A stretch of 32,881 bases of DNA from a virus (Duplodnaviria; Heunggongvirae; Uroviricota; Caudoviricetes): the IMG/VR virus record IMGVR_UViG_2579778650_000028. One strand, written 5' to 3'. The translations under genes were made by a program, and so were the position numbers. This document shows, piece by piece, positions 1 to 32,881 of the stretch (positions are counted from its first letter, which is position 1; the number at the start of each line of letters is the position of its first letter). Below the pieces are notes generated by a model. The model did not search any database. It had not been told where the DNA came from and worked only from the letters and a program-made list of their open reading frames with translations.

Positions 1-237
1 ATGATGTCTATAAATGAAGTTGTTAAACAGGACTGGCACCCCGCGCATGTTGTCGCGGCGGTGCATGTAAAAGGTTTTACTTTACGCTCTCTGTCCATTG
101 AAGCCGGTTTAAACCAGGATTCTTTAAAGAATGCCCTGTACCGCAAATGCCCAAAATATGAGCGCATTATTGCTGATGCTATTGGTGTTGCGCCGGAGGA
201 GATCTGGCCCAGCCGTTACGCTCGTAAGGTGGCATAA
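1..237 (+). CDS. ner: Ner-like DNA-binding transcriptional regulator (Ner/Nlp HTH family), 78 aa
   Basis: ORF begins at window base 1. Ner/Nlp-type signature (DWHPAHVVAAV...LRSLS...NALYRKCPK.ERIIADAIGV.PEEIWPSRY) and position directly upstream of the transposase gene. Sequence is not the Mu Ner as I recall it, so likely a D108-like or other immunity variant. Confidence 0.85.
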   Translation: MMSINEVVKQDWHPAHVVAAVHVKGFTLRSLSIEAGLNQDSLKNALYRKCPKYERIIADAIGVAPEEIWPSRYARKVA

Positions 238-239
238 AA

Positions 240-2333
240 ATGTTTGTGTCAGTTAATGAGCTTGTAGGGCTACCGGGTATGCCGGGAACTGCGCAAGGGG
301 TGCGGTATTCCATAAGGAAACTGGCCTCATCTGAGCATTTCAGGCGCAAACGTGCGGGTTCAAAAACCATTGAATACAGCATCGACTGCCTCCCTCCGGT
401 TACACAACGGGCGTTACGTGAGCGCCATGTAGCTCAACTGATGGCAACCGCCCCGCAGGAGATAACTACCCAGCCTCCTGTAAAGCGTGAACGCAAACAA
501 AATGTTGTACAGCCTGTTGAGGCATATCGCGGTTCGCCACAATTGGTAGAAGAGCGTCTGAATGCGCTTACGGAAAATCAACGTAAAGTTGCAGAAGCGC
601 GTATTGCTCTTGTCTGTGAAGTTCTACGAATTAGCCAGGAGCCGGGATTCAGTTGTGCCAGCGCTATACGTTTTATTGTGTCGCGGTTAGCGCAGGGTAA
701 CCTGGAAGAACGCCTGGAATCTTTGGTCATTACTGCTAATGCCCGTAAAGGGAAAGAGCGAACTCTGAGCGCAATTACGCTCAAACGTTGGATAGCTGCG
801 TTTAACAAAGCACAGAATGCCGCAGAACGATTGCTGTTACTGGCACCAGGAAAGCGCGACGAAATAAAACCGGAAGAAATTAGCTGGCTGCCTGAATTTC
901 TGGCGCAGTATCGTCAGGCTAACGGCAGGCCTATGTCAGAAGCATACGAGGATTTTGTCGCTGATTGGCAGCGTCGCCATGCGGACGAACCATACATGCT
1001 GGAGGTGATGCCTTCCTATGATGTTGTCCGGTATGCCATGAAAAAACTGCCGGAAGTGGTGAAACAAAAAGGGCGCGTTACCGGCAGTGAATACCGTCAG
1101 CTTGAAGGATTCACCCGCCGCGACTGGACAGCTATGCCGGTGAATTATGTCTGGATTGGTGACGGTCACGGTATGAAGCTGAAATGTGCGCATCCGGTTC
1201 ACGGGCGTCCATTTTCACCGGAAGTTACGTTTGTGATCGACGGTGGAACCCGGTTTGTGGTTGGCTGGAGTCTTGATCTTGCGGAGAACGTGTTCGCTGT
1301 TGCCGGGGCGATACAACACGGCATTCGCAATCACGGAAAACCATTCCTGTATTACTCGGATAATGGTTCCGGTGAAACGGCAGATATGCTGGATAAAGAG
1401 ATCGTCGGGATTCTGCCCCGCCTGGGGATTAACCACCCCACTGGTATTGCGGGAAATCCGCAGGGACGCGGCATTATTGAGCGCCTGAACCGGACGTTAC
1501 CGATGCGTATAGCAAGGAGGTATCGCACCTATTTCGGCAAGGGGGCTGACCGGGAATCGTTGCGAGTACTTAATCGTGATCTGCGTTCAGCGTTTAATGC
1601 CCTGCAACAGGACAAGCCACTGAGCGCCCGTCAGAAAGCCGCAATGCGCGAGCTGCCGTCTTGGTCAGAACTGATTGAGGCTATCCGTGAGGGGGTGGAG
1701 TGGTACAACAACCGCCCACATTCTGAATTGCCGATGAAACCAAACGGAAAACATTACAGCCCGGCAGAGTTCAGAAAAAAACGCTTAGCGGAAGAAGACA
1801 CTGAAATTGAGTGGCTGAGTGATATTGAGCTGCGTGACATGTTCCGCCCGATGGTGGAGCGTCCGGTAAGACGCTGCGAAATCCAGTGGCTGAACAATAT
1901 TTACTACGCGCCAGAGCTACGTGATGAACATGGTCGCAAGGTACTTATCAGCTATGACATTCACGATGCCGAGCGAATTACGGTACGCCGTAAGGACGGT
2001 AGCTTTATCTGTGAGGCGATATGGAACGGCAATAAACGCGCAGCCTTTCCTGTTACGGCTGAATATCACAAACAACAGCAACGTATTAAAGGAATGCGCA
2101 AGCGTGCTGAGGAAAAAATACGTGATGCTGAGGATGAAGGTATTCAGGTTATTGAACAAAAAACGATAGAACCCTGGCTGGATAATGTTTATCGCCCTGT
2201 TGGTAATGTGGTGACCGTTCAGCCGTTGAGGTGTGAGGAAGAGCATGATGATGAATACGAAACTGAGCGTGATGAATATCTGAATCATTCGCTGGATATT
2301 CTGGAACAGAACAGACGTAAAAAAGCCATTTAA
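240..2333 (+). CDS. A: Mu-type DDE transposase MuA, 697 aa
   Basis: Long ORF after ner with RBS-like AAGGTGG upstream. C-terminus ...DDEYETERDEYLNHSLDILEQNRRKKAI matches my recollection of the Mu A C-terminal tail (MuB/ClpX interaction). N-terminal DNA-binding region diverges from Mu. Confidence 0.95.
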   Translation: MFVSVNELVGLPGMPGTAQGVRYSIRKLASSEHFRRKRAGSKTIEYSIDCLPPVTQRALRERHVAQLMATAPQEITTQPPVKRERKQNVVQPVEAYRGSPQLVEERLNALTENQRKVAEARIALVCEVLRISQEPGFSCASAIRFIVSRLAQGNLEERLESLVITANARKGKERTLSAITLKRWIAAFNKAQNAAERLLLLAPGKRDEIKPEEISWLPEFLAQYRQANGRPMSEAYEDFVADWQRRHADEPYMLEVMPSYDVVRYAMKKLPEVVKQKGRVTGSEYRQLEGFTRRDWTAMPVNYVWIGDGHGMKLKCAHPVHGRPFSPEVTFVIDGGTRFVVGWSLDLAENVFAVAGAIQHGIRNHGKPFLYYSDNGSGETADMLDKEIVGILPRLGINHPTGIAGNPQGRGIIERLNRTLPMRIARRYRTYFGKGADRESLRVLNRDLRSAFNALQQDKPLSARQKAAMRELPSWSELIEAIREGVEWYNNRPHSELPMKPNGKHYSPAEFRKKRLAEEDTEIEWLSDIELRDMFRPMVERPVRRCEIQWLNNIYYAPELRDEHGRKVLISYDIHDAERITVRRKDGSFICEAIWNGNKRAAFPVTAEYHKQQQRIKGMRKRAEEKIRDAEDEGIQVIEQKTIEPWLDNVYRPVGNVVTVQPLRCEEEHDDEYETERDEYLNHSLDILEQNRRKKAI

Positions 2334-2371
2334 TTAACGTTTAAACAAAATTTAATTACGAGGTTATTCAG

Positions 2372-3310
2372 ATGAATATTTCCGATATTCGCGCAGAACT
2401 GCGCACGCTTGTAGAAAATGAAGAAACCACCTTTAAACAAATTGCTCTTGAGAGCGGGCTTTCTACCGGAACTATCAGTAGTTTTATCAATGATAAGTAC
2501 AACGGGGATAACGAGCGTGTTTCACAAATTCTGCAACGCTGGCTGGAAAAATATCATGCAGTTGCAGAACTACCTGAGCCGCCCCGCTTTGTGGAAACGC
2601 AGACGGTAAAACAAATCTGGACAAGTATGCGTTTTGCCAGCCTGACTGAAAGTATTGCTGTTGTATGTGGCAATCCTGGTGTGGGTAAAACCGAAGCGGC
2701 CCGTGAATATCGCCGCACCAATAACAATGTCTGGATGATCACCATTACGCCATCCTGTGCCAGCGTTCTGGAATGTCTTACTGAACTGGCGTTTGAGCTG
2801 GGAATGAATGACGCACCACGCCGTAAAGGGCCGCTCTCCCGCGCCCTGCGACGTCGCCTTGAAGGTACACAGGGGCTGGTTATCATCGACGAAGCTGATC
2901 ATCTTGGTGCCGAGGTTCTGGAAGAACTCCGCCTGTTACAGGAATCAACCCGTATTGGCCTTGTGCTGATGGGAAATCACCGGGTTTATTCAAATATGAC
3001 GGGGGGTAACAGAACGGTTGAATTTGCCCGTCTGTTTTCCCGTATTGCAAAGCGCACTGCAATTAATAAAACCAAAAAAGCCGATGTAAAAGCTATTGCG
3101 GATGCCTGGCAGATTAACGGTGAAAAAGAACTGGAGTTATTACAGCAGATTGCGCAGAAACCAGGTGCGCTTCGCATTCTGAATCATTCACTTCGCCTTG
3201 CCGCCATGACGGCTCACGGTAAAGGTGAGCGTGTTAACGAAGATTATCTGCGTCAGGCTTTCCGTGAATTAGACCTGGACGTTGATATTTCAACGCTGCT
3301 GCGTAATTAA
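2372..3310 (+). CDS. B: Mu B ATP-dependent target DNA activator (AAA+), 312 aa
   Basis: Walker A GNPGVGKTEA and Walker B LVIIDEADHL. Length and sequence match Mu B as recalled; GAGG RBS 8 nt upstream. Confidence 0.95.
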   Translation: MNISDIRAELRTLVENEETTFKQIALESGLSTGTISSFINDKYNGDNERVSQILQRWLEKYHAVAELPEPPRFVETQTVKQIWTSMRFASLTESIAVVCGNPGVGKTEAAREYRRTNNNVWMITITPSCASVLECLTELAFELGMNDAPRRKGPLSRALRRRLEGTQGLVIIDEADHLGAEVLEELRLLQESTRIGLVLMGNHRVYSNMTGGNRTVEFARLFSRIAKRTAINKTKKADVKAIADAWQINGEKELELLQQIAQKPGALRILNHSLRLAAMTAHGKGERVNEDYLRQAFRELDLDVDISTLLRN

Positions 3311-3325
3311 GAAGGAGAAGAAATT

Positions 3326-3553
3326 ATGATGGCCCGAAATATAAAAATGGCAACGGATGCGCAGAACTGGTTACAGGCGCGCGGGAGTCATGTAAATGAA
3401 TCATATCTCGGCGTGGCGCGTCCGATTCTTGAAATCACTTACCCACCGGTGGAACTGGTAAAAAACGCGGTCAGAATTATGGAGCATAAGTCCGGGGTGG
3501 CCCGTTCTGTATGGACGGCCCGTCTTAATGGTTGCCAGATTATCTGGAGATAA
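3326..3553 (+). CDS. small early protein, 75 aa, in the position of Mu kil (first gene after B)
   Basis: Strong RBS (GAAGGAGAAG) 6 nt upstream of ATG; tightly packed after B. Function inferred from position only. Confidence 0.5.
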
Positions 3554-3555
3554 CG

Positions 3556-3786
3556 ATGTGTACTAAAGCTGAAAAATATATTGAATGGGTTAAACGGGTA
3601 CAGAATAACAATGTGGCTCTGACTGCATTTAATTGCCCCAAATGCAAAGAGCAAATTATGACGCAATGCTCACCAGAAAATGAAGTATGGGACTCCTTTG
3701 CATGTTGTCCGTGGTGCAGCGCGGTTTTCTTTAAGCAGGTAAAAGGCGCGAAGGTAAAAGCCAGCGCAGTTATTCAGAATCAATAA
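3556..3786 (+). CDS. small Cys-rich (zinc-ribbon-like) early protein, about 77 aa
   Basis: ATG at 3556 preceded by GGAGA; CPKC...CCPWC motifs. Track ORF 3532..3786 uses an upstream alternative start. Confidence 0.5.
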   Translation: MCTKAEKYIEWVKRVQNNNVALTAFNCPKCKEQIMTQCSPENEVWDSFACCPWCSAVFFKQVKGAKVKASAVIQNQ

Positions 3787-3797
3787 GGAGACGCAAA

Positions 3798-4067
3798 ATG
3801 GCAAAAGTTATCTTTGAGTTTACATGGCTGGAAAGTAGTGACGGTTGCAATGGGCGCAGAGAAGTTCTGGATGCAAAAGCATGTCTTGCAGATATCTCGC
3901 CAACGGAAAATATCGGGCCTCATGATTTACTGGCAAATATCGTCCTGACTATGGCTCCTGAAATTATTAAAAAGGCCAAAGATGAGATGCTGACCACTAT
4001 GAAGAAAGTGGGTATGGAAGCTGAATGTGATTTAGTACCACATCCGGTGAATGCGGTTAAACATTAA
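3798..4067 (+). CDS. hypothetical early protein, 89 aa
   Basis: Strong RBS TAAGGAGA upstream of ATG; co-oriented and tightly packed in the early operon. Confidence 0.55.
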   Translation: MAKVIFEFTWLESSDGCNGRREVLDAKACLADISPTENIGPHDLLANIVLTMAPEIIKKAKDEMLTTMKKVGMEAECDLVPHPVNAVKH

Positions 4068-4087
4068 TTCGCAAAGGAACGCTGACA

Positions 4088-4507
4088 ATGAACGTCAAAA
4101 TCCGAAATGAAATTCAGGCATTAATCCGAATTCAGGAACGCAATAACAACGGTGGTGAATTACGCGAGTTTATTTGCGCCCGGAAAGTTGATGATTGTGG
4201 TGAAAAGACTTACCTGATTGCTTTCGACCATTACAGCATCTGTGCACGTTATTGCGGCGAAAGCATATCCCGCGCCATTGCATTTGGCGGTGCGTTCAAC
4301 GTGGATTTATGGGAGTACGTCATGGACCGGGAATACATCTGCGCATCAGACCCTGAAGCCCGTGAAATGTGGCAGCGTATCTGGCGCGATTACCGGTTAA
4401 TGGCAAAAGGCTGGGCGCGCTGCTGTTATTCCTCGCTTGCCCTGAAAGCGGTTCAGTTATCGCTGCGGCATATTCCGGCATCACTGCGCGAGCCTCTGCT
4501 GTACTGA
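4088..4507 (+). CDS. hypothetical early protein, 139 aa, several Cys
   Basis: RBS AAGGAA upstream; ORF fills the gap with no competing frame. Confidence 0.55.
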   Translation: MNVKIRNEIQALIRIQERNNNGGELREFICARKVDDCGEKTYLIAFDHYSICARYCGESISRAIAFGGAFNVDLWEYVMDREYICASDPEAREMWQRIWRDYRLMAKGWARCCYSSLALKAVQLSLRHIPASLREPLLY

Positions 4508-4807
4508 ATGGTGACTGACATGAAGTGTAATCGTAAGCGCTGGTCACGCGAAGACCGGGAATTTATCGAAGCCAACGTCGGGAAAATGACCATTGAAGAA
4601 ATGGCGGAAAAACTGAAAGTCGCCACAACCGCCCTCCGGGCACATGCCAGAAGGCACGGAATATCATTGTGTGTATACCGAATCAGTGAACACGACAAAT
4701 ATTTATGTCGTGAACTTTATAAAGAAGGACTGGATATTCATGTCATTGCCCGAAAGATGGAATTAAGCAATCGAGCTGTATCCAGCATTGTATACAGCGG
4801 ATATTAA
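4508..4807 (+). CDS. hypothetical early protein with two helix-turn-helix-like segments, 99 aa (possible start at 4520)
   Basis: Start abuts the stop of the previous ORF (TGAATG). Segments MTIEEMAEKLKVATTALRAHARRHGI and LCRELYKEGLDIHVIARKMELSNRAVSSIV look like HTH motifs. Confidence 0.5.
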   Translation: MVTDMKCNRKRWSREDREFIEANVGKMTIEEMAEKLKVATTALRAHARRHGISLCVYRISEHDKYLCRELYKEGLDIHVIARKMELSNRAVSSIVYSGY

Positions 4808-4826
4808 TTAACAGGAGCTTTAATTT

Positions 4827-5351
4827 ATGGCTAAACCAGCAAAACGTATCAAAAGTGCCGCAGCGGCTTATGTGCCACAAAACCGCGATGCGGTGATTAC
4901 CGATATTAAACGCATCGGGGATTTACAGCGCGAAGCATCACGTCTGGAAACGGAAATGAATGATGCCATCGCGGAAATTACGGAGAAATTTGCAGCCCGG
5001 ATTGCACCGATTAAAACCGATATTGAAACCCTTTCAAAAGGCGTTCAGGGATGGTGTGAAGCGAACCGCGACGAACTGACGAACGGCGGCAAAGTGAAGA
5101 CGGCGAATCTTGTCACCGGTGATGTATCGTGGCGGGTCCGTCCGCCATCAGTAAGTATTCGTGGTATGGATGCAGTGATGGAAACGCTGGAGCGTCTTGG
5201 CCTGCAACGCTTTATTCGCACGAAGCAGGAAATCAACAAGGAAGCGATTTTACTGGAACCGAAAGCGGTCGCAGGCGTTGCCGGAATTACAGTTAAATCA
5301 GGCATTGAGGATTTTTCTATTATTCCATTTGAACAGGAAGCCGGTATTTAA
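4827..5351 (+). CDS. gam: Gam, Ku-like DNA end-binding host-nuclease inhibitor, 174 aa
   Basis: Sequence (MAKPAKRIKSAAAAYVPQNRDAVITDIKRIGDLQREASRLETEMNDAIAEI...) and 174-aa length match Mu Gam as recalled; RBS AGGAG upstream. Confidence 0.9.
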   Translation: MAKPAKRIKSAAAAYVPQNRDAVITDIKRIGDLQREASRLETEMNDAIAEITEKFAARIAPIKTDIETLSKGVQGWCEANRDELTNGGKVKTANLVTGDVSWRVRPPSVSIRGMDAVMETLERLGLQRFIRTKQEINKEAILLEPKAVAGVAGITVKSGIEDFSIIPFEQEAGI

Positions 5352-5449
5352 TACCACCATTAATATTTAATTAATTCACATTCTTTTAATTATGGCGCGA
5401 TACGTCAGGGGATTGCTCGCGCCTGAAACAGATTACTGAGGAATAAAAC

Positions 5450-5980
5450 ATGGTTGATGCAAAAATTCTGAATGGTGTCAGCACATTATTACGGGCTTAC
5501 GGACGCCTGACCTGCGGAGTTCTGGCTGAAAAAATGAATATGCTGCCCTCGTCAATGGTGTATTTCCTGCGTGATGCGGTTGATGCCGGAGTGCTCACCG
5601 AATGCAACGGATTTTATGACGTTCCGCGCCCGCGTCCGACGCCGCCTGTAAGACGAAACGCAACTGAGCAGCCTGCTGTTGATGATGCGGTGTGGTGCAA
5701 CTGGCGTCGCTCATTACCCTGGGTGGAAGGTAATACCATCCCCGCGCTGGCAAAAGAGTTTGCGACGGGCGTGCTGACCTGTGAGTCAGTTCACATTGTT
5801 GCTGAGGTGGATAACAGAATGTGCGAACAGGGAATGCCCCGTTTTGTGATGGCTTATATCGATATCCGGCTGGGGCGTTTTATTTGCAGTTCCAGCGCCT
5901 GGAATATCACCGACCATGTACTGCGTTATCTCATTCTTGATTGTTCTCCGGCTCCCGCAGCGGTGCAGGAGGTGGCGTGA
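5450..5980 (+). CDS. hypothetical early protein, 176 aa, possible N-terminal winged-helix
   Basis: RBS GAGGA upstream of ATG. Domain guess is weak and comes from sequence appearance only. Confidence 0.5.
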   Translation: MVDAKILNGVSTLLRAYGRLTCGVLAEKMNMLPSSMVYFLRDAVDAGVLTECNGFYDVPRPRPTPPVRRNATEQPAVDDAVWCNWRRSLPWVEGNTIPALAKEFATGVLTCESVHIVAEVDNRMCEQGMPRFVMAYIDIRLGRFICSSSAWNITDHVLRYLILDCSPAPAAVQEVA

Positions 5981-6510
5981 TGTTTTTTAAAACGTCAAAT
6001 CCCGCAGCACTGCTGGCATGGGACCAGTTTATGGCGGACTGCCTGAAACTACGCGAAGAAGCCCGCCATCTTGATAAGGTTCTGGGTTGTGGTTGCCGGT
6101 CAGTATTCAGCACAGGTATTGGTGGGCGTCATTTTCATGGCGTGAATTTTCCGGGGAATGAGCGACCTTTCTCGCCGGAGTTGTGGACTGTACAACGCTC
6201 CGCATCAGGTAACAGTTGCAGGCCAAGAACATCGCGCATTCCTGCACATCTGCGGGAGCAGTCAAAAGAGCTGGCGAAAATATGGCAGGAGAATATTCCG
6301 GTCACTTATGCCCGTACTGACGCTCTCTTACCCGCACTGGGACTGGATTTCAGCGCAACAATATTCGGCCCGCTCCGGTGGTTCCGTGTTGGTGATGTGA
6401 TTTACGTCATGACAGGGATGACTCCCGCACAGGGCCGCATGACTGAAATCCTTTCTGACGAATTTATCCGGGCGCAAAAACAGGCGGAGGTAAACAATGG
6501 AAAACAATGA
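5980..6510 (+). CDS. hypothetical early protein, about 176 aa
   Basis: ATG at 5980 overlaps the upstream stop (TGATG) with GGAGG 8 nt upstream. Track ORF 5941..6510 begins at an upstream TTG. Confidence 0.5.
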   Translation: MFFKTSNPAALLAWDQFMADCLKLREEARHLDKVLGCGCRSVFSTGIGGRHFHGVNFPGNERPFSPELWTVQRSASGNSCRPRTSRIPAHLREQSKELAKIWQENIPVTYARTDALLPALGLDFSATIFGPLRWFRVGDVIYVMTGMTPAQGRMTEILSDEFIRAQKQAEVNNGKQ

Positions 6511-6679
6511 AACATCGTATTCGTGGCTGGGGAAATTTACCACGGTGAAACAGGAATGCCCGACCTGCGGTAATGAATCCCCTGAATATCTGAAAGAGTG
6601 CCCTCATTGTGGCGGGCAGAAATGTAACCACTGCGATATGGGCGATGACACGGCGTGCATGAATTGTGAAGGTGAGTGA
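6497..6679 (+). CDS. small double zinc-ribbon protein, 60 aa
   Basis: Four CxxC pairs (CPTCG, CPHCG, CNHC, CMNC); GGAGG RBS upstream. Confidence 0.5.
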   Translation: MENNETSYSWLGKFTTVKQECPTCGNESPEYLKECPHCGGQKCNHCDMGDDTACMNCEGE

Positions 6680-6680
6680 C

Positions 6681-6989
6681 ATGAATAATGGTGTATTTTC
6701 AAAATCAGAAGAGCTTGCCGCCCTGCTGATTGCCGGTGGTTTGCCGAAAAAAGAAGTGCATGACTTTGTGAATTTTGTATATGAGCCGTCTCATGAAAAA
6801 GCTATTGATGAGGTCATGGCGTACCGGTTTGGCATTATTGCTGAGTCACTGAGTCCTCACTGGATTATTGAAAATCTCCGCGCTATTGCTGATGGCAACG
6901 ATAAATCAGCAGCCGTTGCTGCACTGGATGTGTTACGGCAAATGAGTCTGAAATTTTATCCTGAATTTATTCTGAGGGCCGCAAAATGA
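6681..6989 (+). CDS. hypothetical early protein, about 102 aa
   Basis: ATG at 6681 directly after the upstream stop, with GAAGGTGAG upstream. Track ORF starts at GTG 6666. Confidence 0.5.
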   Translation: MNNGVFSKSEELAALLIAGGLPKKEVHDFVNFVYEPSHEKAIDEVMAYRFGIIAESLSPHWIIENLRAIADGNDKSAAVAALDVLRQMSLKFYPEFILRAAK

Positions 6990-7288
6990 ACAATGAAGAT
7001 AAATTTACTCCCCTTAATATTGATAACGTCATGGCTGAAAAAGGGATGCTGGAACGTGTTCGCGCTATCGTTGAATATGGTATTAAGCATAATCTCACCG
7101 CCAGAGAAGTCCGTGACATTATCAACCGCGAAATGAATCGTCTGGAAACAGTAGTGGCACTGCAAAATGAAACAGCCCGCGAGGAGTACATCCGCCGCAG
7201 GCTGGGGTTATCAGACCAGGATATTGTTACTGACGCTCATGTGTTTGAGGCTTTTGAGATCCGTCAGCATCTGGGTCTAACGAACTGA
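6986..7288 (+). CDS. hypothetical early protein, 100 aa
   Basis: Start overlaps the upstream stop (ATGA); co-oriented with the early operon. Confidence 0.5.
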   Translation: MNNEDKFTPLNIDNVMAEKGMLERVRAIVEYGIKHNLTAREVRDIINREMNRLETVVALQNETAREEYIRRRLGLSDQDIVTDAHVFEAFEIRQHLGLTN

Positions 7289-7493
7289 TAATGTCTTCCA
7301 TGATCTTTGACAGTTGCATGTTTTCGCGGCGGCTTGTTCTTATTGCAGGCGCATCTTTTAAAATCTCTGCTGAAGAGCTGAAAATGGCCTGGCCCTCTTC
7401 TGCGGTGATGATCGCCTTCTTCACCAGAAGGCGCACCAGTGCTGATGCAATCGCATAACCTGCAACATCATAAGGTTGTACATTATTTTCCAT
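7227..7493 (-). CDS. hypothetical 88-aa protein encoded antisense to the early operon
   Basis: Minus-strand ORF with a good Shine-Dalgarno (AGAGAGGA) about 5 nt upstream of its ATG. It covers 7289..7493, where no plus-strand ORF of 60 aa or more exists, and overlaps the 3' end of the 6986..7288 gene by 62 nt. Confidence 0.4.
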   Translation of the reverse strand: MENNVQPYDVAGYAIASALVRLLVKKAIITAEEGQAIFSSSAEILKDAPAIRTSRRENMQLSKIMEDIISSLDPDADGSQKPQTHERQ

Positions 7494-7562
7494 AAAATCC
7501 TCTCTGATTGATGTGTAAATTCAGGCGGTGTTGCAGCACCGCCTCTTTCCGGAGGTACGATC

Positions 7563-8114
7563 ATGAATCGCACATCCCTGATTAAATTAATCCATGTCGC
7601 CCGTCGGGAGCTACAACTCGACGACGACACTTACCGCGCTTTTCTGATGCAGAAAACGGGCAAAATCAGTTGCCGCGAGCTGACGGTTACGCAACTGGAA
7701 CAGGTGCTCGATGCCATGAAAGAACGCGGCTTTAAGAAGCTGAATAAACATCCACGTCGCCGCTTTAAGGGGCATGTCACGCCCCGCGAGAAGGTATACA
7801 AAGTCTGGCAGCAGATGGCAGAAGACGGTTTTATTACCGATGGCGGTGATGTGGCGCTGGATAAATATGTTCAGCGCCTGACGGCGAAACGTAATGGCGG
7901 ACAGGGTGTTTCCACGCTGGCGTGGTGTCATGGCGACACCCTGTTGATTGTTCTCGAAACTCTCAAGCAGTGGCATATCCGCTGTATTCGTGAAGCCTTT
8001 TCCCGTCACGGGCTTCCGTTGCCAGTCAGTCCGTCCGGGCGTGAACTGCGCGGCTATGATGCCATGACGGCGGCTTATGCCCGTGCCAGAAAGACACGGA
8101 GGATGGCACAATGA
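7563..8114 (+). CDS. gemA: GemA-like early regulatory protein (Mu gp16 family), 183 aa
   Basis: Position immediately upstream of mor, with stop/start overlap; length and N-terminus (MNRTSLIKLIHVARRELQLDDDTYRAFL) consistent with GemA as recalled; GGAGG RBS. Confidence 0.75.
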   Translation: MNRTSLIKLIHVARRELQLDDDTYRAFLMQKTGKISCRELTVTQLEQVLDAMKERGFKKLNKHPRRRFKGHVTPREKVYKVWQQMAEDGFITDGGDVALDKYVQRLTAKRNGGQGVSTLAWCHGDTLLIVLETLKQWHIRCIREAFSRHGLPLPVSPSGRELRGYDAMTAAYARARKTRRMAQ

Positions 8115-8500
8115 CGGAAGATTTATTTGGTGATTTGCAGGATGACACCATCCTGGCACATCTTGACAATCCCGCAGAGGATACGTCACGCTTTCCGGCA
8201 CTGCTGGCGGAGCTGAACGATTTACTGCGCGGGGAATTGTCCCGGTTAGGTGTTGACCCGGCCCATTCACTGGAGATTGTTGTGGCTATCTGTAAGCATC
8301 TGGGCGGCGGTCAGGTCTACATTCCACGCGGTCAGGTTCTGGATTCGCTTATTCGGGATTTGCGTATCTGGAATGATTTCAACGGTCGCAATGTTCACGA
8401 ACTGGCAATCCGTCATGGTGTGACATTTAACACAGTCTATAAAGCCATCCGACGAATGCGGCGTATAAAGTATCGTCAGTGTTCCCCCCCTTTGTTTTAA
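8111..8500 (+). CDS. mor: Mor, middle operon regulator (Mor/C family activator), 129 aa
   Basis: 129 aa with a C-terminal HTH; clearly paralogous to the C protein at 9479 (shared LxxxxGGxQxYIPxG...FNGRN motif); located after gemA. Confidence 0.85.
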   Translation: MTEDLFGDLQDDTILAHLDNPAEDTSRFPALLAELNDLLRGELSRLGVDPAHSLEIVVAICKHLGGGQVYIPRGQVLDSLIRDLRIWNDFNGRNVHELAIRHGVTFNTVYKAIRRMRRIKYRQCSPPLF

Positions 8501-8506
8501 ACAGTA

Positions 8507-8530
8507 AAGCCGGTTAATCCGGCTTTTTTT
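8507..8530 (+). terminator. rho-independent terminator after mor
   Basis: Hairpin AAGCCGG-TTAAT-CCGGCTT followed by a 7-T run. Confidence 0.7.
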
Positions 8531-8582
8531 ACGCCCTCAATATTCTGTTGTGACGATAAAACGTTCATGACAGGAGGGCAAC
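8531..8582 (+). promoter_or_regulatory. candidate Mor-dependent middle promoter (Pm) region
   Basis: Only intergenic DNA between the mor terminator and the next operon; Mu places Pm downstream of mor. No motif verified. Confidence 0.3.
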
Positions 8583-9143
8583 ATGCCTGAGTTTTCCCCT
8601 GCATTCCTTCATTCGCTGAATTTCGTTATACGCCCTGATGTTGAAGGTGGCTATGTTAATGATCCTGCCGACCGTGGCGGCGAAACGAAATACGGTATTT
8701 CTGACCGTCGCGACGGCGTTATTGATGGCAAAACCGATGTTAACGGTGACGGAAAACCTGATACCCGCATTAAGGATTTAACCCGCGAGCAGGCGGCGCA
8801 GATCTACTGGCGTGATTACTGGCTGGCGGCAAAGTGTAACGAATGGCCTGATGGCGTTTCCTTATTCGTTTTTGATGCTGCCGTTCAGCACGGTGTTAAA
8901 CGCGCGATTCAGATCCTCCAGGCGGCAGCAGGTGTTGATGATGATGGCATCGTCGGTAAAAACACACGCGCAGCCGTTCTGCGTGCCGATACTGACTGGC
9001 TGCTGTTGCAGTGCTTCCTGCGTCGTTCCCGCTATTACGCAGGGATTATCAAATCCAGTGCCTCGCAGGGGAAATATCTGAATGGCTGGTTTAACCGTCT
9101 GGATCTGCTCGCCAGCGCCTGTCGGGAGGTTCTGCATGGGTAA
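8583..9143 (+). CDS. GH108-family muramidase-like protein with C-terminal peptidoglycan-binding domain, 186 aa
   Basis: N-terminal EGGYVNDPADRGGETKYGI motif typical of glycoside hydrolase family 108, and DDGIVGKNTRAAV typical of the PG_binding_3 domain; strong AGGAGG RBS. Confidence 0.75.
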   Translation: MPEFSPAFLHSLNFVIRPDVEGGYVNDPADRGGETKYGISDRRDGVIDGKTDVNGDGKPDTRIKDLTREQAAQIYWRDYWLAAKCNEWPDGVSLFVFDAAVQHGVKRAIQILQAAAGVDDDGIVGKNTRAAVLRADTDWLLLQCFLRRSRYYAGIIKSSASQGKYLNGWFNRLDLLASACREVLHG

Positions 9144-9366
9144 AGGGTGGGATGCGTCCTTTCAGTTCGGCAGGCGTGAACGTTTACGACAGGAGGTATT
9201 ACATCGGGAGGCCGGAGGCCCACCACCAAAGCCAATGGATTACACAGGGCACGATGGCACCCACGGCAGTTATTACATGAAAGGCTGGCAGTCAGTTGAT
9301 ATGCCGGAAATTCTTCACCACTGTCAACGTTATAAGGAAAAATATTGTGTACAGAAAATTCAGTGA
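9136..9366 (+). CDS. hypothetical small protein, about 77 aa, overlapping the muramidase gene end
   Basis: ATG at 9136 overlaps the upstream stop by 8 nt, with GGGAGG 7 nt upstream. Confidence 0.4.
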   Translation: MGKGWDASFQFGRRERLRQEVLHREAGGPPPKPMDYTGHDGTHGSYYMKGWQSVDMPEILHHCQRYKEKYCVQKIQ

Positions 9367-9466
9367 TGAATGTTTCGGGCCGTCCACGCTGATTAATGCG
9401 ATAAAAGTGATTGCCCTTGTGGTTCTGATAACCATCAGTGCCGTGGTGTATCTTTTTGTCTGTTAA
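9347..9466 (+). CDS. candidate 39-aa micro-protein with C-terminal transmembrane helix
   Basis: GTG start with AAGGA 8 nt upstream; hydrophobic stretch VIALVVLITISAVVYLFV; ends 12 nt before the C gene start. Confidence 0.3.
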   Translation: MYRKFSDECFGPSTLINAIKVIALVVLITISAVVYLFVC

Positions 9467-9478
9467 CCGGGGGAAAAT

Positions 9479-9901
9479 ATGCAGCATGATTTATTTGAAC
9501 ACGATCCGGCAATTCGCCAGTTAATCGGACATATTGATAACATCCCGGCCCCGGAACTGGAATCACGCTGGCCCCGTTCGGTGGTTGATCTGATTGATGT
9601 TCTGGAAAACGAACTGAAACGCCAGAACGTCAGCAATCCCCGTGAACTTGCCCGTAAACAGGCCGTTGCCCTGTCCTGTTTTCTGGGTGGACGGCAGTTT
9701 TACATCCCCTGCGGCGATACGATCCTGACCGCGTTACGCGACGATTTGCTTTACTGCCAGTTTAATGGTCGTAACATGGAAGAACTGCGTCGCCAGTACC
9801 GCCTGTCCCAGCCGCAGATCTACCAGATTATTGCCCGCCAGAGAAAGCTGCATACACGACGTCATCAGCCTGATCTGTTCTCACCTGAAAGCCCAAAATA
9901 A
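9479..9901 (+). CDS. C: C, late transcription activator (Mor/C family), 140 aa
   Basis: 140 aa; paralogous to Mor; sits directly upstream of the lysis genes as in Mu. Confidence 0.85.
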   Translation: MQHDLFEHDPAIRQLIGHIDNIPAPELESRWPRSVVDLIDVLENELKRQNVSNPRELARKQAVALSCFLGGRQFYIPCGDTILTALRDDLLYCQFNGRNMEELRRQYRLSQPQIYQIIARQRKLHTRRHQPDLFSPESPK

Positions 9902-9992
9902 CCGGCATCCTGCCGGTTATTTCCTGTCACCATAATCCCGCACCTGCCACCTGATTTTTTAGACTGCCATCAGAGCATTTTTTCAGGGAAGC
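9902..9992 (+). promoter_or_regulatory. C-lys intergenic region: terminator-like hairpin (9902..9916) and candidate C-dependent late promoter Plys
   Basis: Hairpin CCGGCA-TCC-TGCCGG right after the C stop. Downstream contains TTAT...ATAA, reminiscent of C-binding dyads at Mu late promoters, though spacing does not match the mom site as I recall it. Confidence 0.35.
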
Positions 9993-10511
9993 ATGATGGC
10001 GGGGATACCAAAAAAACTGAAAGCCACACTGCTGGCTGTAACGATTGCCGGTGGCGGTGTGGGTGGTTATCAGGAAATGACCCGTCAGTCTCTGATCCAC
10101 CTGGAAAATATCGCTTATATGCCTTACCGCGATATTGGCGGTGTGCTTTCGGTCTGTGTGGGGCATACCGGGCCGGATATCGAAATGCGCCGTTACAGCC
10201 ATGCGGAGTGTATGGCTCTCCTCGACAGTGATTTAAAACCGGTTTATGCGGCAATCGATCGTCTTGTCAGGGTGCCGCTGACGCCATATCAGAAAACGGC
10301 GCTGGCAACGTTTATTTTCAACACCGGTGTTACCGCATTCAGTAAATCAACGCTGCTGAAAAAACTCAATGCCGGTGATTACGCCGGAGCGCGTGACCAG
10401 ATGGCCCGCTGGGTGTTTGCCGCAGGCCATAAATGGAAAGGACTGATGAACCGTCGCGAAGTGGAAATGGCTATCTGGAATATCAGGGGGGCGGATGACC
10501 TTCGCCAGTAA
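9993..10511 (+). CDS. lys: SAR endolysin (lambda R / T4 lysozyme-like muramidase with signal-anchor-release domain), 172 aa
   Basis: N-terminal weakly hydrophobic Gly-rich SAR segment KKLKATLLAVTIAGGGVGG, then a lysozyme-like domain; position after C. Confidence 0.9.
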   Translation: MMAGIPKKLKATLLAVTIAGGGVGGYQEMTRQSLIHLENIAYMPYRDIGGVLSVCVGHTGPDIEMRRYSHAECMALLDSDLKPVYAAIDRLVRVPLTPYQKTALATFIFNTGVTAFSKSTLLKKLNAGDYAGARDQMARWVFAAGHKWKGLMNRREVEMAIWNIRGADDLRQ

Positions 10512-10881
10512 AAGTTTACTGCTGGCAGCCGTGTTTGCCGCCGTTTTGTCCGGGGTGTTGTGGCACAGGCTGGACAGCACCCGCCACGATAACCAGACGC
10601 TGCGCCGTGAATTACAGACGGAGCAACAGGCCCGCAACACGGCTGAATGGTTGTTACACGGTCAGGAACAGACGATGCAGGTATTTTCCGCTATCCGTGC
10701 CGCAAATCGTGCCGCGCGGCTGGCAGACGAGACAGAACATCATGATGCAAAACAAAAAATTACAACCGCCATTACCGGTGACAATTGCAGCACTCGTCCT
10801 GTGCCTGCCGTTGCTGCTGACAGGTTGCGGGAACTCGAAAAACGCACCCGTGCCATCGGTGGTGATCCTGCCCGAAACTGA
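10495..10881 (+). CDS. inner-membrane spanin (Rz-like), 128 aa
   Basis: N-terminal TM helix (LLLAAVFAAVLSGVLW) followed by a charged, likely coiled-coil periplasmic region; overlaps the lys 3' end. Confidence 0.6.
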   Translation: MTFASKSLLLAAVFAAVLSGVLWHRLDSTRHDNQTLRRELQTEQQARNTAEWLLHGQEQTMQVFSAIRAANRAARLADETEHHDAKQKITTAITGDNCSTRPVPAVAADRLRELEKRTRAIGGDPARN

Positions 10882-11083
10882 TGCAGAACTGACGGAAGCA
10901 ACGCCCGTTCCGCCCATGCCACAGCCCCTGACGTGGGGAGCATCCCTTCTCTGGAATGCTGACCTGTTGATGGCGCTCGGGCAGTGCAACCGCGACAAGG
11001 CATCAGTCCGGGAACAGGAGACCCGAAGGAAAGAAATTTATGAACGAAGACCAGAACCGGGCGGTGGCGCTGCTGCTCGCTGA
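10742..11083 (+). CDS. outer-membrane lipoprotein spanin (Rz1-like), embedded in a shifted frame within Rz
   Basis: Lipoprotein signal with lipobox LLTGC and a Pro-rich mature region; starts inside Rz and runs past its stop. Confidence 0.5.
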   Translation: MMQNKKLQPPLPVTIAALVLCLPLLLTGCGNSKNAPVPSVVILPETDAELTEATPVPPMPQPLTWGASLLWNADLLMALGQCNRDKASVREQETRRKEIYERRPEPGGGAAAR

Positions 11084-11234
11084 ACTCTGGCAGGGGGATA
11101 CCCGTGATATTCCCCGCCCGGCGGCGTATGACCCGCCTGTATTGTGTCCCGGTTGCGGTCGTGAGCTGCGGCCTGATGTGCTGAGACAGCAGCCGATGGC
11201 GAACTACTGCCACTGGTGCCGTGGAGCAGAATAA
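11040..11234 (+). CDS. small zinc-ribbon protein, 64 aa
   Basis: CPGCG...CHWC motifs; co-oriented; overlaps neighbours at both ends. Confidence 0.4.
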   Translation: MNEDQNRAVALLLAELWQGDTRDIPRPAAYDPPVLCPGCGRELRPDVLRQQPMANYCHWCRGAE

Positions 11235-11533
11235 TGGATTTGATTTCAGTTTTAGCGTTATGGCCTTACCTGTTGCCTGTTGTGGCCGGTGGGGCCGTCT
11301 GGGCAATGCGTCGTAGTTTTGCCAGCACTGAGCGTGTGGAGCGTCTTGAAAACCGGATGACCGAAATGGAAACCCGCTACGCCAGCATCCCTGGCACAGA
11401 AGATGTACACGAAATGCGCCTGCGAATTGCAGAGCTGTCCGGCGATATCCGGGTGCTGTCCCAGCGGGTGCAGTCATTTTCCCATCAACTGGAGCTGCTG
11501 CTTGAAAACGCAGTAAACCGGAGTAATTCATGA
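11234..11533 (+). CDS. releasin-like membrane protein (Mu gp25 position), about 99 aa
   Basis: ATG at 11234 overlaps the upstream stop; N-terminal TM segment (LISVLALWPYLLPVVAGGAVWA) then a coiled-coil-like region. Track ORF starts at GTG 11216. Confidence 0.55.
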   Translation: MDLISVLALWPYLLPVVAGGAVWAMRRSFASTERVERLENRMTEMETRYASIPGTEDVHEMRLRIAELSGDIRVLSQRVQSFSHQLELLLENAVNRSNS

Positions 11534-11820
11534 TTAACGATATTCTGACCGAAGACCGTCGTCTGGTCATCCTGCGTTCCCTGATGGACTGCAATAACGA
11601 AGCAAACGAATCCATCCTTCAGGACTGTCTGGATGCATACGGACACAACGTTTCCCGCGATGTGGTTCGCGGCCAGATTGACTGGCTGGCAGAGCAGCAA
11701 CTGGTCACCGTGGAAAACCTGCGCGGCTTTTATGTCGTAACGCTGACCTCCCGAGGTCAGGATGTGGCGGAAGGTCGTGCCCGCGTTGCCGGTGTCAAGC
11801 GTCCTCGTCCCCGTGCATGA
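11530..11820 (+). CDS. hypothetical protein (Mu gp26 position), 96 aa
   Basis: ATG overlaps the upstream stop; conserved position before the terminase genes. Confidence 0.5.
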   Translation: MINDILTEDRRLVILRSLMDCNNEANESILQDCLDAYGHNVSRDVVRGQIDWLAEQQLVTVENLRGFYVVTLTSRGQDVAEGRARVAGVKRPRPRA

Positions 11821-12407
11821 CAGGAGGCGTGATGGACAGGAAAACACGGGGCCGGGCTTCAAAAGTGGATTTACTGCCGGAAAACGTACGTAAAACGCTG
11901 CATGAAATGCTGCGTGATAAAGCGATCCCACAGGCCCGCATTCTGGAAGAAATTAACGCACTGATTGAAGACGCTGGCCTGCCGGATGAGATGAAACTCT
12001 CCCGTTCCGGTCTGAACCGTTACGCGACGAACGTCGAGCAGGTAGGCCATAACCTGCGACAGATGCGTGAAATGACGTCAGCACTGACCGCAGAACTTGG
12101 CGACAAGCCAATGGGAGAAACCACAAAGCTGATTCTGGAAATGGCCCGCAGCCAGCTTTTTAAGGCCATGATGCGGCAAATCGAAAACCCGGAATCTGAC
12201 GTGGATATTGACCTGCTGAAAAATGCCATGCTGGCGGCACAGCGTCTGGAATCCACGGCAATGTCCAGCCACCGGCGCGAGAAAGAAATCCGCCAGGCAT
12301 TCGCAGAAGAAGAGGCAAACGCCGTCAGTGAAGAACTGCGCGGGCAGGATGGCATCAGCGAAGAGCTGGAGCAGCGTATCCGTGATGTGCTGCTGGGTAA
12401 GGCATGA
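11817..12407 (+). CDS. D: probable terminase small subunit / DNA-recognition protein (Mu gp27), 196 aa
   Basis: Position immediately upstream of the large terminase gene. Alternative start at ATG 11832, 4 nt after AGGAGG. Confidence 0.6.
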   Translation: MTGGVMDRKTRGRASKVDLLPENVRKTLHEMLRDKAIPQARILEEINALIEDAGLPDEMKLSRSGLNRYATNVEQVGHNLRQMREMTSALTAELGDKPMGETTKLILEMARSQLFKAMMRQIENPESDVDIDLLKNAMLAAQRLESTAMSSHRREKEIRQAFAEEEANAVSEELRGQDGISEELEQRIRDVLLGKA

Positions 12408-12414
12408 GAGGGTT

Positions 12415-14070
12415 ATGAACACCAGAGAAAACAATCTTAAAGCCCTTCATGCCCCCCGAAAAATCGACCTGCGTAAGGAAGCCGAACTGCTGGGCGTGAA
12501 TATCGTTACCGATATCGGGGAAGCACAGCCCCGCAATGAACCGGTTTTTCTGGGTTATCAGCGCCGCTGGTTTGAGGATGAAAGCCAGATTTGTATTGCT
12601 GAAAAATCCCGTCGTACCGGTCTGACATGGGCCGAAGCGGGCCGCAATGTCATGACGGCAGCAAAGCCGCGTCGCCGTGGCGGTCGCAACGTTTTTTATG
12701 TGGGTTCCCGTCAGGAAATGGCGCTGGAATACATTGCCGCCTGTGCCCTGTTTGCCCGCGCCTTTAACCAACTGGCAAAGGCTGACGTATGGGAGCAGAC
12801 CTTCTGGGACAGCGACAAAAAAGAAGAAATCCTCACTTATATGATCCGTTTCCCTAACAGCGGATTTAAGGTGCAGGCGCTGTCAAGCCGTCCGTCTAAC
12901 CTGCGTGGTTTGCAGGGAGACGTGGTGATTGATGAGGCGGCATTTCATGAAGCCCTGGACGAACTCCTGAAAGCGGCTTTTGCTCTCACCATGTGGGGTG
13001 CCCGCGTGCGGATCATATCGACACATAACGGCGTCGATAACCTGTTTAACCAGTACATTCAGGATGCGCGCGAGGGGCGCAAGGATTACAGCGTTCACCG
13101 CATCACGCTGGATGATGCCATCGCTGACGGGTTGTACCGACGTATCTGTTACGTCACGAATCAGCCGTGGTCGCCGGAAGCGGAAAAAGCCTGGCGTGAT
13201 GGCCTGTACCGGAATGCGCCGAATAAAGAGAGTGCCGACGAGGAATACGGCTGCATTCCCAAAAAATCCGGGGGCGCTTATCTGTCACGCGTGCTGATTG
13301 AAGCCGCCATGACGCCAGTGCGGGATATCCCGATTCTGCGTTTTGAAGCCCCGGACGATTTTGAATCGCTGACACCACAAATGCGCCACGGCATCGTTCA
13401 GGACTGGTGTGAACAGGAGCTGCTCCCGTTGCTCGATGCGCTGTCGCCGCTCAATAAACACGTACTGGGCGAAGACTTTGCACGCCGTGGCGACCTGACG
13501 GTGTTTGTGCCGCTTGCCATCACTCCTGACTTACGCAAACGCGAATGTTTCCGCGTGGAGCTGCGTAATGTGACCTATGACCAGCAGCGACAAATCCTTT
13601 TATTCATTCTGTCCCGTTTGCCCCGTTTTACCGGCGCTGCATTTGATGCCACCGGTAACGGCGGTTATCTGGCAGAAGCCGCCCGTCTGATTTATGGCCC
13701 GGAGATGATCGACTGTGTGAATCTGACCGCATCCTGGTATCAGGAGTGGATGCCGAAACTGAAAGGCGAGTTTGAAGCGCAGAACATCACGATTGCCCGG
13801 CACCAGACCACACTTGATGACCTGCTCCACATCAAGGTGGACAAAGGTATTCCGCAGATTGATAAGGGGCGCACAAAAGACGAAGGCGGTAAAGGCCGAC
13901 GACATGGCGACTTTGCCGTGGCGCTCTGTATGGCTGTCAGGGCGTCTTATATGAATGGTTTTGTTATCGACGAGGACAGCATACAGGCGCTGCCACCACG
14001 CCACCGTGGTGATGGTGTTGATAACGATGATTTTGATGATTATCACCAGTTTGAACGAGGGGGCTGGTAA
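12415..14070 (+). CDS. E: terminase large subunit (Mu gp28), about 551 aa
   Basis: Large ORF at the head of the late morphogenesis block, with acidic nuclease-like motifs (VVIDEAAFHE). Start is uncertain: ATG 12415 follows the gp27 stop, and an in-frame ATG at 12385 is possible. Confidence 0.85.
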   Translation: MNTRENNLKALHAPRKIDLRKEAELLGVNIVTDIGEAQPRNEPVFLGYQRRWFEDESQICIAEKSRRTGLTWAEAGRNVMTAAKPRRRGGRNVFYVGSRQEMALEYIAACALFARAFNQLAKADVWEQTFWDSDKKEEILTYMIRFPNSGFKVQALSSRPSNLRGLQGDVVIDEAAFHEALDELLKAAFALTMWGARVRIISTHNGVDNLFNQYIQDAREGRKDYSVHRITLDDAIADGLYRRICYVTNQPWSPEAEKAWRDGLYRNAPNKESADEEYGCIPKKSGGAYLSRVLIEAAMTPVRDIPILRFEAPDDFESLTPQMRHGIVQDWCEQELLPLLDALSPLNKHVLGEDFARRGDLTVFVPLAITPDLRKRECFRVELRNVTYDQQRQILLFILSRLPRFTGAAFDATGNGGYLAEAARLIYGPEMIDCVNLTASWYQEWMPKLKGEFEAQNITIARHQTTLDDLLHIKVDKGIPQIDKGRTKDEGGKGRRHGDFAVALCMAVRASYMNGFVIDEDSIQALPPRHRGDGVDNDDFDDYHQFERGGW

Positions 14071-15608
14071 TGGGCCGTATTCTGGATATTTCCGGGCAGC
14101 CGTTTGATTTTGACGATGAAATGCAGACCCGCAGCGATGAGCTGGCAATGGTCATGAAGCGTACGCAGGAGCATCCTTCCAGTGGTGTGACGCCGAACCG
14201 GGCCGCGCAGATGCTGCGTGATGCCGAACGCGGTGATCTGACAGCACAGGCTGACCTGGCCTTTGATATGGAAGAAAAGGACACCCACCTTTTTTCCGAA
14301 CTGAGCAAACGCCGCCTTGCCATTCAGGCGCTGGAATGGCGCATCGCTCCGGCACGTGATGCCAGCGCACAGGAGAAAAAAGACGCTGACATGCTGAATG
14401 AATATCTGCATGATGCGGCGTGGTTTGAAGATGCCCTGTTTGATGCCGGTGATGCCATTCTCAAGGGCTATTCCATGCAGGAGATTGAATGGGGCTGGCT
14501 GGGGAAAATGCGCGTGCCGGTGGCGCTGCATCATCGCGATCCGGCGCTGTTCTGCGCGAACCCCGACAATCTGAACGAATTACACCTGCGTGATGCGTCT
14601 TATCACGGGCTGGAGCTGCAACCGTTCGGCTGGTTTATGCACCGGGCCAAATCCCGCACCGGGTATGTCGGCACCAATGGCCTTGTGCGCACGCTTATCT
14701 GGCCTTTTATTTTTAAAAACTATTCCGTGCGTGATTTTGCAGAGTTTCTGGAAATTTACGGACTCCCCATGCGCGTCGGTAAATATCCGACCGGCTCCAC
14801 GAACCGCGAGAAAGCCACGCTGATGCAGGCCGTGATGGATATCGGGCGACGTGCCGGTGGCATTATTCCGATGGGGATGACGCTGGATTTTCAGAGCGCC
14901 GCAGATGGTCAGTCAGACCCCTTTATGGCGATGATTGGCTGGGCAGAAAAAGCGATTTCAAAAGCCATTCTGGGCGGCACCCTGACCACAGAGGCTGGCG
15001 ATAAAGGCGCACGGTCGCTGGGTGAAGTGCATGATGAGGTTCGCCGGGAAATCCGTAACGCGGATGTGGGCCAGCTTGCCCGCAGTATTAACCGTGATCT
15101 GATTTATCCCCTGCTGGCACTGAACAGTGACAGCACCATTGATATTAACCGCCTGCCGGGCATTGTGTTTGATACCAGTGAAGCGGGTGATATTACGGCA
15201 CTGTCTGACGCCATTCCGAAACTGGCGGCGGGAATGCGTATTCCGGTCTCCTGGATACAGGAAAAACTCCATATTCCACAGCCGGTCGGTGACGAAGCCG
15301 TGTTTACTGCTCAACCGGTTGTCCCGGATAACGGTCCGCAGAAAGAAGCCGCATTATCCGCTGATGATATCCCGCAGGAGGATGATGTCGACCGGATGGG
15401 CGTTTCACCGGAAGACTGGCAGCGTTCGGTTGATCCCCTGCTGAAACCCGTCATTTTTTCTGTGCTGAAAGATGGCCCGGAAGCCGCCATGAACAAAGCC
15501 GCTTCATTATATCCGCAGATGGATGATGCAGAACTTATCGACATGCTGACCCGTGCCATTTTTGTTGCCGATATATGGGGGCGTCTGGATGCCGCAGCAG
15601 ACCATTGA
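14070..15608 (+). CDS. H: portal protein (Mu gp29), 512 aa
   Basis: Start overlaps the terminase stop (TAATG); size and position typical of the Mu-family portal. Confidence 0.85.
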   Translation: MGRILDISGQPFDFDDEMQTRSDELAMVMKRTQEHPSSGVTPNRAAQMLRDAERGDLTAQADLAFDMEEKDTHLFSELSKRRLAIQALEWRIAPARDASAQEKKDADMLNEYLHDAAWFEDALFDAGDAILKGYSMQEIEWGWLGKMRVPVALHHRDPALFCANPDNLNELHLRDASYHGLELQPFGWFMHRAKSRTGYVGTNGLVRTLIWPFIFKNYSVRDFAEFLEIYGLPMRVGKYPTGSTNREKATLMQAVMDIGRRAGGIIPMGMTLDFQSAADGQSDPFMAMIGWAEKAISKAILGGTLTTEAGDKGARSLGEVHDEVRREIRNADVGQLARSINRDLIYPLLALNSDSTIDINRLPGIVFDTSEAGDITALSDAIPKLAAGMRIPVSWIQEKLHIPQPVGDEAVFTAQPVVPDNGPQKEAALSADDIPQEDDVDRMGVSPEDWQRSVDPLLKPVIFSVLKDGPEAAMNKAASLYPQMDDAELIDMLTRAIFVADIWGRLDAAADH

Positions 15609-16908
15609 TCTGGCGTATGCCGCACGCCTCCCGCCAAAGGAGGCTGTCGCGTATTTCCGCGCCAAAGGCTACAACATCACCTGGAACTGGTACGAACAAC
15701 TGGCAGACGCGCACGCCCGCGCCTTTACCGTTGCCAAAGCCACCCGGATGGATGTCCTGACCACAATCCGTGAGGAAGTGGAGCGGGCTGTCAGTGAAGG
15801 CATCACCCGTGAGGAATTTACCCGCACACTGGCCCCCCGGCTGCAAAAACTCGGATGGTGGGGAAAACAAATCATCGTGGATGCAGAGGGAAACGCAAAG
15901 GTAATCGAGCTGGGCAGTCCGCGTCGTCTGGCAACCATTTATAACGTCAATACCCGTACGGCGTATGGGGCAGGACGTTATGCGCAGATGATGAATACCG
16001 CAGATTTGTATCCATACTGGCAGTACGTTGCCGTTATGGATGGCAGAACACGCCCGGAACATGCGCGGCTGCACAATATGGTTTTCAGGTATGACGACAT
16101 TTTCTGGCAGACGCATTACCCGCCCAATGGCTGGAACTGCCGCTGTCGCGTCCGGGCGGTGTCTGCGGCCCGCATGAAAGAACTGGGGCTACAGGTCAGT
16201 TATGGTGCGTCATTCATGAATACCCGCGAAGTGGACGCCGGTATGGATGAAAGCACCGGAGAGATTTTCCGCACATCGTCAACCACGTTTGACAACGGTC
16301 GGGTAAAAATGACGCCGGATGTGGGCTGGTCATATAACCCGGGTTCGGCGGCGTTTGGTACGGATCAGGCACTGATTCGAAAACTGGTGGAAATTCGCGA
16401 CGCGCAGTTGCGTGAGCAGGTTGTTCAGACGCTGAATAACAGCCGGGAGCGTCAGCTTGCTTTTTCCCTCTGGCTTAAACGCCTGGCAGGATCACGTCAG
16501 ACCGCTCATGAAATCCGGGCACTGGGTTTTATGACGGAATCGGTAGCTGAAGCCGTACATCAGCGCACCGGGAATATGCCAGCCCGTCTGCTTGTGATGA
16601 ACGGGAAAAGTCTGGCGACCACTGCTGATGCCGCCCTGAAACCGGAAGATTTACAGCGTCTGCCGTCGCTGATGGCAAAACCACAGGCAGTATTGTGGGA
16701 CAGGGAGAACCACCAGTTGCTGTATGTTGTGGCAACCCGTGACGGCATGGCCCGGATTGTAGTCAGAACATCACAGACAGTCGGCAGGCAGAATGACCGT
16801 GCGGATGTGCTGGTCAGTATCAGCCGCGTATCTGCACAGTCGCTTGAAGCCGCGATTGCTGACGGGATGATTGACGTACTGGAGGGGCATGTGGAGGTGA
16901 ATAAGTGA
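15589..16908 (+). CDS. F: virion morphogenesis protein F (Mu gp30 family), about 439 aa
   Basis: Follows portal. ATG 15589 has a G-rich RBS 8 nt upstream; track ORF starts at GTG 15553. Confidence 0.8.
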   Translation: MPQQTIDLAYAARLPPKEAVAYFRAKGYNITWNWYEQLADAHARAFTVAKATRMDVLTTIREEVERAVSEGITREEFTRTLAPRLQKLGWWGKQIIVDAEGNAKVIELGSPRRLATIYNVNTRTAYGAGRYAQMMNTADLYPYWQYVAVMDGRTRPEHARLHNMVFRYDDIFWQTHYPPNGWNCRCRVRAVSAARMKELGLQVSYGASFMNTREVDAGMDESTGEIFRTSSTTFDNGRVKMTPDVGWSYNPGSAAFGTDQALIRKLVEIRDAQLREQVVQTLNNSRERQLAFSLWLKRLAGSRQTAHEIRALGFMTESVAEAVHQRTGNMPARLLVMNGKSLATTADAALKPEDLQRLPSLMAKPQAVLWDRENHQLLYVVATRDGMARIVVRTSQTVGRQNDRADVLVSISRVSAQSLEAAIADGMIDVLEGHVEVNK

Positions 16909-17375
16909 GTCTTGATATGAACGTTGCCGTGGATGTGCGACGTATTCAGCTTGCACTGGATGAACTGGGAACCGTTACACGTGACCGCGCCATTCCCCGT
17001 GTGATGGCTGCGGCGCTGCTGTCATCCACGGAACAGGCATTTGAACGGCAGGCAGACCCGGATACAGGGAAAGGCTGGGAAGCGTGGAGCGATTCGTGGC
17101 AGGCATGGCGTCAGGATCATGGTTTTGTTCCGGGCAGTATCCTTACCCTGCATGGCGATCTGGCACGCAGCATTACCACCGATTATGGACAGGATTATGC
17201 CCTGATTGGTTCGCCAAAAATTTATGCTGCCATCCATCAGTGGGGCGGTACACCCGATATGGCACCCCGCCCGGCAGGCGTTCCTGCGCGTCCTTATATG
17301 GGGCTGGATAAGACCGGGGAACAGGAAATTTTTGATGCCATCAGAAAACGCGTCAGCGCCGCTCTGAGGCAATAA
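16905..17375 (+). CDS. G: virion morphogenesis protein G (Mu gp31), 156 aa
   Basis: 156 aa matches Mu G length; GTG start overlapping the F stop. Confidence 0.75.
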   Translation: MSLDMNVAVDVRRIQLALDELGTVTRDRAIPRVMAAALLSSTEQAFERQADPDTGKGWEAWSDSWQAWRQDHGFVPGSILTLHGDLARSITTDYGQDYALIGSPKIYAAIHQWGGTPDMAPRPAGVPARPYMGLDKTGEQEIFDAIRKRVSAALRQ

Positions 17376-17571
17376 ACGGAATCAGACATGAAATCAGCCG
17401 CACAGATTTTTTAAAACGCGCCACGGGATTTTTAAACCGGTATTTAACGGTGTATGAATCCCGTTTTATCTTCCTTCCACTTTCTTTCTCCAGTACTCAA
17501 ATAGCATAACCCCAGATTTTCCCGCACCTCCCGCAAACTGACTGCTCACAAACCATGATGAGCAGCAGGAC
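17376..17571. promoter_or_regulatory. G-I intergenic region: expected site of the late promoter P_I and of the central strong gyrase site (SGS)
   Basis: 196-bp ORF-free gap near the middle of the phage genome, between G and I. Mu carries its SGS and the C-dependent P_I promoter in this interval. Assigned by position; no motif verified. Confidence 0.5.
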
Positions 17572-18657
17572 ATGAAAAAACACGCGATTGGCATTGCCGC
17601 ACTGAATGCGCTGTCCATTGACGATGACGGCTGGTGCCAGCTATTGCCTGCCGGTCATTTCAGTGCCCGTGATGGTCGCCCGTTTGATGTGACAGGTGGT
17701 CAGGGGTGGTTCATCGACGGTGAGATTGCCGGGCGTCTGGTTGAAGGCGTTCGCGCGCTCAACCAGGACGTGCTGATTGATTACGAGCATAACCAGCTAC
17801 GTAAGGACAAAGGATTACCCCCGGAACAACTCGTCGCGGCTGGCTGGTTTAACGCCGATGAAATGCAGTGGCGTGAAGGTGAAGGGTTATTTATCCACCC
17901 ACGCTGGACGGCGGCGGCCCAGCAGCGCATCGATGACGGCGAATTTGGTTATCTCTCTGCGGTTTTTCCGTATGACACCGCCACCGGTGCGGTGCTGCAA
18001 ATCCGCCTTGCTGCGCTGACCAATGACCCCGGTGCCACCGGCATGAAAAAGCTGACCGCACTGGCGGCAGACCTTCCCGACATCCTTCAACAGGAGAACA
18101 AACCCATGAATGAAACGCTGCGCAAGCTGCTTGCGCGTCTTGGGGTGACTGTCCCCGAAAATGCAGACATCACCGATGAACAGGCCAGCGCGGCCCTGAG
18201 TGCGCTTGATGCGCTCGAAACAGATGCCGGAAAAGTGGCGTCGTTATCCGCCGAACTGGAAAAGGCACAGAAAGCCGCCGTTGACCTGACGAAATACGTC
18301 CCTGTGGAAAGCTACAACGCCCTGCGTGATGAACTGGCACAGGCGACTGCACAAAGCGCCACAGCCAGCCTGAGCGCCGTTCTGGACAAGGCGGAACAGG
18401 AAGGCCGCATTTTCAAAAGCGAACGTACCTACCTGGAACAGCTTGGCGGTCAGATTGGCGTGGCGGCACTGTCGGCACAGCTTGAGAAAAAACAGCCCAT
18501 CGCTGCGTTATCTGCCATGCAGACCACCACAGCGAAAATCCCGTCGCAGGAAAAACCGGCGGTGGCGGTGCTGTCTGCTGATGAACAGGCAGCAGTGAAG
18601 GCGCTCGGCATTACTGAGGCTGAGTATCTGAAAATGAAACAGGAACAAGAAAAATGA
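17572..18657 (+). CDS. I: head protease/scaffold protein I (Mu gp32), 361 aa; C-terminal part corresponds to scaffold Z
   Basis: 361 aa as in Mu I; Ala/Glu/Gln-rich coiled-coil C-terminal half typical of scaffold; directly precedes the major head gene. Confidence 0.85.
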   Translation: MKKHAIGIAALNALSIDDDGWCQLLPAGHFSARDGRPFDVTGGQGWFIDGEIAGRLVEGVRALNQDVLIDYEHNQLRKDKGLPPEQLVAAGWFNADEMQWREGEGLFIHPRWTAAAQQRIDDGEFGYLSAVFPYDTATGAVLQIRLAALTNDPGATGMKKLTALAADLPDILQQENKPMNETLRKLLARLGVTVPENADITDEQASAALSALDALETDAGKVASLSAELEKAQKAAVDLTKYVPVESYNALRDELAQATAQSATASLSAVLDKAEQEGRIFKSERTYLEQLGGQIGVAALSAQLEKKQPIAALSAMQTTTAKIPSQEKPAVAVLSADEQAAVKALGITEAEYLKMKQEQEK

Positions 18658-19571
18658 TTGTCACCCCGGCATCCATTAAAGCCCTGATGACCTCCTGGCG
18701 TAAGGATTTTCAGGGCGGTCTTGAAGACGCCCCGTCGCAGTACAGCAAAATTGCAATGGTGGTGAACTCTTCCACCCGCAGTAATACCTATGGCTGGCTG
18801 GGTAAATTCCCGACCCTGAAAGAATGGGTGGGTAAGCGAACCATTCAGCAAATGGAAGCGCATGGCTACTCCATCGCCAATAAAACGTTTGAAGGCACCG
18901 TGGGTATTTCCCGTGATGACTTCGAGGATGACAATCTGGGTATTTATGCGCCGATTTTTCAGGAGATGGGGCGTTCTGCGGCAGTTCAGCCGGATGAGCT
19001 GATTTTTAAACTTCTGAAAGATGGCTTTACCCAGCCGTGCTATGACGGTCAGAACTTCTTCGACAAGGAGCATCCGGTATATCCGAATGTGGACGGCACG
19101 GGCAGCGCGGTTAATACCTCCAACATCGTTGAGCAGGACAGCTTCAGCGGTCTGCCGTTCTATCTGCTGGACTGCTCCCGCGCAGTCAAACCGCTGATTT
19201 TCCAGGAGCGCCGCAAACCGGAGCTGGTCGCACGTACCCGTATCGATGACGACCACGTTTTTATGGATAACGAGTTCCTGTTTGGTGCCAGCGCCCGCCG
19301 TGCTGCCGGTTACGGCTTCTGGCAGATGGCTGTCGCGGTAAAAGGCGATCTGACGCTGGATAACCTCTGGAAGGGCTGGCAACTGATGCGATCTTTTGAA
19401 GGTGATGGCGGTAAGAAGCTGGGCCTGAAGCCGACGCATATCGTTGTACCGGTCGGGCTGGAAAAAGCCGCAGAGCAACTGCTTAACCGTGAACTGTTCG
19501 CGGATGGCAATACCACCGTCTCCAACGAGATGAAGGGCAAGCTGCAACTGGTTGTCGCTGACTACCTGTAA
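18654..19571 (+). CDS. T: major head (capsid) protein T (Mu gp34), 305 aa
   Basis: 305 aa as in Mu T; start overlaps the I stop; followed by a strong terminator, as is common after major capsid genes. Confidence 0.9.
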   Translation: MIVTPASIKALMTSWRKDFQGGLEDAPSQYSKIAMVVNSSTRSNTYGWLGKFPTLKEWVGKRTIQQMEAHGYSIANKTFEGTVGISRDDFEDDNLGIYAPIFQEMGRSAAVQPDELIFKLLKDGFTQPCYDGQNFFDKEHPVYPNVDGTGSAVNTSNIVEQDSFSGLPFYLLDCSRAVKPLIFQERRKPELVARTRIDDDHVFMDNEFLFGASARRAAGYGFWQMAVAVKGDLTLDNLWKGWQLMRSFEGDGGKKLGLKPTHIVVPVGLEKAAEQLLNRELFADGNTTVSNEMKGKLQLVVADYL

Positions 19572-19580
19572 CCGTCATTA

Positions 19581-19605
19581 AAAGGCGGTTCAGACCGCCT
19601 TTTAA
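19581..19605 (+). terminator. rho-independent terminator/attenuator after the major head gene
   Basis: Hairpin AAAGGCGGT-TCAG-ACCGCCTTT followed by TTTT. Confidence 0.7.
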
Positions 19606-19637
19606 CCTGATTTAAAGGAAAAGGAGGAGCATGTGTT

Positions 19638-20048
19638 ATGTCAGGCACTTCGCTTAATTCACAACGGCTGGACACTTCTCGCATCACTTGCACGGCGATT
19701 ATTAAATGCCTTCGTCCGGTCTACCGCCGCGCCGGAATCGCCTTTACGCGTGGCGAAAACACCGTGGAAGTCACCGAAGAACAACTGGCGATCATTCGTG
19801 CCGACAGCGTGCTGTCTGTGGTATCTGCATCGTCAGCAGAAACGCTCGCTGAGGCTGGGGGGCTGGACGTTCTGGGTGTGGGCGATCTGAATACCCGTAT
19901 CCGTGCGACCGTTGCCGGTCTGGATAAGGCAAACCCGGAACACTTTACCGCAGGGGGGGAACCCAAAGTGAAAGCCGTCAGTGCGGCGCTGGGGGAACCG
20001 GTGAGCGGTGCGCAAATCAAAGCGGCGCTGGCTGAGGTGGATGCATGA
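19638..20048 (+). CDS. hypothetical head-region protein (Mu gp35 position), 136 aa
   Basis: Strong RBS AAGGAGGAG 8 nt upstream of ATG 19638. Confidence 0.55.
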   Translation: MSGTSLNSQRLDTSRITCTAIIKCLRPVYRRAGIAFTRGENTVEVTEEQLAIIRADSVLSVVSASSAETLAEAGGLDVLGVGDLNTRIRATVAGLDKANPEHFTAGGEPKVKAVSAALGEPVSGAQIKAALAEVDA

Positions 20049-20470
20049 ATTACGCGACGGTAAATGACCTGTGCGCCCGCTATACACGTACGCGGCTGGA
20101 TATTCTCACCCGCCCTAAAACAGCGGACGGGCAGCCGGATGATGCCGTGGCAGAACAGGCACTGGCAGATGCTTCGGCCTTTATTGATGGCTATCTCGCC
20201 GCGCGCTTTGTTCTGCCGCTTACCGTCGCCCCCTCACTGCTGAAACGGCAGTGTTGCGTGGTGGCCTGGTTTTATCTGAATGAATCACAACCCACCGAGC
20301 AGCTCATCGCAACTTACAGGGACACGGTGCGCTGGCTGGAACAGGTGCGCGATGGCAAAACAGATCCCGGCGTGGAAAGCAGGACGGTAGCCTCGCCGGA
20401 TGGTGAAAACCTTGTGCAGGTGCAGTCTGACGCGCCGGTCTTCTCACGAAAACAGAAGGGGTTTATCTGA
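20045..20470 (+). CDS. J: head completion/connector-type protein (Mu gp36), 141 aa
   Basis: Start overlaps the upstream stop; conserved position after T. Confidence 0.6.
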   Translation: MNYATVNDLCARYTRTRLDILTRPKTADGQPDDAVAEQALADASAFIDGYLAARFVLPLTVAPSLLKRQCCVVAWFYLNESQPTEQLIATYRDTVRWLEQVRDGKTDPGVESRTVASPDGENLVQVQSDAPVFSRKQKGFI

Positions 20471-21018
20471 TGCTGGAAGAAACCGAAGCCGCACTGCTGG
20501 CGCGCGTTCGTGAGTTGTTTGGGGCAACCCTGCGGCAGGTGGAACCCCTTACCGGCACATGGACTAACGAGGATGTGCACCGTCTCTTTCTGGCCCCGCC
20601 ATCGGTATTTCTGGCATGGATGGGCTGTGGTGAGGGGCGTACGCGTCGGGAAGTTGAAAGTCGCTGGGCATTTTTTGTCGTGGCGGAGTTGCTGAACGGG
20701 GAACAGGTAAACCGGCCCGGTATTTATCAGATTGTGGAGCGACTGATTGCCGGTGTTAACGGTCAGACGTTTGGCCCGACCACCGGGATGAGACTGACGC
20801 AGGTCAGAAATCTTTGTAACGACAACCGTATCGATGCCGGTGTGGTGCTTTACGGTGTTCTGTTCAGTGGCACTACCCCGTTACCGTCCGTGGTGGATAC
20901 GGACTCGCTGGATGATTATGAGCGTCACTGGCAGACCTGGGAATATCCGGACGGAACCCCGGAATTTGCCGCACATATCAATGTGAATCAGGAAAAGGAT
21001 CATGATGCTGAAAATTAA
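20470..21018 (+). CDS. K: head-tail joining protein (Mu gp37), 182 aa
   Basis: ATGA overlap with J; conserved position. Confidence 0.6.
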   Translation: MLEETEAALLARVRELFGATLRQVEPLTGTWTNEDVHRLFLAPPSVFLAWMGCGEGRTRREVESRWAFFVVAELLNGEQVNRPGIYQIVERLIAGVNGQTFGPTTGMRLTQVRNLCNDNRIDAGVVLYGVLFSGTTPLPSVVDTDSLDDYERHWQTWEYPDGTPEFAAHINVNQEKDHDAEN

Positions 21019-21208
21019 ACCCGCAGCGGGAAAAGCCATCCGTGACCCGCTCACGATGAAATTACTGGCGTCTGAGGGAGAAGAAAAGCCCCGTAACAGT
21101 TTCTGGATACGTCGCCTTGCAGCCGGTGATGTGGTTGAAGTCGGGAGCACCGAAAACACGGCGGATGATACCGTCGCTGTGCCGAAAAAACGGAGTAAAT
21201 CGAAATGA
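21002..21208 (+). CDS. small protein (Mu gp38 position), 68 aa
   Basis: Overlaps K and L; position conserved. Confidence 0.5.
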
Positions 21209-22692
21209 GCGATATTTCATTTAACGCGATCCCGTCAGATGTTCGCGTTCCTCTGACGTATATCGAATTTGATAACAGTAATGCCGTCAGCGGAACACCG
21301 GCACCCCGTCAGCGCGTGCTGATGTTCGGGCAAAGCGGAAGTAAAGCCAGTGCGGCACCAAACGTGCCTGTCCGTATCCGTTCCGGCTCACAGGCCAGTG
21401 CGGCGTTTGGTCAGGGTTCCATGCTGGCACTGATGGCAGATGCATTCCTGAACGCTAACCGCGTGGCGGAGCTGTGGTGTATCCCGCAGGGGAATGGCAC
21501 CGGTAATGCTGCTGTCGGTGAAATTTCACTGTCAGGAACGGCAGGCGAAAACGGCTCGCTTGTGACTTACATTGCCGGTCAGCGACTGGCGGTATCTGTC
21601 GCAGCAGGTGCAACGGGAGCGGCGCTGGCTGACCTGCTGGTTGCCCGAATCAAAGGCCAGCCTGATTTACCGGTGACGGCAGAAGTTCGCGCAGACAGCG
21701 GGGATGATGACACCCATGCAGATGTGGTTCTGAGTGCAAAATTTACGGGTGCATTATCTGCCGTGGACGTGCGCTGGAACTATTACGCGGGTGAAACGAC
21801 CCCTTACGGGATTATCACGGCATTCAAAGCCGCCTCCGGGAAAAATGGCAACCCGGATACCAGCGCAAGTATCGCGGGAATGGGCGATCTGCAATACAAA
21901 TATATTGTGATGCCCTATACCGATGAACCGAACCTGAATCTGTTACGCACTGAATTGCAGGAACGCTGGGGACCAGTCAATCAGGCTGATGGCTTTGCCG
22001 TGACAGTGCTGTCCGGCACGTATGGGGATATTTCCACGTTTGGTGTCAGCCGTAATGACCATCTGATTTCCTGTATGGGGATTGCCGGTGCACCGGAACC
22101 GTCATATCTGTACGCCGCCACCCTGTGTGCCGTTGCCAGCCAGGCGCTTTCCATCGACCCGGCGCGTCCACTCCAGACGCTGACGTTGCCCGGAAGAATG
22201 CCGCCTGCGGTGGGGGATCGTTTCACCTGGTCAGAACGTAATGCGCTGCTGTTTGACGGCATCTCCACGTTTAACGTGAATGATGGTGGTGAAATGCAGA
22301 TTGAACGCATGATCACGATGTACCGCACAAACAAGTACGGTGACAGCGATCCGTCTTATCTGAACGTGAATACCATCGCCACGCTGAGTTATCTGCGTTA
22401 TTCGCTGCGAACCCGCATCACGCAGAAATTCCCGAACTACAAGCTGGCAAGTGATGGCACCCGCTTTGCCACCGGTCAGGCCGTGGTGACGCCATCCGTG
22501 ATTAAAACGGAGCTGCTGGCACTGTTTGAAGAATGGGAAAACGCCGGACTGGTCGAGGATTTCGACACGTTCAAAGAGGAGCTGTATGTGGCACGTAACA
22601 AGGACGACAAAGACCGCCTTGATGTGCTGTGCGGCCCGAATCTGATTAACCAGTTCCGCATTTTCGCGGCACAAGTTCAGTTCATTCTGTAA
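21205..22692 (+). CDS. L: contractile tail sheath protein (Mu gp39), 495 aa
   Basis: 495 aa as in Mu L; followed immediately by a tube-sized gene. Confidence 0.9.
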
Positions 22693-22701
22693 GGAGCATT
22701 T

Positions 22702-23058
22702 ATGGCTGGAAATCAGCGTCAGGGGGTGGCGTTCATCCGTGTCAATGGCATGGAGCTTGAAACGATGGAAGGGGCCTCCTTCACGCCTTCCGGCATCACC
22801 CGTGAAGAAGTGACCGGCTCGCGGGTTTATGGCTGGAAAGGTAAACCACGTGCCGCAAAGCTGGAATGCAAAATTCCGGGCGGTGGTGATATCGGTCTGG
22901 ATGAAATCATCGGCTGGGAAAACATCACGGCAGAGTTTCAGGCAGACACCGGTGAAACCTGGATGATGGCGAATGCCTGGCAGGCAGATGAACCGAAAAA
23001 CGACGGCGGCGAAATTTCGCTGGTACTGATGGCAAAACAAAGCAAACGCATTGCATAA
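22702..23058 (+). CDS. M: tail tube protein (Mu gp40), 118 aa
   Basis: 118 aa; RBS TAAGGAG; between sheath and the chaperone/tape-measure genes. Confidence 0.85.
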   Translation: MAGNQRQGVAFIRVNGMELETMEGASFTPSGITREEVTGSRVYGWKGKPRAAKLECKIPGGGDIGLDEIIGWENITAEFQADTGETWMMANAWQADEPKNDGGEISLVLMAKQSKRIA

Positions 23059-23067
23059 GGGGAAACA

Positions 23068-23502
23068 ATGGACGAAATGAATTTAGGTCCTGAAGCACAG
23101 GAACTGCATGACAGCATTGTGGCAGAAATTCAGTCCGGCGTGCTGAAACTGAAAGACGGCCTGCCGTTCGGCACCGGTGACGAGACTGAAATGCAGTATG
23201 ACGTGACGCTGCGTGAACTGACCGCAGGCGATATGATTGATGCACAGGCGGCTGCTGAAAAGCTGGTAATGAGCAAGGAAGGTCCGGTGCTGGTCAGTTC
23301 CCCGTCCCGGATGGGACTGGAAATGCTGCGCCGACAGATTGCCAGCGTGGGCTGCATCAAAGGCCCGTTGTCGATGGCGCTGATTCGTAAGCTGTCTGTC
23401 GATGACTTCCAGCGTCTGTCGCTGGCCACAGAAATGTACGACATGGCTGTGGCGGCATCGCTGACGCAAGAACGGGGGCGAGTGGCTGCGGTGCCGGAAT
23501 GA
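23068..23502 (+). CDS. tail assembly chaperone-like protein (Mu gp41), 144 aa
   Basis: Position between tube and tape measure; RBS AAGGGGAAA. Confidence 0.6.
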   Translation: MDEMNLGPEAQELHDSIVAEIQSGVLKLKDGLPFGTGDETEMQYDVTLRELTAGDMIDAQAAAEKLVMSKEGPVLVSSPSRMGLEMLRRQIASVGCIKGPLSMALIRKLSVDDFQRLSLATEMYDMAVAASLTQERGRVAAVPE

Positions 23503-23646
23503 TATTGAGAAAGCGGCGACAGCGATTGGCGTTATTCTGAAAAGTGGCCCGGAATGGGCCTTGTCTCTCCCGCTGTCCCGCTTTTTCCGGCACTGCCAGC
23601 AGGCTAAAACCCTCTCTCAATATCACCGTTAAATCAGGAAATCTCT

Positions 23647-25719
23647 ATGACCGGGAAACGCTTAAAGGCGTCTGTCATTATTGATCTTAATGGCAATCTT
23701 TCCCGGCGTTCCCGCCAGTATTCGAACCAGATAAACGCCCTGTCCCGTAGCGGGCAAAGTTCCCTTCGTGCCCTGCGTATGGAGGTTGTGCGCGTTTCTG
23801 GTGCCATTGACAGAATGGGTTCACTGTCAACCCGTACATTCCGAATGCTGTCAGCCGGGGCGCTGGGTATCGCTGGCGTGGGTTACACCGCCAATAAACT
23901 GTTTATTGGTGCAGCCGCCCAGCGTGAGCAGCAGATCATCGCCATGAACTCGCTGTATCACGGCGATAAGGTCAGAGCGCAGGCCATGATGGCCTGGGCA
24001 AAGCAGAACGCGAAGGACACCACGTGGGGGCTGAGTGGTGTTCTGGATGAGATCCGTTCGTCGAAAGGCTTCGGCATGACGGATGAACAGACGAAACAGT
24101 TCATCACCATGTTGCAGGATCAGGGGGCCATGCACGGCTGGGATTTACCCACTGCCCAGGGTGCCTCACTGCAACTGAAACAGATGTTTGCCCGCCAGCA
24201 AATCACAGCGGCGGATGCCAACCTGCTGACCGGTTACGGTATCAACGTTTATCAGGCGCTGGCGGATGCAACGGGAACGGACGTTAAAAAAATCCGTGAT
24301 CTGGGTACAAAGGGCAAGCTGGGCCTGAAATCCATTCTGACGGTATTCAGAACGCTGTCAGAACAGTCAAAAGGTGCACAGGCCAGTGCGATGAACTCCT
24401 GGGACGGGATGTTCGCCCAGATGGAAGCCAACCTGCTTGAATTTCGCATAAAGGTGGCAAACAGCGGCCCCTTTGAAGAAATCAAGAACGAGATGCGCCG
24501 GGTGCTTAACTGGCACGACATGGCGGATAAATCCGGGGAACTTGACGCACTGGCAGAAAACATTGGTCAGAAATTTCTGACCACGTTCAGAACGGTAAAA
24601 ATCGCGGCGCAGGAGTTATGGCGCTGGCTGAAACCGGGTAAAGATGCGCTGGCATGGGTTGACCAGAATATTGTCAGCCTGAAAAAACTGGCTGCTGTTC
24701 TGGTGTCTGTCTGGCTTGCCAATAAAGCCCTGAGAGCAGGCTGGGCCGTGGCAAAACCCTCATGGCAGGTTGCCAGTTATCCGTTTAAAACCGGGCGTCG
24801 TATGTGGCGCTGGATGCGAAACCGCAAACGTGGGCAGGCAGGGCTGCCGGTCCCGGATGCCATGACGTCTGAGACGCTGTTGCAGGGTATCGGCATTCAG
24901 CGTGTGTTTGTCATCAACTGGCCCCGTGGATTTGGTGGCTACGGGAGTGGCGGCGGTCGTCGCGTACGGAGCGGCGGAAGAATGGCCCCGCTGTTACCCC
25001 GCCAGCCGTTATTGCTGTCCGGGCCACAGCCGCTGGCATTACCTGCACCACGCCCTGTACTGGCATTACCCCCACCCGGCGTACCGGTAACGGCACGGCC
25101 TGCACCATTACCTTTACCCGGTAAATCCGGTCTTCTGAGCAGGCTTGCAGGCAGTGCTGCCGGGCAACTGGTTACGGGAACGGTCGGAAAGCTGGCTGAT
25201 GCCGGGCGTGCCGCTGGCGGGTGGTTTTCCGGTATCGGAAACAAACTTGCAGGCAGTGCGATCGGTCGGGTTGTGACAAAAGGTGCCGGGGCGCTGGGCT
25301 GGATGGGGAAAGGTGCCGGTCGTGCGTTGTCACGTCTGGGTGGCCCGGTAATGGGGGCACTCCAGCTTGCCCCCGTCCTGATGGATGAGCAGGCGTCAAC
25401 CCATGAAAAAGCAGGCGCAATTGGCAGTACAGCCGGTGCATGGCTCGGCGGTGCCGTTGGCAGCCTTGCCGGACCGCTGGGTACGGTTGCCGGTGCCACG
25501 CTGGGCAGTGTCGCCGGGGAGTATCTGGGCGGTTTTGTAACCGACCTGTATCAGAAATGGACGGCCACGGATAAGGAACCGCAGGAACAAAAAGTCAATG
25601 CGGAAGCCTCGCTGCGCGTCGAACTTGGCGAGGGGTTACGTCTGACCAGTTCCCGCGTCACCGAGGACGGTATGGGGCTGAATATTTACGCGGGCGATAA
25701 CTACATTACGGGCTGGTAA
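23647..25719 (+). CDS. tail tape measure protein (Mu gp42), 690 aa
   Basis: Long alpha-helical N-terminal half, and a Gly/Ala/Pro-rich C-terminal region with a hydrophobic segment ([11 protein letters not shown]); position after the chaperone. Confidence 0.9.
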
Positions 25720-25723
25720 AACC

Positions 25724-27211
25724 ATGTTTGAAGATGCTTTAAATGTCGTTAATGCTGTCCGGGATAAAACCGGTGGAGGCAGGAAAACAACCGGCAAAGG
25801 CACGTTCCGTAACGTGCCGTTTCTCGTCATCGAGGAGCAAAAACAGGCTGGCGGACGTCGCCTGGTTAAACGCGAGTACCCGTTACGTGATACCGGCGGC
25901 GTCAATGACCTGGGGAAAAAGCTTCGCTCCCGTACATTCAGCGCCTGCATTCTGAACAGCAACGCAGAAACAGCCAGAGATGAAGCGGGTGCGCTGATGG
26001 ATGCTCTTGATGCTCCGGGTAGCGGTGAGCTGGTACATCCTGATTTCGGCACTGTGGACGTCATGGTGGATTCATGGGAATGCCGCACTAAAGCGGATGA
26101 ACTGAATTATTACGCGTTCACCGTTACCGTTTATCCGTCGTTGCAGGATACTGCCCCGGACGCAGAGACAGACACCAGTGCAGCCGTACCGGCACAGGCC
26201 GTTGCTGTAACCGGTTCTCTGGGAGATACGCTGTCCTCTGTCTGGCAGACCGTAAAAGATGGCACTGCGGCGGCAACCGCCGTGATGGAAGCTGTAACCG
26301 GTGTCATCGATGATATCAGTGATGCGGTGGACAATCTGGGGGTTACGCAGACTGTCAGCGGTCTGATGGGATCGCTTTCTGCGATGAAAGGCTCTGTGAC
26401 CAGCCTGATTAACCAGCCTGCCATGCTGGCCTCCTCGCTGATGGGGGCGCTGTCCGGCGTTTCATCGTTATGCGATACCCGGACAGCATTTTCCACATGG
26501 AACCGTCTGGCGCAGCGATTCGAACGTCGCCATGCTGCCACCGCAGGCAGACAGGGGACAATCACAACCTCGTACAACAGTCCGGTTGCAGAAAAAAATA
26601 TTGCCACACTGAACTACGTCATGCTGGCAGCGGCGCAGACATACCGGGCAGAAGCTGCCAGCCAGGCACTGACTGCGGCACTGGATTTCAGTCGCCGGAT
26701 GGATAATGCCGCCCGTGCACCTGTACTGGATGCCCCGTCCACCACAACCGGCACAGCCATCGGGGCCAGCAGCACATCCGCTACCGTCACACAGGGACAG
26801 TTACAGTTAACTGCCATAACCCCGGACGGCGGTTTTTCACAGGTATCCTTTTCAGACAGTGGTACAGCCACGCCCCCGGTATTTGAAAGTGTGTCCGATA
26901 TCGGAAAAACAGCCGCCATGCTGGGGGCTGCACTGGATACCGTCATTCTGACGGCATCTGAGCAGGGCTTTTCGACAGACAGCGTTCAGCTTACGCAACT
27001 GCGTCTGCTGGTTGTTGCCGACCTGGAAAAACGCGGGCTGCAACTGGCGGGCAGTGAAACGCACCGCCTGCCGGAGACGATGCCTGCAATGGTGGCCCTG
27101 TACCGTTACACAGGAAACAGCCGGAACTGGCAACGGCTGGCCCGCAGGAACGGTATCAGCAACCCGTTGTTTGTTCCCGGTGGTGTCAGTATTGAGGTGA
27201 TTAATGAGTAA
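25724..27211 (+). CDS. N: DNA circularisation protein N (Mu gp43), 495 aa
   Basis: Position immediately after the tape measure; size as in Mu N. Confidence 0.8.
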
Positions 27212-28343
27212 TACCGTCACGCTGCGAACGGATGGCAGGCTTTTTACCGGCTGGACGTCAGTCTCTGTCACCCGCTCGATTGAATCCGTAGCCGGATATT
27301 TTGAGCTGGGGGTGAACGTGCCACCGGGCACGGATTTATCCGGGCTGGCTCCGGGGAAGAAGTTCACGCTCGAAATCGAGGGGCAGATTGTCTGCACCGG
27401 TTATATCGATTCACGGCGACGCCAGATGACCGCTGACAGTATGAAAATCACTGTCGCCGGACGTGACAAAACGGCTGACCTGATTGACTGTGCTGCCGTT
27501 TACAGTGGCGGACAGTGGAAAAAACGCACACTGGAGCAGATTGCGCGTGACCTGTGCGCTCCTTATGGCGTTACCGTTCGCTGGGAGCTTTCCGATAAGG
27601 AAAGTTCGGCAGCTTTTCCCGGCTTCACGCTGGACCATTCAGAAACCGTTTATGAGGCGCTGGTGCGTGCCTCCCGCGCACGCGGTGTACTGATGACCAG
27701 CAATGCCGCCGGAGAGCTGGTATTCAGCCGGGCTGCCAGCACAGCCACTGATGAGCTGGTTCTCGGAGAAAATCTGCTGACGCTGGATTTTGAGGAAGAC
27801 TTCCGCGACCGGTTCAGCGAATACACCGTCAAGGGGTATGCCCGCGCAAATGGTGCTGAGGGTGATGATATTGATGCGAAAAGTATCGTCTCCCGGAAAG
27901 GGACCGCCACTGACAGTGATGTGACCCGTTACAGACCGATGATCATCATTGCTGACAGCAAGATTACGGCGAAGGATGCACAGGCCCGCGCCCTGCGTGA
28001 GCAACGCCGCAGACTGGCAAAATCCATCACCTTTGAGGCAGAAATTGACGGATGGACTCGCAAGGACGGGCAACTCTGGATGCCGAACCTGCTGGTCACT
28101 ATTGATGCCTCGAAATATGCCATCAAAACCACGGAATTACTGGTCAGCAAAGTCACCCTGATACTGAATGACCAGGACGGGCTGAAAACCCGCGTCAGCC
28201 TTGCACCACGCGAAGGCTTTCTGGTGCCGGTTGAAAGCGACCGTAAAAACAGGAAAGGCGGCGACAGTAACGGCGGTATTGATGCGCTGGTTGAAGATTA
28301 TTATCGCAGACACCCGGAGAAAACGCCGCCGTGGAAAGAGTAA
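27204..28343 (+). CDS. P: baseplate hub protein P (Mu gp44), 379 aa
   Basis: Overlaps the N stop; conserved order. Confidence 0.8.
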
Positions 28344-28354
28344 ATGATTCCGCC

Positions 28355-28924
28355 ATGAACCGCTTGCTGATGCCGCTGATGCGTCGTGTGCGCCTGATGC
28401 TTGCGCGTGCCGTTGTTAACGTGATTAACGACGGACGAAAGGTTCAGAACCTGCAGGTTGGTCTGCTGGATGATGAGGAATCTGATGAAGTGGAGCGCCT
28501 GCAAAATTACGGGCATTTCAGCGTTCCTCTGCCGGGCGCAGAGGCGCTGATTGCCTGTGTGGGTGCACAACGTGATCAGGGGATTGCCGTTGTGGTGGAA
28601 GACCGCCGCTACCGCCCGACAAATCTTGAACCGGGTGATGCTGGCATTTACCACCACGAGGGGCATCGTATCAGGCTGACAAAGGACGGACGCTGCATCA
28701 TTACCTGTAAAACGGTTGAGGTTTACGCTGATGAAAATATGACCGTTGACACACCCAGAACCACGTTTACCGGCGACGTTGAGATCCAGAAAGGTCTGGG
28801 CGTTAAAGGTAAAAGCCAGTTCGACAGCAATATTACTGCCCCGGATGCCATCATCAATGGCAAATCGACGGATAAGCATATCCACCGTGGCGATAGCGGC
28901 GGAACCACGGGGCCAATGCAATGA
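28355..28924 (+). CDS. Q: baseplate spike / central puncturing protein (Mu gp45)
   Basis: Conserved order; first in-frame ATG at 28355. Track ORF begins at GTG 28331. Confidence 0.7.
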   Translation: MNRLLMPLMRRVRLMLARAVVNVINDGRKVQNLQVGLLDDEESDEVERLQNYGHFSVPLPGAEALIACVGAQRDQGIAVVVEDRRYRPTNLEPGDAGIYHHEGHRIRLTKDGRCIITCKTVEVYADENMTVDTPRTTFTGDVEIQKGLGVKGKSQFDSNITAPDAIINGKSTDKHIHRGDSGGTTGPMQ

Positions 28925-29358
28925 CCGATTTAGCCATTATCTGGACGAACGGACGCGGCGATATTGCACAGGATGGCATTGATATGCTGACCGACGACAG
29001 CCTGACAACCGATGTGACAATCTCCCTGTTTACCGACCGGCGCTCGCTGGATTCTGACACGCTGCCGGATGGTTCAGATGATCGCCGTGGATGGTGGGGT
29101 GACAGTTACCGCGACCGCCCCATCGGTTCGCGGTTGTGGCTGTTATCACGTGAAAAAGCCACACCGGATACGCTGGAACGCGCCAGAGGGTATGCCGAAG
29201 AGGCGCTGGAATGGCTGAAAACAGCGGGCCGGGTAAGTGCGATTAACGTCAGGGCGGAACAGTTACATCAGGGCTGGTTATACCTCTACATTGCACTGAC
29301 ATTACCGGATGGTTCCGTTATTCCTTATGAGTTTAAAGCAGCATTTAACGGGGTTTAA
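28921..29358 (+). CDS. V: baseplate protein V (Mu gp46, phage GP46-family), 145 aa
   Basis: Overlaps the Q stop; conserved order. Confidence 0.7.
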   Translation: MTDLAIIWTNGRGDIAQDGIDMLTDDSLTTDVTISLFTDRRSLDSDTLPDGSDDRRGWWGDSYRDRPIGSRLWLLSREKATPDTLERARGYAEEALEWLKTAGRVSAINVRAEQLHQGWLYLYIALTLPDGSVIPYEFKAAFNGV

Positions 29359-30441
29359 ATGGCTTATTCACCACCGACATTATCATCGCTGATTGCCCGT
29401 ACAGAACAGAATATTGAACAGCGCCTGCCGGGTAGCTGGCCTCAGGCCCGTGAAAAAACGCTGAGTGCCATTGCTTATGCTCAGGCGGGCCTTGCTGCCG
29501 GTTGTCACGAGCATATTTCATGGGTTGGACGGCAGATTATCCCGTCGACAGCAGATGAAGATGAGTTGCTGGAGCACTGCCGGTTCTGGGGGGTGCGCCG
29601 CAAACAGGCGACAGCCGCCAGCGGCCCGCTGACTGTCACCACATCGGCAGCGACCACCATTCCTGCCGGTACACGCTGGCAGCGTGCTGATGGTGTGGTT
29701 TACAGCCTGGCTGATGCCATTGTGATTGACCGTGCAGGAACGACGGAAATTACCGTTACCGCACTGGCTGCCGGTGAGGCAGGAAATACCGGTGAGAATA
29801 CCCTTTTAACGTTGATCACCCCGGTTGCCTGTGTTGTTTCCGATGCCATCACTGTAAAAGGGTTTTCCGGTGGAGCTGATATTGAGAGTGCAGCGGAGCT
29901 GCTGTCACGGCTGGAATATCGTGTCCAGTATCCTCCGTTCGGCGGTAATCAGTTTGATTACGTCCGCTGGGCACGTGAAGTCAGCGGCGTTACCCGTGCC
30001 TGGTGTTTTCCGACATGGAAAGGCGGTGGCACAGTCGGGGTGACGTTTGTTATGGATAACCGGAGCAATATTTTTCCACAACCGGCAGACGTGGAACGCG
30101 TGGCGGATTATATCGCCGGTCATACTGACCCGATCACCGGTCTGATTGTCGGACAGCCTGACGGTGTAAATGTCACTGTATTTGCGCCAAAGGCAAAGCC
30201 GGTAAATCCACGGATTTATATATCACCGAAGACAGCCGAACTGAAACAGGCTATTACCCACGCCATTAATACCATGTTTTTTAATGAGGTGACGCCGGGC
30301 GGCGCACTTGCCACCTCCCGTATTATCCGTGCGGTGGCAGGTGTTACCGGTCTGGATGATTTTGAAGTGCGTTTCCCGACAGAGATCCAGCGTTCGGAGA
30401 ATACGGAACTGTTAACACCGGGGACAATTGAATGGCTGTAA
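29359..30441 (+). CDS. W: baseplate wedge protein W (Mu gp47, J-like), 360 aa
   Basis: Starts right after the V stop; size typical of a baseplate J-like protein. Confidence 0.8.
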   Translation: MAYSPPTLSSLIARTEQNIEQRLPGSWPQAREKTLSAIAYAQAGLAAGCHEHISWVGRQIIPSTADEDELLEHCRFWGVRRKQATAASGPLTVTTSAATTIPAGTRWQRADGVVYSLADAIVIDRAGTTEITVTALAAGEAGNTGENTLLTLITPVACVVSDAITVKGFSGGADIESAAELLSRLEYRVQYPPFGGNQFDYVRWAREVSGVTRAWCFPTWKGGGTVGVTFVMDNRSNIFPQPADVERVADYIAGHTDPITGLIVGQPDGVNVTVFAPKAKPVNPRIYISPKTAELKQAITHAINTMFFNEVTPGGALATSRIIRAVAGVTGLDDFEVRFPTEIQRSENTELLTPGTIEWL

Positions 30442-30973
30442 CACCCTATCAGACGGCCTTTCTGCAATTACTGCCGTCAGGGCTTGCCTGGAATAAAAGC
30501 CCCGACAGCAAATTATCTGCGCTGGCGCAGGCCATCAGTGACGTGATTGCCACTGCGGCGGATGATGCGCGGCAAATGCTGCGGGAGCGTTTCCCGTCCA
30601 CATCCCGCTGGTATCTGGGGGAGTGGGAATCATTTCTGGGGTTGCCGGACTGTACAAGCGAAAACGGCACCCTGTCCGAACGCCAGCGGGCTGCCGCGAA
30701 TAAAATGCGTATGACCGGCAATCTGAGTCGGCGCTTTTATGAATGGCTGGCTGCGCAGTACGGTTTTACCGTCAGGCTGACGGATTCCACAGAAAGCCAG
30801 TGGGTTACGCAGGTCAATATTTACGGTATTAAAAATTATCGCAACGCAACGGTGCTGGATAATGTCCTGACGCCGTTACGTGTTTATGAATCGGGTGCGC
30901 TGGAATGTTTACTGGAGAAATATAAACCCGCGCATCAGATTTATAAATTTGTTTACCATGACGGAGATAACTA

Positions 30974-30974
<1 letters not shown>
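30432..30974 (+). CDS. R: baseplate/tail-fibre attachment protein R (Mu gp48), 180 aa
   Basis: Overlaps the W stop; directly precedes the tail-fibre gene. Confidence 0.7.

Positions 30975-32881
<1,907 letters not shown>

What the first reader, a model, noticed from the sequence alone, without database searches (positions are those of the whole stretch)
1..2333. Mosaic left end: Ner and the transposase N-terminus diverge from Mu while B, Gam and the transposase C-terminus look Mu-like
Mu and D108 differ in the repressor, ner and the 5' end of A (immunity and operator specificity) but are otherwise near-identical. This window shows that pattern, suggesting a D108-like or novel immunity variant on a Mu backbone. 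The window starts exactly at the ner ATG, so the repressor and operators are not visible.
Basis: partly seen in the sequence, partly recalled or inferred. Interest (0 to 1): 0.4.

Follow-up and report, generated by a model that had tools for sequence, protein, structure and literature searches.

The report
Chimeric transposase in a Mu-like prophage
This Mu-like prophage has swapped almost its whole transposase for a distantly related one, but kept the last 28 amino acids of Mu's enzyme next to Mu's B gene, which suggests that this short tail is what couples a transposase to its partner protein.

Summary

- **Observation.** Window 1-2240 (ner and A codons 1-669) has no nucleotide similarity to Mu or D108. 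From 2241 onward the window is 94-99% identical to them.
- **Proteins.** The A body is about 24% identical to MuA. Only the last 28 residues (aa 670-697, DDEYETERDEYLNHSLDILEQNRRKKAI) are Mu's. B is 99.4% and Gam 100% identical to Mu.
- **Not the D108 pattern.** Mu and D108 stop diverging at A codon ~64.
- **Joint.** It lies in an 8-nt microhomology, GAGC(A/G)TGA, at 2241-2248.
- **Parent lineage.** Sister E. coli prophages (strains S6, E300082) carry the same A body (96%) with a different tail and a different B (41-44% to MuB).
- **Linkage.** In 82 distinct A/B pairs, tail types map one-to-one onto B types, while A bodies reassort. "A-tail + B" therefore behaves as a cassette, consistent with MuA's C-terminus binding MuB and ClpX.
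- **Full-length copies.** They also carry non-Mu ends: TA termini, ATTTGATAC sites, 4-bp target duplications and a CI-type repressor.
- **Activity.** The same chimera sits at different sites in five complete E. coli genomes and in the plaque-forming Yersinia phages vB_YpM_5/6.

It is a new variant of a known kind, of moderate interest.

The parts
1..237 (+). ner: a 78-aa Ner-family winged-HTH regulator of a third specificity type.
   Evidence: ORF. Pfam HTH_35, E 2.9e-25. 46% identical to Mu Ner and 48% to D108 Ner. No nucleotide similarity to Mu or D108.
240..2246 (+). Transposase A body, codons 1-669. It is a distant MuA homologue of the 'S6-type' lineage.
   Evidence: About 24% identical to MuA and 96% to the A of E. 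coli S6 and E300082 prophages. Full-length collinear profile alignment to MuA, 99.6% probability. Pfam Mu-transpos_C at aa 532-592, E 1.9e-18; weak HTH_Tnp_Mu_1 and rve; no DDE_2 or HTH_Tnp_Mu_2.
243..428 (+). N-terminal domain of A (aa 2-63) resembling MuA I-alpha, the enhancer-binding winged helix.
   Evidence: phmmer hit to PDB 1TNS (MuA I-alpha), E 5.3e-5. BLASTP 36.5% identity to MuA aa 3-65.
1152..1529 (+). Catalytic core region of A, holding the presumed DDE residues D308, D374 and E414.
   Evidence: D308 and D374 align with MuA D269 and D336. E414 (IIER) is invariant among six relatives. Retroviral integrase cores match aa 362-424.
2241..2248 (+). Recombination joint: the microhomology GAGC(A/G)TGA shared by the two parental lineages.
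   Evidence: Three-way nucleotide alignment of window, S6/E300082 and Mu/D108. The last S6-type informative base is 2245 and the first Mu-type informative base is 2249.
2247..2333 (+). Mu-derived tail of A, codons 670-697 (DDEYETERDEYLNHSLDILEQNRRKKAI) plus the stop. It equals MuA residues 636-663, the presumed MuB- and ClpX-binding peptide.
   Evidence: Identical to Mu at protein level. Nucleotides match Mu from 2247. Tail type co-varies 1:1 with B type in 82 A/B pairs.
2334..2371 (+). A-B intergenic spacer, identical to Mu.
   Evidence: Alignment.
2372..3310 (+). B: the MuB AAA+ target-selection ATPase, travelling with the A tail as one cassette.
   Evidence: 99.4% identical to MuB. Pfam Phage-MuB_C, E 5e-34, and AAA_22. 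Against the S6 prophage, only window 2224-3320 is unrelated, flanked by 94-96% identity on both sides.

Best explanation
The window's left end is a natural recombinant transposition module.

**Structure (shown).**
- ner and codons 1-669 of the transposase come from a second lineage of E. coli Mu-like prophages, called 'S6-type' here.
- That enzyme is only about 24% identical to MuA, although it aligns with MuA along its whole length.
- At an 8-nt microhomology in the acidic linker (2241-2248) the gene switches to Mu sequence. The protein therefore ends in MuA's last 28 residues.
- Mu's spacer, Mu's B gene and the rest of a Mu-type genome follow.

**Mechanism (inferred).**
- The body provides everything that touches phage DNA. 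This includes the I-alpha-like enhancer-binding domain, the end-binding region and a DDE core (D308, D374, E414).
- In full-length copies the body acts on its own kind of ends. These have TA termini, three ATTTGATAC sites per end laid out like Mu's L1-L3 and R1-R3, and 4-bp target duplications.
- The 28-aa tail is a flexibly attached adaptor. It docks the enzyme onto the cognate AAA+ partner MuB for target capture, activation and target immunity.
- Through its terminal RRKKAI the tail also docks onto host ClpX, which disassembles the transpososome.
- Because the tail and B must match, they are inherited and exchanged together as a ~1.1-kb cassette (window ~2241-3320). The body, the ends and the repressor assort independently of that cassette.

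**Status.** The recombinant structure, its parents and the tail/B linkage are shown. The physical tail-B and tail-ClpX contacts in this chimera are inferred from what is established for MuA.
For: **Structure**
- No nucleotide similarity to Mu or D108 before 2241, and 94-99% after it.
- The last 28 aa are identical to MuA, while the body is ~24% identical.
- The crossover maps to 2241-2248.
- S6 and E300082 prophages have a 96% identical body but their own tail (...ERDFRLGLQKLVAIQEQDDPLA) and a B that is 41-44% identical to MuB.
- S6 differs from the window only across 2224-3320.

**Linkage**
- In 15 phages, tail-versus-B identity gives Spearman 0.85 (Mantel p 2e-4). Body-versus-B gives 0.19 (p 0.13).
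- In 82 distinct A/B pairs, six tail clusters map 1:1 onto six B clusters with no exception.
- The Mu-family tail/B sits on four body clusters, and the window's body clade carries three tail/B types.
- The Tongde/A21 phages join a third body (57% identical) to the Mu tail and B, with Mu similarity starting 5 nt from the window's joint.
- All these phages share E. coli and its ClpX. Tail divergence therefore tracks B, not the host.

**Function**
- The same chimera lies at different chromosomal sites (ppsR, glpT, ycjO/P region) in complete E. coli genomes.
- It is also present in Yersinia phages vB_YpM_5/6 (98.6% identical), which were isolated as infective phages (PMC10434027).
- D308, D374 and E414 are conserved.

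**Matched DNA sites**.

**Literature**
- MuA subdomain III-beta mediates the MuB and ClpX interactions (PMC3362531, PMC3145075).
- The MuA C-terminus stimulates MuB ATP hydrolysis, and the TnsB C-terminal hook binds TnsC through a flexible linker (PMC9371665).
Against: - No binding or activity assay exists for this chimera.
- The tail is only 84 nt and lies 38 nt from B. Perfect tail/B co-segregation could therefore be plain physical linkage. Joints may also be limited to the few spots where very divergent A genes share microhomology.
- Biochemistry defined the MuB-interaction region as the larger III-beta subdomain (about MuA 605-663). Only 636-663 is retained here, so other contacts may lie in the body.
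- E414 could not be aligned unambiguously with MuA E392.
- The 82 pairs come from related enterobacterial prophages and are not phylogenetically independent.
- The ends, the repressor and the target duplications were read from near-identical prophages, not from the window itself.
Confidence: 0.8

Rival explanations
1. D108-like immunity variant. Only the repressor, ner and the operator-binding N-terminus of A differ, changing immunity and enhancer specificity on an otherwise Mu transposase.
For: Ner is a third type (46-48% identical). The left end is non-Mu. The I-alpha-like N-terminus is recognisable.
Against: Divergence runs to codon 669 of 697, against about codon 64 in Mu versus D108. The catalytic and end-binding parts are ~24% identical to MuA. 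Both phage ends carry different binding sites. The same ner and A occur with two repressor alleles that are 56% identical, so A does not co-vary with c as it does in Mu and D108.
Confidence: 0.03
2. The chimera is real, but the joint's position has no functional meaning. The tail stays with B only because the two are adjacent, and the crossover fell where the only usable microhomology happened to be.
For: The joint sits in an 8-nt shared motif inside a repetitive acidic stretch. The tail and B are 38 nt apart. The A bodies share no nucleotide similarity that could support other crossovers.
Against: There are no exceptions in 82 pairs across six tail/B types, including pairs as diverged as 60-80%. 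At least three independent body-to-tail/B combinations all break just upstream of the tail. No joint is seen in the A-B spacer or at the start of B among the 60 of 88 Mu-type hits listed, or the 16 S6-type hits. The MuA C-terminus is experimentally the MuB/ClpX interface (PMC3362531, PMC9371665).
Confidence: 0.15
3. Assembly or prophage-calling artefact: the junction is a mis-join of two different Mu-like prophages.
For: The window begins exactly at a gene start and ends inside an IS element. Many IMG/VR prophage contigs begin at the same ner ATG. The window's limits are therefore computational.
Against: The identical junction is present in five complete E. coli chromosomes from different sources and countries (different hosts where recorded). 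It is also in two independently sequenced Yersinia phages. The reading frame is intact across the joint.
Confidence: 0.01

Closest known systems
Bacteriophage Mu (NC_000929): MuA, MuB and Ner
   Same: Gene order ner-A-B-kil...gam. B is 99.4% and Gam 100% identical. Nucleotide identity is 94-99% from window 2241 to 31526. The last 28 aa of A are identical. The domain order of A is the same (hhalign 99.6%). The layout of three sites per end, with a long L1-L2 spacer, is also shared.
   Different: The A body is ~24% identical, with no Pfam DDE_2 or HTH_Tnp_Mu_2 match. Ner is 46% identical. In full-length copies the ends have ATTTGATAC sites instead of the CGAAA-type consensus, TA rather than TG/CA termini, 4-bp rather than 5-bp target duplications, and an HTH_3/CI-type repressor.
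Bacteriophage D108 and SfMu (the classical Mu immunity heterologues)
   Same: A mosaic left end on a Mu backbone, with a different Ner.
   Different: In D108 and SfMu only c, ner and about 64 codons of A differ, and the ends are Mu-like. Here 669 of 697 codons and both ends differ (PMC4406740).
Yersinia phages vB_YpM_5 and vB_YpM_6 (MT374853, MT374854)
   Same: 98.6-99% nucleotide identity over window 1-31506, including the same chimeric A (99.4% aa identity). They are the same kind of phage.
   Different: Their A/B genes are annotated as hypothetical proteins, and the paper describing them does not analyse the transposase mosaic (PMC10434027). They carry the other repressor allele and lack the IS100 insertion.
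S6-type E. coli Mu-like prophages (strains S6, E300082; the related Mu-like phage inserted in Stx phages, LC727895)
   Same: The same ner, A body (79-96%), ends and 4-bp duplications. Early genes from kil onward are Mu-like.
   Different: They have their own A tail (...DDPLA) and their own B (41-47% identical to MuB).
Tn7/CAST TnsB C-terminal hook binding the AAA+ regulator TnsC
   Same: A short C-terminal peptide on a flexible, poorly conserved linker recruits a Mu-like DDE transposase to its AAA+ target selector (PMC9371665).
   Different: A different element family with no sequence similarity in the hook. The analogy is mechanistic only.

Membership tests
Muvirus (Mu/D108/SfMu group of transposable myophages) | Genome collinear with and highly similar to Mu from B through the head and tail genes. 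| tested here: met
   94-99% nucleotide identity for window 2241-31526, apart from a few short replaced patches. GenBank classifies the 99%-identical vB_YpM_5 as Muvirus.
Muvirus (Mu/D108/SfMu group of transposable myophages) | MuA-type transposase (Pfam DDE_2 plus HTH_Tnp_Mu_1 and HTH_Tnp_Mu_2). | tested here: not met
   Only a weak HTH_Tnp_Mu_1 match and Mu-transpos_C. No DDE_2 or HTH_Tnp_Mu_2, whereas MuA hits all four. The body is ~24% identical.
Muvirus (Mu/D108/SfMu group of transposable myophages) | Mu-type ends (TG...CA termini, CGAAA-type A-binding sites) and 5-bp target duplication. | tested here: not met
   Read in near-identical full prophages, not in the window. The ends are TATAGAG...CTTTA with ATTTGATAC sites. 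4-bp duplications were found in 4 of 4 simple insertions. A related element is annotated with a 4-bp duplication.
D108-type immunity heterologue of Mu | Divergence from Mu limited to c, ner and the first ~64 codons of A. | tested here: not met
   Mu/D108 divergence ends at Mu nt 1518. In the window it ends at nt 2240, A codon 669.
Mu-family DDE transposases (MuA-like, RNase H fold) | Collinear homology to MuA, including the I-alpha domain and the C-terminal beta-barrel domain. | tested here: met
   hhalign 99.6% over 601 columns. 1TNS hit, E 5e-5. Mu-transpos_C, E 1.9e-18.
Mu-family DDE transposases (MuA-like, RNase H fold) | Catalytic D, D, E triad. | tested here: inconclusive
   D308 and D374 align with MuA D269 and D336. 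E414 is invariant in relatives, but it did not align to MuA E392 in the MAFFT or BLAST alignments.
Mu-family DDE transposases (MuA-like, RNase H fold) | The C-terminal peptide binds the cognate AAA+ partner (MuB) and ClpX. | not testable with these tools
   Supported only indirectly. The tail is identical to MuA 636-663 and tail and B co-vary 1:1.
MuB AAA+ transposition ATPase | AAA+ core plus the Phage-MuB_C domain, encoded directly downstream of A. | tested here: met
   Pfam Phage-MuB_C, E 5e-34, and AAA_22, E 2.5e-21. 99.4% identical to MuB.
Ner family (HTH_35) early-transcription regulators | A ~75-aa winged-HTH protein encoded directly upstream of A. | tested here: met
   HTH_35, E 2.9e-25. 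46-48% identical to Mu and D108 Ner.

The most novel reading that the evidence does not exclude
The last ~28 residues of Mu-family transposases are a portable specificity adaptor that is sufficient on its own. Grafted onto a transposase that shares only ~24% identity with MuA, this tail fully couples the enzyme to MuB and ClpX, even though that enzyme recognises different ends, has TA termini and makes 4-bp instead of 5-bp staggered joins. If so, MuB activation does not depend on the geometry of the transpososome core. Enterobacterial transposable phages would then evolve by shuffling three independent modules: repressor; ner + A body + both ends; and A tail + B.
Probability: 0.45. Interest if true: 0.6.

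Novelty: new variant of a known kind. Interest (0 to 1): 0.45.

Why it matters
**A ready-made domain swap.**
- How MuA talks to MuB is still structurally unresolved. Reviews and recent cryo-EM papers say no MuA-MuB complex structure is available (PMC9371665, PMC11292022).
- This natural chimera and its S6-type sisters differ only in the "tail + B" cassette.
- They narrow the partner-specificity determinant from the ~59-residue III-beta subdomain to 28 residues.
- They also provide matched and mismatched pairs that could be tested directly.

**A wider range of enzymes for one AAA+ partner.**
- The Mu virion and its late genome can run on a very different transposase with different ends and a different target stagger.
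- That is relevant to engineering Mu, Tn7 and CAST-type systems.

**Practical consequences.**
- Phages filed as "Muvirus" cannot be assumed to have Mu ends, Mu immunity or 5-bp duplications.
- This affects prophage boundary calling and the use of MuA-based tools.

Tried and rejected
- **Literature.** Three full-text searches found nothing relevant: Muvirus transposase mosaicism and the Stx-phage Mu insert returned no papers, and 4-bp duplications in Mu-like phages returned four that were not followed up. The paper on vB_YpM_5/6 only says the genomes are collinear "with several differences".
- **Species-representative genomes.** The genome-contig scan gave only 10 loci. Three of them (L012, L013, L018) had a disrupted B or a frameshifted A and were dropped. 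The IMG/VR scan supplied the larger sample.
- **Solved structures.** phmmer against PDB sequences did not retrieve the MuA core or the transpososome (4FCY), only I-alpha and retroviral integrases. Homology of the body to MuA therefore rests on BLASTP, Pfam and hhalign.
- **Structure prediction.** Not run. Loci-derived sequences are not accepted as an alignment, and a single-sequence model would add little.
- **Catalytic glutamate.** The MAFFT alignment did not place a window glutamate opposite MuA E392, and the BLASTP alignment puts E414 two residues out of register, so that residue is called only 'probable'.
- **A 5-bp duplication.** I tested whether one could be rescued by shifting the end definitions by one base. 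It cannot.
- **Mu pac site.** I could not verify its exact position from the papers available. Linking the conserved left-end island to pac is from memory only.
- **Rapid divergence instead of recombination.** Rejected, because the identity step is abrupt and a 94-96% identical parental lineage exists.
Full report
**1. What is at 1-2333**

- The window opens with ATGATG, the start of a 78-aa ORF (1-237).
- A 697-aa ORF follows at 240-2333, then a 312-aa ORF at 2372-3310.
- Pfam calls the first a Ner-type winged HTH (HTH_35, E 2.9e-25).
- The second matches Mu-transpos_C (aa 532-592, E 1.9e-18), with weak HTH_Tnp_Mu_1 (aa 7-78) and weak rve hits.
- The third is MuB (Phage-MuB_C, E 5e-34, plus AAA_22).

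**2. Checking the mosaic**

- blastn of the whole window against Mu (L001) and D108 (L002) finds nothing for 1-2240 at E<=1e-5.
- From 2241 to 31526 it finds 94-99% identity, interrupted only by a few short replaced patches. Megablast against all phage records shows the same start at 2241.
- At protein level:
  - Ner is 46% identical to Mu Ner and 48% to D108 Ner.
  - B is 99.4% identical to MuB.
  - Gam is 100% identical to Mu Gam.
- The transposase aligns with MuA end to end, but the body is only ~24% identical.
- Without the tail, BLASTP finds two segments: aa 1-63 at 36.5% (E 9e-8) and aa 305-661 at 23.8% (E 4.5e-7).
- Only the last 28 residues, DDEYETERDEYLNHSLDILEQNRRKKAI, are identical to MuA 636-663.
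- For comparison, Mu and D108 stop diverging at Mu nt 1518, about A codon 64, and are 97-100% identical (protein) thereafter.
The pattern is not D108-like.

**3. Where the foreign part comes from, and the exact joint**

- Five complete E. coli chromosomes hold window 1-2400 at 99-100%: FDAARGOS_1059, O111:H2 12A, WS1933D, JCKP02 and RM8082.
- Other genomes match only 1-2223 or 1-2256, at 91-94%.
- Two of these, strains S6 (L007) and E300082 (L008), were examined in detail:
  - Their A body is 96% identical to the window's.
  - They end in a different tail (...DEDYERDFRLGLQKLVAIQEQDDPLA).
  - They are followed by a different B, 41-44% identical to MuB.
- A three-way nucleotide alignment places the switch inside GAGC(A/G)TGA at window 2241-2248. 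The last S6-type informative base is 2245 and the first Mu-type informative base is 2249.
- The joint therefore lies between codon H669 and codon D670, in the acidic linker.
- Compared with S6, the window differs only across 2224-3320. Identity is 94% before that stretch and 96% after it, from just past the B stop.
- So "A tail + spacer + B" is a discrete ~1.1-kb cassette.

**4. Is the tail/B association more than a single accident?**

- A third A body occurs in Yersinia phage Tongde and E. coli A21 (99.3% identical to each other, 57% to the window).
  - It is also joined to a Mu tail and Mu B.
  - Its Mu similarity starts at Mu nt 3232, 5 nt from the window's joint.
- In 15 phages drawn from GenBank and species-representative genomes:
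  - Tail identity tracks B identity (Spearman 0.85, Mantel p 2e-4).
  - Body identity does not (0.19, p 0.13).
- Adding IMG/VR contigs gave 82 distinct A/B pairs:
  - Six tail clusters map one-to-one onto six B clusters, with no exception.
  - The Mu-family tail/B occurs on four body clusters.
  - The window's body clade carries three tail/B types.
  - One further combination is L034/L037: an 82% body with a 74% Mu-family tail and B. It looks like an older, independent pairing.
- In 5,426 complete E. coli genomes (the Mu-query figures rest on the 60 of 88 records listed):
  - The Mu-type B query hits either start in a Mu-type body or start exactly at the joint (query positions 328-333).
  - None starts at the A-B spacer or at the start of B.
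  - No S6-type tail/B is found behind a foreign body.

**5. What the rest of the element looks like (from near-identical full copies)**

The O111:H2 12A prophage (L004) is 99.98% identical to window 1-31503 and is 37,205 bp long, inserted in ppsR.

- *Ends.*
  - Aligning six left junctions and four right junctions fixes the ends as 5'-TATAGAGAGG...GCGCGCTTTA-3'.
  - Each end has three ATTTGATAC-type sites: +18, +122 and +164 on the left, and +18, +40 and +75 on the right.
  - This copies Mu's L1-L3 and R1-R3 layout but not Mu's sequence.
  - Mu similarity stops 97 bp before the right end.
  - Both ends are therefore matched to the foreign transposase body.
- *Target duplication.*
  - Four simple insertions show 4-bp duplications: CGCG, AGCC, TTAA and GGCA.
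  - No 5-bp reading fits.
  - A related element in an Stx phage is annotated with a 4-bp duplication.
  - Mu makes 5 bp (PMC3145075, PMC3362531).
- *Repressor.*
  - It is an HTH_3/CI-type protein, unrelated to Mu c apart from a short C-terminal motif.
  - It exists in two alleles, 56% identical, upstream of the same ner and A.
  - So here A's N-terminal domain does not co-vary with the repressor, as it does in Mu and D108.

**6. How it most likely works**

- *Shown.*
  - The element is a chimeric DDE transposase with a conserved D308 and D374 and a probable E414.
  - It has MuA's overall architecture (hhalign 99.6%).
  - It sits in a phage that is otherwise Mu.
  - It is found at different chromosomal sites and in plaque-forming phages (PMC10434027), so it is active.
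- *Established for Mu.*
  - Subdomain III-beta at MuA's C-terminus mediates the MuB and ClpX interactions (PMC3362531, PMC3145075).
  - It also stimulates MuB ATP hydrolysis (PMC9371665).
- *From my own knowledge, not verified here.*
  - ClpX recognises the extreme C-terminus (RRKKAI), and the MuB and ClpX sites overlap (Levchenko et al. 1997).
- *Inferred.*
  - The 28-aa tail is the adaptor that lets a foreign body use MuB and be remodelled by ClpX.
  - Selection for a matched tail and B explains why the joint lies just upstream of the tail, and why tail and B travel together.
  - All these phages live in enterobacteria with the same ClpX. The differences between tail types are therefore better explained by B than by the host.
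- *Analogy.*
  - The TnsB hook-TnsC arrangement, a short C-terminal peptide on a flexible linker, is the closest mechanistic parallel (PMC9371665).

**7. Rivals**

- The D108-like reading is refuted by the position of the boundary.
- Rapid divergence is refuted by the abrupt identity step and the existence of a parental lineage.
- An assembly artefact is refuted by five complete genomes and two sequenced phages.
- The serious rival is that tail/B linkage reflects only physical adjacency, with crossovers limited to the one microhomology.
  - The data (no exceptions, and several independent combinations all breaking just upstream of the tail) argue against it.
  - They cannot exclude it without experiments.

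**8. Novelty**

- The sequences are already public (vB_YpM_5/6 and RefSeq prophages) and are classified as Muvirus.
- The genes are annotated 'hypothetical', or carry only generic family names in RefSeq, and I found no analysis of the chimera.
- The underlying principles, phage mosaicism and the MuA C-terminus binding MuB, are known.
- I rate it a new variant of a known kind, with moderate interest.
- Its main value is as a natural domain swap that makes MuA-MuB specificity directly testable.
- The 4-bp duplication and TA ends show how far the enzyme differs from MuA.

Noticed in passing
window 31504-32881: An IS100 element (IS21 family; istA 340 aa at 31593-32615, NCBIfam transpos_IS21 E 5e-96) is inserted in tail-fibre gene S, about 20-25 nt inside the left boundary of the invertible G segment. 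S is truncated to 201 aa (30974-31579) and the window ends inside the IS. The 99.98%-identical prophage of E. coli 12A lacks the insertion. None of the 12 best-ranked E. coli records listed spans this junction, and a spanning record would have ranked first. The same IS sequence lies next to the left end in the Yersinia phage Tongde record (L009 1009-2274, 99%).
   Followed up: partly
L004 3039 and 40243; L006/L023; L007/L024; L008/L025; L011 1776-1779: Prophages with this transposase body have TA...TA termini (Mu has TG...CA). They are flanked by 4-bp, not 5-bp, target duplications in 4 of 4 simple insertions (CGCG, AGCC, TTAA, GGCA). The related Stx-phage insert has TG termini and an annotated 4-bp duplication.
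   Followed up: yes
L004 3069-3112 (left end, between the first and second A-binding sites): A ~43-nt island (AAAAATCCGGGAGGAAAGTGGATTAAACGGGATTTGATGGGAT) is ~85% identical to Mu nt 26-68, although the flanking binding sites are not Mu-like. In Mu this spacer binds HU (PMC3145075). From memory it also overlaps the pac site, which would fit the Mu-type terminase of these phages. The pac position could not be verified here.
   Followed up: partly
L004 3275-3820 versus L006/L007/L008/L003, upstream of ner: Two repressor alleles (56% identical; HTH_3/CI-type) sit upstream of the same ner and A. The switch point is about 55 bp before the ner ATG. Which allele the window's source carries cannot be seen.
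   Followed up: partly
L005 1539 and L022 (E. coli FDAARGOS_1059): This copy is flanked by fragments of different genes: a truncated ycjO/P-region permease on the left and a truncated SDR oxidoreductase on the right. There is no target duplication (ATTA versus GAGG). This suggests a transposition-associated deletion or inversion.
   Followed up: no
window 8549-9347 (GH108 gene at about 8583-9143): The Mu gp18-gp20 region is replaced. In the identical prophage a glycoside hydrolase family 108 protein is annotated there, in addition to the Mu-type endolysin further downstream.
   Followed up: no
window 6691-6982 and 3818-4072: Two small patches are absent from or divergent in Mu: an extra ~100-aa ORF at about 6681-6989, and a gp7 allele that matches D108 rather than Mu.
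   Followed up: no
window 1; L027, L029, L031, L033, L036, L038: Many IMG/VR prophage contigs of this family begin exactly at the ner ATG (A match at position 240). The window's start at a gene boundary is therefore an artefact of prophage calling, not a biological end. The true left end lies ~960 bp upstream.
   Followed up: partly
tails of S6-type A proteins (L007 8240-8327, L008, L011): The alternative tail family ends in ...DDPLA or ...NDPLA. This loosely resembles the ssrA-like (LAA) class of ClpX tags rather than MuA's RRKKAI class, so both tail families may carry a ClpX signal of different type. This is speculative.
   Followed up: no

Follow-up and report, generated by a model that had tools for sequence, protein, structure and literature searches.

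The window analysed here, a stretch of 32,881 nucleotides, belongs to a Muvirus, covers the left and middle parts of its genome and opens within ner (Table 1). An earlier note on this DNA had proposed that a small zinc-ribbon gene occupies positions 3556-3786, directly after the kil-position gene in the semi-essential (SE) early region, and that its product has about 77 amino acids. Direct reading of the sequence confirmed the gene at this position. An ATG at 3556 and a TAA at 3784-3786 delimit 77 codons (76 residues and the stop), a GGAG ribosome-binding site precedes the start, and the kil stop codon (TAA, 3551-3553) leaves a gap of 2 nt to the new frame. A longer version beginning with a TTG at 3532 was rejected, as this codon lies inside kil and lacks a ribosome-binding site. 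The frame is a genuine gene and not a chance one, because full-length homologues of its product were found (best E 6.6e-44), the sequence is under constraint (dN/dS of 0.32 in comparison with Mu gp6, with dS of 0.45) and GenBank records of 14 Mu-type phages carry a CDS at the same position. The kil product encoded in the window equals Mu Kil except for one additional N-terminal Met.

Table 1. Coordinates of the gp6-type gene, its sequence elements and neighbouring genes in the window.
Feature	Position (nt)	Strand	Basis and remarks
ner, partial; start of the gene order	1..237		ORF list
Transposase A	240..2333		ORF list
B	2372..3310		ORF list
kil orthologue, directly upstream of the gp6-type gene	3326..3553	+	PHROG 2743 'Kil', E 2.8e-43
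Ribosome-binding site GGAG	3546..3549	+	Inside the last kil codons, 6 nt before the ATG; sequence read directly
gp6-type CDS, 76 aa + stop (77 codons)	3556..3786	+	ORF list and sequence; orthologue of Mu gp6 by sequence
N-terminal amphipathic helix, residues 3-17 (predicted); conserved Y8, W/Y11, R/K14	3562..3606	+	AlphaFold, column counts
Allelic/mosaic patch, codons 14-50	3595..3705	+	16 of 17 amino-acid differences from Mu gp6
First zinc knuckle (predicted), C27-P-K-C30	3634..3645	+	Column counts; predicted turn of strands 1/2
W45-D46-S47 motif, strand 3, just before the second knuckle	3688..3696	+	Column counts
Non-conserved C50 preceding the second knuckle	3703-3705	+	Column counts
Second zinc knuckle (predicted), C51-P-W-C54	3706..3717	+	Column counts; predicted turn of strands 3/4
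gp7-slot gene, 89 aa, directly downstream	3798..4067	+	PHROG 2230 match

The counterpart at the same position in the RefSeq record of Mu is Mup06 (NP_050610), a hypothetical protein annotated as 'gp6; previously called E5'. The two proteins are 78% identical over all 76 residues (tblastn E 8e-33), and the gene order ner-A-B-kil-gp6 is common to the window and Mu. Both full-length similarity and synteny place the gene in the Mu gp6 family, as the orthologue of Mu gp6 (Mup06/E5). Its product is 100% identical to SfMu ORF6 and to the counterparts in PhiR68_1 and vB_YpM_5/6. At the nucleotide level, Yersinia phages vB_YpM_5 and vB_YpM_6 match positions 3300-4100 with 100% identity and Escherichia phage PhiR68_1 with 98.6%; SfMu, D108 and Mu match the same region at 92-98% identity over part of its length. 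Mu gp6, SfMu ORF6 and D108 gene 6 are thus like the window gene in position and length, with identities of 76-100%, and their products share with the window protein the four cysteines of the knuckles as well as the WDS and FFK motifs. DNA containing kil and gp6 was also detected in 46 of 5,426 complete E. coli genomes, and was chromosomal in every case. The SfMu paper (PMC4406740) lists ORF6 as having no known function and gives its identity to Mu and D108 as 77%.

The gene, its identical protein and the family are already in public databases, under the names Phage_Mu_gp6 and PHROG 3786. The PHROG 3786 HMM matched residues 1-76 with profile positions 10-86 of 86 (E 1.9e-39, 134.6 bits). Membership in PF26833 ('Phage_Mu_gp6') comes via the labels of homologues, on which it is precomputed both at 64-99% identity and for distant sequences at 24-33%. 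Neither PHROG 3786 nor PF26833 carries a functional assignment. In the literature on Mu gp6/E5/Mup06, SfMu ORF6, Phage_Mu_gp6 and PHROG 3786 we found no paper that assigns a function, and phage Tn-seq and HIDEN-SEQ preprints contained no usable data on any gp6-family member. The remark in the earlier note that such proteins are uncharacterised even in Mu therefore stands as far as function is concerned, but the gene is annotated and its family already has a name. With the query protein, a scan of a Pfam set that lacks PF26833 returned only sub-threshold generic ribbons (zf-LITAF-like, E 0.01; Elf1, E 0.04), and single-protein searches of NCBIfam, PADLOC (E <= 1) and PDB sequences gave nothing above threshold.

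In a simple scan of the + strand around the gene, nothing resembled a promoter, and one weak terminator-like hairpin was detected within the CDS, which is no more than in shuffled sequence; an Rfam scan of the whole window yielded no RNA families. Given the lack of an internal promoter and of a convincing terminator, together with the short gap to kil, the gp6-type gene belongs to the long early (Pe) transcript, from which its product is made, and its translation is probably coupled to that of kil, directly upstream. The same close arrangement could point to a protein dedicated to Kil, as a partner or as a modulator that, for instance, tempers or times the Kil block of cell division. The 2-nt gap and a ribosome-binding site inside kil fit such a role, as do the adjacency of kil and gp6 in all Muvirus records and in one divergent Mu-like locus (L006), and the finding that deletion of the SE region relieves host killing (PMC3325207). 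However, gp6 relatives are spread far more widely than those of Kil, and neither the distant Mu-like loci nor any of the non-Mu phages have a recognisable Kil upstream of their gp6 relatives, and we consider a role as Kil partner highly improbable.

Immediately downstream, the window and Mu differ. The product of the gp7-slot gene gave no BLASTP alignment with Mu gp7/E6, and the two proteins have only the first five residues (MAKVI) in common. Mu E6 (Mup07) is gnarl2, a small accessory protein shown by experiment to change the O-antigen of the host and to make wild E. coli sensitive to other phages (PMC12373910 and its preprint). With gnarl2 in Mu and alternative, unrelated cargo in this window, the position that follows gp6 is a site at which accessory genes are swapped. 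The example of gnarl2 shows that host-directed effectors are encoded in the neighbourhood of gp6. It resembles the gp6-type protein in being a small accessory product of the early SE region that lacks enzymatic features, but the two are unrelated in sequence (hhalign probability 0.2%) and gnarl2 has no cysteine motif.

Profile searches, which the earlier note had suggested along with structure prediction, provided the relatives needed for analysis of residue conservation. A profile built from eight close homologues was searched against 1.84 billion representative proteins and gave 216 matches at E <= 1e-3, nearly all of them 70-100 residues long; conservation was assessed in an alignment of the query and 136 short relatives (137 sequences, approximately 25% mean identity). 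The CPKC and CCPWC motifs pointed out in the earlier note are present, at residues 27-30 (nt 3634-3645) and 50-54 (nt 3703-3717). The protein has seven cysteines, four of which are conserved with the spacing CPxC-x20-CPxC: C27 (127 of the 137 sequences), C30 (134), C51 (135) and C54 (135), accompanied by P28 (134) and P52 (126). In a curated alignment of 94 sequences (A3, 25% mean identity), these four cysteines were the sole invariant columns. The expectation that the cysteines are conserved in homologues was thus borne out for C27, C30, C51 and C54 (127-135 of 137), but not for C50 of the CCPWC motif, which occurs in 14 of 137 only, nor for C2 and C38. About nine representatives without C27 carry x-P-C-C instead, so that their first knuckle keeps two cysteines. 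An x-P-C-C first knuckle, an unusual alternative zinc-ligand arrangement, was also seen at two genome loci (L054 and L058).

Conservation extends beyond the cysteines. W45 is present in 101, D46 in 122 and Ser or Thr at position 47 in 130 of the 137 sequences, and other strongly conserved positions include Y8, an aromatic residue at 11, G19, L22, Y/F25, T36, P39-P40, G42 and F58-F59-K60. Two sequences depart from these patterns. Mu gp6 itself (L001, 4542..4772) has Arg at position 45, where the window copy is among the 101 sequences with Trp; judged from its sequence, the reference phage Mu may carry an atypical or weakened gp6 allele. In addition, a cluster representative from Salmonella Worthington (P0001), 99% identical to the window protein, contains a C30Y replacement that would destroy the first knuckle, and is either a loss-of-function prophage variant or a sequencing error.

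An AlphaFold model based on 8 close sequences only was poor (pLDDT 64), and a model with seven distant members added reached a pLDDT of 93.2 and a pTM of 0.78. The latter model consists of a helix (residues 3-17) followed by five strands (22-26, 33-37, 44-50, 57-63 and 66-71) that form a single sheet, with both CPxC motifs located at hairpin turns, between strands 1 and 2 and between strands 3 and 4. Zinc ribbons are defined by knuckles at hairpin turns. Structure prediction and profile searches, the checks suggested in the earlier note, therefore agree with its proposal, and on conserved sequence and predicted fold the protein is a predicted Cys4 zinc ribbon. The four cysteines would bind zinc, with the metal holding the fold together. 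When the model was compared with known structures, Foldseek found a best E of 0.7 in the PDB, the top entries being archaeal ribosomal zinc-ribbon proteins and LysW. In BFVD, good matches were obtained for uncharacterised family members only, whose independently predicted structures superpose on the model (TM 0.68-0.86, rmsd 1.2-3.5 A). When a profile of the 94 relatives was run on PDB sequences, the only matches were to 'Y-x-CPxC' knuckles of the C2H2/CTCF type, and these were rejected as motif-level. A tally of Pfam families over the 94 members showed generic ribbon families only, headed by HypA (32), Zn_ribbon_3 (27), the IS1595 ribbon (24), YnfU (16) and the TFIIB type (16).

Zinc ribbons commonly contact nucleic acids or RNA polymerase. 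Among phage proteins, Mu Com is a translational activator of mom, and P2 Ogr/P4 Delta are transcription activators. The gp6-type protein could likewise be a regulator that binds nucleic acid or RNA polymerase and tunes early gene expression; consistent with this, the window copy has a net charge of +4 and a Lys-rich C-terminal tail, the closest folds in the PDB (E about 0.7) are ribosomal ones, and weak sub-threshold matches were observed to ribbons of the Elf1, TFIIB, IS1595-transposase, HVO_2753 and RpoP types. However, these ribbon matches are at knuckle level only and fall below every curated cut-off. Members of the family differ in net charge from -11 to +13 (mean near +1), and a basic surface is not conserved beyond R14 and K60; this wide range makes the family a poor fit to a generic nucleic-acid binder. 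Com and Ogr/Delta are also of about 60-75 residues with a fold that depends on a Cys4 zinc site, but differ from gp6 in topology (in the model, gp6 has an N-terminal helix and a five-stranded sheet) and in time of expression, being involved in late or mom control. Models of Com, Ogr/Delta and DksA/TraR gave no match at Pfam E <= 1 and were not among the families listed in the tally of the 94 members, although HMMER filters can conceal matches above E of approximately 0.1. Finally, the family occurs in Mu-like, lambdoid, Chi-like and virulent Pseudomonas phages, whose regulatory circuits are wholly different. On balance, we regard a regulator of early gene expression as unlikely.

The distribution of the family was broader than its name implies. 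Distant members (24-33% identity) were found in early operons of divergent Mu-like prophages, located after B or kil (L005, L006), after Mor (L003) or between MuB and DUF3164/GemA (L018-L020, L025, L039-L042 and L055). Outside this group, tblastn detected members of the same family in phage Chi (gp72), many Chi-like Salmonella phages and Serratia phage Smarc5, in Pseudomonas phages KPP25 (ORF037), phiR18, KPP23 (ORF054, as a C-terminal domain), RSP (with a further domain fused at the N-terminus) and vB_Pae-SS2019XI, and in PMBT3, Lana and Scapp. The proteins of Chi, KPP25, phiR18, KPP23, PMBT3, Lana and Scapp (tblastn E down to 1e-9) share the pattern CPxC...WD[ST]...CPxC...F-[FH]-K and a similar predicted fold (TM 0.68-0.86). 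As in Mu, the copies in these phages are all found in arrays of small early or hypothetical genes; unlike Mu, these phages are non-transposable and mostly virulent, have no neighbour genes in common with Mu, and in some cases carry the domain with an N-terminal fusion. No common neighbour genes were found among the Chi, KPP23 and KPP25 loci either. Hosts span Alpha-, Beta- and Gammaproteobacteria, and those named include Escherichia, Salmonella, Enterobacter, Morganella, Vibrio, Pantoea, Yersinia, Erwinia, Pseudomonas, Vreelandella, Rudaea, Achromobacter, Rhodocyclus and Martelella. Three candidates were discarded as false positives: L060 from Eggerthellaceae, in which the first knuckle is absent; P0062, a C2H2 array; and P0124, judged from its repetitive sequence.

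Domain fusions gave no usable functional clue. A metagenomic protein of 237 residues (P0074) has a C-terminal gp6 domain fused to a MazG-like dATP/dGTP pyrophosphohydrolase domain (PF04447). Other fusion partners, including that of KPP23 ORF054 (L008, 4560..5213), were PHROGs of unknown function (e.g., PHROG 19710) or had no match.

The gp6 family is thus not confined to transposable phages. For one subfamily, about 30 of 41 IMG/VR loci, which include phages of 84-88 kb, had no MuA, MuB, GemA or Mor nearby, and the same was true of half of the genome loci; the subfamily loci were retrieved with a 12-sequence alignment, and single distant proteins used as queries returned nothing. This distribution bears on a possible role as an accessory factor of transposition or replication. 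We know of no assignment of the SE phenotypes arm (amplified replication of Mu) and cim (control of immunity) to a particular ORF, and gp6 might lie behind one of them: arm and cim map to the 4.3-10 kb SE region of Mu (PMC4553209), the gene is situated between B and gam in Mu, and many distant members are found between MuB and DUF3164/GemA. However, such a role would not fit the many loci devoid of MuA, MuB, GemA and Mor, nor the occurrence of the family in Chi-like, KPP25-like and lambdoid phages, which do not transpose, and it appears quite improbable. Since early or accessory gene arrays of lambdoid and virulent phages contain the family as well as those of transposable ones, the target of the protein would not be the Mu transposition machinery.

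The lambdoid prophages (L021, 6439..7222; L022-L038, L056 and L059, including Yersinia) showed a recurrent arrangement, in which the gp6-family gene is the first ORF past a CI-like repressor gene. It lies 173 nt downstream of the repressor in the same orientation, opposite to Cro, YdaT and a lambda-P-like gene. In the AT-rich gap between the repressor and the gp6-family gene, a simple scan found no promoter or terminator. This slot is the start of the early-left region, where lambda carries ral.

The protein could accordingly be an anti-defence or anti-restriction factor that binds a defence protein early in infection, either with a function analogous to that of Rac Lar and lambda Ral or as an inhibitor of some further immune system. 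Lar and Ral are also small accessory proteins of prophage early regions, and Lar is Cys-rich, but the likeness is one of analogy only, as neither has detectable sequence similarity to the gp6-type protein. Early expression in an accessory-rich region, next to a slot filled by gnarl2 in Mu and by an unrelated gene here, would suit a counter-defence protein, as would the lambdoid location, the occurrence of the family in both temperate and virulent phages, and the presence of a variable patch within an otherwise conserved gene. Against this, Lar (PF14354, TIGR03655) gave no match at E <= 1 in Pfam or NCBIfam and was not among the 25 families listed as matching the largest numbers of the 94 relatives; the protein resembles no characterised effector, and PADLOC gave no family at E <= 1. 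The text supplements of the gnarl2 accessory-gene screen contained no match to gp6-type sequence strings or identifiers. In addition, the WD[ST] motif and K60 are nearly invariant from Alpha- to Gammaproteobacteria, which would be expected of a conserved housekeeping target more than of defence systems with a patchy distribution. We therefore rate anti-defence as the specific function as distinctly unlikely. The broader suggestion in the earlier note, a host-takeover or anti-defence effector, is a plausible hypothesis with circumstantial support from early expression, occurrence in unrelated phage types, the neighbouring slot that holds gnarl2 in Mu and the variable central patch.

The variable patch itself was evident in the comparison with Mu. 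The protein differs from Mu gp6 at 17 residues, of which 16 fall within codons 14-50 and the other is residue 3, and codons 51-76 contain no amino-acid changes. Within the patch, pS was 0.51 and pN 0.26. At the nucleotide level kil is 100% identical to that of Mu, and identity falls in mid-gp6 to as little as 17-21 of 30 nt, with values there of approximately 57-87% per 30 nt, and rises again near the end of the gene, so that mosaic junctions lie within gp6. Mu and D108 carry an allele of the patch different from that of the window copy, and at least two alleles and one intermediate (P0004) occur among enterobacterial Mu-like prophages. The patch is either ordinary mosaic recombination or a swap of a specificity-determining surface; its high pS speaks for an origin by recombination with an allele that had diverged. 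The variation may be mosaicism alone, with no diversification driven by a target.

Taken with the predicted fold, the conserved polar residues suggest what kind of protein this is. No catalytic-looking motif was found, and the protein is too small for most enzymes. T36, E43, W45-D46-S/T47, K60 and Y8 cluster near the zinc site in sequence. The absence of an enzyme-like motif and the presence of these polar residues near the zinc site make a zinc-stabilised binding module the most likely interpretation. We favour, with roughly even confidence, a non-enzymatic module stabilised by zinc that binds a conserved proteobacterial macromolecule and is dispensable on laboratory hosts. In this model, the protein folds as a helix on a five-stranded sheet stabilised by the predicted Cys4 zinc site, and would attach to and modulate some macromolecule that Proteobacteria share, a host protein being the likeliest candidate. 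The wide spread of net charge in the family, its occurrence in phages with unrelated replication and regulatory strategies and the presence of host-modifying gnarl2 in the adjacent slot of Mu fit this reading. It would be an accessory protein, dispensable for growth on laboratory hosts, because Mu deleted for the whole SE region still infects, forms lysogens and is less toxic to the host (PMC3325207), an observation that concerns the region and not gp6 alone.

A more specific version of the favoured binding-module reading is possible but doubtful: the gp6 family could be a widespread and previously unrecognised class of early effectors that bind one conserved proteobacterial protein through the WD[ST]/K60 surface, with the patch of residues 14-50 tuning specificity. 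If this were true, the target would be a component of a core pathway or a broadly distributed immune sensor, and the family would be a tool for host takeover or counter-defence common to Mu, Chi-like, lambdoid and Pseudomonas phages. The finding as it stands reveals no new kind of system. Mu is a classic model phage, yet its semi-essential early region has 14 ORFs of which the majority still lack a function, and only recently was one neighbour of gp6, E6 (gnarl2), shown to remodel the host surface; gp6 is the Mu representative of a cross-phage family with an invariant Cys4 site, a confidently predicted fold without a solved relative and conserved surface residues. An anonymous ORF thereby becomes a well-defined target, and identification of its partner would annotate hundreds of phage genes.

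Several other features of the window were observed. A second Cys-rich ORF of 60 residues (6497..6679, + strand) is the orthologue of Mu gp13/E14 by sequence and matches PHROG 5584. It contains four CxxC-type pairs (CPTC, CPHC, CNHC and CMNC), a pattern that suggests two zinc sites, and has weak sub-threshold matches to the DnaJ CXXCXGXG and Lar families. Homology between this ORF and the gp6-type protein was considered and rejected, the similarity being at knuckle level only (hhalign 73%; 33 columns aligned, including a gap of 15 residues). Transposase A of the window has 697 residues, compared with 663 annotated for Mu A (1328..3319). According to the SfMu paper, ORF11 and ORF14 are unique to the SfMu lineage. 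In the window, two ORFs (6666..6989 and 6986..7288) occupy the place taken by gp14 alone in Mu, an arrangement that matches vB_YpM_5.

What the first reader, a model, noticed from the sequence alone, without database searches (positions are those of the whole stretch)
6497..6679. 60-aa double zinc-ribbon protein in the early region
Four CxxC pairs in 60 residues (CPTCG, CPHCG, CNHC, CMNC) with a strong RBS; likely a compact Zn-binding module of unknown target.
Basis: seen in the sequence. Interest (0 to 1): 0.4.

Follow-up and report, generated by a model that had tools for sequence, protein, structure and literature searches.

The report
Phage Mu gene 13 zinc mini-protein
This is a real, strongly conserved 60-residue early gene of a Mu-type phage (the ortholog of Mu gene 13, old name E14) that encodes a very acidic eight-cysteine, probably two-zinc mini-domain shared by many unrelated phages; its function has never been determined.

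Summary
Window 6497-6679 (+) is a 60-codon ORF with four CxxC pairs and a GGAGG ribosome-binding site 6 nt upstream. It is the only one of 283 window ORFs with four CxxC; 200 shuffles gave at most three.

The window is a Mu-family phage, and the ORF is the ortholog of Mu gene 13 (E14; 58/60 identical), annotated "hypothetical" everywhere.

The functional unit is a C-terminal ~41-residue core: E-C-P-x-C-G-x(9-35)-C-P-x-C-G-x2-K-C-x2-C-D-M-G-D-D-x2-C-x2-C-E. All eight Cys are invariant and net charge is about -6 to -9.
- An exhaustive profile search found 266 clusters at 50% identity.
- No Pfam or NCBIfam family and no solved or predicted structure matches the domain.
- Selection is strongly purifying (pN/pS 0.06-0.14 at near-saturated synonymous sites).
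- The core outlasts its neighbours in distant Mu-like phages.
- It also occurs in non-Mu phages and as the C-terminal domain of unrelated fusion proteins.
- It sits in a hypervariable accessory slot between gam and gemA, and one Mu-like phage lacks it.

Best reading (inferred): a metal-stabilised acidic protein-binding module, an early accessory or host-interference factor. The target is unknown. The gene is ordinary as a database object but uncharacterised as a family.

The parts
6486..6491 (+). Shine-Dalgarno sequence GGAGGT, 6 nt spacer to the ATG
   Evidence: Read from the sequence. The equivalent site is annotated as a ribosome-binding site in phage Mu AF083977.
6497..6679 (+). CDS of 60 codons plus stop; ortholog of phage Mu gene 13 (Mu_13, AAF01090.1, old name E14); member of phrog_5584
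   Evidence: 58/60 identical to Mu. (phrog_5584, E = 2.7e-44). (100% identical in Yersinia phages vB_YpM_5 and vB_YpM_6, SfMu and D108).
6497..6553 (+). Residues 1-19, a variable N-terminal leader. It is conserved only among close Mu relatives and has low model confidence.
   Evidence: Alignments A1 and A3. pLDDT is 51-64 for residues 1-20. N-terminal extensions in the family range from 3 to 274 residues.
6554..6676 (+). Residues 20-60, the conserved acidic 8-Cys core domain (E-CPxCG ... CPxCG-xxK-CxxC-DMGDD-xx-CxxC-ExE)
   Evidence: 8 Cys invariant; G25, K42, D47 and G49 at least 90% conserved. (pN/pS 0.06-0.14). (pLDDT about 86).
6557..6568 (+). Knuckle 1, C21-P-T-C24 (followed by near-invariant G25)
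6599..6610 (+). Knuckle 2, C35-P-H-C38 (followed by G39). It sits at the tip of the predicted beta-hairpin formed by strands 32-34 and 41-43.
6623..6634 (+). Knuckle 3, C43-N-H-C46, preceded by near-invariant K42
6635..6649 (+). Signature acidic loop D47-M-G-D-D51 between knuckles 3 and 4
   Evidence: D 94/98, M 82/98, G 97/98, D 82/98, D 78/98 among representatives that carry the motif.
6656..6667 (+). Knuckle 4, C54-M-N-C57, followed by the acidic tail E-G-E
5980..6510 (+). Upstream gene, the Mu gp12 (E13) ortholog, 176 aa, phrog_2314. It overlaps the start of gene 13 by 14 nt. It is context only and not an obligate partner.
   Evidence: gp12 is absent from several loci that carry gp13, and present without gp13 in PhiR68_1.
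6681..6989 (+). Downstream gene, 102 aa, phrog_1988. It is a cassette absent from Mu itself (context only).

Best explanation
The ORF is a genuine, expressed-type early gene, the ortholog of phage Mu gene 13 (E14). Its product is a small, very acidic protein. The C-terminal ~41 residues fold around metal held by eight invariant cysteines. Most likely there are two Zn(Cys)4 sites: knuckles 1 and 2, both CPxCG, form a classical zinc-ribbon or rubredoxin-type site, and knuckles 3 and 4 bracket the invariant D-M-G-D-D loop to form the second site. The domain is a self-contained, portable module. I infer that it works by binding another protein, using the exposed acidic loop and acidic tail. That would make it a non-essential early accessory or host-interference factor: an inhibitor or adaptor aimed at a host or phage protein of DNA transactions or defence. 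It is unlikely to bind nucleic acid or to act as an enzyme. Shown: gene identity, conservation pattern, selection, distribution, portability and context. Inferred: metal identity and stoichiometry, ligand pairing, the protein-binding mode and the class of target.
For: Identity: 58/60 identical to Mu gene 13, with the same position and RBS. Real coding gene: pN/pS is 0.06-0.14 against distant Mu-like loci whose synonymous sites are near saturation (pS 0.70-0.96). Its core stays 86-92% identical where gam (54-62%), gp11 (59-69%), gp12 (52-66%), gemA (39-49%) and mor (25-31%) have drifted. Metal module: all 8 Cys are invariant, and 98 of the roughly 160 retrieved sequences share the strict spacing. 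AF2 with 82 sequences gives pLDDT about 86 over residues 21-50. The first half aligns weakly to single C4 sites of LysW, RadA, rubrerythrin and L32. Portable C-terminal module: it is always C-terminal, with N-terminal extensions of 3 to 274 residues. There is a true in-frame fusion to an unrelated 175-aa domain in Mu-like loci L007-L010. Other fusions carry other N-domains, including sub-threshold Phage_ProQ_C_like matches. Acidic: domain net charge is mostly -6 to -9 before counting thiolates, with only one conserved basic residue, K42. Accessory early gene: it lies in the co-directional early operon between gam and gemA. A distant transposable phage keeps it in the same slot (L096). The flanks are mosaic, and Mu-like phage PhiR68_1 replaces it with unrelated genes. 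It also occurs in non-Mu phages, within arrays of small early ORFs beside nucleases, ligase, ParB-like proteins and DNA polymerase genes. It is sporadic in bacteria: 17 of about 185,000 species genomes, all Gamma- or Betaproteobacteria, and 35 of 5,426 E. coli genomes.
Against: There is no direct evidence for any binding partner or phenotype. No neighbour is conserved across lineages. No structural neighbour gives a functional lead (best Foldseek E-values are 2.1 against PDB and 0.66 against BFVD). Metal stoichiometry may be one rather than two, as in HVO_2753. Acidity alone does not prove protein binding. No literature on this gene was found in the library searched.
Confidence: 0.5

Rival explanations
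1. It is a detached C-terminal domain or obligate subunit of the product of the gene just upstream (gp12 in Mu). The two are made by translational coupling and act as one two-part protein.
For: There is a 14-nt overlap with gp12. In L007-L010 the same domain is fused in frame to whatever occupies the upstream position. Many family members carry N-terminal domains. Start-stop overlaps with the upstream ORF occur in unrelated phages.
Against: The upstream or fused partners are unrelated to each other and to gp12. gp13 occurs without gp12 (L024-L026, L028, L036, L039), and gp12 occurs without gp13 (PhiR68_1). Many members are only 45-53 aa, that is, the core alone. Tight overlaps are the norm in phage operons. 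The gene has its own strong RBS.
Confidence: 0.2
2. It is a nucleic-acid-binding zinc-finger regulator, for example a translational or transcriptional factor like Mu Com, acting on phage or host RNA or DNA.
For: Small Cys4 proteins often bind nucleic acids. Mu already uses one, Com, as a translational activator (established knowledge, not tested here). Some fusions have possible nucleic-acid-binding N-domains: ProQ_C-like at 26.6 bits against a 27-bit cut-off, and winged-helix-looking segments judged by eye.
Against: The domain is strongly acidic, with a single conserved basic residue and an acidic tail. That is the opposite of known nucleic-acid-binding zinc ribbons. If the N-domains bind nucleic acid, the Zn module would more likely be the protein-recruiting part.
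Confidence: 0.08
3. It is a rubredoxin-like iron or redox centre, or a metal-handling (sequestering or chaperone) mini-protein.
For: Knuckles 1 and 2 are of the CPxCG rubredoxin type. There are weak profile matches to rubrerythrin and nigerythrin rubredoxin domains (E about 0.08-0.1) and to rubredoxin-like models.
Against: All matches are below threshold. No redox partner genes are nearby. The aromatic residues typical of rubredoxins are not conserved. A phage early accessory slot is an unusual place for electron carriers.
Confidence: 0.05
4. It is not a functional protein. It is a chance ORF, or the conservation belongs to the antisense ORF (6464..6682, minus strand, 72 aa) or to a DNA or RNA element.
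For: An antisense ORF of similar size exists. Old Mu annotation listed minus-strand putative ORFs here.
Against: pN/pS is 0.06-0.14 in the plus-strand frame. The 8-Cys pattern is kept down to about 40% identity in unrelated genomes. The shuffle test and the RBS also argue against it.
Confidence: 0.01

Closest known systems
Phage Mu gene 13 product (Mu_13 / AAF01090.1, formerly E14); PHROG family phrog_5584
   Same: Orthologous: 58/60 identical, with the same position, RBS and overlap with gene 12. The match to phrog_5584 is full-length, E = 2.7e-44.
   Different: Nothing of substance differs (two substitutions, E5K and Q41L). That entry is itself only a 'hypothetical protein', so the match gives a name but no function.
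Classical zinc ribbons and rubredoxin-type C4 knuckle pairs (Pfam Zn_Ribbon_1, Zn_ribbon_LapB, DZR; solved examples LysW 5K2M, RadA N-terminus 5LKM, rubrerythrin 1NNQ)
   Same: Knuckles 1 and 2 are CPxCG motifs separated by a variable loop, the hallmark of a single C4 zinc-ribbon or rubredoxin site. There are weak alignments over profile positions 2-26.
   Different: All scores are below the curated cut-offs. At most 3 of 82 members touch any such model. The second half, K-CxxC-DMGDD-xx-CxxC, and the strong acidity have no counterpart in those families.
DnaJ cysteine-rich domain (Pfam PF00684, four CxxCxGxG repeats, two Zn)
   Same: Four CxxC repeats in about 40-60 residues that bind two metals. 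It is the best, though weak, Pfam hit (E = 0.0015).
   Different: The score is 19.2 bits against a cut-off of 32.7. Only knuckle 2 has the GxG-like continuation. The spacing (10/4/7) differs, and there is no J-domain or chaperone context.
HVO_2753 of Haloferax volcanii (DUF1610, PDB 6YDH), a 59-aa protein with four C(P)xCG motifs
   Same: A stand-alone protein of about 60 aa with four CxxC motifs. It appears as a full-length but insignificant profile match (E = 0.66).
   Different: It is archaeal and there is no detectable homology. It binds only one zinc despite four motifs (PMC11241148). This is a warning for the two-zinc assumption here.
Lar-type restriction-alleviation proteins of lambdoid prophages (Pfam PF14354, TIGR03655)
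   Same: A small Cys-pair protein from a phage early or accessory region with an anti-host-nuclease role. It is a functional analogy worth testing.
   Different: Scores are far below cut-off (11.8 vs 28.6 bits; 14.9 vs 39.6 bits). It is not a member.
Small acidic phage inhibitors of host DNA enzymes (Ocr, ArdA, T7 gp5.9; from general knowledge, not tested here)
   Same: Small, strongly acidic, early-expressed and dispensable in the laboratory. This gene also sits in the same operon as the nuclease inhibitor Gam.
   Different: There is no sequence or fold relationship. Those proteins are not metal-stabilised. The analogy is an inference only.

Membership tests
Phage Mu gp13 (E14) orthologs / phrog_5584 | Full-length sequence match to the family profile and to Mu gp13 | tested here: met
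   phrog_5584 E = 2.7e-44 over residues 1-60 of 60; 58/60 identical to Mu_13.
Phage Mu gp13 (E14) orthologs / phrog_5584 | Syntenic position in the early operon, between gp12 and gemA, downstream of gam | tested here: met
8-Cys 'CDMGDD' domain family (defined here; no database model) | C-x2-C-G ... C-P-x-C-x4-C-x2-C-D-M-G-D-D-x2-C-x2-C at the C-terminus, with an acidic tail | tested here: met
   The window protein fits the strict regular expression. 98 retrieved sequences share it, and the profile search gave 266 hits at E <= 1e-3.
Pfam DZR, double zinc ribbon (PF12773) | Score at or above the gathering cut-off of 27.3 bits | tested here: not met
   16.2 bits, E = 0.012. Only 1 of 82 family members reaches E < 0.001.
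Pfam DnaJ_CXXCXGXG (PF00684) | Score at or above the gathering cut-off of 32.7 bits; four CxxCxGxG repeats | tested here: not met
   19.2 bits. Only knuckle 2 continues with GG. 1 of 82 members reaches E < 0.001.
Lar restriction-alleviation family (PF14354 / TIGR03655) | Score at or above the curated cut-offs (28.6 and 39.6 bits) | tested here: not met
   11.8 bits and 14.9 bits.
Two-zinc Cys8 metalloprotein | Two metal ions bound per chain by the four CxxC pairs | not testable with these tools
   All eight Cys are invariant, but the HVO_2753 precedent binds one Zn with four motifs. This needs ICP-MS or a PAR assay, or NMR.
Known anti-phage defence components (PADLOC-DB) | Any model hit | tested here: not met
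   No hits for gp13 or for its four neighbours.
Any solved or predicted structure family | Foldseek or HMM match at a significant E-value | tested here: not met
   PDB sequence profile search: best E = 0.057, first ribbon only. Foldseek best E = 2.1 against PDB and 0.66 against BFVD.

The most novel reading that the evidence does not exclude
The 8-Cys 'CDMGDD' module is a previously unrecognised, widely shared phage counter-defence or host-takeover domain. It would be a zinc-stapled acidic mini-protein, used free-standing or fused to targeting domains, that plugs the DNA-binding or active site of a conserved proteobacterial nuclease, repair or defence protein. It would complement Gam in the Mu early operon.
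Probability: 0.2. Interest if true: 0.6.

Novelty: new member of a known kind. Interest (0 to 1): 0.3.

Why it matters
Mu is a textbook phage, yet most genes of its semi-essential early region, including this one, have had no function assigned since they were sequenced. This work shows that gene 13 is the best-conserved element of its neighbourhood. It also shows that its core is a portable domain found in hundreds of phage lineages but absent from Pfam, NCBIfam and the PDB. That makes it a well-defined candidate for a host-interaction or anti-defence screen and for a new domain family entry. If the target proved to be a conserved host nuclease or defence protein, the 41-residue module would be among the smallest known phage inhibitors. 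As things stand it is a solid but ordinary 'conserved hypothetical'.

Tried and rejected
1. Pfam, NCBIfam, PADLOC and PDB sequence searches gave only sub-threshold generic zinc-ribbon, rubredoxin, DnaJ or Lar similarities.
2. A first AF2 run with 11 sequences was too poor to use (pLDDT 50.7). The second run (82 sequences, pLDDT 74.9) gave no significant Foldseek neighbours. The weak top hits are assorted binuclear zinc modules (C1, FYVE, PHD, TFIIH p44) and I do not rely on them.
3. I suspected that phrog_6418 (231 aa) was a gp12-gp13 fusion, which would imply frameshifting in Mu. This was rejected: its N-domain is unrelated to gp12. Joining gp12 to gp13 in this window would need a +1 shift, and nothing supports that.
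4. Clustering the four ORFs on each side of the gene across 73 loci in 21 core groups found no conserved partner. The best case was a DEDD-type exonuclease in 3 groups.
5. The long multi-repeat proteins in the profile search match only the first ribbon (profile positions about 12-38). I set them aside as generic.
6. My first motif regular expression had the wrong spacing and found nothing. It was corrected.
I repeated it with a narrower alignment, so that count is a lower bound restricted to KCxxCDMGD.
8. Nine literature searches found nothing on Mu gene 13, E14, the CDMGDD motif or the PHROG ids. 'Mup13' returned only mouse urinary proteins.

Full report
**What is there**

Window 6497-6679 on the + strand is a 60-codon ORF (ATG to TGA). 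It encodes MENNETSYSWLGKFTTVKQECPTCGNESPEYLKECPHCGGQKCNHCDMGDDTACMNCEGE. The four CxxC pairs lie at residues 21-24, 35-38, 43-46 and 54-57. GGAGG lies at 6486-6490, six bases before the ATG.

The gene overlaps the end of the upstream gene by 14 nt, and the next gene starts two bases after its stop. Among 283 six-frame ORFs of at least 40 aa in the window, it is the only one with more than two CxxC. In 200 shuffles of the window no ORF reached four.

**Identity**

The surrounding DNA is 100% identical to Yersinia phages vB_YpM_5 and vB_YpM_6. It is 99.4% identical to Shigella phage SfMu and about 96% to coliphage Mu. The window begins with ner, A (697 aa), B (312 aa), kil and further small early genes, then gam, gp11 and gp12. 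The finding comes next, followed by two small genes, gemA and mor, all on one strand.

The ORF is the ortholog of Mu gene 13 (Mu_13, AAF01090.1, 'previously called E14'), with 58 of 60 residues identical. Mu has the same annotated ribosome-binding site and the same overlap with gene 12. It is annotated 'hypothetical protein' in every phage record and in RefSeq E. coli genomes. It belongs to phrog_5584, function unknown.

**The family**

The word-indexed search found only 14 close clusters. The exhaustive profile search of 1.84 billion representatives found 266 proteins at E <= 1e-3 and 30 at E <= 1e-10. There are two classes of hit:
- Long multi-repeat zinc-ribbon proteins that match only the first ribbon. 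These are generic.
- Small proteins that match the whole core.

Of the sequences retrieved, 98 share the strict pattern C-x2-C-(5-40)-C-x2-C-x4-C-x2-C-x7-C-x2-C. Their conservation is as follows:
- All 8 Cys are invariant.
- G follows Cys2 in 94/98 and K precedes Cys5 in 96/98.
- The loop D-M-G-D-D is conserved at 94, 82, 97, 82 and 78 of 98.
- E or D usually follows the last Cys.

The domain is always C-terminal and is followed by a short acidic tail. Its net charge is mostly -6 to -9. The region before it ranges from 3 to 274 residues and is unrelated between lineages. The only variable spacing is the loop between knuckles 1 and 2, which is 9-35 residues.

No Pfam, NCBIfam or PADLOC model reaches its threshold. 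At most 3 of 82 members touch any generic zinc-ribbon model. No PDB chain matches beyond the first ribbon, with best E = 0.057.

**Is it a functional protein?**

Yes. Against the more distant Mu-like loci (L030-L045), synonymous differences are near saturation (pS 0.70-0.96) while pN is 0.05-0.10. That gives pN/pS of 0.06-0.14 in this frame.

In those same loci the gp13 core remains 86-92% identical, while its neighbours have diverged much further: gam to 54-62%, gp11 to 59-69%, gp12 to 52-66%, gemA to 39-49% and mor to 25-31%. This excludes a chance ORF and the antisense ORF at 6464..6682.

**Structure**

With 11 sequences AlphaFold2 failed (pLDDT 50.7). With 82 sequences it gave mean pLDDT 74.9, with about 86 over residues 21-50. 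The N-terminus has low confidence, and there are two short strands (32-34 and 41-43) flanking knuckle 2. Foldseek found nothing significant in the PDB (best E = 2.1) or BFVD (best E = 0.66).

Three points lead me to infer sequential sites (1+2 and 3+4):
- Knuckles 1 and 2 are both CPxCG.
- The variable loop lies between them.
- This half aligns weakly to single C4 sites of LysW, RadA, rubrerythrin and L32.

Two zinc ions are likely but unproven. The archaeal four-motif protein HVO_2753 (PDB 6YDH) binds only one (PMC11241148).

**Context and distribution**

Within Mu-like phages the flanks are mosaic.
- gp12 is missing from several loci that carry gp13.
- The window's downstream gene (6681-6989) is absent from Mu itself.
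- In Mu-like phage PhiR68_1, gp13 is replaced by two unrelated ORFs.

So gp13 is a dispensable cassette in a hypervariable segment between gp12 and gemA.

In loci L007-L010 residues 7-60 of gp13 are fused in frame to an unrelated 175-aa N-domain. This gives a 231-aa protein, phrog_6418, starting at a GTG with its own AGGAGG.

A distant transposable phage has the gene immediately after gam and before gemA and mor, in the order rve transposase, AAA_22, Kil, Gam, [gene], GemA, Mor (L096).

Outside transposable phages it occurs in several settings:
- Klebsiella phage Kpn BU9, between a 264-aa protein and an exonuclease, near the SSB and DNA polymerase genes.
- Contigs of about 58 kb, next to a ParB_N-like gene and DNA polymerase A.
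- A 103-kb contig, two genes from a DNA ligase.
- Other long arrays of small co-directional ORFs.

Clustering the four ORFs on either side across 21 core groups found no conserved partner. The best case was a DEDD-type exonuclease in three groups.

In species-representative bacterial genomes the motif occurs in only 17, all Gamma- or Betaproteobacteria. It occurs in 35 of 5,426 complete E. coli genomes. It is a phage gene.

**How it most likely works**

The data show a self-sufficient, metal-stapled, strongly acidic mini-domain with these properties:
- It is made from the early operon.
- It is dispensable for the phage backbone.
- It is exchanged between unrelated phages.
- It can be appended to different N-terminal domains.

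That profile fits a protein-binding module: an inhibitor or adaptor acting on a host or phage protein. The invariant D-M-G-D-D loop and acidic tail are the likely contact surface. The recurrent neighbourhood of nucleases, ligase, ParB-like and replication genes, and its place in the operon that also carries Gam, suggest DNA transactions or defence as the arena.

I put about 0.5 on this general mechanism. I put about 0.2 on the sharper version, that it is a new anti-nuclease or anti-defence inhibitor.

Rivals:
- A detached domain or subunit of the upstream gene product (0.2). The independent occurrence of gp12 and gp13 and the unrelated partners weaken it.
- A nucleic-acid-binding regulator like Mu Com (0.08). 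The charge argues against it.
- A rubredoxin-like or metal-handling protein (0.05).
- A non-functional ORF (0.01, effectively refuted).

**Comparison with the known**

It is a member of Mu gp13 / phrog_5584, and both tests were met. It is not a member of Pfam DZR, DnaJ_CXXCXGXG or Lar; each was tested and not met. It resembles zinc ribbons and rubredoxin knuckles in its first half only.

Functionally it may work like small acidic phage inhibitors such as Ocr or T7 gp5.9. That is an analogy from general knowledge, not a tested relationship.

**Verdict**

This is a real gene and a correctly described feature. It has been catalogued for decades as a hypothetical protein. The new points here are:
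- the definition of the portable 8-Cys 'CDMGDD' domain and its breadth;
- its unusually strong conservation relative to its neighbours;
- its fusion architectures;
- its cassette behaviour.

Function remains untested. Interest is modest (0.3). It is a good, cheap target for metal analysis, interaction screening and a deletion phenotype on defence-proficient hosts.

Noticed in passing
window 3532..3786 (+) (probable true start near 3556): The Mu gp6-like early ORF also carries two CxxC pairs (CPKC ... CPWC). It is therefore a second small Cys4 protein in the same operon. The Pfam family Phage_Mu_gp6 (PF26833) also appears in the unrelated ~58-kb phage contigs L005 and L006, which carry a gp13-like gene.
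   Followed up: partly
window 11040..11234 (+): A 64-aa ORF with CPGC ... CHWC, another candidate small zinc-ribbon protein downstream of the early region.
   Followed up: no
window 6681..6989 (+): This 102-aa gene (phrog_1988) is absent from phage Mu, where gene 13 is followed directly by the homolog of window 6986..7288. The gp12-to-gemA segment is a hypervariable cassette slot.
   Followed up: partly
L098 3102-4114 (Escherichia phage PhiR68_1, PV340575.1): In this Mu-like phage gene 13 is replaced by unrelated 222-aa and 113-aa ORFs. The 222-aa protein begins MKERGVAFNDDMVRAILEGRKTQTRR, which looks ASCH-like by eye only.
   Followed up: partly
L008 4440-5135 (also L007, L009, L010): A 231-aa protein that is an in-frame fusion of an unrelated 175-aa N-domain (phrog_6418 and phrog_2510, no Pfam hit) with gp13 residues 7-60. 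gp12 is missing from these Mu-like prophages.
   Followed up: yes
L055 and L056 (IMGVR_UViG_3300012078_000004, 83 kb): The same gp13-like locus occurs twice in inverted orientation on one viral contig. This is either an inverted duplication or an assembly artefact.
   Followed up: no
L062-L075, L080-L093: A long-linker subfamily (...NYRETDDECPxCGATxxxRKxNKPxxPQGLxxCPxCGxEKCCMCDMGDDVEC) dominates in Betaproteobacteria such as Rubrivivax, Paucibacter and Aquabacterium. In L062 the upstream neighbour looks like an N6-adenine DNA methyltransferase (NPPF motif, by eye).
   Followed up: no
P0037, P0071, P0112, P0135 (metagenomic proteins): Proteins of about 155-167 aa in which the 8-Cys domain follows an N-terminal region. 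For two of the four (P0037 and P0112) that region is just below the Pfam cut-off for Phage_ProQ_C_like (PF24203; 26.6 and 19.7 bits against a cut-off of 27); P0071 and P0135 gave no Pfam hit.
   Followed up: partly

What the first reader, a model, noticed from the sequence alone, without database searches (positions are those of the whole stretch)
7227..7562. Possible antisense gene embedded in the rightward early operon
The early region is otherwise strictly co-directional. An 88-aa minus-strand ORF with a good RBS occupies the only stretch (7289..7493) lacking a plus-strand ORF of 60 aa or more, and its start faces gemA across 69 bp that contain an 8-bp stem hairpin (7523..7544). An oppositely oriented small gene here could be an immunity, superinfection-exclusion or lysogeny-expressed factor.
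Basis: inference. Interest (0 to 1): 0.5.

Follow-up and report, generated by a model that had tools for sequence, protein, structure and literature searches.

The report
Phage Mu gene 15, leftward gene
The flagged minus-strand ORF is gene 15 of phage Mu and its relatives, already annotated but never characterised; diverged relatives show it is a real small leftward gene with its own terminator, and its function is still unknown.

Summary
The window is a Muvirus: 100% identical to Yersinia phages vB_YpM_5/6 and 97% to SfMu. It is not new. It is Mu gp15 (Mup15), SfMu gp16 and vB_YpM_5 gene 23, and PGAP calls it in E. coli prophages. The updated Mu GenBank record replaced it with a 55-aa plus-strand ORF, Mu_54 (window 7291..7458).

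Comparative evidence favours the minus ORF:
- Homologs of 42-51% identity keep the ORF, Shine-Dalgarno site, position and orientation.
- Six sequence types share a 47-residue core (hhalign E 1.3e-7).
- The plus ORF is broken in Salmonella relatives and has atypical codon-position composition.

I also found a conserved leftward Rho-independent terminator (7204..7173 plus U tail) 22 nt past the stop, embedded antisense in the upstream gene E15.

The product is a 9.7-kDa acidic, soluble, helical protein with no known fold or family. It is dispensable, because a clean 223-bp deletion exists in the isolated phages vB_YpM_3/23. No promoter was identified. The function (immunity, exclusion or lysogenic expression) is untested. 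My best guess is an independently expressed accessory protein.

The parts
7227..7493 (-). gp15 (Mup15) ortholog: an 88-aa, 9.7-kDa, acidic (pI 5.0), all-alpha protein. The conserved core is residues ~3-49. Residues 69-88 are encoded in the overlap with E15.
   Evidence: ORF. It is annotated as a CDS in MT374853, NC_027382, NC_000929 and RefSeq E. coli genomes. It matches phrog_8747 at E 1.3e-60. Homologs of 42-51% identity occupy the same place. hhalign to the D108-type group gives E 1.3e-7. AF2 predicts helices 8-25, 31-45 and 61-72.
7499..7504 (-). Shine-Dalgarno site GAGAGG of gp15, with 5 nt between its last G and the ATG at 7493.
   Evidence: Read from the sequence. A purine-rich Shine-Dalgarno site is present at the same distance in all subtypes.
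7523..7544 (.). Invariant palindrome or hairpin, (A)GGCGGTG-N6-CACCGCC(T), 19-40 nt upstream of the gemA ATG. On the + strand it is followed by CTCTTTCC. It lies in the shared 5' region of the divergent genes gp15 and gemA.
   Evidence: The arms are identical and the loop varies in types A, B, C, D and F. It is unique in the window. It is absent where no gp15-family gene or remnant sits in the slot, with L067 as the exception. It falls inside the feature annotated 'semi-early promoter' in AF083977.
7164..7204 (-). Leftward Rho-independent terminator of the gp15 unit. The stem-loop is 7204..7173 (13 pairs including G-U) and the U tail is 7172..7164 (UUUCAUUUU). It starts 22 nt after the gp15 stop codon and is encoded antisense inside E15 (protein motif TAREEYIRRRL).
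   Evidence: The 76-nt stretch containing it folds to -25.8 kcal/mol on the minus RNA and -21.1 kcal/mol on the plus RNA. It is present in all six subtypes, with stronger U runs in B, C and D. On the minus RNA 92.3% of cells pair, against 78.2% on the plus RNA; 3 pairs show compensatory changes; slid controls give 37-58%. The T run exists only on the minus strand. TransTermHP also predicted a terminator at this spot in Mu.
6986..7288 (+). E15 (Mu gp14) ortholog, the convergent partner. Its last 62 nt overlap the gp15 3' end, and it co-varies with gp15 as a two-gene cassette.
   Evidence: 99% identical to Mu_14 and a match to phrog_6075. In the overlap, substitutions fall on E15 wobble positions. 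An E15-family gene accompanies every gp15-family subtype.
7291..7458 (+). 55-aa plus-strand ORF, equivalent to Mu_54 of AF083977. I judge it a shadow ORF of gp15, because the third codon positions of the two frames coincide.
   Evidence: It matches no PHROG or Pfam family. Its frame is interrupted in Salmonella relatives, where the longest open run is 42 codons. Its codon-position GC is atypical at .41/.52/.54. No Shine-Dalgarno site is present.
7563..8114 (+). gemA, the divergent neighbour. It is followed by mor at 8111..8500.
   Evidence: PF06252 at E 2.4e-30 and PF08765 at E 1.4e-29.

Best explanation
Window 7227..7493 (-) is the ortholog of phage Mu gene 15. It is a genuine, self-contained leftward transcription unit wedged between E15 and gemA in the otherwise rightward early operon.

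Shown here:
- The unit has a Shine-Dalgarno site (7504..7499), an 88-codon ORF and a Rho-independent terminator (7204..7164) that is encoded antisense within E15.
- The product is a small, acidic, soluble, helical protein. Only its N-terminal ~47 residues, a helical hairpin, are conserved across six sequence subtypes.
- The C-terminal ~20 residues are a by-product of the overlap with E15.
- The gene is dispensable for making phage.
- It is exchanged together with E15 as a two-gene cassette. In other relatives an unrelated leftward gene replaces it, or the slot is empty.

Inferred, not shown:
- It is transcribed from an unidentified promoter in or near the 5' end of gemA, independently of the repressor-controlled early promoter Pe. 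The invariant palindrome 7523..7544 would then lie in its leader.
- The protein acts by binding another protein, as an accessory factor for host or competing-phage interaction, possibly in the lysogen.
- As a side effect, its convergent transcription opposes read-through of early transcripts into gemA-mor.

My confidence that it is a real protein-coding leftward unit is about 0.9. My confidence in the accessory, Pe-independent role is about 0.3. The single confidence value given for this explanation (0.6) is a compromise between the two.
For: Identity of the gene:
- The window is 100% identical to vB_YpM_5/6 and 97% to SfMu, and the encoded protein is 95.5% identical to Mu gp15.
- The ORF is annotated on the minus strand in four phage records and by PGAP in E. 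coli.

Evidence that it codes:
- An exhaustive HMMER search found homologs of 45-51% identity and 86-90 aa, and a profile search added one of 43%. All that could be placed lie divergent from gemA, with 69-73 bp between the start codons and a 3' overlap with the upstream gene.
- The minus frame is the only frame without stops in every lineage.
- Its BLOSUM sum is 172 against at most 121 for any other frame, and differences at codon positions 1/2/3 are 25/19/36.
- omega is 0.19-0.36 at dS 1.2-2.0.
- Its codon-position GC and purine pattern matches the window's bona fide genes.
- Subtypes A-D and F all have the same core motif; types A-D match phrog_32893. hhalign of A against B/C/D gives 94% probability and E 1.3e-7. 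D against B gives 36.5% identity, E 2e-6.

Terminator.

Dispensability: vB_YpM_3 has a 223-bp deletion between TGAT repeats that leaves E15, the palindrome and gemA intact, and vB_YpM_23 likewise lacks codons 1-68. Both were isolated as phages.

Slot census of 47 gemA loci: 19 carry the gp15 family, 11 carry an unrelated leftward gene (phrog_585), and 17 carry none.

Protein properties: not membrane-spanning and acidic; helical, with pLDDT 85-92 over residues 10-40.
Against: - No promoter was found. No sigma-70 consensus lies on either strand in 6900..7900. The best leftward candidate scores only 7/12 with a 19-nt spacer.
- No expression data of any kind were available.
- The current GenBank Mu record, a curated update, places the gene on the plus strand.
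- dN/dS cannot separate the minus ORF from its wobble-coincident shadow frame.
- The terminator stem is also constrained by E15 coding, and only 8 related sequences support the covariation.
- Nothing links the protein to defence, exclusion or immunity: PADLOC, Pfam and NCBIfam give no hits and fold searches are uninformative.
- GC content (0.46) is like that of its neighbours, not that of a foreign insert.
Confidence: 0.6

Rival explanations
1. The real gene is the plus-strand 55-aa ORF 7291..7458 (Mu_54 of the updated AF083977 record). It would be translationally coupled to E15 and co-directional with the early operon, and the minus ORF would be its shadow.
For: The curated GenBank update chose this ORF. 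Its ATG lies 2 nt after the E15 stop codon (TGATAATG; TGATG in L019), which would allow coupling. The ORF is also open in the 51%-type relatives, at 61 aa. After masking stops, omega in that frame is as low as in the minus frame.
Against: - Its third codon positions coincide with those of the minus ORF, so low omega is expected for a shadow frame.
- The frame is broken in Salmonella relatives, with 5 stops and a longest open run of 42 codons, while the minus ORF stays intact.
- It has a lower BLOSUM sum, no Shine-Dalgarno site, and no PHROG or Pfam family.
- Its codon-position GC is .41/.52/.54, unlike the window's genes.
- It cannot explain the conserved minus-strand Shine-Dalgarno site, the superfamily core across subtypes whose DNA is unalignable, or the leftward terminator.
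Confidence: 0.05
2. The unit works mainly at the RNA or transcription level. Leftward transcription, ending at the embedded terminator, gives an antisense RNA to the E15 3' end and collides with early transcription. This damps read-through from Pe into gemA-mor, which would stabilise lysogeny or time the middle phase. The protein would be secondary.
For: The convergent, 3'-overlapping geometry with E15 is conserved in every subtype, with overlaps of 20-62 nt. The terminator sits inside E15. An unrelated leftward gene (type E) occupies the same slot in the same orientation, so orientation is conserved even when the protein is not. The literature reports low-level Pe transcription in lysogens (PMC3820752).
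Against: The protein core is under purifying selection and is conserved across subtypes whose DNA has diverged beyond alignment, so the protein itself is selected. Many relatives do without any leftward gene, as do two isolated phages. No promoter is known.
Confidence: 0.15
3. gp15 is a small regulator that binds the invariant palindrome GGCGGTG-N6-CACCGCC between itself and gemA. It would control the divergent gp15 and gemA-mor ('semi-early' or gem) promoters.
For: The palindrome arms are invariant while the loop varies, in the same lineages where the terminator stem does change with compensation. That pattern fits sequence-specific recognition. The palindrome co-occurs with gp15-family cassettes or their remnants and is absent from type-E and most empty slots. 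It lies inside the promoter feature annotated in Mu. The literature reports repressor-independent gem expression in lysogens (Paolozzi and Ghelardini 1992, cited in PMC3820752).
Against: gp15 subtypes differ greatly (about 15% identity) while the palindrome is identical, which is unexpected for a cognate protein-operator pair. The protein is acidic, with no HTH, RHH or other DNA-binding match. The palindrome is retained after deletion of gp15 and in L067, which has no leftward gene.
Confidence: 0.1
4. The stretch is non-coding. It would be only the promoter and leader region of gemA-mor, and the 88-codon ORF would be fortuitous.
For: A 'semi-early promoter' is annotated at the equivalent of window ~7482..7547 in Mu. 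The gene is dispensable.
Against: A fortuitous ORF would not stay open with a conserved start, Shine-Dalgarno site and 47-residue core through saturated synonymous divergence and six subtypes. The promoter feature covers only the first 12 nt of the ORF.
Confidence: 0.03

Closest known systems
Phage Mu gp15 (Mup15, NP_050619; NC_000929 7896..8162, minus strand), SfMu gp16 (YP_009152202) and vB_YpM_5 gene 23 (QKE55401)
   Same: This is the same gene. The protein is 100% identical to the SfMu and vB_YpM_5 copies and 95.5% identical to Mu gp15. Position, orientation, 69-bp spacer and palindrome are all the same.
   Different: Nothing of substance differs. None of these genes has been characterised. 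The updated GenBank Mu record AF083977 no longer lists it and lists the plus-strand Mu_54 instead.
D108 / Mu_3F6 119-aa leftward ORF (unannotated in D108, VUD37876 in LR595867; phrog_38610), together with subtypes C, D and F found here
   Same: They occupy the same slot in the same orientation, at the same distance from gemA, with the same palindrome and the same embedded leftward terminator. They share a 47-residue helical core.
   Different: Overall identity is only about 15%. The D108 protein has an acidic N-terminal extension, the C-terminal halves differ, and the DNA is not alignable.
Phage 'morons' (autonomously expressed accessory genes such as lambda bor and lom)
   Same: It is a small, dispensable gene forming its own unit with its own intrinsic terminator, it is not part of the surrounding operon, and it is variably present among close relatives.
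   Different: No promoter is recognisable. GC content is not atypical. The family is an old resident of this genome position rather than a recent insertion. Expression in the lysogen has not been shown.
Overlapping or antisense exclusion genes (olg1, gene 10) of the Pseudomonas transposable phage Fc02 (PMC9936078)
   Same: They are small genes on opposite strands that overlap in the early region of a transposable phage. One of them is transcribed in the lysogen and mediates superinfection exclusion.
   Different: They lie next to the repressor and ner, not next to gemA. No similarity between them and gp15 was tested here. For gp15 neither lysogenic transcription nor exclusion has been tested.

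Membership tests
Mu gp15 family (phrog_8747) | Full-length sequence homology to Mu gp15 | tested here: met
   phrog_8747 at E 1.3e-60 over residues 1-88, and 95.5% identity to Mu by tblastn.
Mu gp15 family (phrog_8747) | Position between E15 (Mu gp14) and gemA, on the strand opposite to the early operon | tested here: met
gp15 superfamily (phrog_8747, phrog_38610 and phrog_32893-like core) | Shared N-terminal ~47-residue helical core | tested here: met
   phrog_32893 at E 2.3e-4 (type A), 5.4e-7 (B), 0.038 (C) and 2.1e-9 (D). hhalign gives 94% probability, E 1.3e-7.
Moron (autonomous accessory transcription unit) | Own terminator directly downstream | tested here: met
   Leftward stem-loop plus U tail at 7204..7164, conserved in all subtypes. 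In silico only.
Moron (autonomous accessory transcription unit) | Own promoter directly upstream | tested here: inconclusive
   No sigma-70 consensus match in 6900..7900. Only a weak 7/12 candidate exists: -35 at 7590..7585 and -10 at 7565..7560.
Moron (autonomous accessory transcription unit) | Present or absent among otherwise collinear relatives, and dispensable | tested here: met
   A 223-bp deletion in vB_YpM_3, with vB_YpM_23 also lacking the gene, and the slot census.
Moron (autonomous accessory transcription unit) | Base composition unlike that of the neighbours | tested here: not met
   GC is 0.46, against 0.435-0.455 for the two upstream genes.
Moron (autonomous accessory transcription unit) | Expression from the repressed prophage | not testable with these tools
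   No transcript data are available. The literature search found none for this gene.
Known anti-phage defence or superinfection-exclusion proteins | Match to a defence-system model, or a membrane or periplasmic topology typical of Sie proteins | tested here: not met
   PADLOC gives no hits for any subtype. The maximum 19-residue hydropathy is 0.94-1.51, below the ~1.6 expected of a membrane helix.
DNA-binding regulators (HTH, RHH and similar) | Recognisable DNA-binding domain or fold | tested here: not met
   No significant match in Pfam, NCBIfam, PDB sequence profiles or Foldseek. The protein is acidic.
Rho-independent terminator (7164..7204, minus strand) | GC-rich stem followed by a U run on the transcribed strand, conserved with compensatory changes | tested here: met
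   On the minus RNA 89-92% of cells pair, against 78% on the plus RNA, and 3 pairs covary. Termination itself has not been measured.

The most novel reading that the evidence does not exclude
The convergent E15/gp15 pair, the terminator embedded in E15 and the invariant palindrome together form a conserved control or arms-race module at the early-to-middle boundary of enterobacterial Mu-like phages. There are two versions of this reading. In one, the module is a Pe-independent, lysogen-active insulator that limits read-through into gemA-mor. In the other, the slot is a fast-evolving hot spot for a leftward anti-defence or exclusion protein, with six gp15 subtypes and an unrelated phrog_585 gene swapped into it.
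Probability: 0.2. Interest if true: 0.55.

Novelty: already known. Interest (0 to 1): 0.3.

Why it matters
Mu is a model phage, yet its two public annotations disagree on the strand of this gene: RefSeq lists gp15 on the minus strand and the updated GenBank record lists Mu_54 on the plus strand. The comparative evidence here supports the minus-strand gene. It also adds a conserved leftward terminator hidden inside E15, a superfamily of six subtypes, and a recurrent leftward slot just upstream of gemA-mor. That gives a concrete, cheap target for experiments on what Mu expresses independently of Pe, beyond the repressor and gem. Otherwise this is an ordinary uncharacterised accessory gene.

Tried and rejected
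- **Word-indexed homolog searches** found only close or family-internal relatives. The exhaustive search added three clusters at 45-51% identity and one spurious hit: P0005, a 1438-aa repeat protein whose score is summed over 12 repeats.
- **Scans of GTDB representative genomes** with the type A alignment and with type D found nothing. The B/C/D alignment was too diverged to scan.
- **Family libraries** gave no functional hit: Pfam, NCBIfam and PADLOC had no hit above threshold, and PHROGs gave only families of unknown function. PDB profile searches gave only chance-level hits.
- **The AF2 model** has mean pLDDT 68. Foldseek against the PDB and BFVD returned only Mu's own protein, so no function can be read from the fold.
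- **dN/dS as a strand discriminator failed.** The shadow frame shares wobble positions and gives a similar omega. I relied instead on stop codons, BLOSUM scores, composition, the Shine-Dalgarno site and the terminator.
- **Promoter search** was negative by the consensus scan and gave only a weak candidate in a relaxed scan. By eye the hairpin does not fit sigma-54 spacing.
- **Rfam** has nothing at the hairpins.
- **The palindrome** has no other copy in the window.
- **Type E** (phrog_585, weak DUF2513 match) is not related to gp15.
- **Literature:** PMID 9454718, cited in AF083977 for the 'semi-early promoter', is not held. Searches for gp15, Mup15 or Mu transcriptomes found nothing on this gene. 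The SfMu and Yersinia phage papers do not discuss it.
Full report
**What the window is.** Megablast of 6500..8600 gives 100% identity to Yersinia phages vB_YpM_5 and vB_YpM_6, 97.4% to Shigella phage SfMu and about 95% to Mu. The window starts with the transposase genes A and B (240..2333 and 2372..3310). gemA is 7563..8114 and mor is 8111..8500 (Pfam).

**The observation.**
- The ORF is an 88-aa ATG ORF on the minus strand at 7227..7493.
- It has a GAGAGG Shine-Dalgarno site, with 5 nt between it and the ATG.
- Exactly 69 bp separate it from the gemA start.
- An 8-bp stem lies at 7523..7544; the 48-nt stretch around it folds to -18 kcal/mol, z -2.95.
- No plus-strand ORF of 60 aa or more lies in between.
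- The one error is the alternative plus ORF. It is 7291..7458 (55 aa), not 7311..7469.

**It is already annotated, and the annotations conflict.**
- The minus ORF is a CDS in vB_YpM_5 (QKE55401) and in SfMu (gp16).
- In RefSeq Mu it is Mup15/gp15 (7896..8162, minus strand).
- The 1991 left-end record has a longer version, 'F-134'.
- PGAP calls it in RefSeq E. coli chromosomes. The region is found in 68 of 5426 complete E. coli genomes.
- The updated GenBank Mu record AF083977 instead lists a plus-strand 55-aa 'Mu_54' over the same DNA. It also lists a 'semi-early promoter' feature equivalent to window ~7482..7547. That update is acknowledged in PMC9239132.
- Mu therefore contains this segment, so it is not an insertion. 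Mu_14 (E15) is 99% identical to window 6986..7288. The extra ~300 bp relative to Mu is the plus-strand gene 6681..6989 (phrog_1988).

**Which strand codes?**
- The exhaustive HMMER search found real homologs of 45-51% identity and 86-90 aa (alignment).
- I could place three lineages in their genomes: E. coli-type prophages (L017-L021) and Salmonella prophages (L024-L026). In each the homolog lies between an E15-family gene and gemA, on the opposite strand. There are 69-73 bp between the two start codons, and the 3' ends of the convergent genes overlap.
- Between the window and L019, codons 1-68 differ at positions 1/2/3 in 25/19/36 of 68 sites. The minus frame has the best BLOSUM sum, 172 against at most 121.
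- It is the only frame without stops in every lineage.
- omega is 0.19-0.36 at dS 1.2-2.0.
- The Mu_54 frame shares its third codon positions with the minus ORF, so it shows a similar omega once stops are masked. dN/dS therefore does not discriminate between the two.
- The Mu_54 frame is nevertheless interrupted in the Salmonella lineage, where the longest open run is 42 codons. It has no Shine-Dalgarno site and no PHROG or Pfam family. Its codon-position GC is .41/.52/.54.
- The minus ORF has codon-position GC of .54/.38/.46 with 71% purine at position 1, like A, B, gam, E15 and gemA.

**A superfamily in a conserved slot.**
- D108 and Mu_3F6 have unalignable DNA between gp14 and gemA. They still carry a 119-aa minus ORF that starts 69 bp from gemA, behind the same palindrome.
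- I surveyed 63 IMG/VR loci anchored on gemA, and then 31 anchored on E15. This gave further subtypes: C (79 aa), D (80 aa) and F (79 aa).
- All share the core pattern (aromatic)-x-(hydrophobic)-x-G/A-x-x-(hydrophobic)-x-x-L-(hydrophobic)-x-K/N-x-(hydrophobic)-I-x-x-x-E/D-A/G-x-x-I.
- Types A-D match phrog_32893. D against B gives 36.5% identity, E 2e-6. hhalign of A against B/C/D gives 94% probability, E 1.3e-7 over 47 columns.
- Among the 47 enterobacterial gemA loci, 19 carry a gp15-family gene. Eleven carry an unrelated leftward gene of 134-138 aa (phrog_585, weak DUF2513 match; hhalign probability 3%).
- The other 17 carry none. In most of these gemA is translationally coupled (ATGA) to the upstream plus gene and the palindrome is absent.
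- Each gp15 subtype comes with its own E15 subtype. The exchangeable unit is therefore the convergent pair.

**A leftward terminator inside E15.**
- Twenty-two nt after the gp15 stop codon, the minus strand reads CAGCCUGCGGCGGAUGUACUCCUCGCGGGCUG-UUUCAUUUU (7204..7164). The 76-nt stretch around it folds to -25.8 kcal/mol on the minus RNA and -21.1 kcal/mol on the plus RNA.
- The same 32-nt hairpin, in the same register, is present in all six subtypes. Subtypes B, C and D have stronger U runs: UUUUUUGUU and UUUUUUUU.
- For six sequences, 92.3% of cells pair on the minus RNA but only 78.2% on the plus RNA, because the G-U pairs become A-C mismatches. Three pairs show compensatory double changes. 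Slid controls give 37-56%.
- For eight sequences, 89.4% of cells pair.
- The U run exists only on the minus strand. On the plus strand it is the A-rich run encoding ..NKK.. or ..QNET.. of the E15 motif KKARxxFIRRRLG.
- TransTermHP had flagged the same spot in Mu.
- Two caveats apply. The stem is also constrained by E15 coding, and the sequences are few and related.
- In the overlap (gp15 codons 69-88), substitutions fall on E15 wobble positions: 3/7/2 at gp15 positions 1/2/3. The gp15 tail is therefore hitch-hiking, which agrees with its low pLDDT.

**The palindrome.**
- GGCGGTG-N6-CACCGCC is identical in arms and variable in loop in subtypes A, B, C, D and F (the last C is lost in D and F).
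- It is kept after deletion of gp15 and is unique in the window.
- On the plus strand it is followed by a short T-rich run, 3-5 T.
- Invariant arms contrast with the covarying terminator stem in the same lineages. This hints at sequence-specific recognition, or at a role in the gemA promoter or leader.
- I could not resolve this. The paper cited for the 'semi-early promoter' (PMID 9454718) is not held.
- The literature does report repressor-independent expression of the gem operon in lysogens (Paolozzi and Ghelardini 1992, cited in PMC3820752).

**The protein.**
- It is 9.7 kDa with pI 5.0; the subtypes range from pI 4.3 to 6.2. No 19-residue window reaches membrane-helix hydropathy; the maximum is 0.94-1.51.
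- AF2 on a 9-sequence alignment gives helices 8-25, 31-45 and 61-72. pLDDT is 85-92 for residues 10-40, and the tail is disordered.
- Foldseek against the PDB and BFVD finds only Mu's own entry.
- PADLOC, NCBIfam, Pfam and PDB profiles give nothing.

**Dispensability.**
- vB_YpM_3 lacks exactly 223 bp between two TGAT repeats. This removes gp15 codons 1-68 and its Shine-Dalgarno site but leaves E15, the palindrome and gemA intact. vB_YpM_23 also lacks those codons. Both were isolated and characterised as phages (PMC10434027).
- L045 has a larger deletion that leaves five codons.

**What remains open.**
- No promoter was found. The consensus scan was negative on both strands. The best leftward candidate, -35 TTAATT at 7590..7585 and -10 CATGAT at 7565..7560 with a 19-nt spacer, scores only 7/12.
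- There are no expression data, and nothing ties the protein to immunity, exclusion or defence.
- My best-supported reading is a real, autonomous, leftward accessory gene, with confidence of about 0.9 that it is real.
- By inference (about 0.3), its product acts through protein binding, independently of Pe.
- An RNA-level or insulator role of the convergent transcription, and a regulatory role at the palindrome, are the live rivals.

**Verdict.** The gene is already known as an annotated hypothetical (Mu gp15). The modest new value is threefold: evidence that resolves the strand conflict between the two Mu annotations, the embedded leftward terminator, and the description of the E15/gp15 cassette and of the leftward slot in front of gemA.

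Noticed in passing
window 7291..7458 (+) versus 7227..7493 (-); Mu records AF083977 and NC_000929: The two public Mu annotations disagree on the strand of this gene. RefSeq lists gp15 on the minus strand. The updated GenBank record lists Mu_54 on the plus strand, and the protein accession was bumped to AAF01092.2. The comparative evidence here favours the minus strand.
   Followed up: yes
window 6681..6989 (+): This is an extra plus-strand gene (phrog_1988, ~102 aa) between E14 and E15, present in this phage and in SfMu but absent from Mu. It accounts for the ~300-bp length difference from Mu. In relatives with the type E leftward gene, a homolog of this gene is the convergent partner. It carries a minus-strand hairpin plus T-rich tail at its DK(V/S)AAVAAL motif; the weaker window equivalent is at 6909..6922.
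   Followed up: partly
L032, L052, L070 and 8 other loci, immediately upstream of gemA: An unrelated leftward gene of 134-138 aa (phrog_585, weak DUF2513 match) occupies the same slot. It starts only 30 bp from the gemA ATG and has no palindrome. The slot seems to accept leftward genes of different families.
   Followed up: partly
window 8583..9143 (+): A 186-aa protein with GH108 (E 9e-25) and PG_binding_3 (E 7e-14) domains sits just after mor, where Mu has E18 and E19. It is a second muramidase-like gene in addition to the SAR endolysin gene further right. L019 has a 195-aa homolog.
   Followed up: partly
L024 and L025 (Salmonella prophages), 2052..2387 in locus coordinates: A called 111-aa gene lies just downstream of gemA on the strand opposite to it, and no separate mor is seen there. 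Only one Mor/C-family gene precedes the lysozyme gene. This may be a second antisense slot.
   Followed up: no
window 7499..7505 and 7551..7555: In a rightward read-through RNA, the complement of the gp15 Shine-Dalgarno site (CCUCUC) can pair with the gemA Shine-Dalgarno site (GGAGG) across the hairpin. In a leftward RNA, the mirror pairing would mask the gp15 Shine-Dalgarno site. This fold is the minimum-free-energy structure but has low frequency in the ensemble (0.06-0.15), so it may be incidental.
   Followed up: no
L045 (IMG/VR 2875703104_000002), upstream of gemA: This deletion variant joins the start of the E15-family gene (MNNETK...) to the fifth codon of gp15. It removes the E15 homolog and nearly all of gp15 but keeps the palindrome.
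   Followed up: partly
protein P0005: This 1438-aa tandem-repeat protein scored E 1e-23 against gp15 only because 12 weak repeat matches were summed. It is a false positive.
   Followed up: yes

What the first reader, a model, noticed from the sequence alone, without database searches (positions are those of the whole stretch)
8583..9143. GH108-type muramidase with PG-binding domain encoded in the middle operon, in addition to the late SAR endolysin
The phage carries two peptidoglycan hydrolases of different families. The GH108 one sits between mor and C behind the mor terminator, so it is probably co-transcribed with C before late genes. GH108 enzymes of this architecture include specialised secretion muramidases (TtsA-type). 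Its role here is unclear. It may be conserved in Mu itself (gp18-gp20 region); I cannot confirm that from memory.
Basis: partly seen in the sequence, partly recalled or inferred. Interest (0 to 1): 0.45.

Follow-up and report, generated by a model that had tools for sequence, protein, structure and literature searches.

The report
Extra GH108 endolysin in Mu-type phage
A Mu-type phage carries, as first gene of its middle operon, an intact second cell-wall-cutting enzyme that phage Mu lacks; in many simpler Mu-like phages the same gene is the only lysis enzyme, which suggests that Mu's poorly understood middle operon is what remains of an older lysis cassette.

Summary
ORF 8583-9143 (+), 186 aa, has Glyco_hydro_108 (E 9e-25) and PG_binding_3 (E 7e-14) domains and sits between mor and C. 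A GH24 SAR endolysin follows at 9993-10511.

Mu, D108 and SfMu lack the gene; there a 25-nt leader joins Pm to gp18.

The Mor-binding dyad of Pm is identical to Mu's (8503-8518). The inferred start, about 8554, lies 29 nt before the ATG, so the gene probably opens the middle transcript.

The protein has no signal or SAR segment. It resembles TtsA only weakly (E 7e-4).

In about 60 related loci with a single Mor-family activator, the order is Pm-like element, GH108, gp18, gp19-like, holin-like protein, TraR, DUF2730. One complete E. coli prophage of this type has no other annotated murein hydrolase.

Best reading: this is the family's ancestral soluble endolysin, kept by a minority of Mu-type phages after the holin-like gene was replaced by gp20-C-SAR lysozyme-spanins. 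It is under strong purifying selection (dN/dS 0.02-0.05).

How it reaches the murein without a holin is unknown. I infer an accessory role once the membrane fails. It is a new variant of a known kind, of moderate interest.

The parts
8111..8500 (+). mor, the middle-operon activator (129 aa)
   Evidence: Pfam Mor E 1.4e-29. It is 92% identical to Mu Mor by tblastn.
8503..8518 (+). Mor-binding dyad of the middle promoter Pm (AGTAAAGCCGGTTAAT), equivalent to -51..-36 in Mu
   Evidence: It is identical to Mu 9173-9188 in alignment A1. The dyad position -51..-36, centred at -43.5, comes from PMC4287176 and PMC4390567. Mapping onto the sequence is my inference from those numbers and from the Pm feature 9163-9233 annotated in AF083977.
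8506..8533 (+). Hairpin (AAAGCCGG-TTAAT-CCGGCTTT) followed by a T-run: the mor/early terminator, which overlaps Pm
   Evidence: RNA fold -12.2 kcal/mol, z -3.4, 0 of 200 shuffles as stable. The same element is annotated as a terminator in Mu.
8541..8546 (+). Probable Pm -10 hexamer TATTCT (Mu has TATCCT). The inferred transcription start is about 8554.
   Evidence: Alignment A1. Position inferred from the published dyad coordinates. Not measured.
8572..8578 (+). Shine-Dalgarno AGGAGGG, 4 nt before the ATG
   Evidence: Read directly from the sequence.
8583..9143 (+). GH108 muramidase gene (186 aa). GH108 domain at aa 20-104, PG_binding_3 at aa 107-173, EGGY motif with E21 at nt 8643-8654. No signal or SAR segment.
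   Evidence: dN/dS is 0.02-0.05 among phages that also carry the SAR lysozyme.
8709..8750 (+). Insertion of about 14 aa in the GH108 domain, containing DVNGDG (a DxNxDG, calcium-loop-like motif). It is specific to the enterobacterial clade.
   Evidence: Absent from the Vibrio and Shewanella orthologues and from the PDB homologues. D48, G49, D52, G55 and D56 are invariant in 31 homologues. Motif found. Low pLDDT over part of this region. A calcium-binding role is untested.
9136..9366 (+). gp18-like gene (76 aa, soluble, pI 9). Its ATG overlaps the GH108 stop (ATGGGTAA).
   Evidence: 83% identical to Mu gp18 in the protein alignment. phrog_2121 E 4.3e-38. In 76 of the 79 classified GH108-anchored loci, tblastn finds gp18 as the next gene after GH108. 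It is homologous to the ORF after the endolysin in Vibrio phages (BLASTP E 5e-12).
9347..9466 (+). gp20-like gene (39 aa, one transmembrane segment, GTG start). Mu's gp19 (4 transmembrane segments) is absent here, as in SfMu.
9479..9901 (+). C, the late-gene activator and last gene of the middle operon
   Evidence: Pfam Mor E 9.4e-34. 99% identical to Mu C.
9993..10511 (+). SAR endolysin (GH24, Mu gp22 homologue), first late gene
   Evidence: Pfam Phage_lysozyme E 3.8e-36. 98% identical to Mu gp22. It carries T52S (Mu numbering) in the E-X8-D-X5-T triad.
11216..11533 (+). gp25, the DUF2730 'releasin'. It is the only lysis-timing component known in Mu and a possible partner.
   Evidence: 99% identical to Mu gp25. 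Function in Mu from PMC9239132.

Best explanation
The gene encodes a soluble, cytoplasmic N-acetylmuramidase of family GH108 with a C-terminal PG_binding_3 domain. It belongs to the endolysin lineage of Mu-like transposable phages.

In relatives with a single Mor-family activator, a Pm-like, Mor-type promoter drives one cassette: GH108, gp18, a 4-TM gp19-like protein, a GTA-holin-like protein of about 200 aa, TraR, DUF2730, then the packaging genes. In the Mu lineage the holin-like gene appears to have been replaced by gp20, C, a SAR lysozyme and the spanins. That replacement cut off the front of the cassette, and this front is what is now called the middle operon.

Most Mu-type phages, Mu, D108 and SfMu included, then lost GH108. 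The phage in this window (99% identical to Yersinia phages vB_YpM_5 and vB_YpM_6), five E. coli prophages and the SE11-type prophages kept it.

Here the gene is the first cistron of the Mor-dependent Pm transcript (inferred start about 8554, strong Shine-Dalgarno, stop overlapping the gp18 start). It should therefore be made from the middle phase onward, together with C.

It has no export signal and the phage has no recognisable holin. It most likely accumulates harmlessly in the cytoplasm and reaches the murein only when the inner membrane gives way after gp25-dependent release of the SAR endolysin. It would then act as a second muramidase, of a different family and with a binding domain, that completes or speeds destruction of the sacculus.

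Shown: the domains, motif and fold; absence from Mu; promoter conservation; synteny; purifying selection. Inferred: transcription from Pm; enzymatic activity; the route to the periplasm; the accessory-lysis role; and loss rather than gain as the direction of change.
For: Identity. Pfam GH108 and PG_binding_3 are well above their cut-offs and phrog_315 'endolysin' scores 1.4e-51. The EGGY glutamate E21 is invariant in 31 homologues and aligns with residue 17, the Glu of the EGGY motif, in SagA 7dnp. The predicted fold matches SagA and NMB1012.

Soluble protein. The highest 19-residue hydropathy is 0.93 and is internal; there is no N-terminal hydrophobic segment.

Promoter. The Mor dyad is 16/16 identical to Mu's, the hairpin and -10 are kept, and homology with Mu ends at about +1. 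The scan reported no terminator-like site between the end of GH108 and the start of C; the only + strand sites lie inside coding sequence (GH108 and C) and are 5-bp stems.

Lineage and synteny. Among 88 gp18-anchored loci, 61 are Mor-GH108-gp18-(gp19b)-hol202-TraR(-DUF2730) with no C, SAR lysozyme or Rz. Ten are Mu-type with GH108 and 13 are Mu-type without it. In 76 of the 79 classified GH108-anchored loci gp18 is the next gene detected after GH108. The Pm-like dyad and hairpin lie 53-86 nt upstream of GH108 in 73 of 77 single-activator and 6 of 7 Mu-type distinct upstream regions (examples).

Sole lysin in relatives. A complete single-activator E. coli prophage (c to mom) is annotated with one Mor and with GH108 as its only murein hydrolase. 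Chamblee et al. list GH108+PF09374 as the endolysin of Vibrio Mu-like phages.

All combinations exist. One viral contig carries Mu's full gene set plus GH108 (L030).

Selection. There are 8 distinct alleles in phages that also carry C and the lysozyme. All are intact at 186 aa, and comparisons with dS of 0.1-0.2 give dN/dS of 0.02-0.05 (for example 23 synonymous against 2 non-synonymous differences).

No recent donor. The closest protein outside the Mu-type cluster among 5.8 billion is about 74-75% identical. That is similar to the divergence of the flanking Mor (59-64%) and gp18 (70-73%).

Mu has no holin, and gp19 and gp20 are not holins (PMC9239132).
Against: No expression or activity data exist for this gene. 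Timing and function are inferred from sequence.

A cytoplasmic lysin with no holin has no demonstrated route to its substrate, so the benefit that explains the strong purifying selection is not identified.

Loss rather than gain rests only on distribution and synteny. The apparent 'deletion scar' in Mu's 24-nt leader was no better than shuffled sequence. All four combinations of GH108 and gp19 presence occur, so recombination among Mu-type phages has moved these genes around.

The holin assignment of the ~200-aa protein is below Pfam's threshold (best E 5e-4).

The catalytic-loop region of the model has low confidence (pLDDT below 50 at residues 23-33).
Confidence: 0.6

Rival explanations
1. 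Holin-independent primary or co-primary endolysin. GH108 is actively delivered to the periplasm by phage membrane proteins that are not canonical holins (the DUF2730 protein gp25, gp20, or gp18 with a host factor). It would then help initiate lysis, not merely finish it.
For: Purifying selection is strong even though a working SAR endolysin is present. DUF2730 proteins are paired with soluble endolysins in many Mu-like phages (PMC9239132), and gp25 is present here. SE11-type prophages keep GH108, while their GH24 homologue has Ala at the catalytic-Glu position and a truncated C-terminus, and they have no spanin genes. In those, GH108 may be the only active lysin in a two-activator layout.
Against: In Mu, gp19, gp20 and gp25 show no holin-like lethality or triggering. 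No mechanism is known for exporting a folded 21-kDa protein without a holin. SE11-type elements may simply be defective prophages.
Confidence: 0.15
2. Functionally redundant leftover. The gene is carried passively at the head of the middle operon and contributes nothing measurable.
For: Most Mu-type phages, the well-studied Mu included, do without it. Only 5 of 41 E. coli genomes with a Mu-type C-lys segment carry it. It has no export route.
Against: dN/dS is 0.02-0.05 at dS of 0.1-0.2, with no frameshift or stop in 8 alleles. A neutral gene would accumulate non-synonymous and disruptive changes at that divergence. The gene also keeps a strong Shine-Dalgarno and its overlap with the gp18 start.
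Confidence: 0.12
3. Specialised, non-lytic murein-remodelling enzyme of the TtsA or SagA kind. It would open the wall locally for secretion or for assembly of an envelope-spanning machine.
For: It has the same two-domain architecture. The best fold match is Brucella SagA, described as a type IV secretion-associated autolysin (the SagA role is from my own knowledge). Expression precedes the late genes.
Against: TtsA and Sen1395 are the weakest solved-structure matches (E 6.7e-4 and 7.5e-6; 20-24% identity). There is no toxin or secretion gene nearby. Expression depends on Mor, so it occurs only in cells committed to lysis. No independent sigma-70-like promoter was found upstream. Orthologues occupy the endolysin slot of related phages.
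Confidence: 0.05
4. Recent horizontal insertion (a moron) into a Mu-like backbone, not an ancestral gene that was retained. This concerns origin only; the function would be as in the best explanation.
For: The indel relative to Mu and SfMu is clean and starts at about +1 of Pm. The 3' end of mor and the 5' half of gp18 are also more divergent from Mu (79% nt over 9135-9350), as expected for a recombination patch. All four GH108/gp19 combinations exist.
Against: No close donor exists outside the Mu-type cluster (at most about 75% aa identity among 5.8 billion proteins). The GH108-gp18 adjacency and the Pm-like element upstream are shared with distant relatives. Any transfer would therefore be homologous exchange within the family, replacing like with like, and not a foreign insertion.
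Confidence: 0.08

Closest known systems
GH108 + PG_binding_3 endolysins of Mu-like phages with a single Mor-family activator (e.g. Vibrio phage 1.028.O AUR82803, listed as the endolysin in Chamblee et al. 2022 Table S1; Shewanella phage MuM16-2 p20; Klebsiella phage Kp4866-3; E. coli PSS-15 prophage WP_186266288)
   Same: They share the two domains and the soluble, signal-less form. They occupy the same position directly after mor and a Mor-type promoter, and the gp18 homologue follows each one. Identity is 42-75%.
   Different: In those phages it is the only annotated murein hydrolase, it is followed by a holin-like protein, and there is no C. Here it coexists with a SAR GH24 endolysin, spanins and the releasin. 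The holin-like gene is absent, and the gene sits upstream of C in what is by definition the middle operon.
Phage Mu middle operon (Pm-gp18-gp19-gp20-C) and the Mu lysis system (SAR endolysin gp22, releasin gp25, spanins gp23/23.1)
   Same: Pm, gp18, gp20, C, gp22, Rz and gp25 are all present at 83-100% identity and in the same order.
   Different: Mu has no GH108 gene; a 25-nt leader joins Pm to gp18. The window also lacks gp19.
Solved GH108 proteins: N. meningitidis NMB1012 (2ikb), Brucella abortus SagA (7dnp), Salmonella Typhi TtsA (6v40)
   Same: They share the fold and the EGGY catalytic motif.
   Different: Identity is 20-31%. The window protein has an extra 14-residue DVNGDG-containing loop. 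TtsA and SagA act in secretion contexts, whereas this gene sits in a phage lytic operon.
Phages reported with two lysin genes (e.g. coliphage swi2, Salmonella phage S10; titles and abstracts only)
   Same: More than one murein hydrolase is encoded by one phage.
   Different: Those reports concern lysins in late lysis modules of unrelated siphophages. Here the second lysin is in an earlier temporal class and there is no holin.

Membership tests
Glycoside hydrolase family 108 (Pfam PF05838) with PG_binding_3 (PF09374) | GH108 catalytic domain scoring above the curated threshold | tested here: met
   87.4 bits against a cut-off of 21.2, E 9.3e-25, aa 20-104.
Glycoside hydrolase family 108 (Pfam PF05838) with PG_binding_3 (PF09374) | C-terminal PG_binding_3 domain | tested here: met
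   52.3 bits against a cut-off of 24.6, E 6.8e-14, aa 107-173.
Glycoside hydrolase family 108 (Pfam PF05838) with PG_binding_3 (PF09374) | Conserved EGGY motif with the catalytic glutamate (the catalytic role is from my own knowledge of the family) | tested here: met
   E21-G-G-Y24 is present. E21 and Y24 are invariant in 31 homologues and align with the EGGY of NMB1012 and SagA.
Glycoside hydrolase family 108 (Pfam PF05838) with PG_binding_3 (PF09374) | Fold of solved family members | tested here: met
   AF2 model with pLDDT 83.7 and pTM 0.84. Foldseek gives 7dnp at E 1.6e-6 with TM 0.73-0.77, and 2ikb/2is5 at TM 0.6-0.75. The catalytic loop at residues 23-33 has low confidence.
Glycoside hydrolase family 108 (Pfam PF05838) with PG_binding_3 (PF09374) | N-acetylmuramidase activity on peptidoglycan | not testable with these tools
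   Needs purified protein and sacculi.
Phage endolysin (functional class) | Orthologues serve as the lysis enzyme of related phages | tested here: met
   It is the only annotated murein hydrolase in the complete single-activator E. coli prophage. It is listed as the endolysin of Vibrio Mu-like phages in PMC9239132 Table S1. Both are annotation-level evidence, not experiments.
Phage endolysin (functional class) | Encoded with a holin or carrying its own export signal, and expressed late | tested here: not met
   No signal or SAR segment. No holin-like gene in the window's lysis region, and Mu has none. The gene lies behind the middle promoter, not a late one.
Phage endolysin (functional class) | Required for, or contributing to, host lysis | not testable with these tools
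   Needs a deletion or catalytic mutant.
TtsA-type secretion-associated muramidase | Close sequence relationship to TtsA/Sen1395 | tested here: not met
   E 6.7e-4 (6v40) and 7.5e-6 (6v3z), covering only part of the protein; 20-24% identity in the fold alignment.
TtsA-type secretion-associated muramidase | Encoded in a toxin or secretion islet and used without cell lysis | tested here: not met
   The neighbours are mor, gp18, gp20, C, SAR lysozyme and spanins. Expression is expected to depend on Mor.
TtsA-type secretion-associated muramidase | Specificity of the C-terminal domain for LD-crosslinked peptidoglycan (from my own knowledge of the TtsA literature) | not testable with these tools
   Biochemical.
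SAR endolysin | Weakly hydrophobic N-terminal signal-anchor-release segment | tested here: not met
   The N-terminus MPEFSPAFLHSLNFVIRPDVEGG is not hydrophobic. The maximum KD(19) of 0.93 is internal.
Mu middle operon (Pm-driven genes) | Mor-binding dyad at -51..-36 and a -10 hexamer upstream | tested here: met
   The 16/16 identical dyad is at 8503-8518. The hexamer is TATTCT against Mu's TATCCT. Published positions come; I inferred the hexamer assignment.
Mu middle operon (Pm-driven genes) | Mor-dependent transcription continuing into C | not testable with these tools
   Only a pattern scan was possible. It found no terminator-like site between the end of GH108 and the start of C; the + strand sites lie inside the GH108 and C coding sequences.

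The most novel reading that the evidence does not exclude
Some Mu-type phages use a soluble endolysin without any holin. On this reading GH108 is made from the middle promoter and reaches the murein through a route that depends on the DUF2730 'releasin', the gp18 partner or the small membrane protein gp20. That would extend releasin function from SAR endolysins to fully cytoplasmic ones. Mu's unexplained middle-operon genes gp18-gp20 would then be working or vestigial parts of this alternative lysis pathway.
Probability: 0.15. Interest if true: 0.7.

Novelty: new variant of a known kind. Interest (0 to 1): 0.4.

Why it matters
Mu is the only well-studied tailed phage shown to lyse without a holin, and the genes between Pm and C (gp18, gp19, gp20) have had no assigned role for decades.

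The comparison made here places them. In dozens of relatives with a single Mor-family activator, the same promoter element drives a cassette of GH108 endolysin, gp18, a gp19-like membrane protein, a holin-like protein, TraR and DUF2730.

This suggests how Mu's three-tier transcription and holin-less lysis arose. A block carrying the second activator C, a SAR lysozyme and spanins replaced the holin-like gene and split an older lysis/late operon.

The phage in this window, and isolates such as vB_YpM_5 and vB_YpM_6, are natural intermediates that still carry the old soluble endolysin. That makes the questions testable by simple genetics:
- Does the old enzyme still contribute to lysis?
- Can a releasin serve a cytoplasmic endolysin?
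- What do gp18 to gp20 do?

In practical terms the gene is mis-annotated as 'hypothetical protein' in the Yersinia phage records.

Tried and rejected
1. Deletion scar in Mu. I thought Mu's 24-nt Pm-gp18 leader might be a fusion of the 5' leader and the 3' end of GH108, which would prove loss. The alignment scores were no better than shuffled sequence (1031/2000 and 1804/2000 shuffles reached them). Dropped. The direction of change now rests on distribution only.

2. A degenerate SAR lysozyme in GH108 carriers. The window's lysozyme has T52S in the catalytic triad, but other GH108-positive genomes have Thr. There is no consistent link. Only the SE11-type has a clearly damaged GH24 gene.

3. A natural experiment in the Yersinia phage paper, comparing vB_YpM_5/6 (with GH108) to vB_YpM_3/23 (without). 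No latent-period or burst-size data are reported, and the gene is not mentioned.

4. The TtsA-type reading was rejected on sequence distance and gene context.

5. An independent sigma-70 promoter or an internal terminator around the gene. The pattern scan found nothing convincing, and it also missed the known mor hairpin, so its sensitivity is limited. The hairpin was confirmed by folding.

6. Pfam assignment of the ~200-aa protein in single-activator phages. Only sub-threshold GTA_holin_3TM matches were found, in 10 of 15 members with a best E of 5e-4. It is described as holin-like and not as a holin.

7. Homology of Mu gp19 with the gp19-like protein of single-activator phages. Pairwise search found nothing. 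The profile comparison gave 81% probability and E 1.2e-5. This is suggestive, but membrane proteins can match spuriously.
Full report
**1. The observation**

The ORF at 8583-9143 (+) is real. It is 186 aa with an ATG start. A strong Shine-Dalgarno sequence, AGGAGGG, lies at 8572-8578.

- Pfam assigns Glyco_hydro_108 to aa 20-104 (E 9.3e-25) and PG_binding_3 to aa 107-173 (E 6.8e-14). Both are far above the curated cut-offs.
- PHROGs places it in phrog_315 'endolysin' (E 1.4e-51).
- Upstream are gemA (7563-8114) and mor (8111-8500).
- Downstream are a gp18-like gene (9136-9366), a gp20-like gene (9347-9466), C (9479-9901), a GH24 SAR endolysin (9993-10511) and Rz (10495-10881).

**2. The enzyme**

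- The protein aligns with solved GH108 proteins: NMB1012 (E 1.4e-20), Brucella SagA (2.1e-17), and much more weakly Sen1395 (7.5e-6) and TtsA (6.7e-4).
- The EGGY motif is present at residues 21-24. E21 and Y24 are invariant in an alignment of 31 homologues.
- An AlphaFold2 model (mean pLDDT 83.7, pTM 0.84) matches SagA at TM 0.73-0.77 and NMB1012 at 0.6-0.75. TtsA ranks lower. Residues 23-33, next to the motif, are modelled with low confidence.
- There is no N-terminal hydrophobic segment, so no signal peptide or SAR domain. The protein should stay in the cytoplasm unless something lets it out.
- A 14-residue insertion containing DVNGDG, a calcium-loop-like motif, is present in the enterobacterial clade. 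It is absent from the Vibrio and Shewanella orthologues and from the solved structures.

**3. Comparison with Mu**

The window is 99.2% identical over 8000-10600 to Yersinia phages vB_YpM_5 and vB_YpM_6, which annotate the gene as hypothetical.

Mu, D108, SfMu, vB_YpM_3, vB_YpM_23 and others cover only 76-77% of that stretch. tblastn with the protein finds nothing in them at E <= 1e-5.

The three-way alignment shows a clean indel of about 560 bp. Sequence is conserved through the mor terminator/Pm element up to window position 8552, and again from the gp18 start. In Mu and SfMu only 25 nt lie between these points.

Mu instead has gp19, a 4-TM protein, which the window and SfMu lack.

**4. Promoter**

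Published work places the Mor-binding dyad of Pm at -51 to -36, centred at -43.5. Pm has a -10 hexamer and no -35 (PMC4390567 and PMC4287176).

I mapped these positions onto the Pm feature annotated in AF083977 (9163-9233):

| Element | Mu | Window |
|---|---|---|
| Mor dyad AGTAAAGCCGGTTAAT | 9173-9188 | 8503-8518, identical |
| Probable -10 hexamer | TATCCT | TATTCT, 8541-8546 |
| Transcription start (+1) | 9224 | about 8554 |

The overlapping hairpin folds at -12.2 kcal/mol (z -3.4). Homology with Mu stops almost exactly at +1, and the GH108 ATG is at about +30.

The pattern scan found no terminator-like site between the end of GH108 and the start of C. The only + strand candidates are 5-bp stems inside the GH108 and C coding sequences.

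The GH108 stop overlaps the gp18 start (ATGGGTAA).

The gene is therefore most likely the first cistron of the Mor-dependent middle transcript that ends with C. This is an inference from sequence; no transcript data exist.

**5. Where the gene comes from**

*Single-activator relatives.* Other Mu-like phages carry an orthologue directly after mor.
- Klebsiella phage Kp4866-3: 72% identity.
- A group of Vibrio phages and Shewanella phage MuM16-2: about 43% identity.
- In these, and in an E. coli prophage in strain PSS-15, the order is GemA, Mor, GH108, gp18-like, gp19-like 4-TM protein, a protein of about 200 aa, TraR-type zinc finger, DUF2730, gp26, and small and large terminase. There is no C, no GH24 lysozyme and no Rz.
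- The PSS-15 prophage is complete from repressor to mom. It has one Mor-family gene, and GH108 is its only annotated murein hydrolase.
- Chamblee et al. list the Vibrio GH108+PF09374 protein as those phages' endolysin. For the Yersinia Mu-type phages they list only the PF00959 lysozyme.

*Counts.* I collected 167 further loci from genome and viral contig collections and classified them by tblastn with 17 reference proteins.
- Of 88 loci anchored on gp18, 61 have the single-activator layout with GH108. Ten are Mu-type (C plus lysozyme) with GH108, and 13 are Mu-type without it.
- Four Vibrio/Shewanella loci have a DUF5675 protein in place of GH108.
- In 76 of the 79 classified GH108-anchored loci, gp18 is the next gene detected after GH108.
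- gp18 homology between the window and the Vibrio phages is significant (BLASTP E 5e-12; 15 invariant columns).

*Promoter element.* The Pm-like dyad and hairpin (…AGCCGG-N5-CCGGCTTTTTTT) lie 53-86 nt upstream of GH108 in 73 of 77 distinct single-activator upstream regions and 6 of 7 Mu-type ones. In Kp4866-3 the element stays next to GH108 even though another ORF separates it from mor.

*The holin-like protein.* The ~200-aa protein gives consistent but sub-threshold matches to GTA_holin_3TM (10 of 15 members, best E 5e-4). The phrog_2121 profile covers gp18 at positions 3-75 and this protein at positions 89-281, which implies that fused forms exist.

*gp19.* Mu gp19 and the gp19-like protein match at profile level (81% probability, E 1.2e-5).

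**6. Evolutionary reading (inferred)**

The single-activator layout is the widespread one, shared by distant Vibrio and Shewanella relatives, so it is probably ancestral.

In the Mu lineage the holin-like gene was replaced by gp20, C, the SAR lysozyme and the spanins. The front of the old cassette (GH108-gp18-gp19) was left behind Pm and is now called the middle operon.

All combinations of the two variable genes exist:

| Example | GH108 | gp19 |
|---|---|---|
| Viral contig L030 | present | present |
| This window | present | absent |
| Mu | absent | present |
| SfMu | absent | absent |

Losses, exchanges among Mu-type phages, or both have therefore occurred.

No close donor exists outside the Mu-type cluster. 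The best outside match among 5.8 billion proteins is about 74-75% identical, similar to the divergence of Mor (59-64%) and gp18 (70-73%) between the two layouts. This argues against a recent foreign insertion.

A supposed deletion scar in Mu's leader was not significant.

**7. Is the gene still in use?**

Among phages that also carry C and the lysozyme there are 8 distinct alleles, all intact at 186 aa. At dS of 0.1-0.2 the dN/dS ratio is 0.02-0.05. For example, the window against the SE11 prophage shows 23 synonymous and 2 non-synonymous differences. This is strong purifying selection and argues against a decaying relic.

The gene is nevertheless a minority trait. Of the 5426 complete E. coli genomes, 41 have a Mu-type C-lys segment at 95% identity or more, and 5 of those carry GH108. 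Three further carriers are SE11-type.

**8. How it probably works**

Mu has no holin. gp19 and gp20 are not holins, and lysis depends on gp25-assisted release of the SAR endolysin followed by the spanins (PMC9239132).

The window has all of these at 97-100% identity, apart from gp19, and no holin-like gene.

A soluble GH108 made from the middle phase would accumulate harmlessly in the cytoplasm. I infer that it reaches the sacculus only when the inner membrane fails after the SAR lysozyme acts. It would then serve as a second muramidase that carries a binding domain.

The alternative, that a non-holin route such as DUF2730, gp18 or gp20 delivers it, cannot be excluded. DUF2730 proteins are paired with soluble endolysins in many Mu-like phages. 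SE11-type prophages keep GH108 while their GH24 homologue has Ala at the catalytic-Glu position, a truncated C-terminus and no spanins. Chamblee et al. showed that an E37A change inactivates Mu gp22.

**9. Comparison with what is known, and verdict**

GH108 endolysins in Mu-like phages are already catalogued, and phages with two lysins have been reported.

I did not find any description of the following in the searched literature: a Muvirus that carries the soluble GH108 enzyme in the middle operon alongside the SAR lysozyme and releasin system; or the inference that Mu's Pm and gp18-gp20 derive from the head of an older lysis cassette.

I rate the finding a new variant of a known kind, with moderate interest (0.4).

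Noticed in passing
window 9136-9366; L005 4516-4779; L014 5001-5276; L008 5066-5293: gp18, of unknown function in Mu, is a conserved member of the lysis cassette in Mu-like phages. It follows the endolysin whether that is GH108 or a DUF5675 protein. The phrog_2121 profile spans gp18 (positions 3-75) and the ~200-aa holin-like protein (positions 89-281), so fused gp18-holin-like proteins must exist.
   Followed up: partly
L007 5291-5719 (E. coli SE11 prophage); also L027, L028: The SE11-type Mu-like prophage has GH108-gp18-gp19'-gp20'-C'. Its GH24 'lysozyme' is only 142 aa, has Ala where Mu gp22 has the catalytic E37, and has a divergent C-terminus. No Rz/Rz1 or gp24 genes follow. GH108 may be its only active lysin, or the element may be defective.
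   Followed up: partly
window 9993-10511 (residue 53 of the ORF, T52 in Mu numbering): The SAR endolysin of this phage, of vB_YpM_5 and of a few viral contigs has Ser instead of Thr at the third position of the E-X8-D-X5-T catalytic triad. Other GH108-carrying phages have Thr, so there is no consistent link to GH108.
   Followed up: partly
window 8709-8750 (aa 43-56 of the GH108 protein): There is a 14-residue insertion with a DVNGDG motif, like an EF-hand, dockerin or DxDxDG calcium loop, inside the catalytic domain. Its Asp and Gly residues are invariant across 31 enterobacterial homologues. It is absent from the Vibrio and Shewanella orthologues and from solved GH108 structures.
   Followed up: partly
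L027 / L103, upstream of GH108 (about 100 nt before the ATG): In this viral contig the Pm element is partly duplicated in tandem: two copies of the …CCGGCTTTTTTTACGCCCTCAAT segment, the second preceded by the GCCGGTTAAT half-site, and the first dyad interrupted.
   Followed up: no
window 7227-7493 (-): An 88-aa ORF lies on the opposite strand between the E15-like gene and gemA. It is annotated in SfMu and vB_YpM_5. The SE11 prophage has a DUF2513 gene on the minus strand at the same place, and Mu has a plus-strand ORF (Mu_54) and the semi-early promoter there. This looks like a variable slot.
   Followed up: no
window 1-2240, 3817-4073, 6690-6983: These are other mosaic differences from Mu. 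The left 2.2 kb has no nucleotide match to Mu's left end at E 1e-10. A segment of about 250 nt replaces Mu E6. About 290 nt carrying a 107-aa ORF (6666-6989) is present as in SfMu but not in Mu.
   Followed up: no
L176 (E. coli PSS-15 prophage, NZ_AP027709 about 496.4-530.4 kb): This is a complete Mu-like prophage inserted in a FUSC-family gene next to aaeA. It has com and mom but only one Mor-family activator and no C, so one activator must serve all post-early promoters, mom's included, in this lineage.
   Followed up: no
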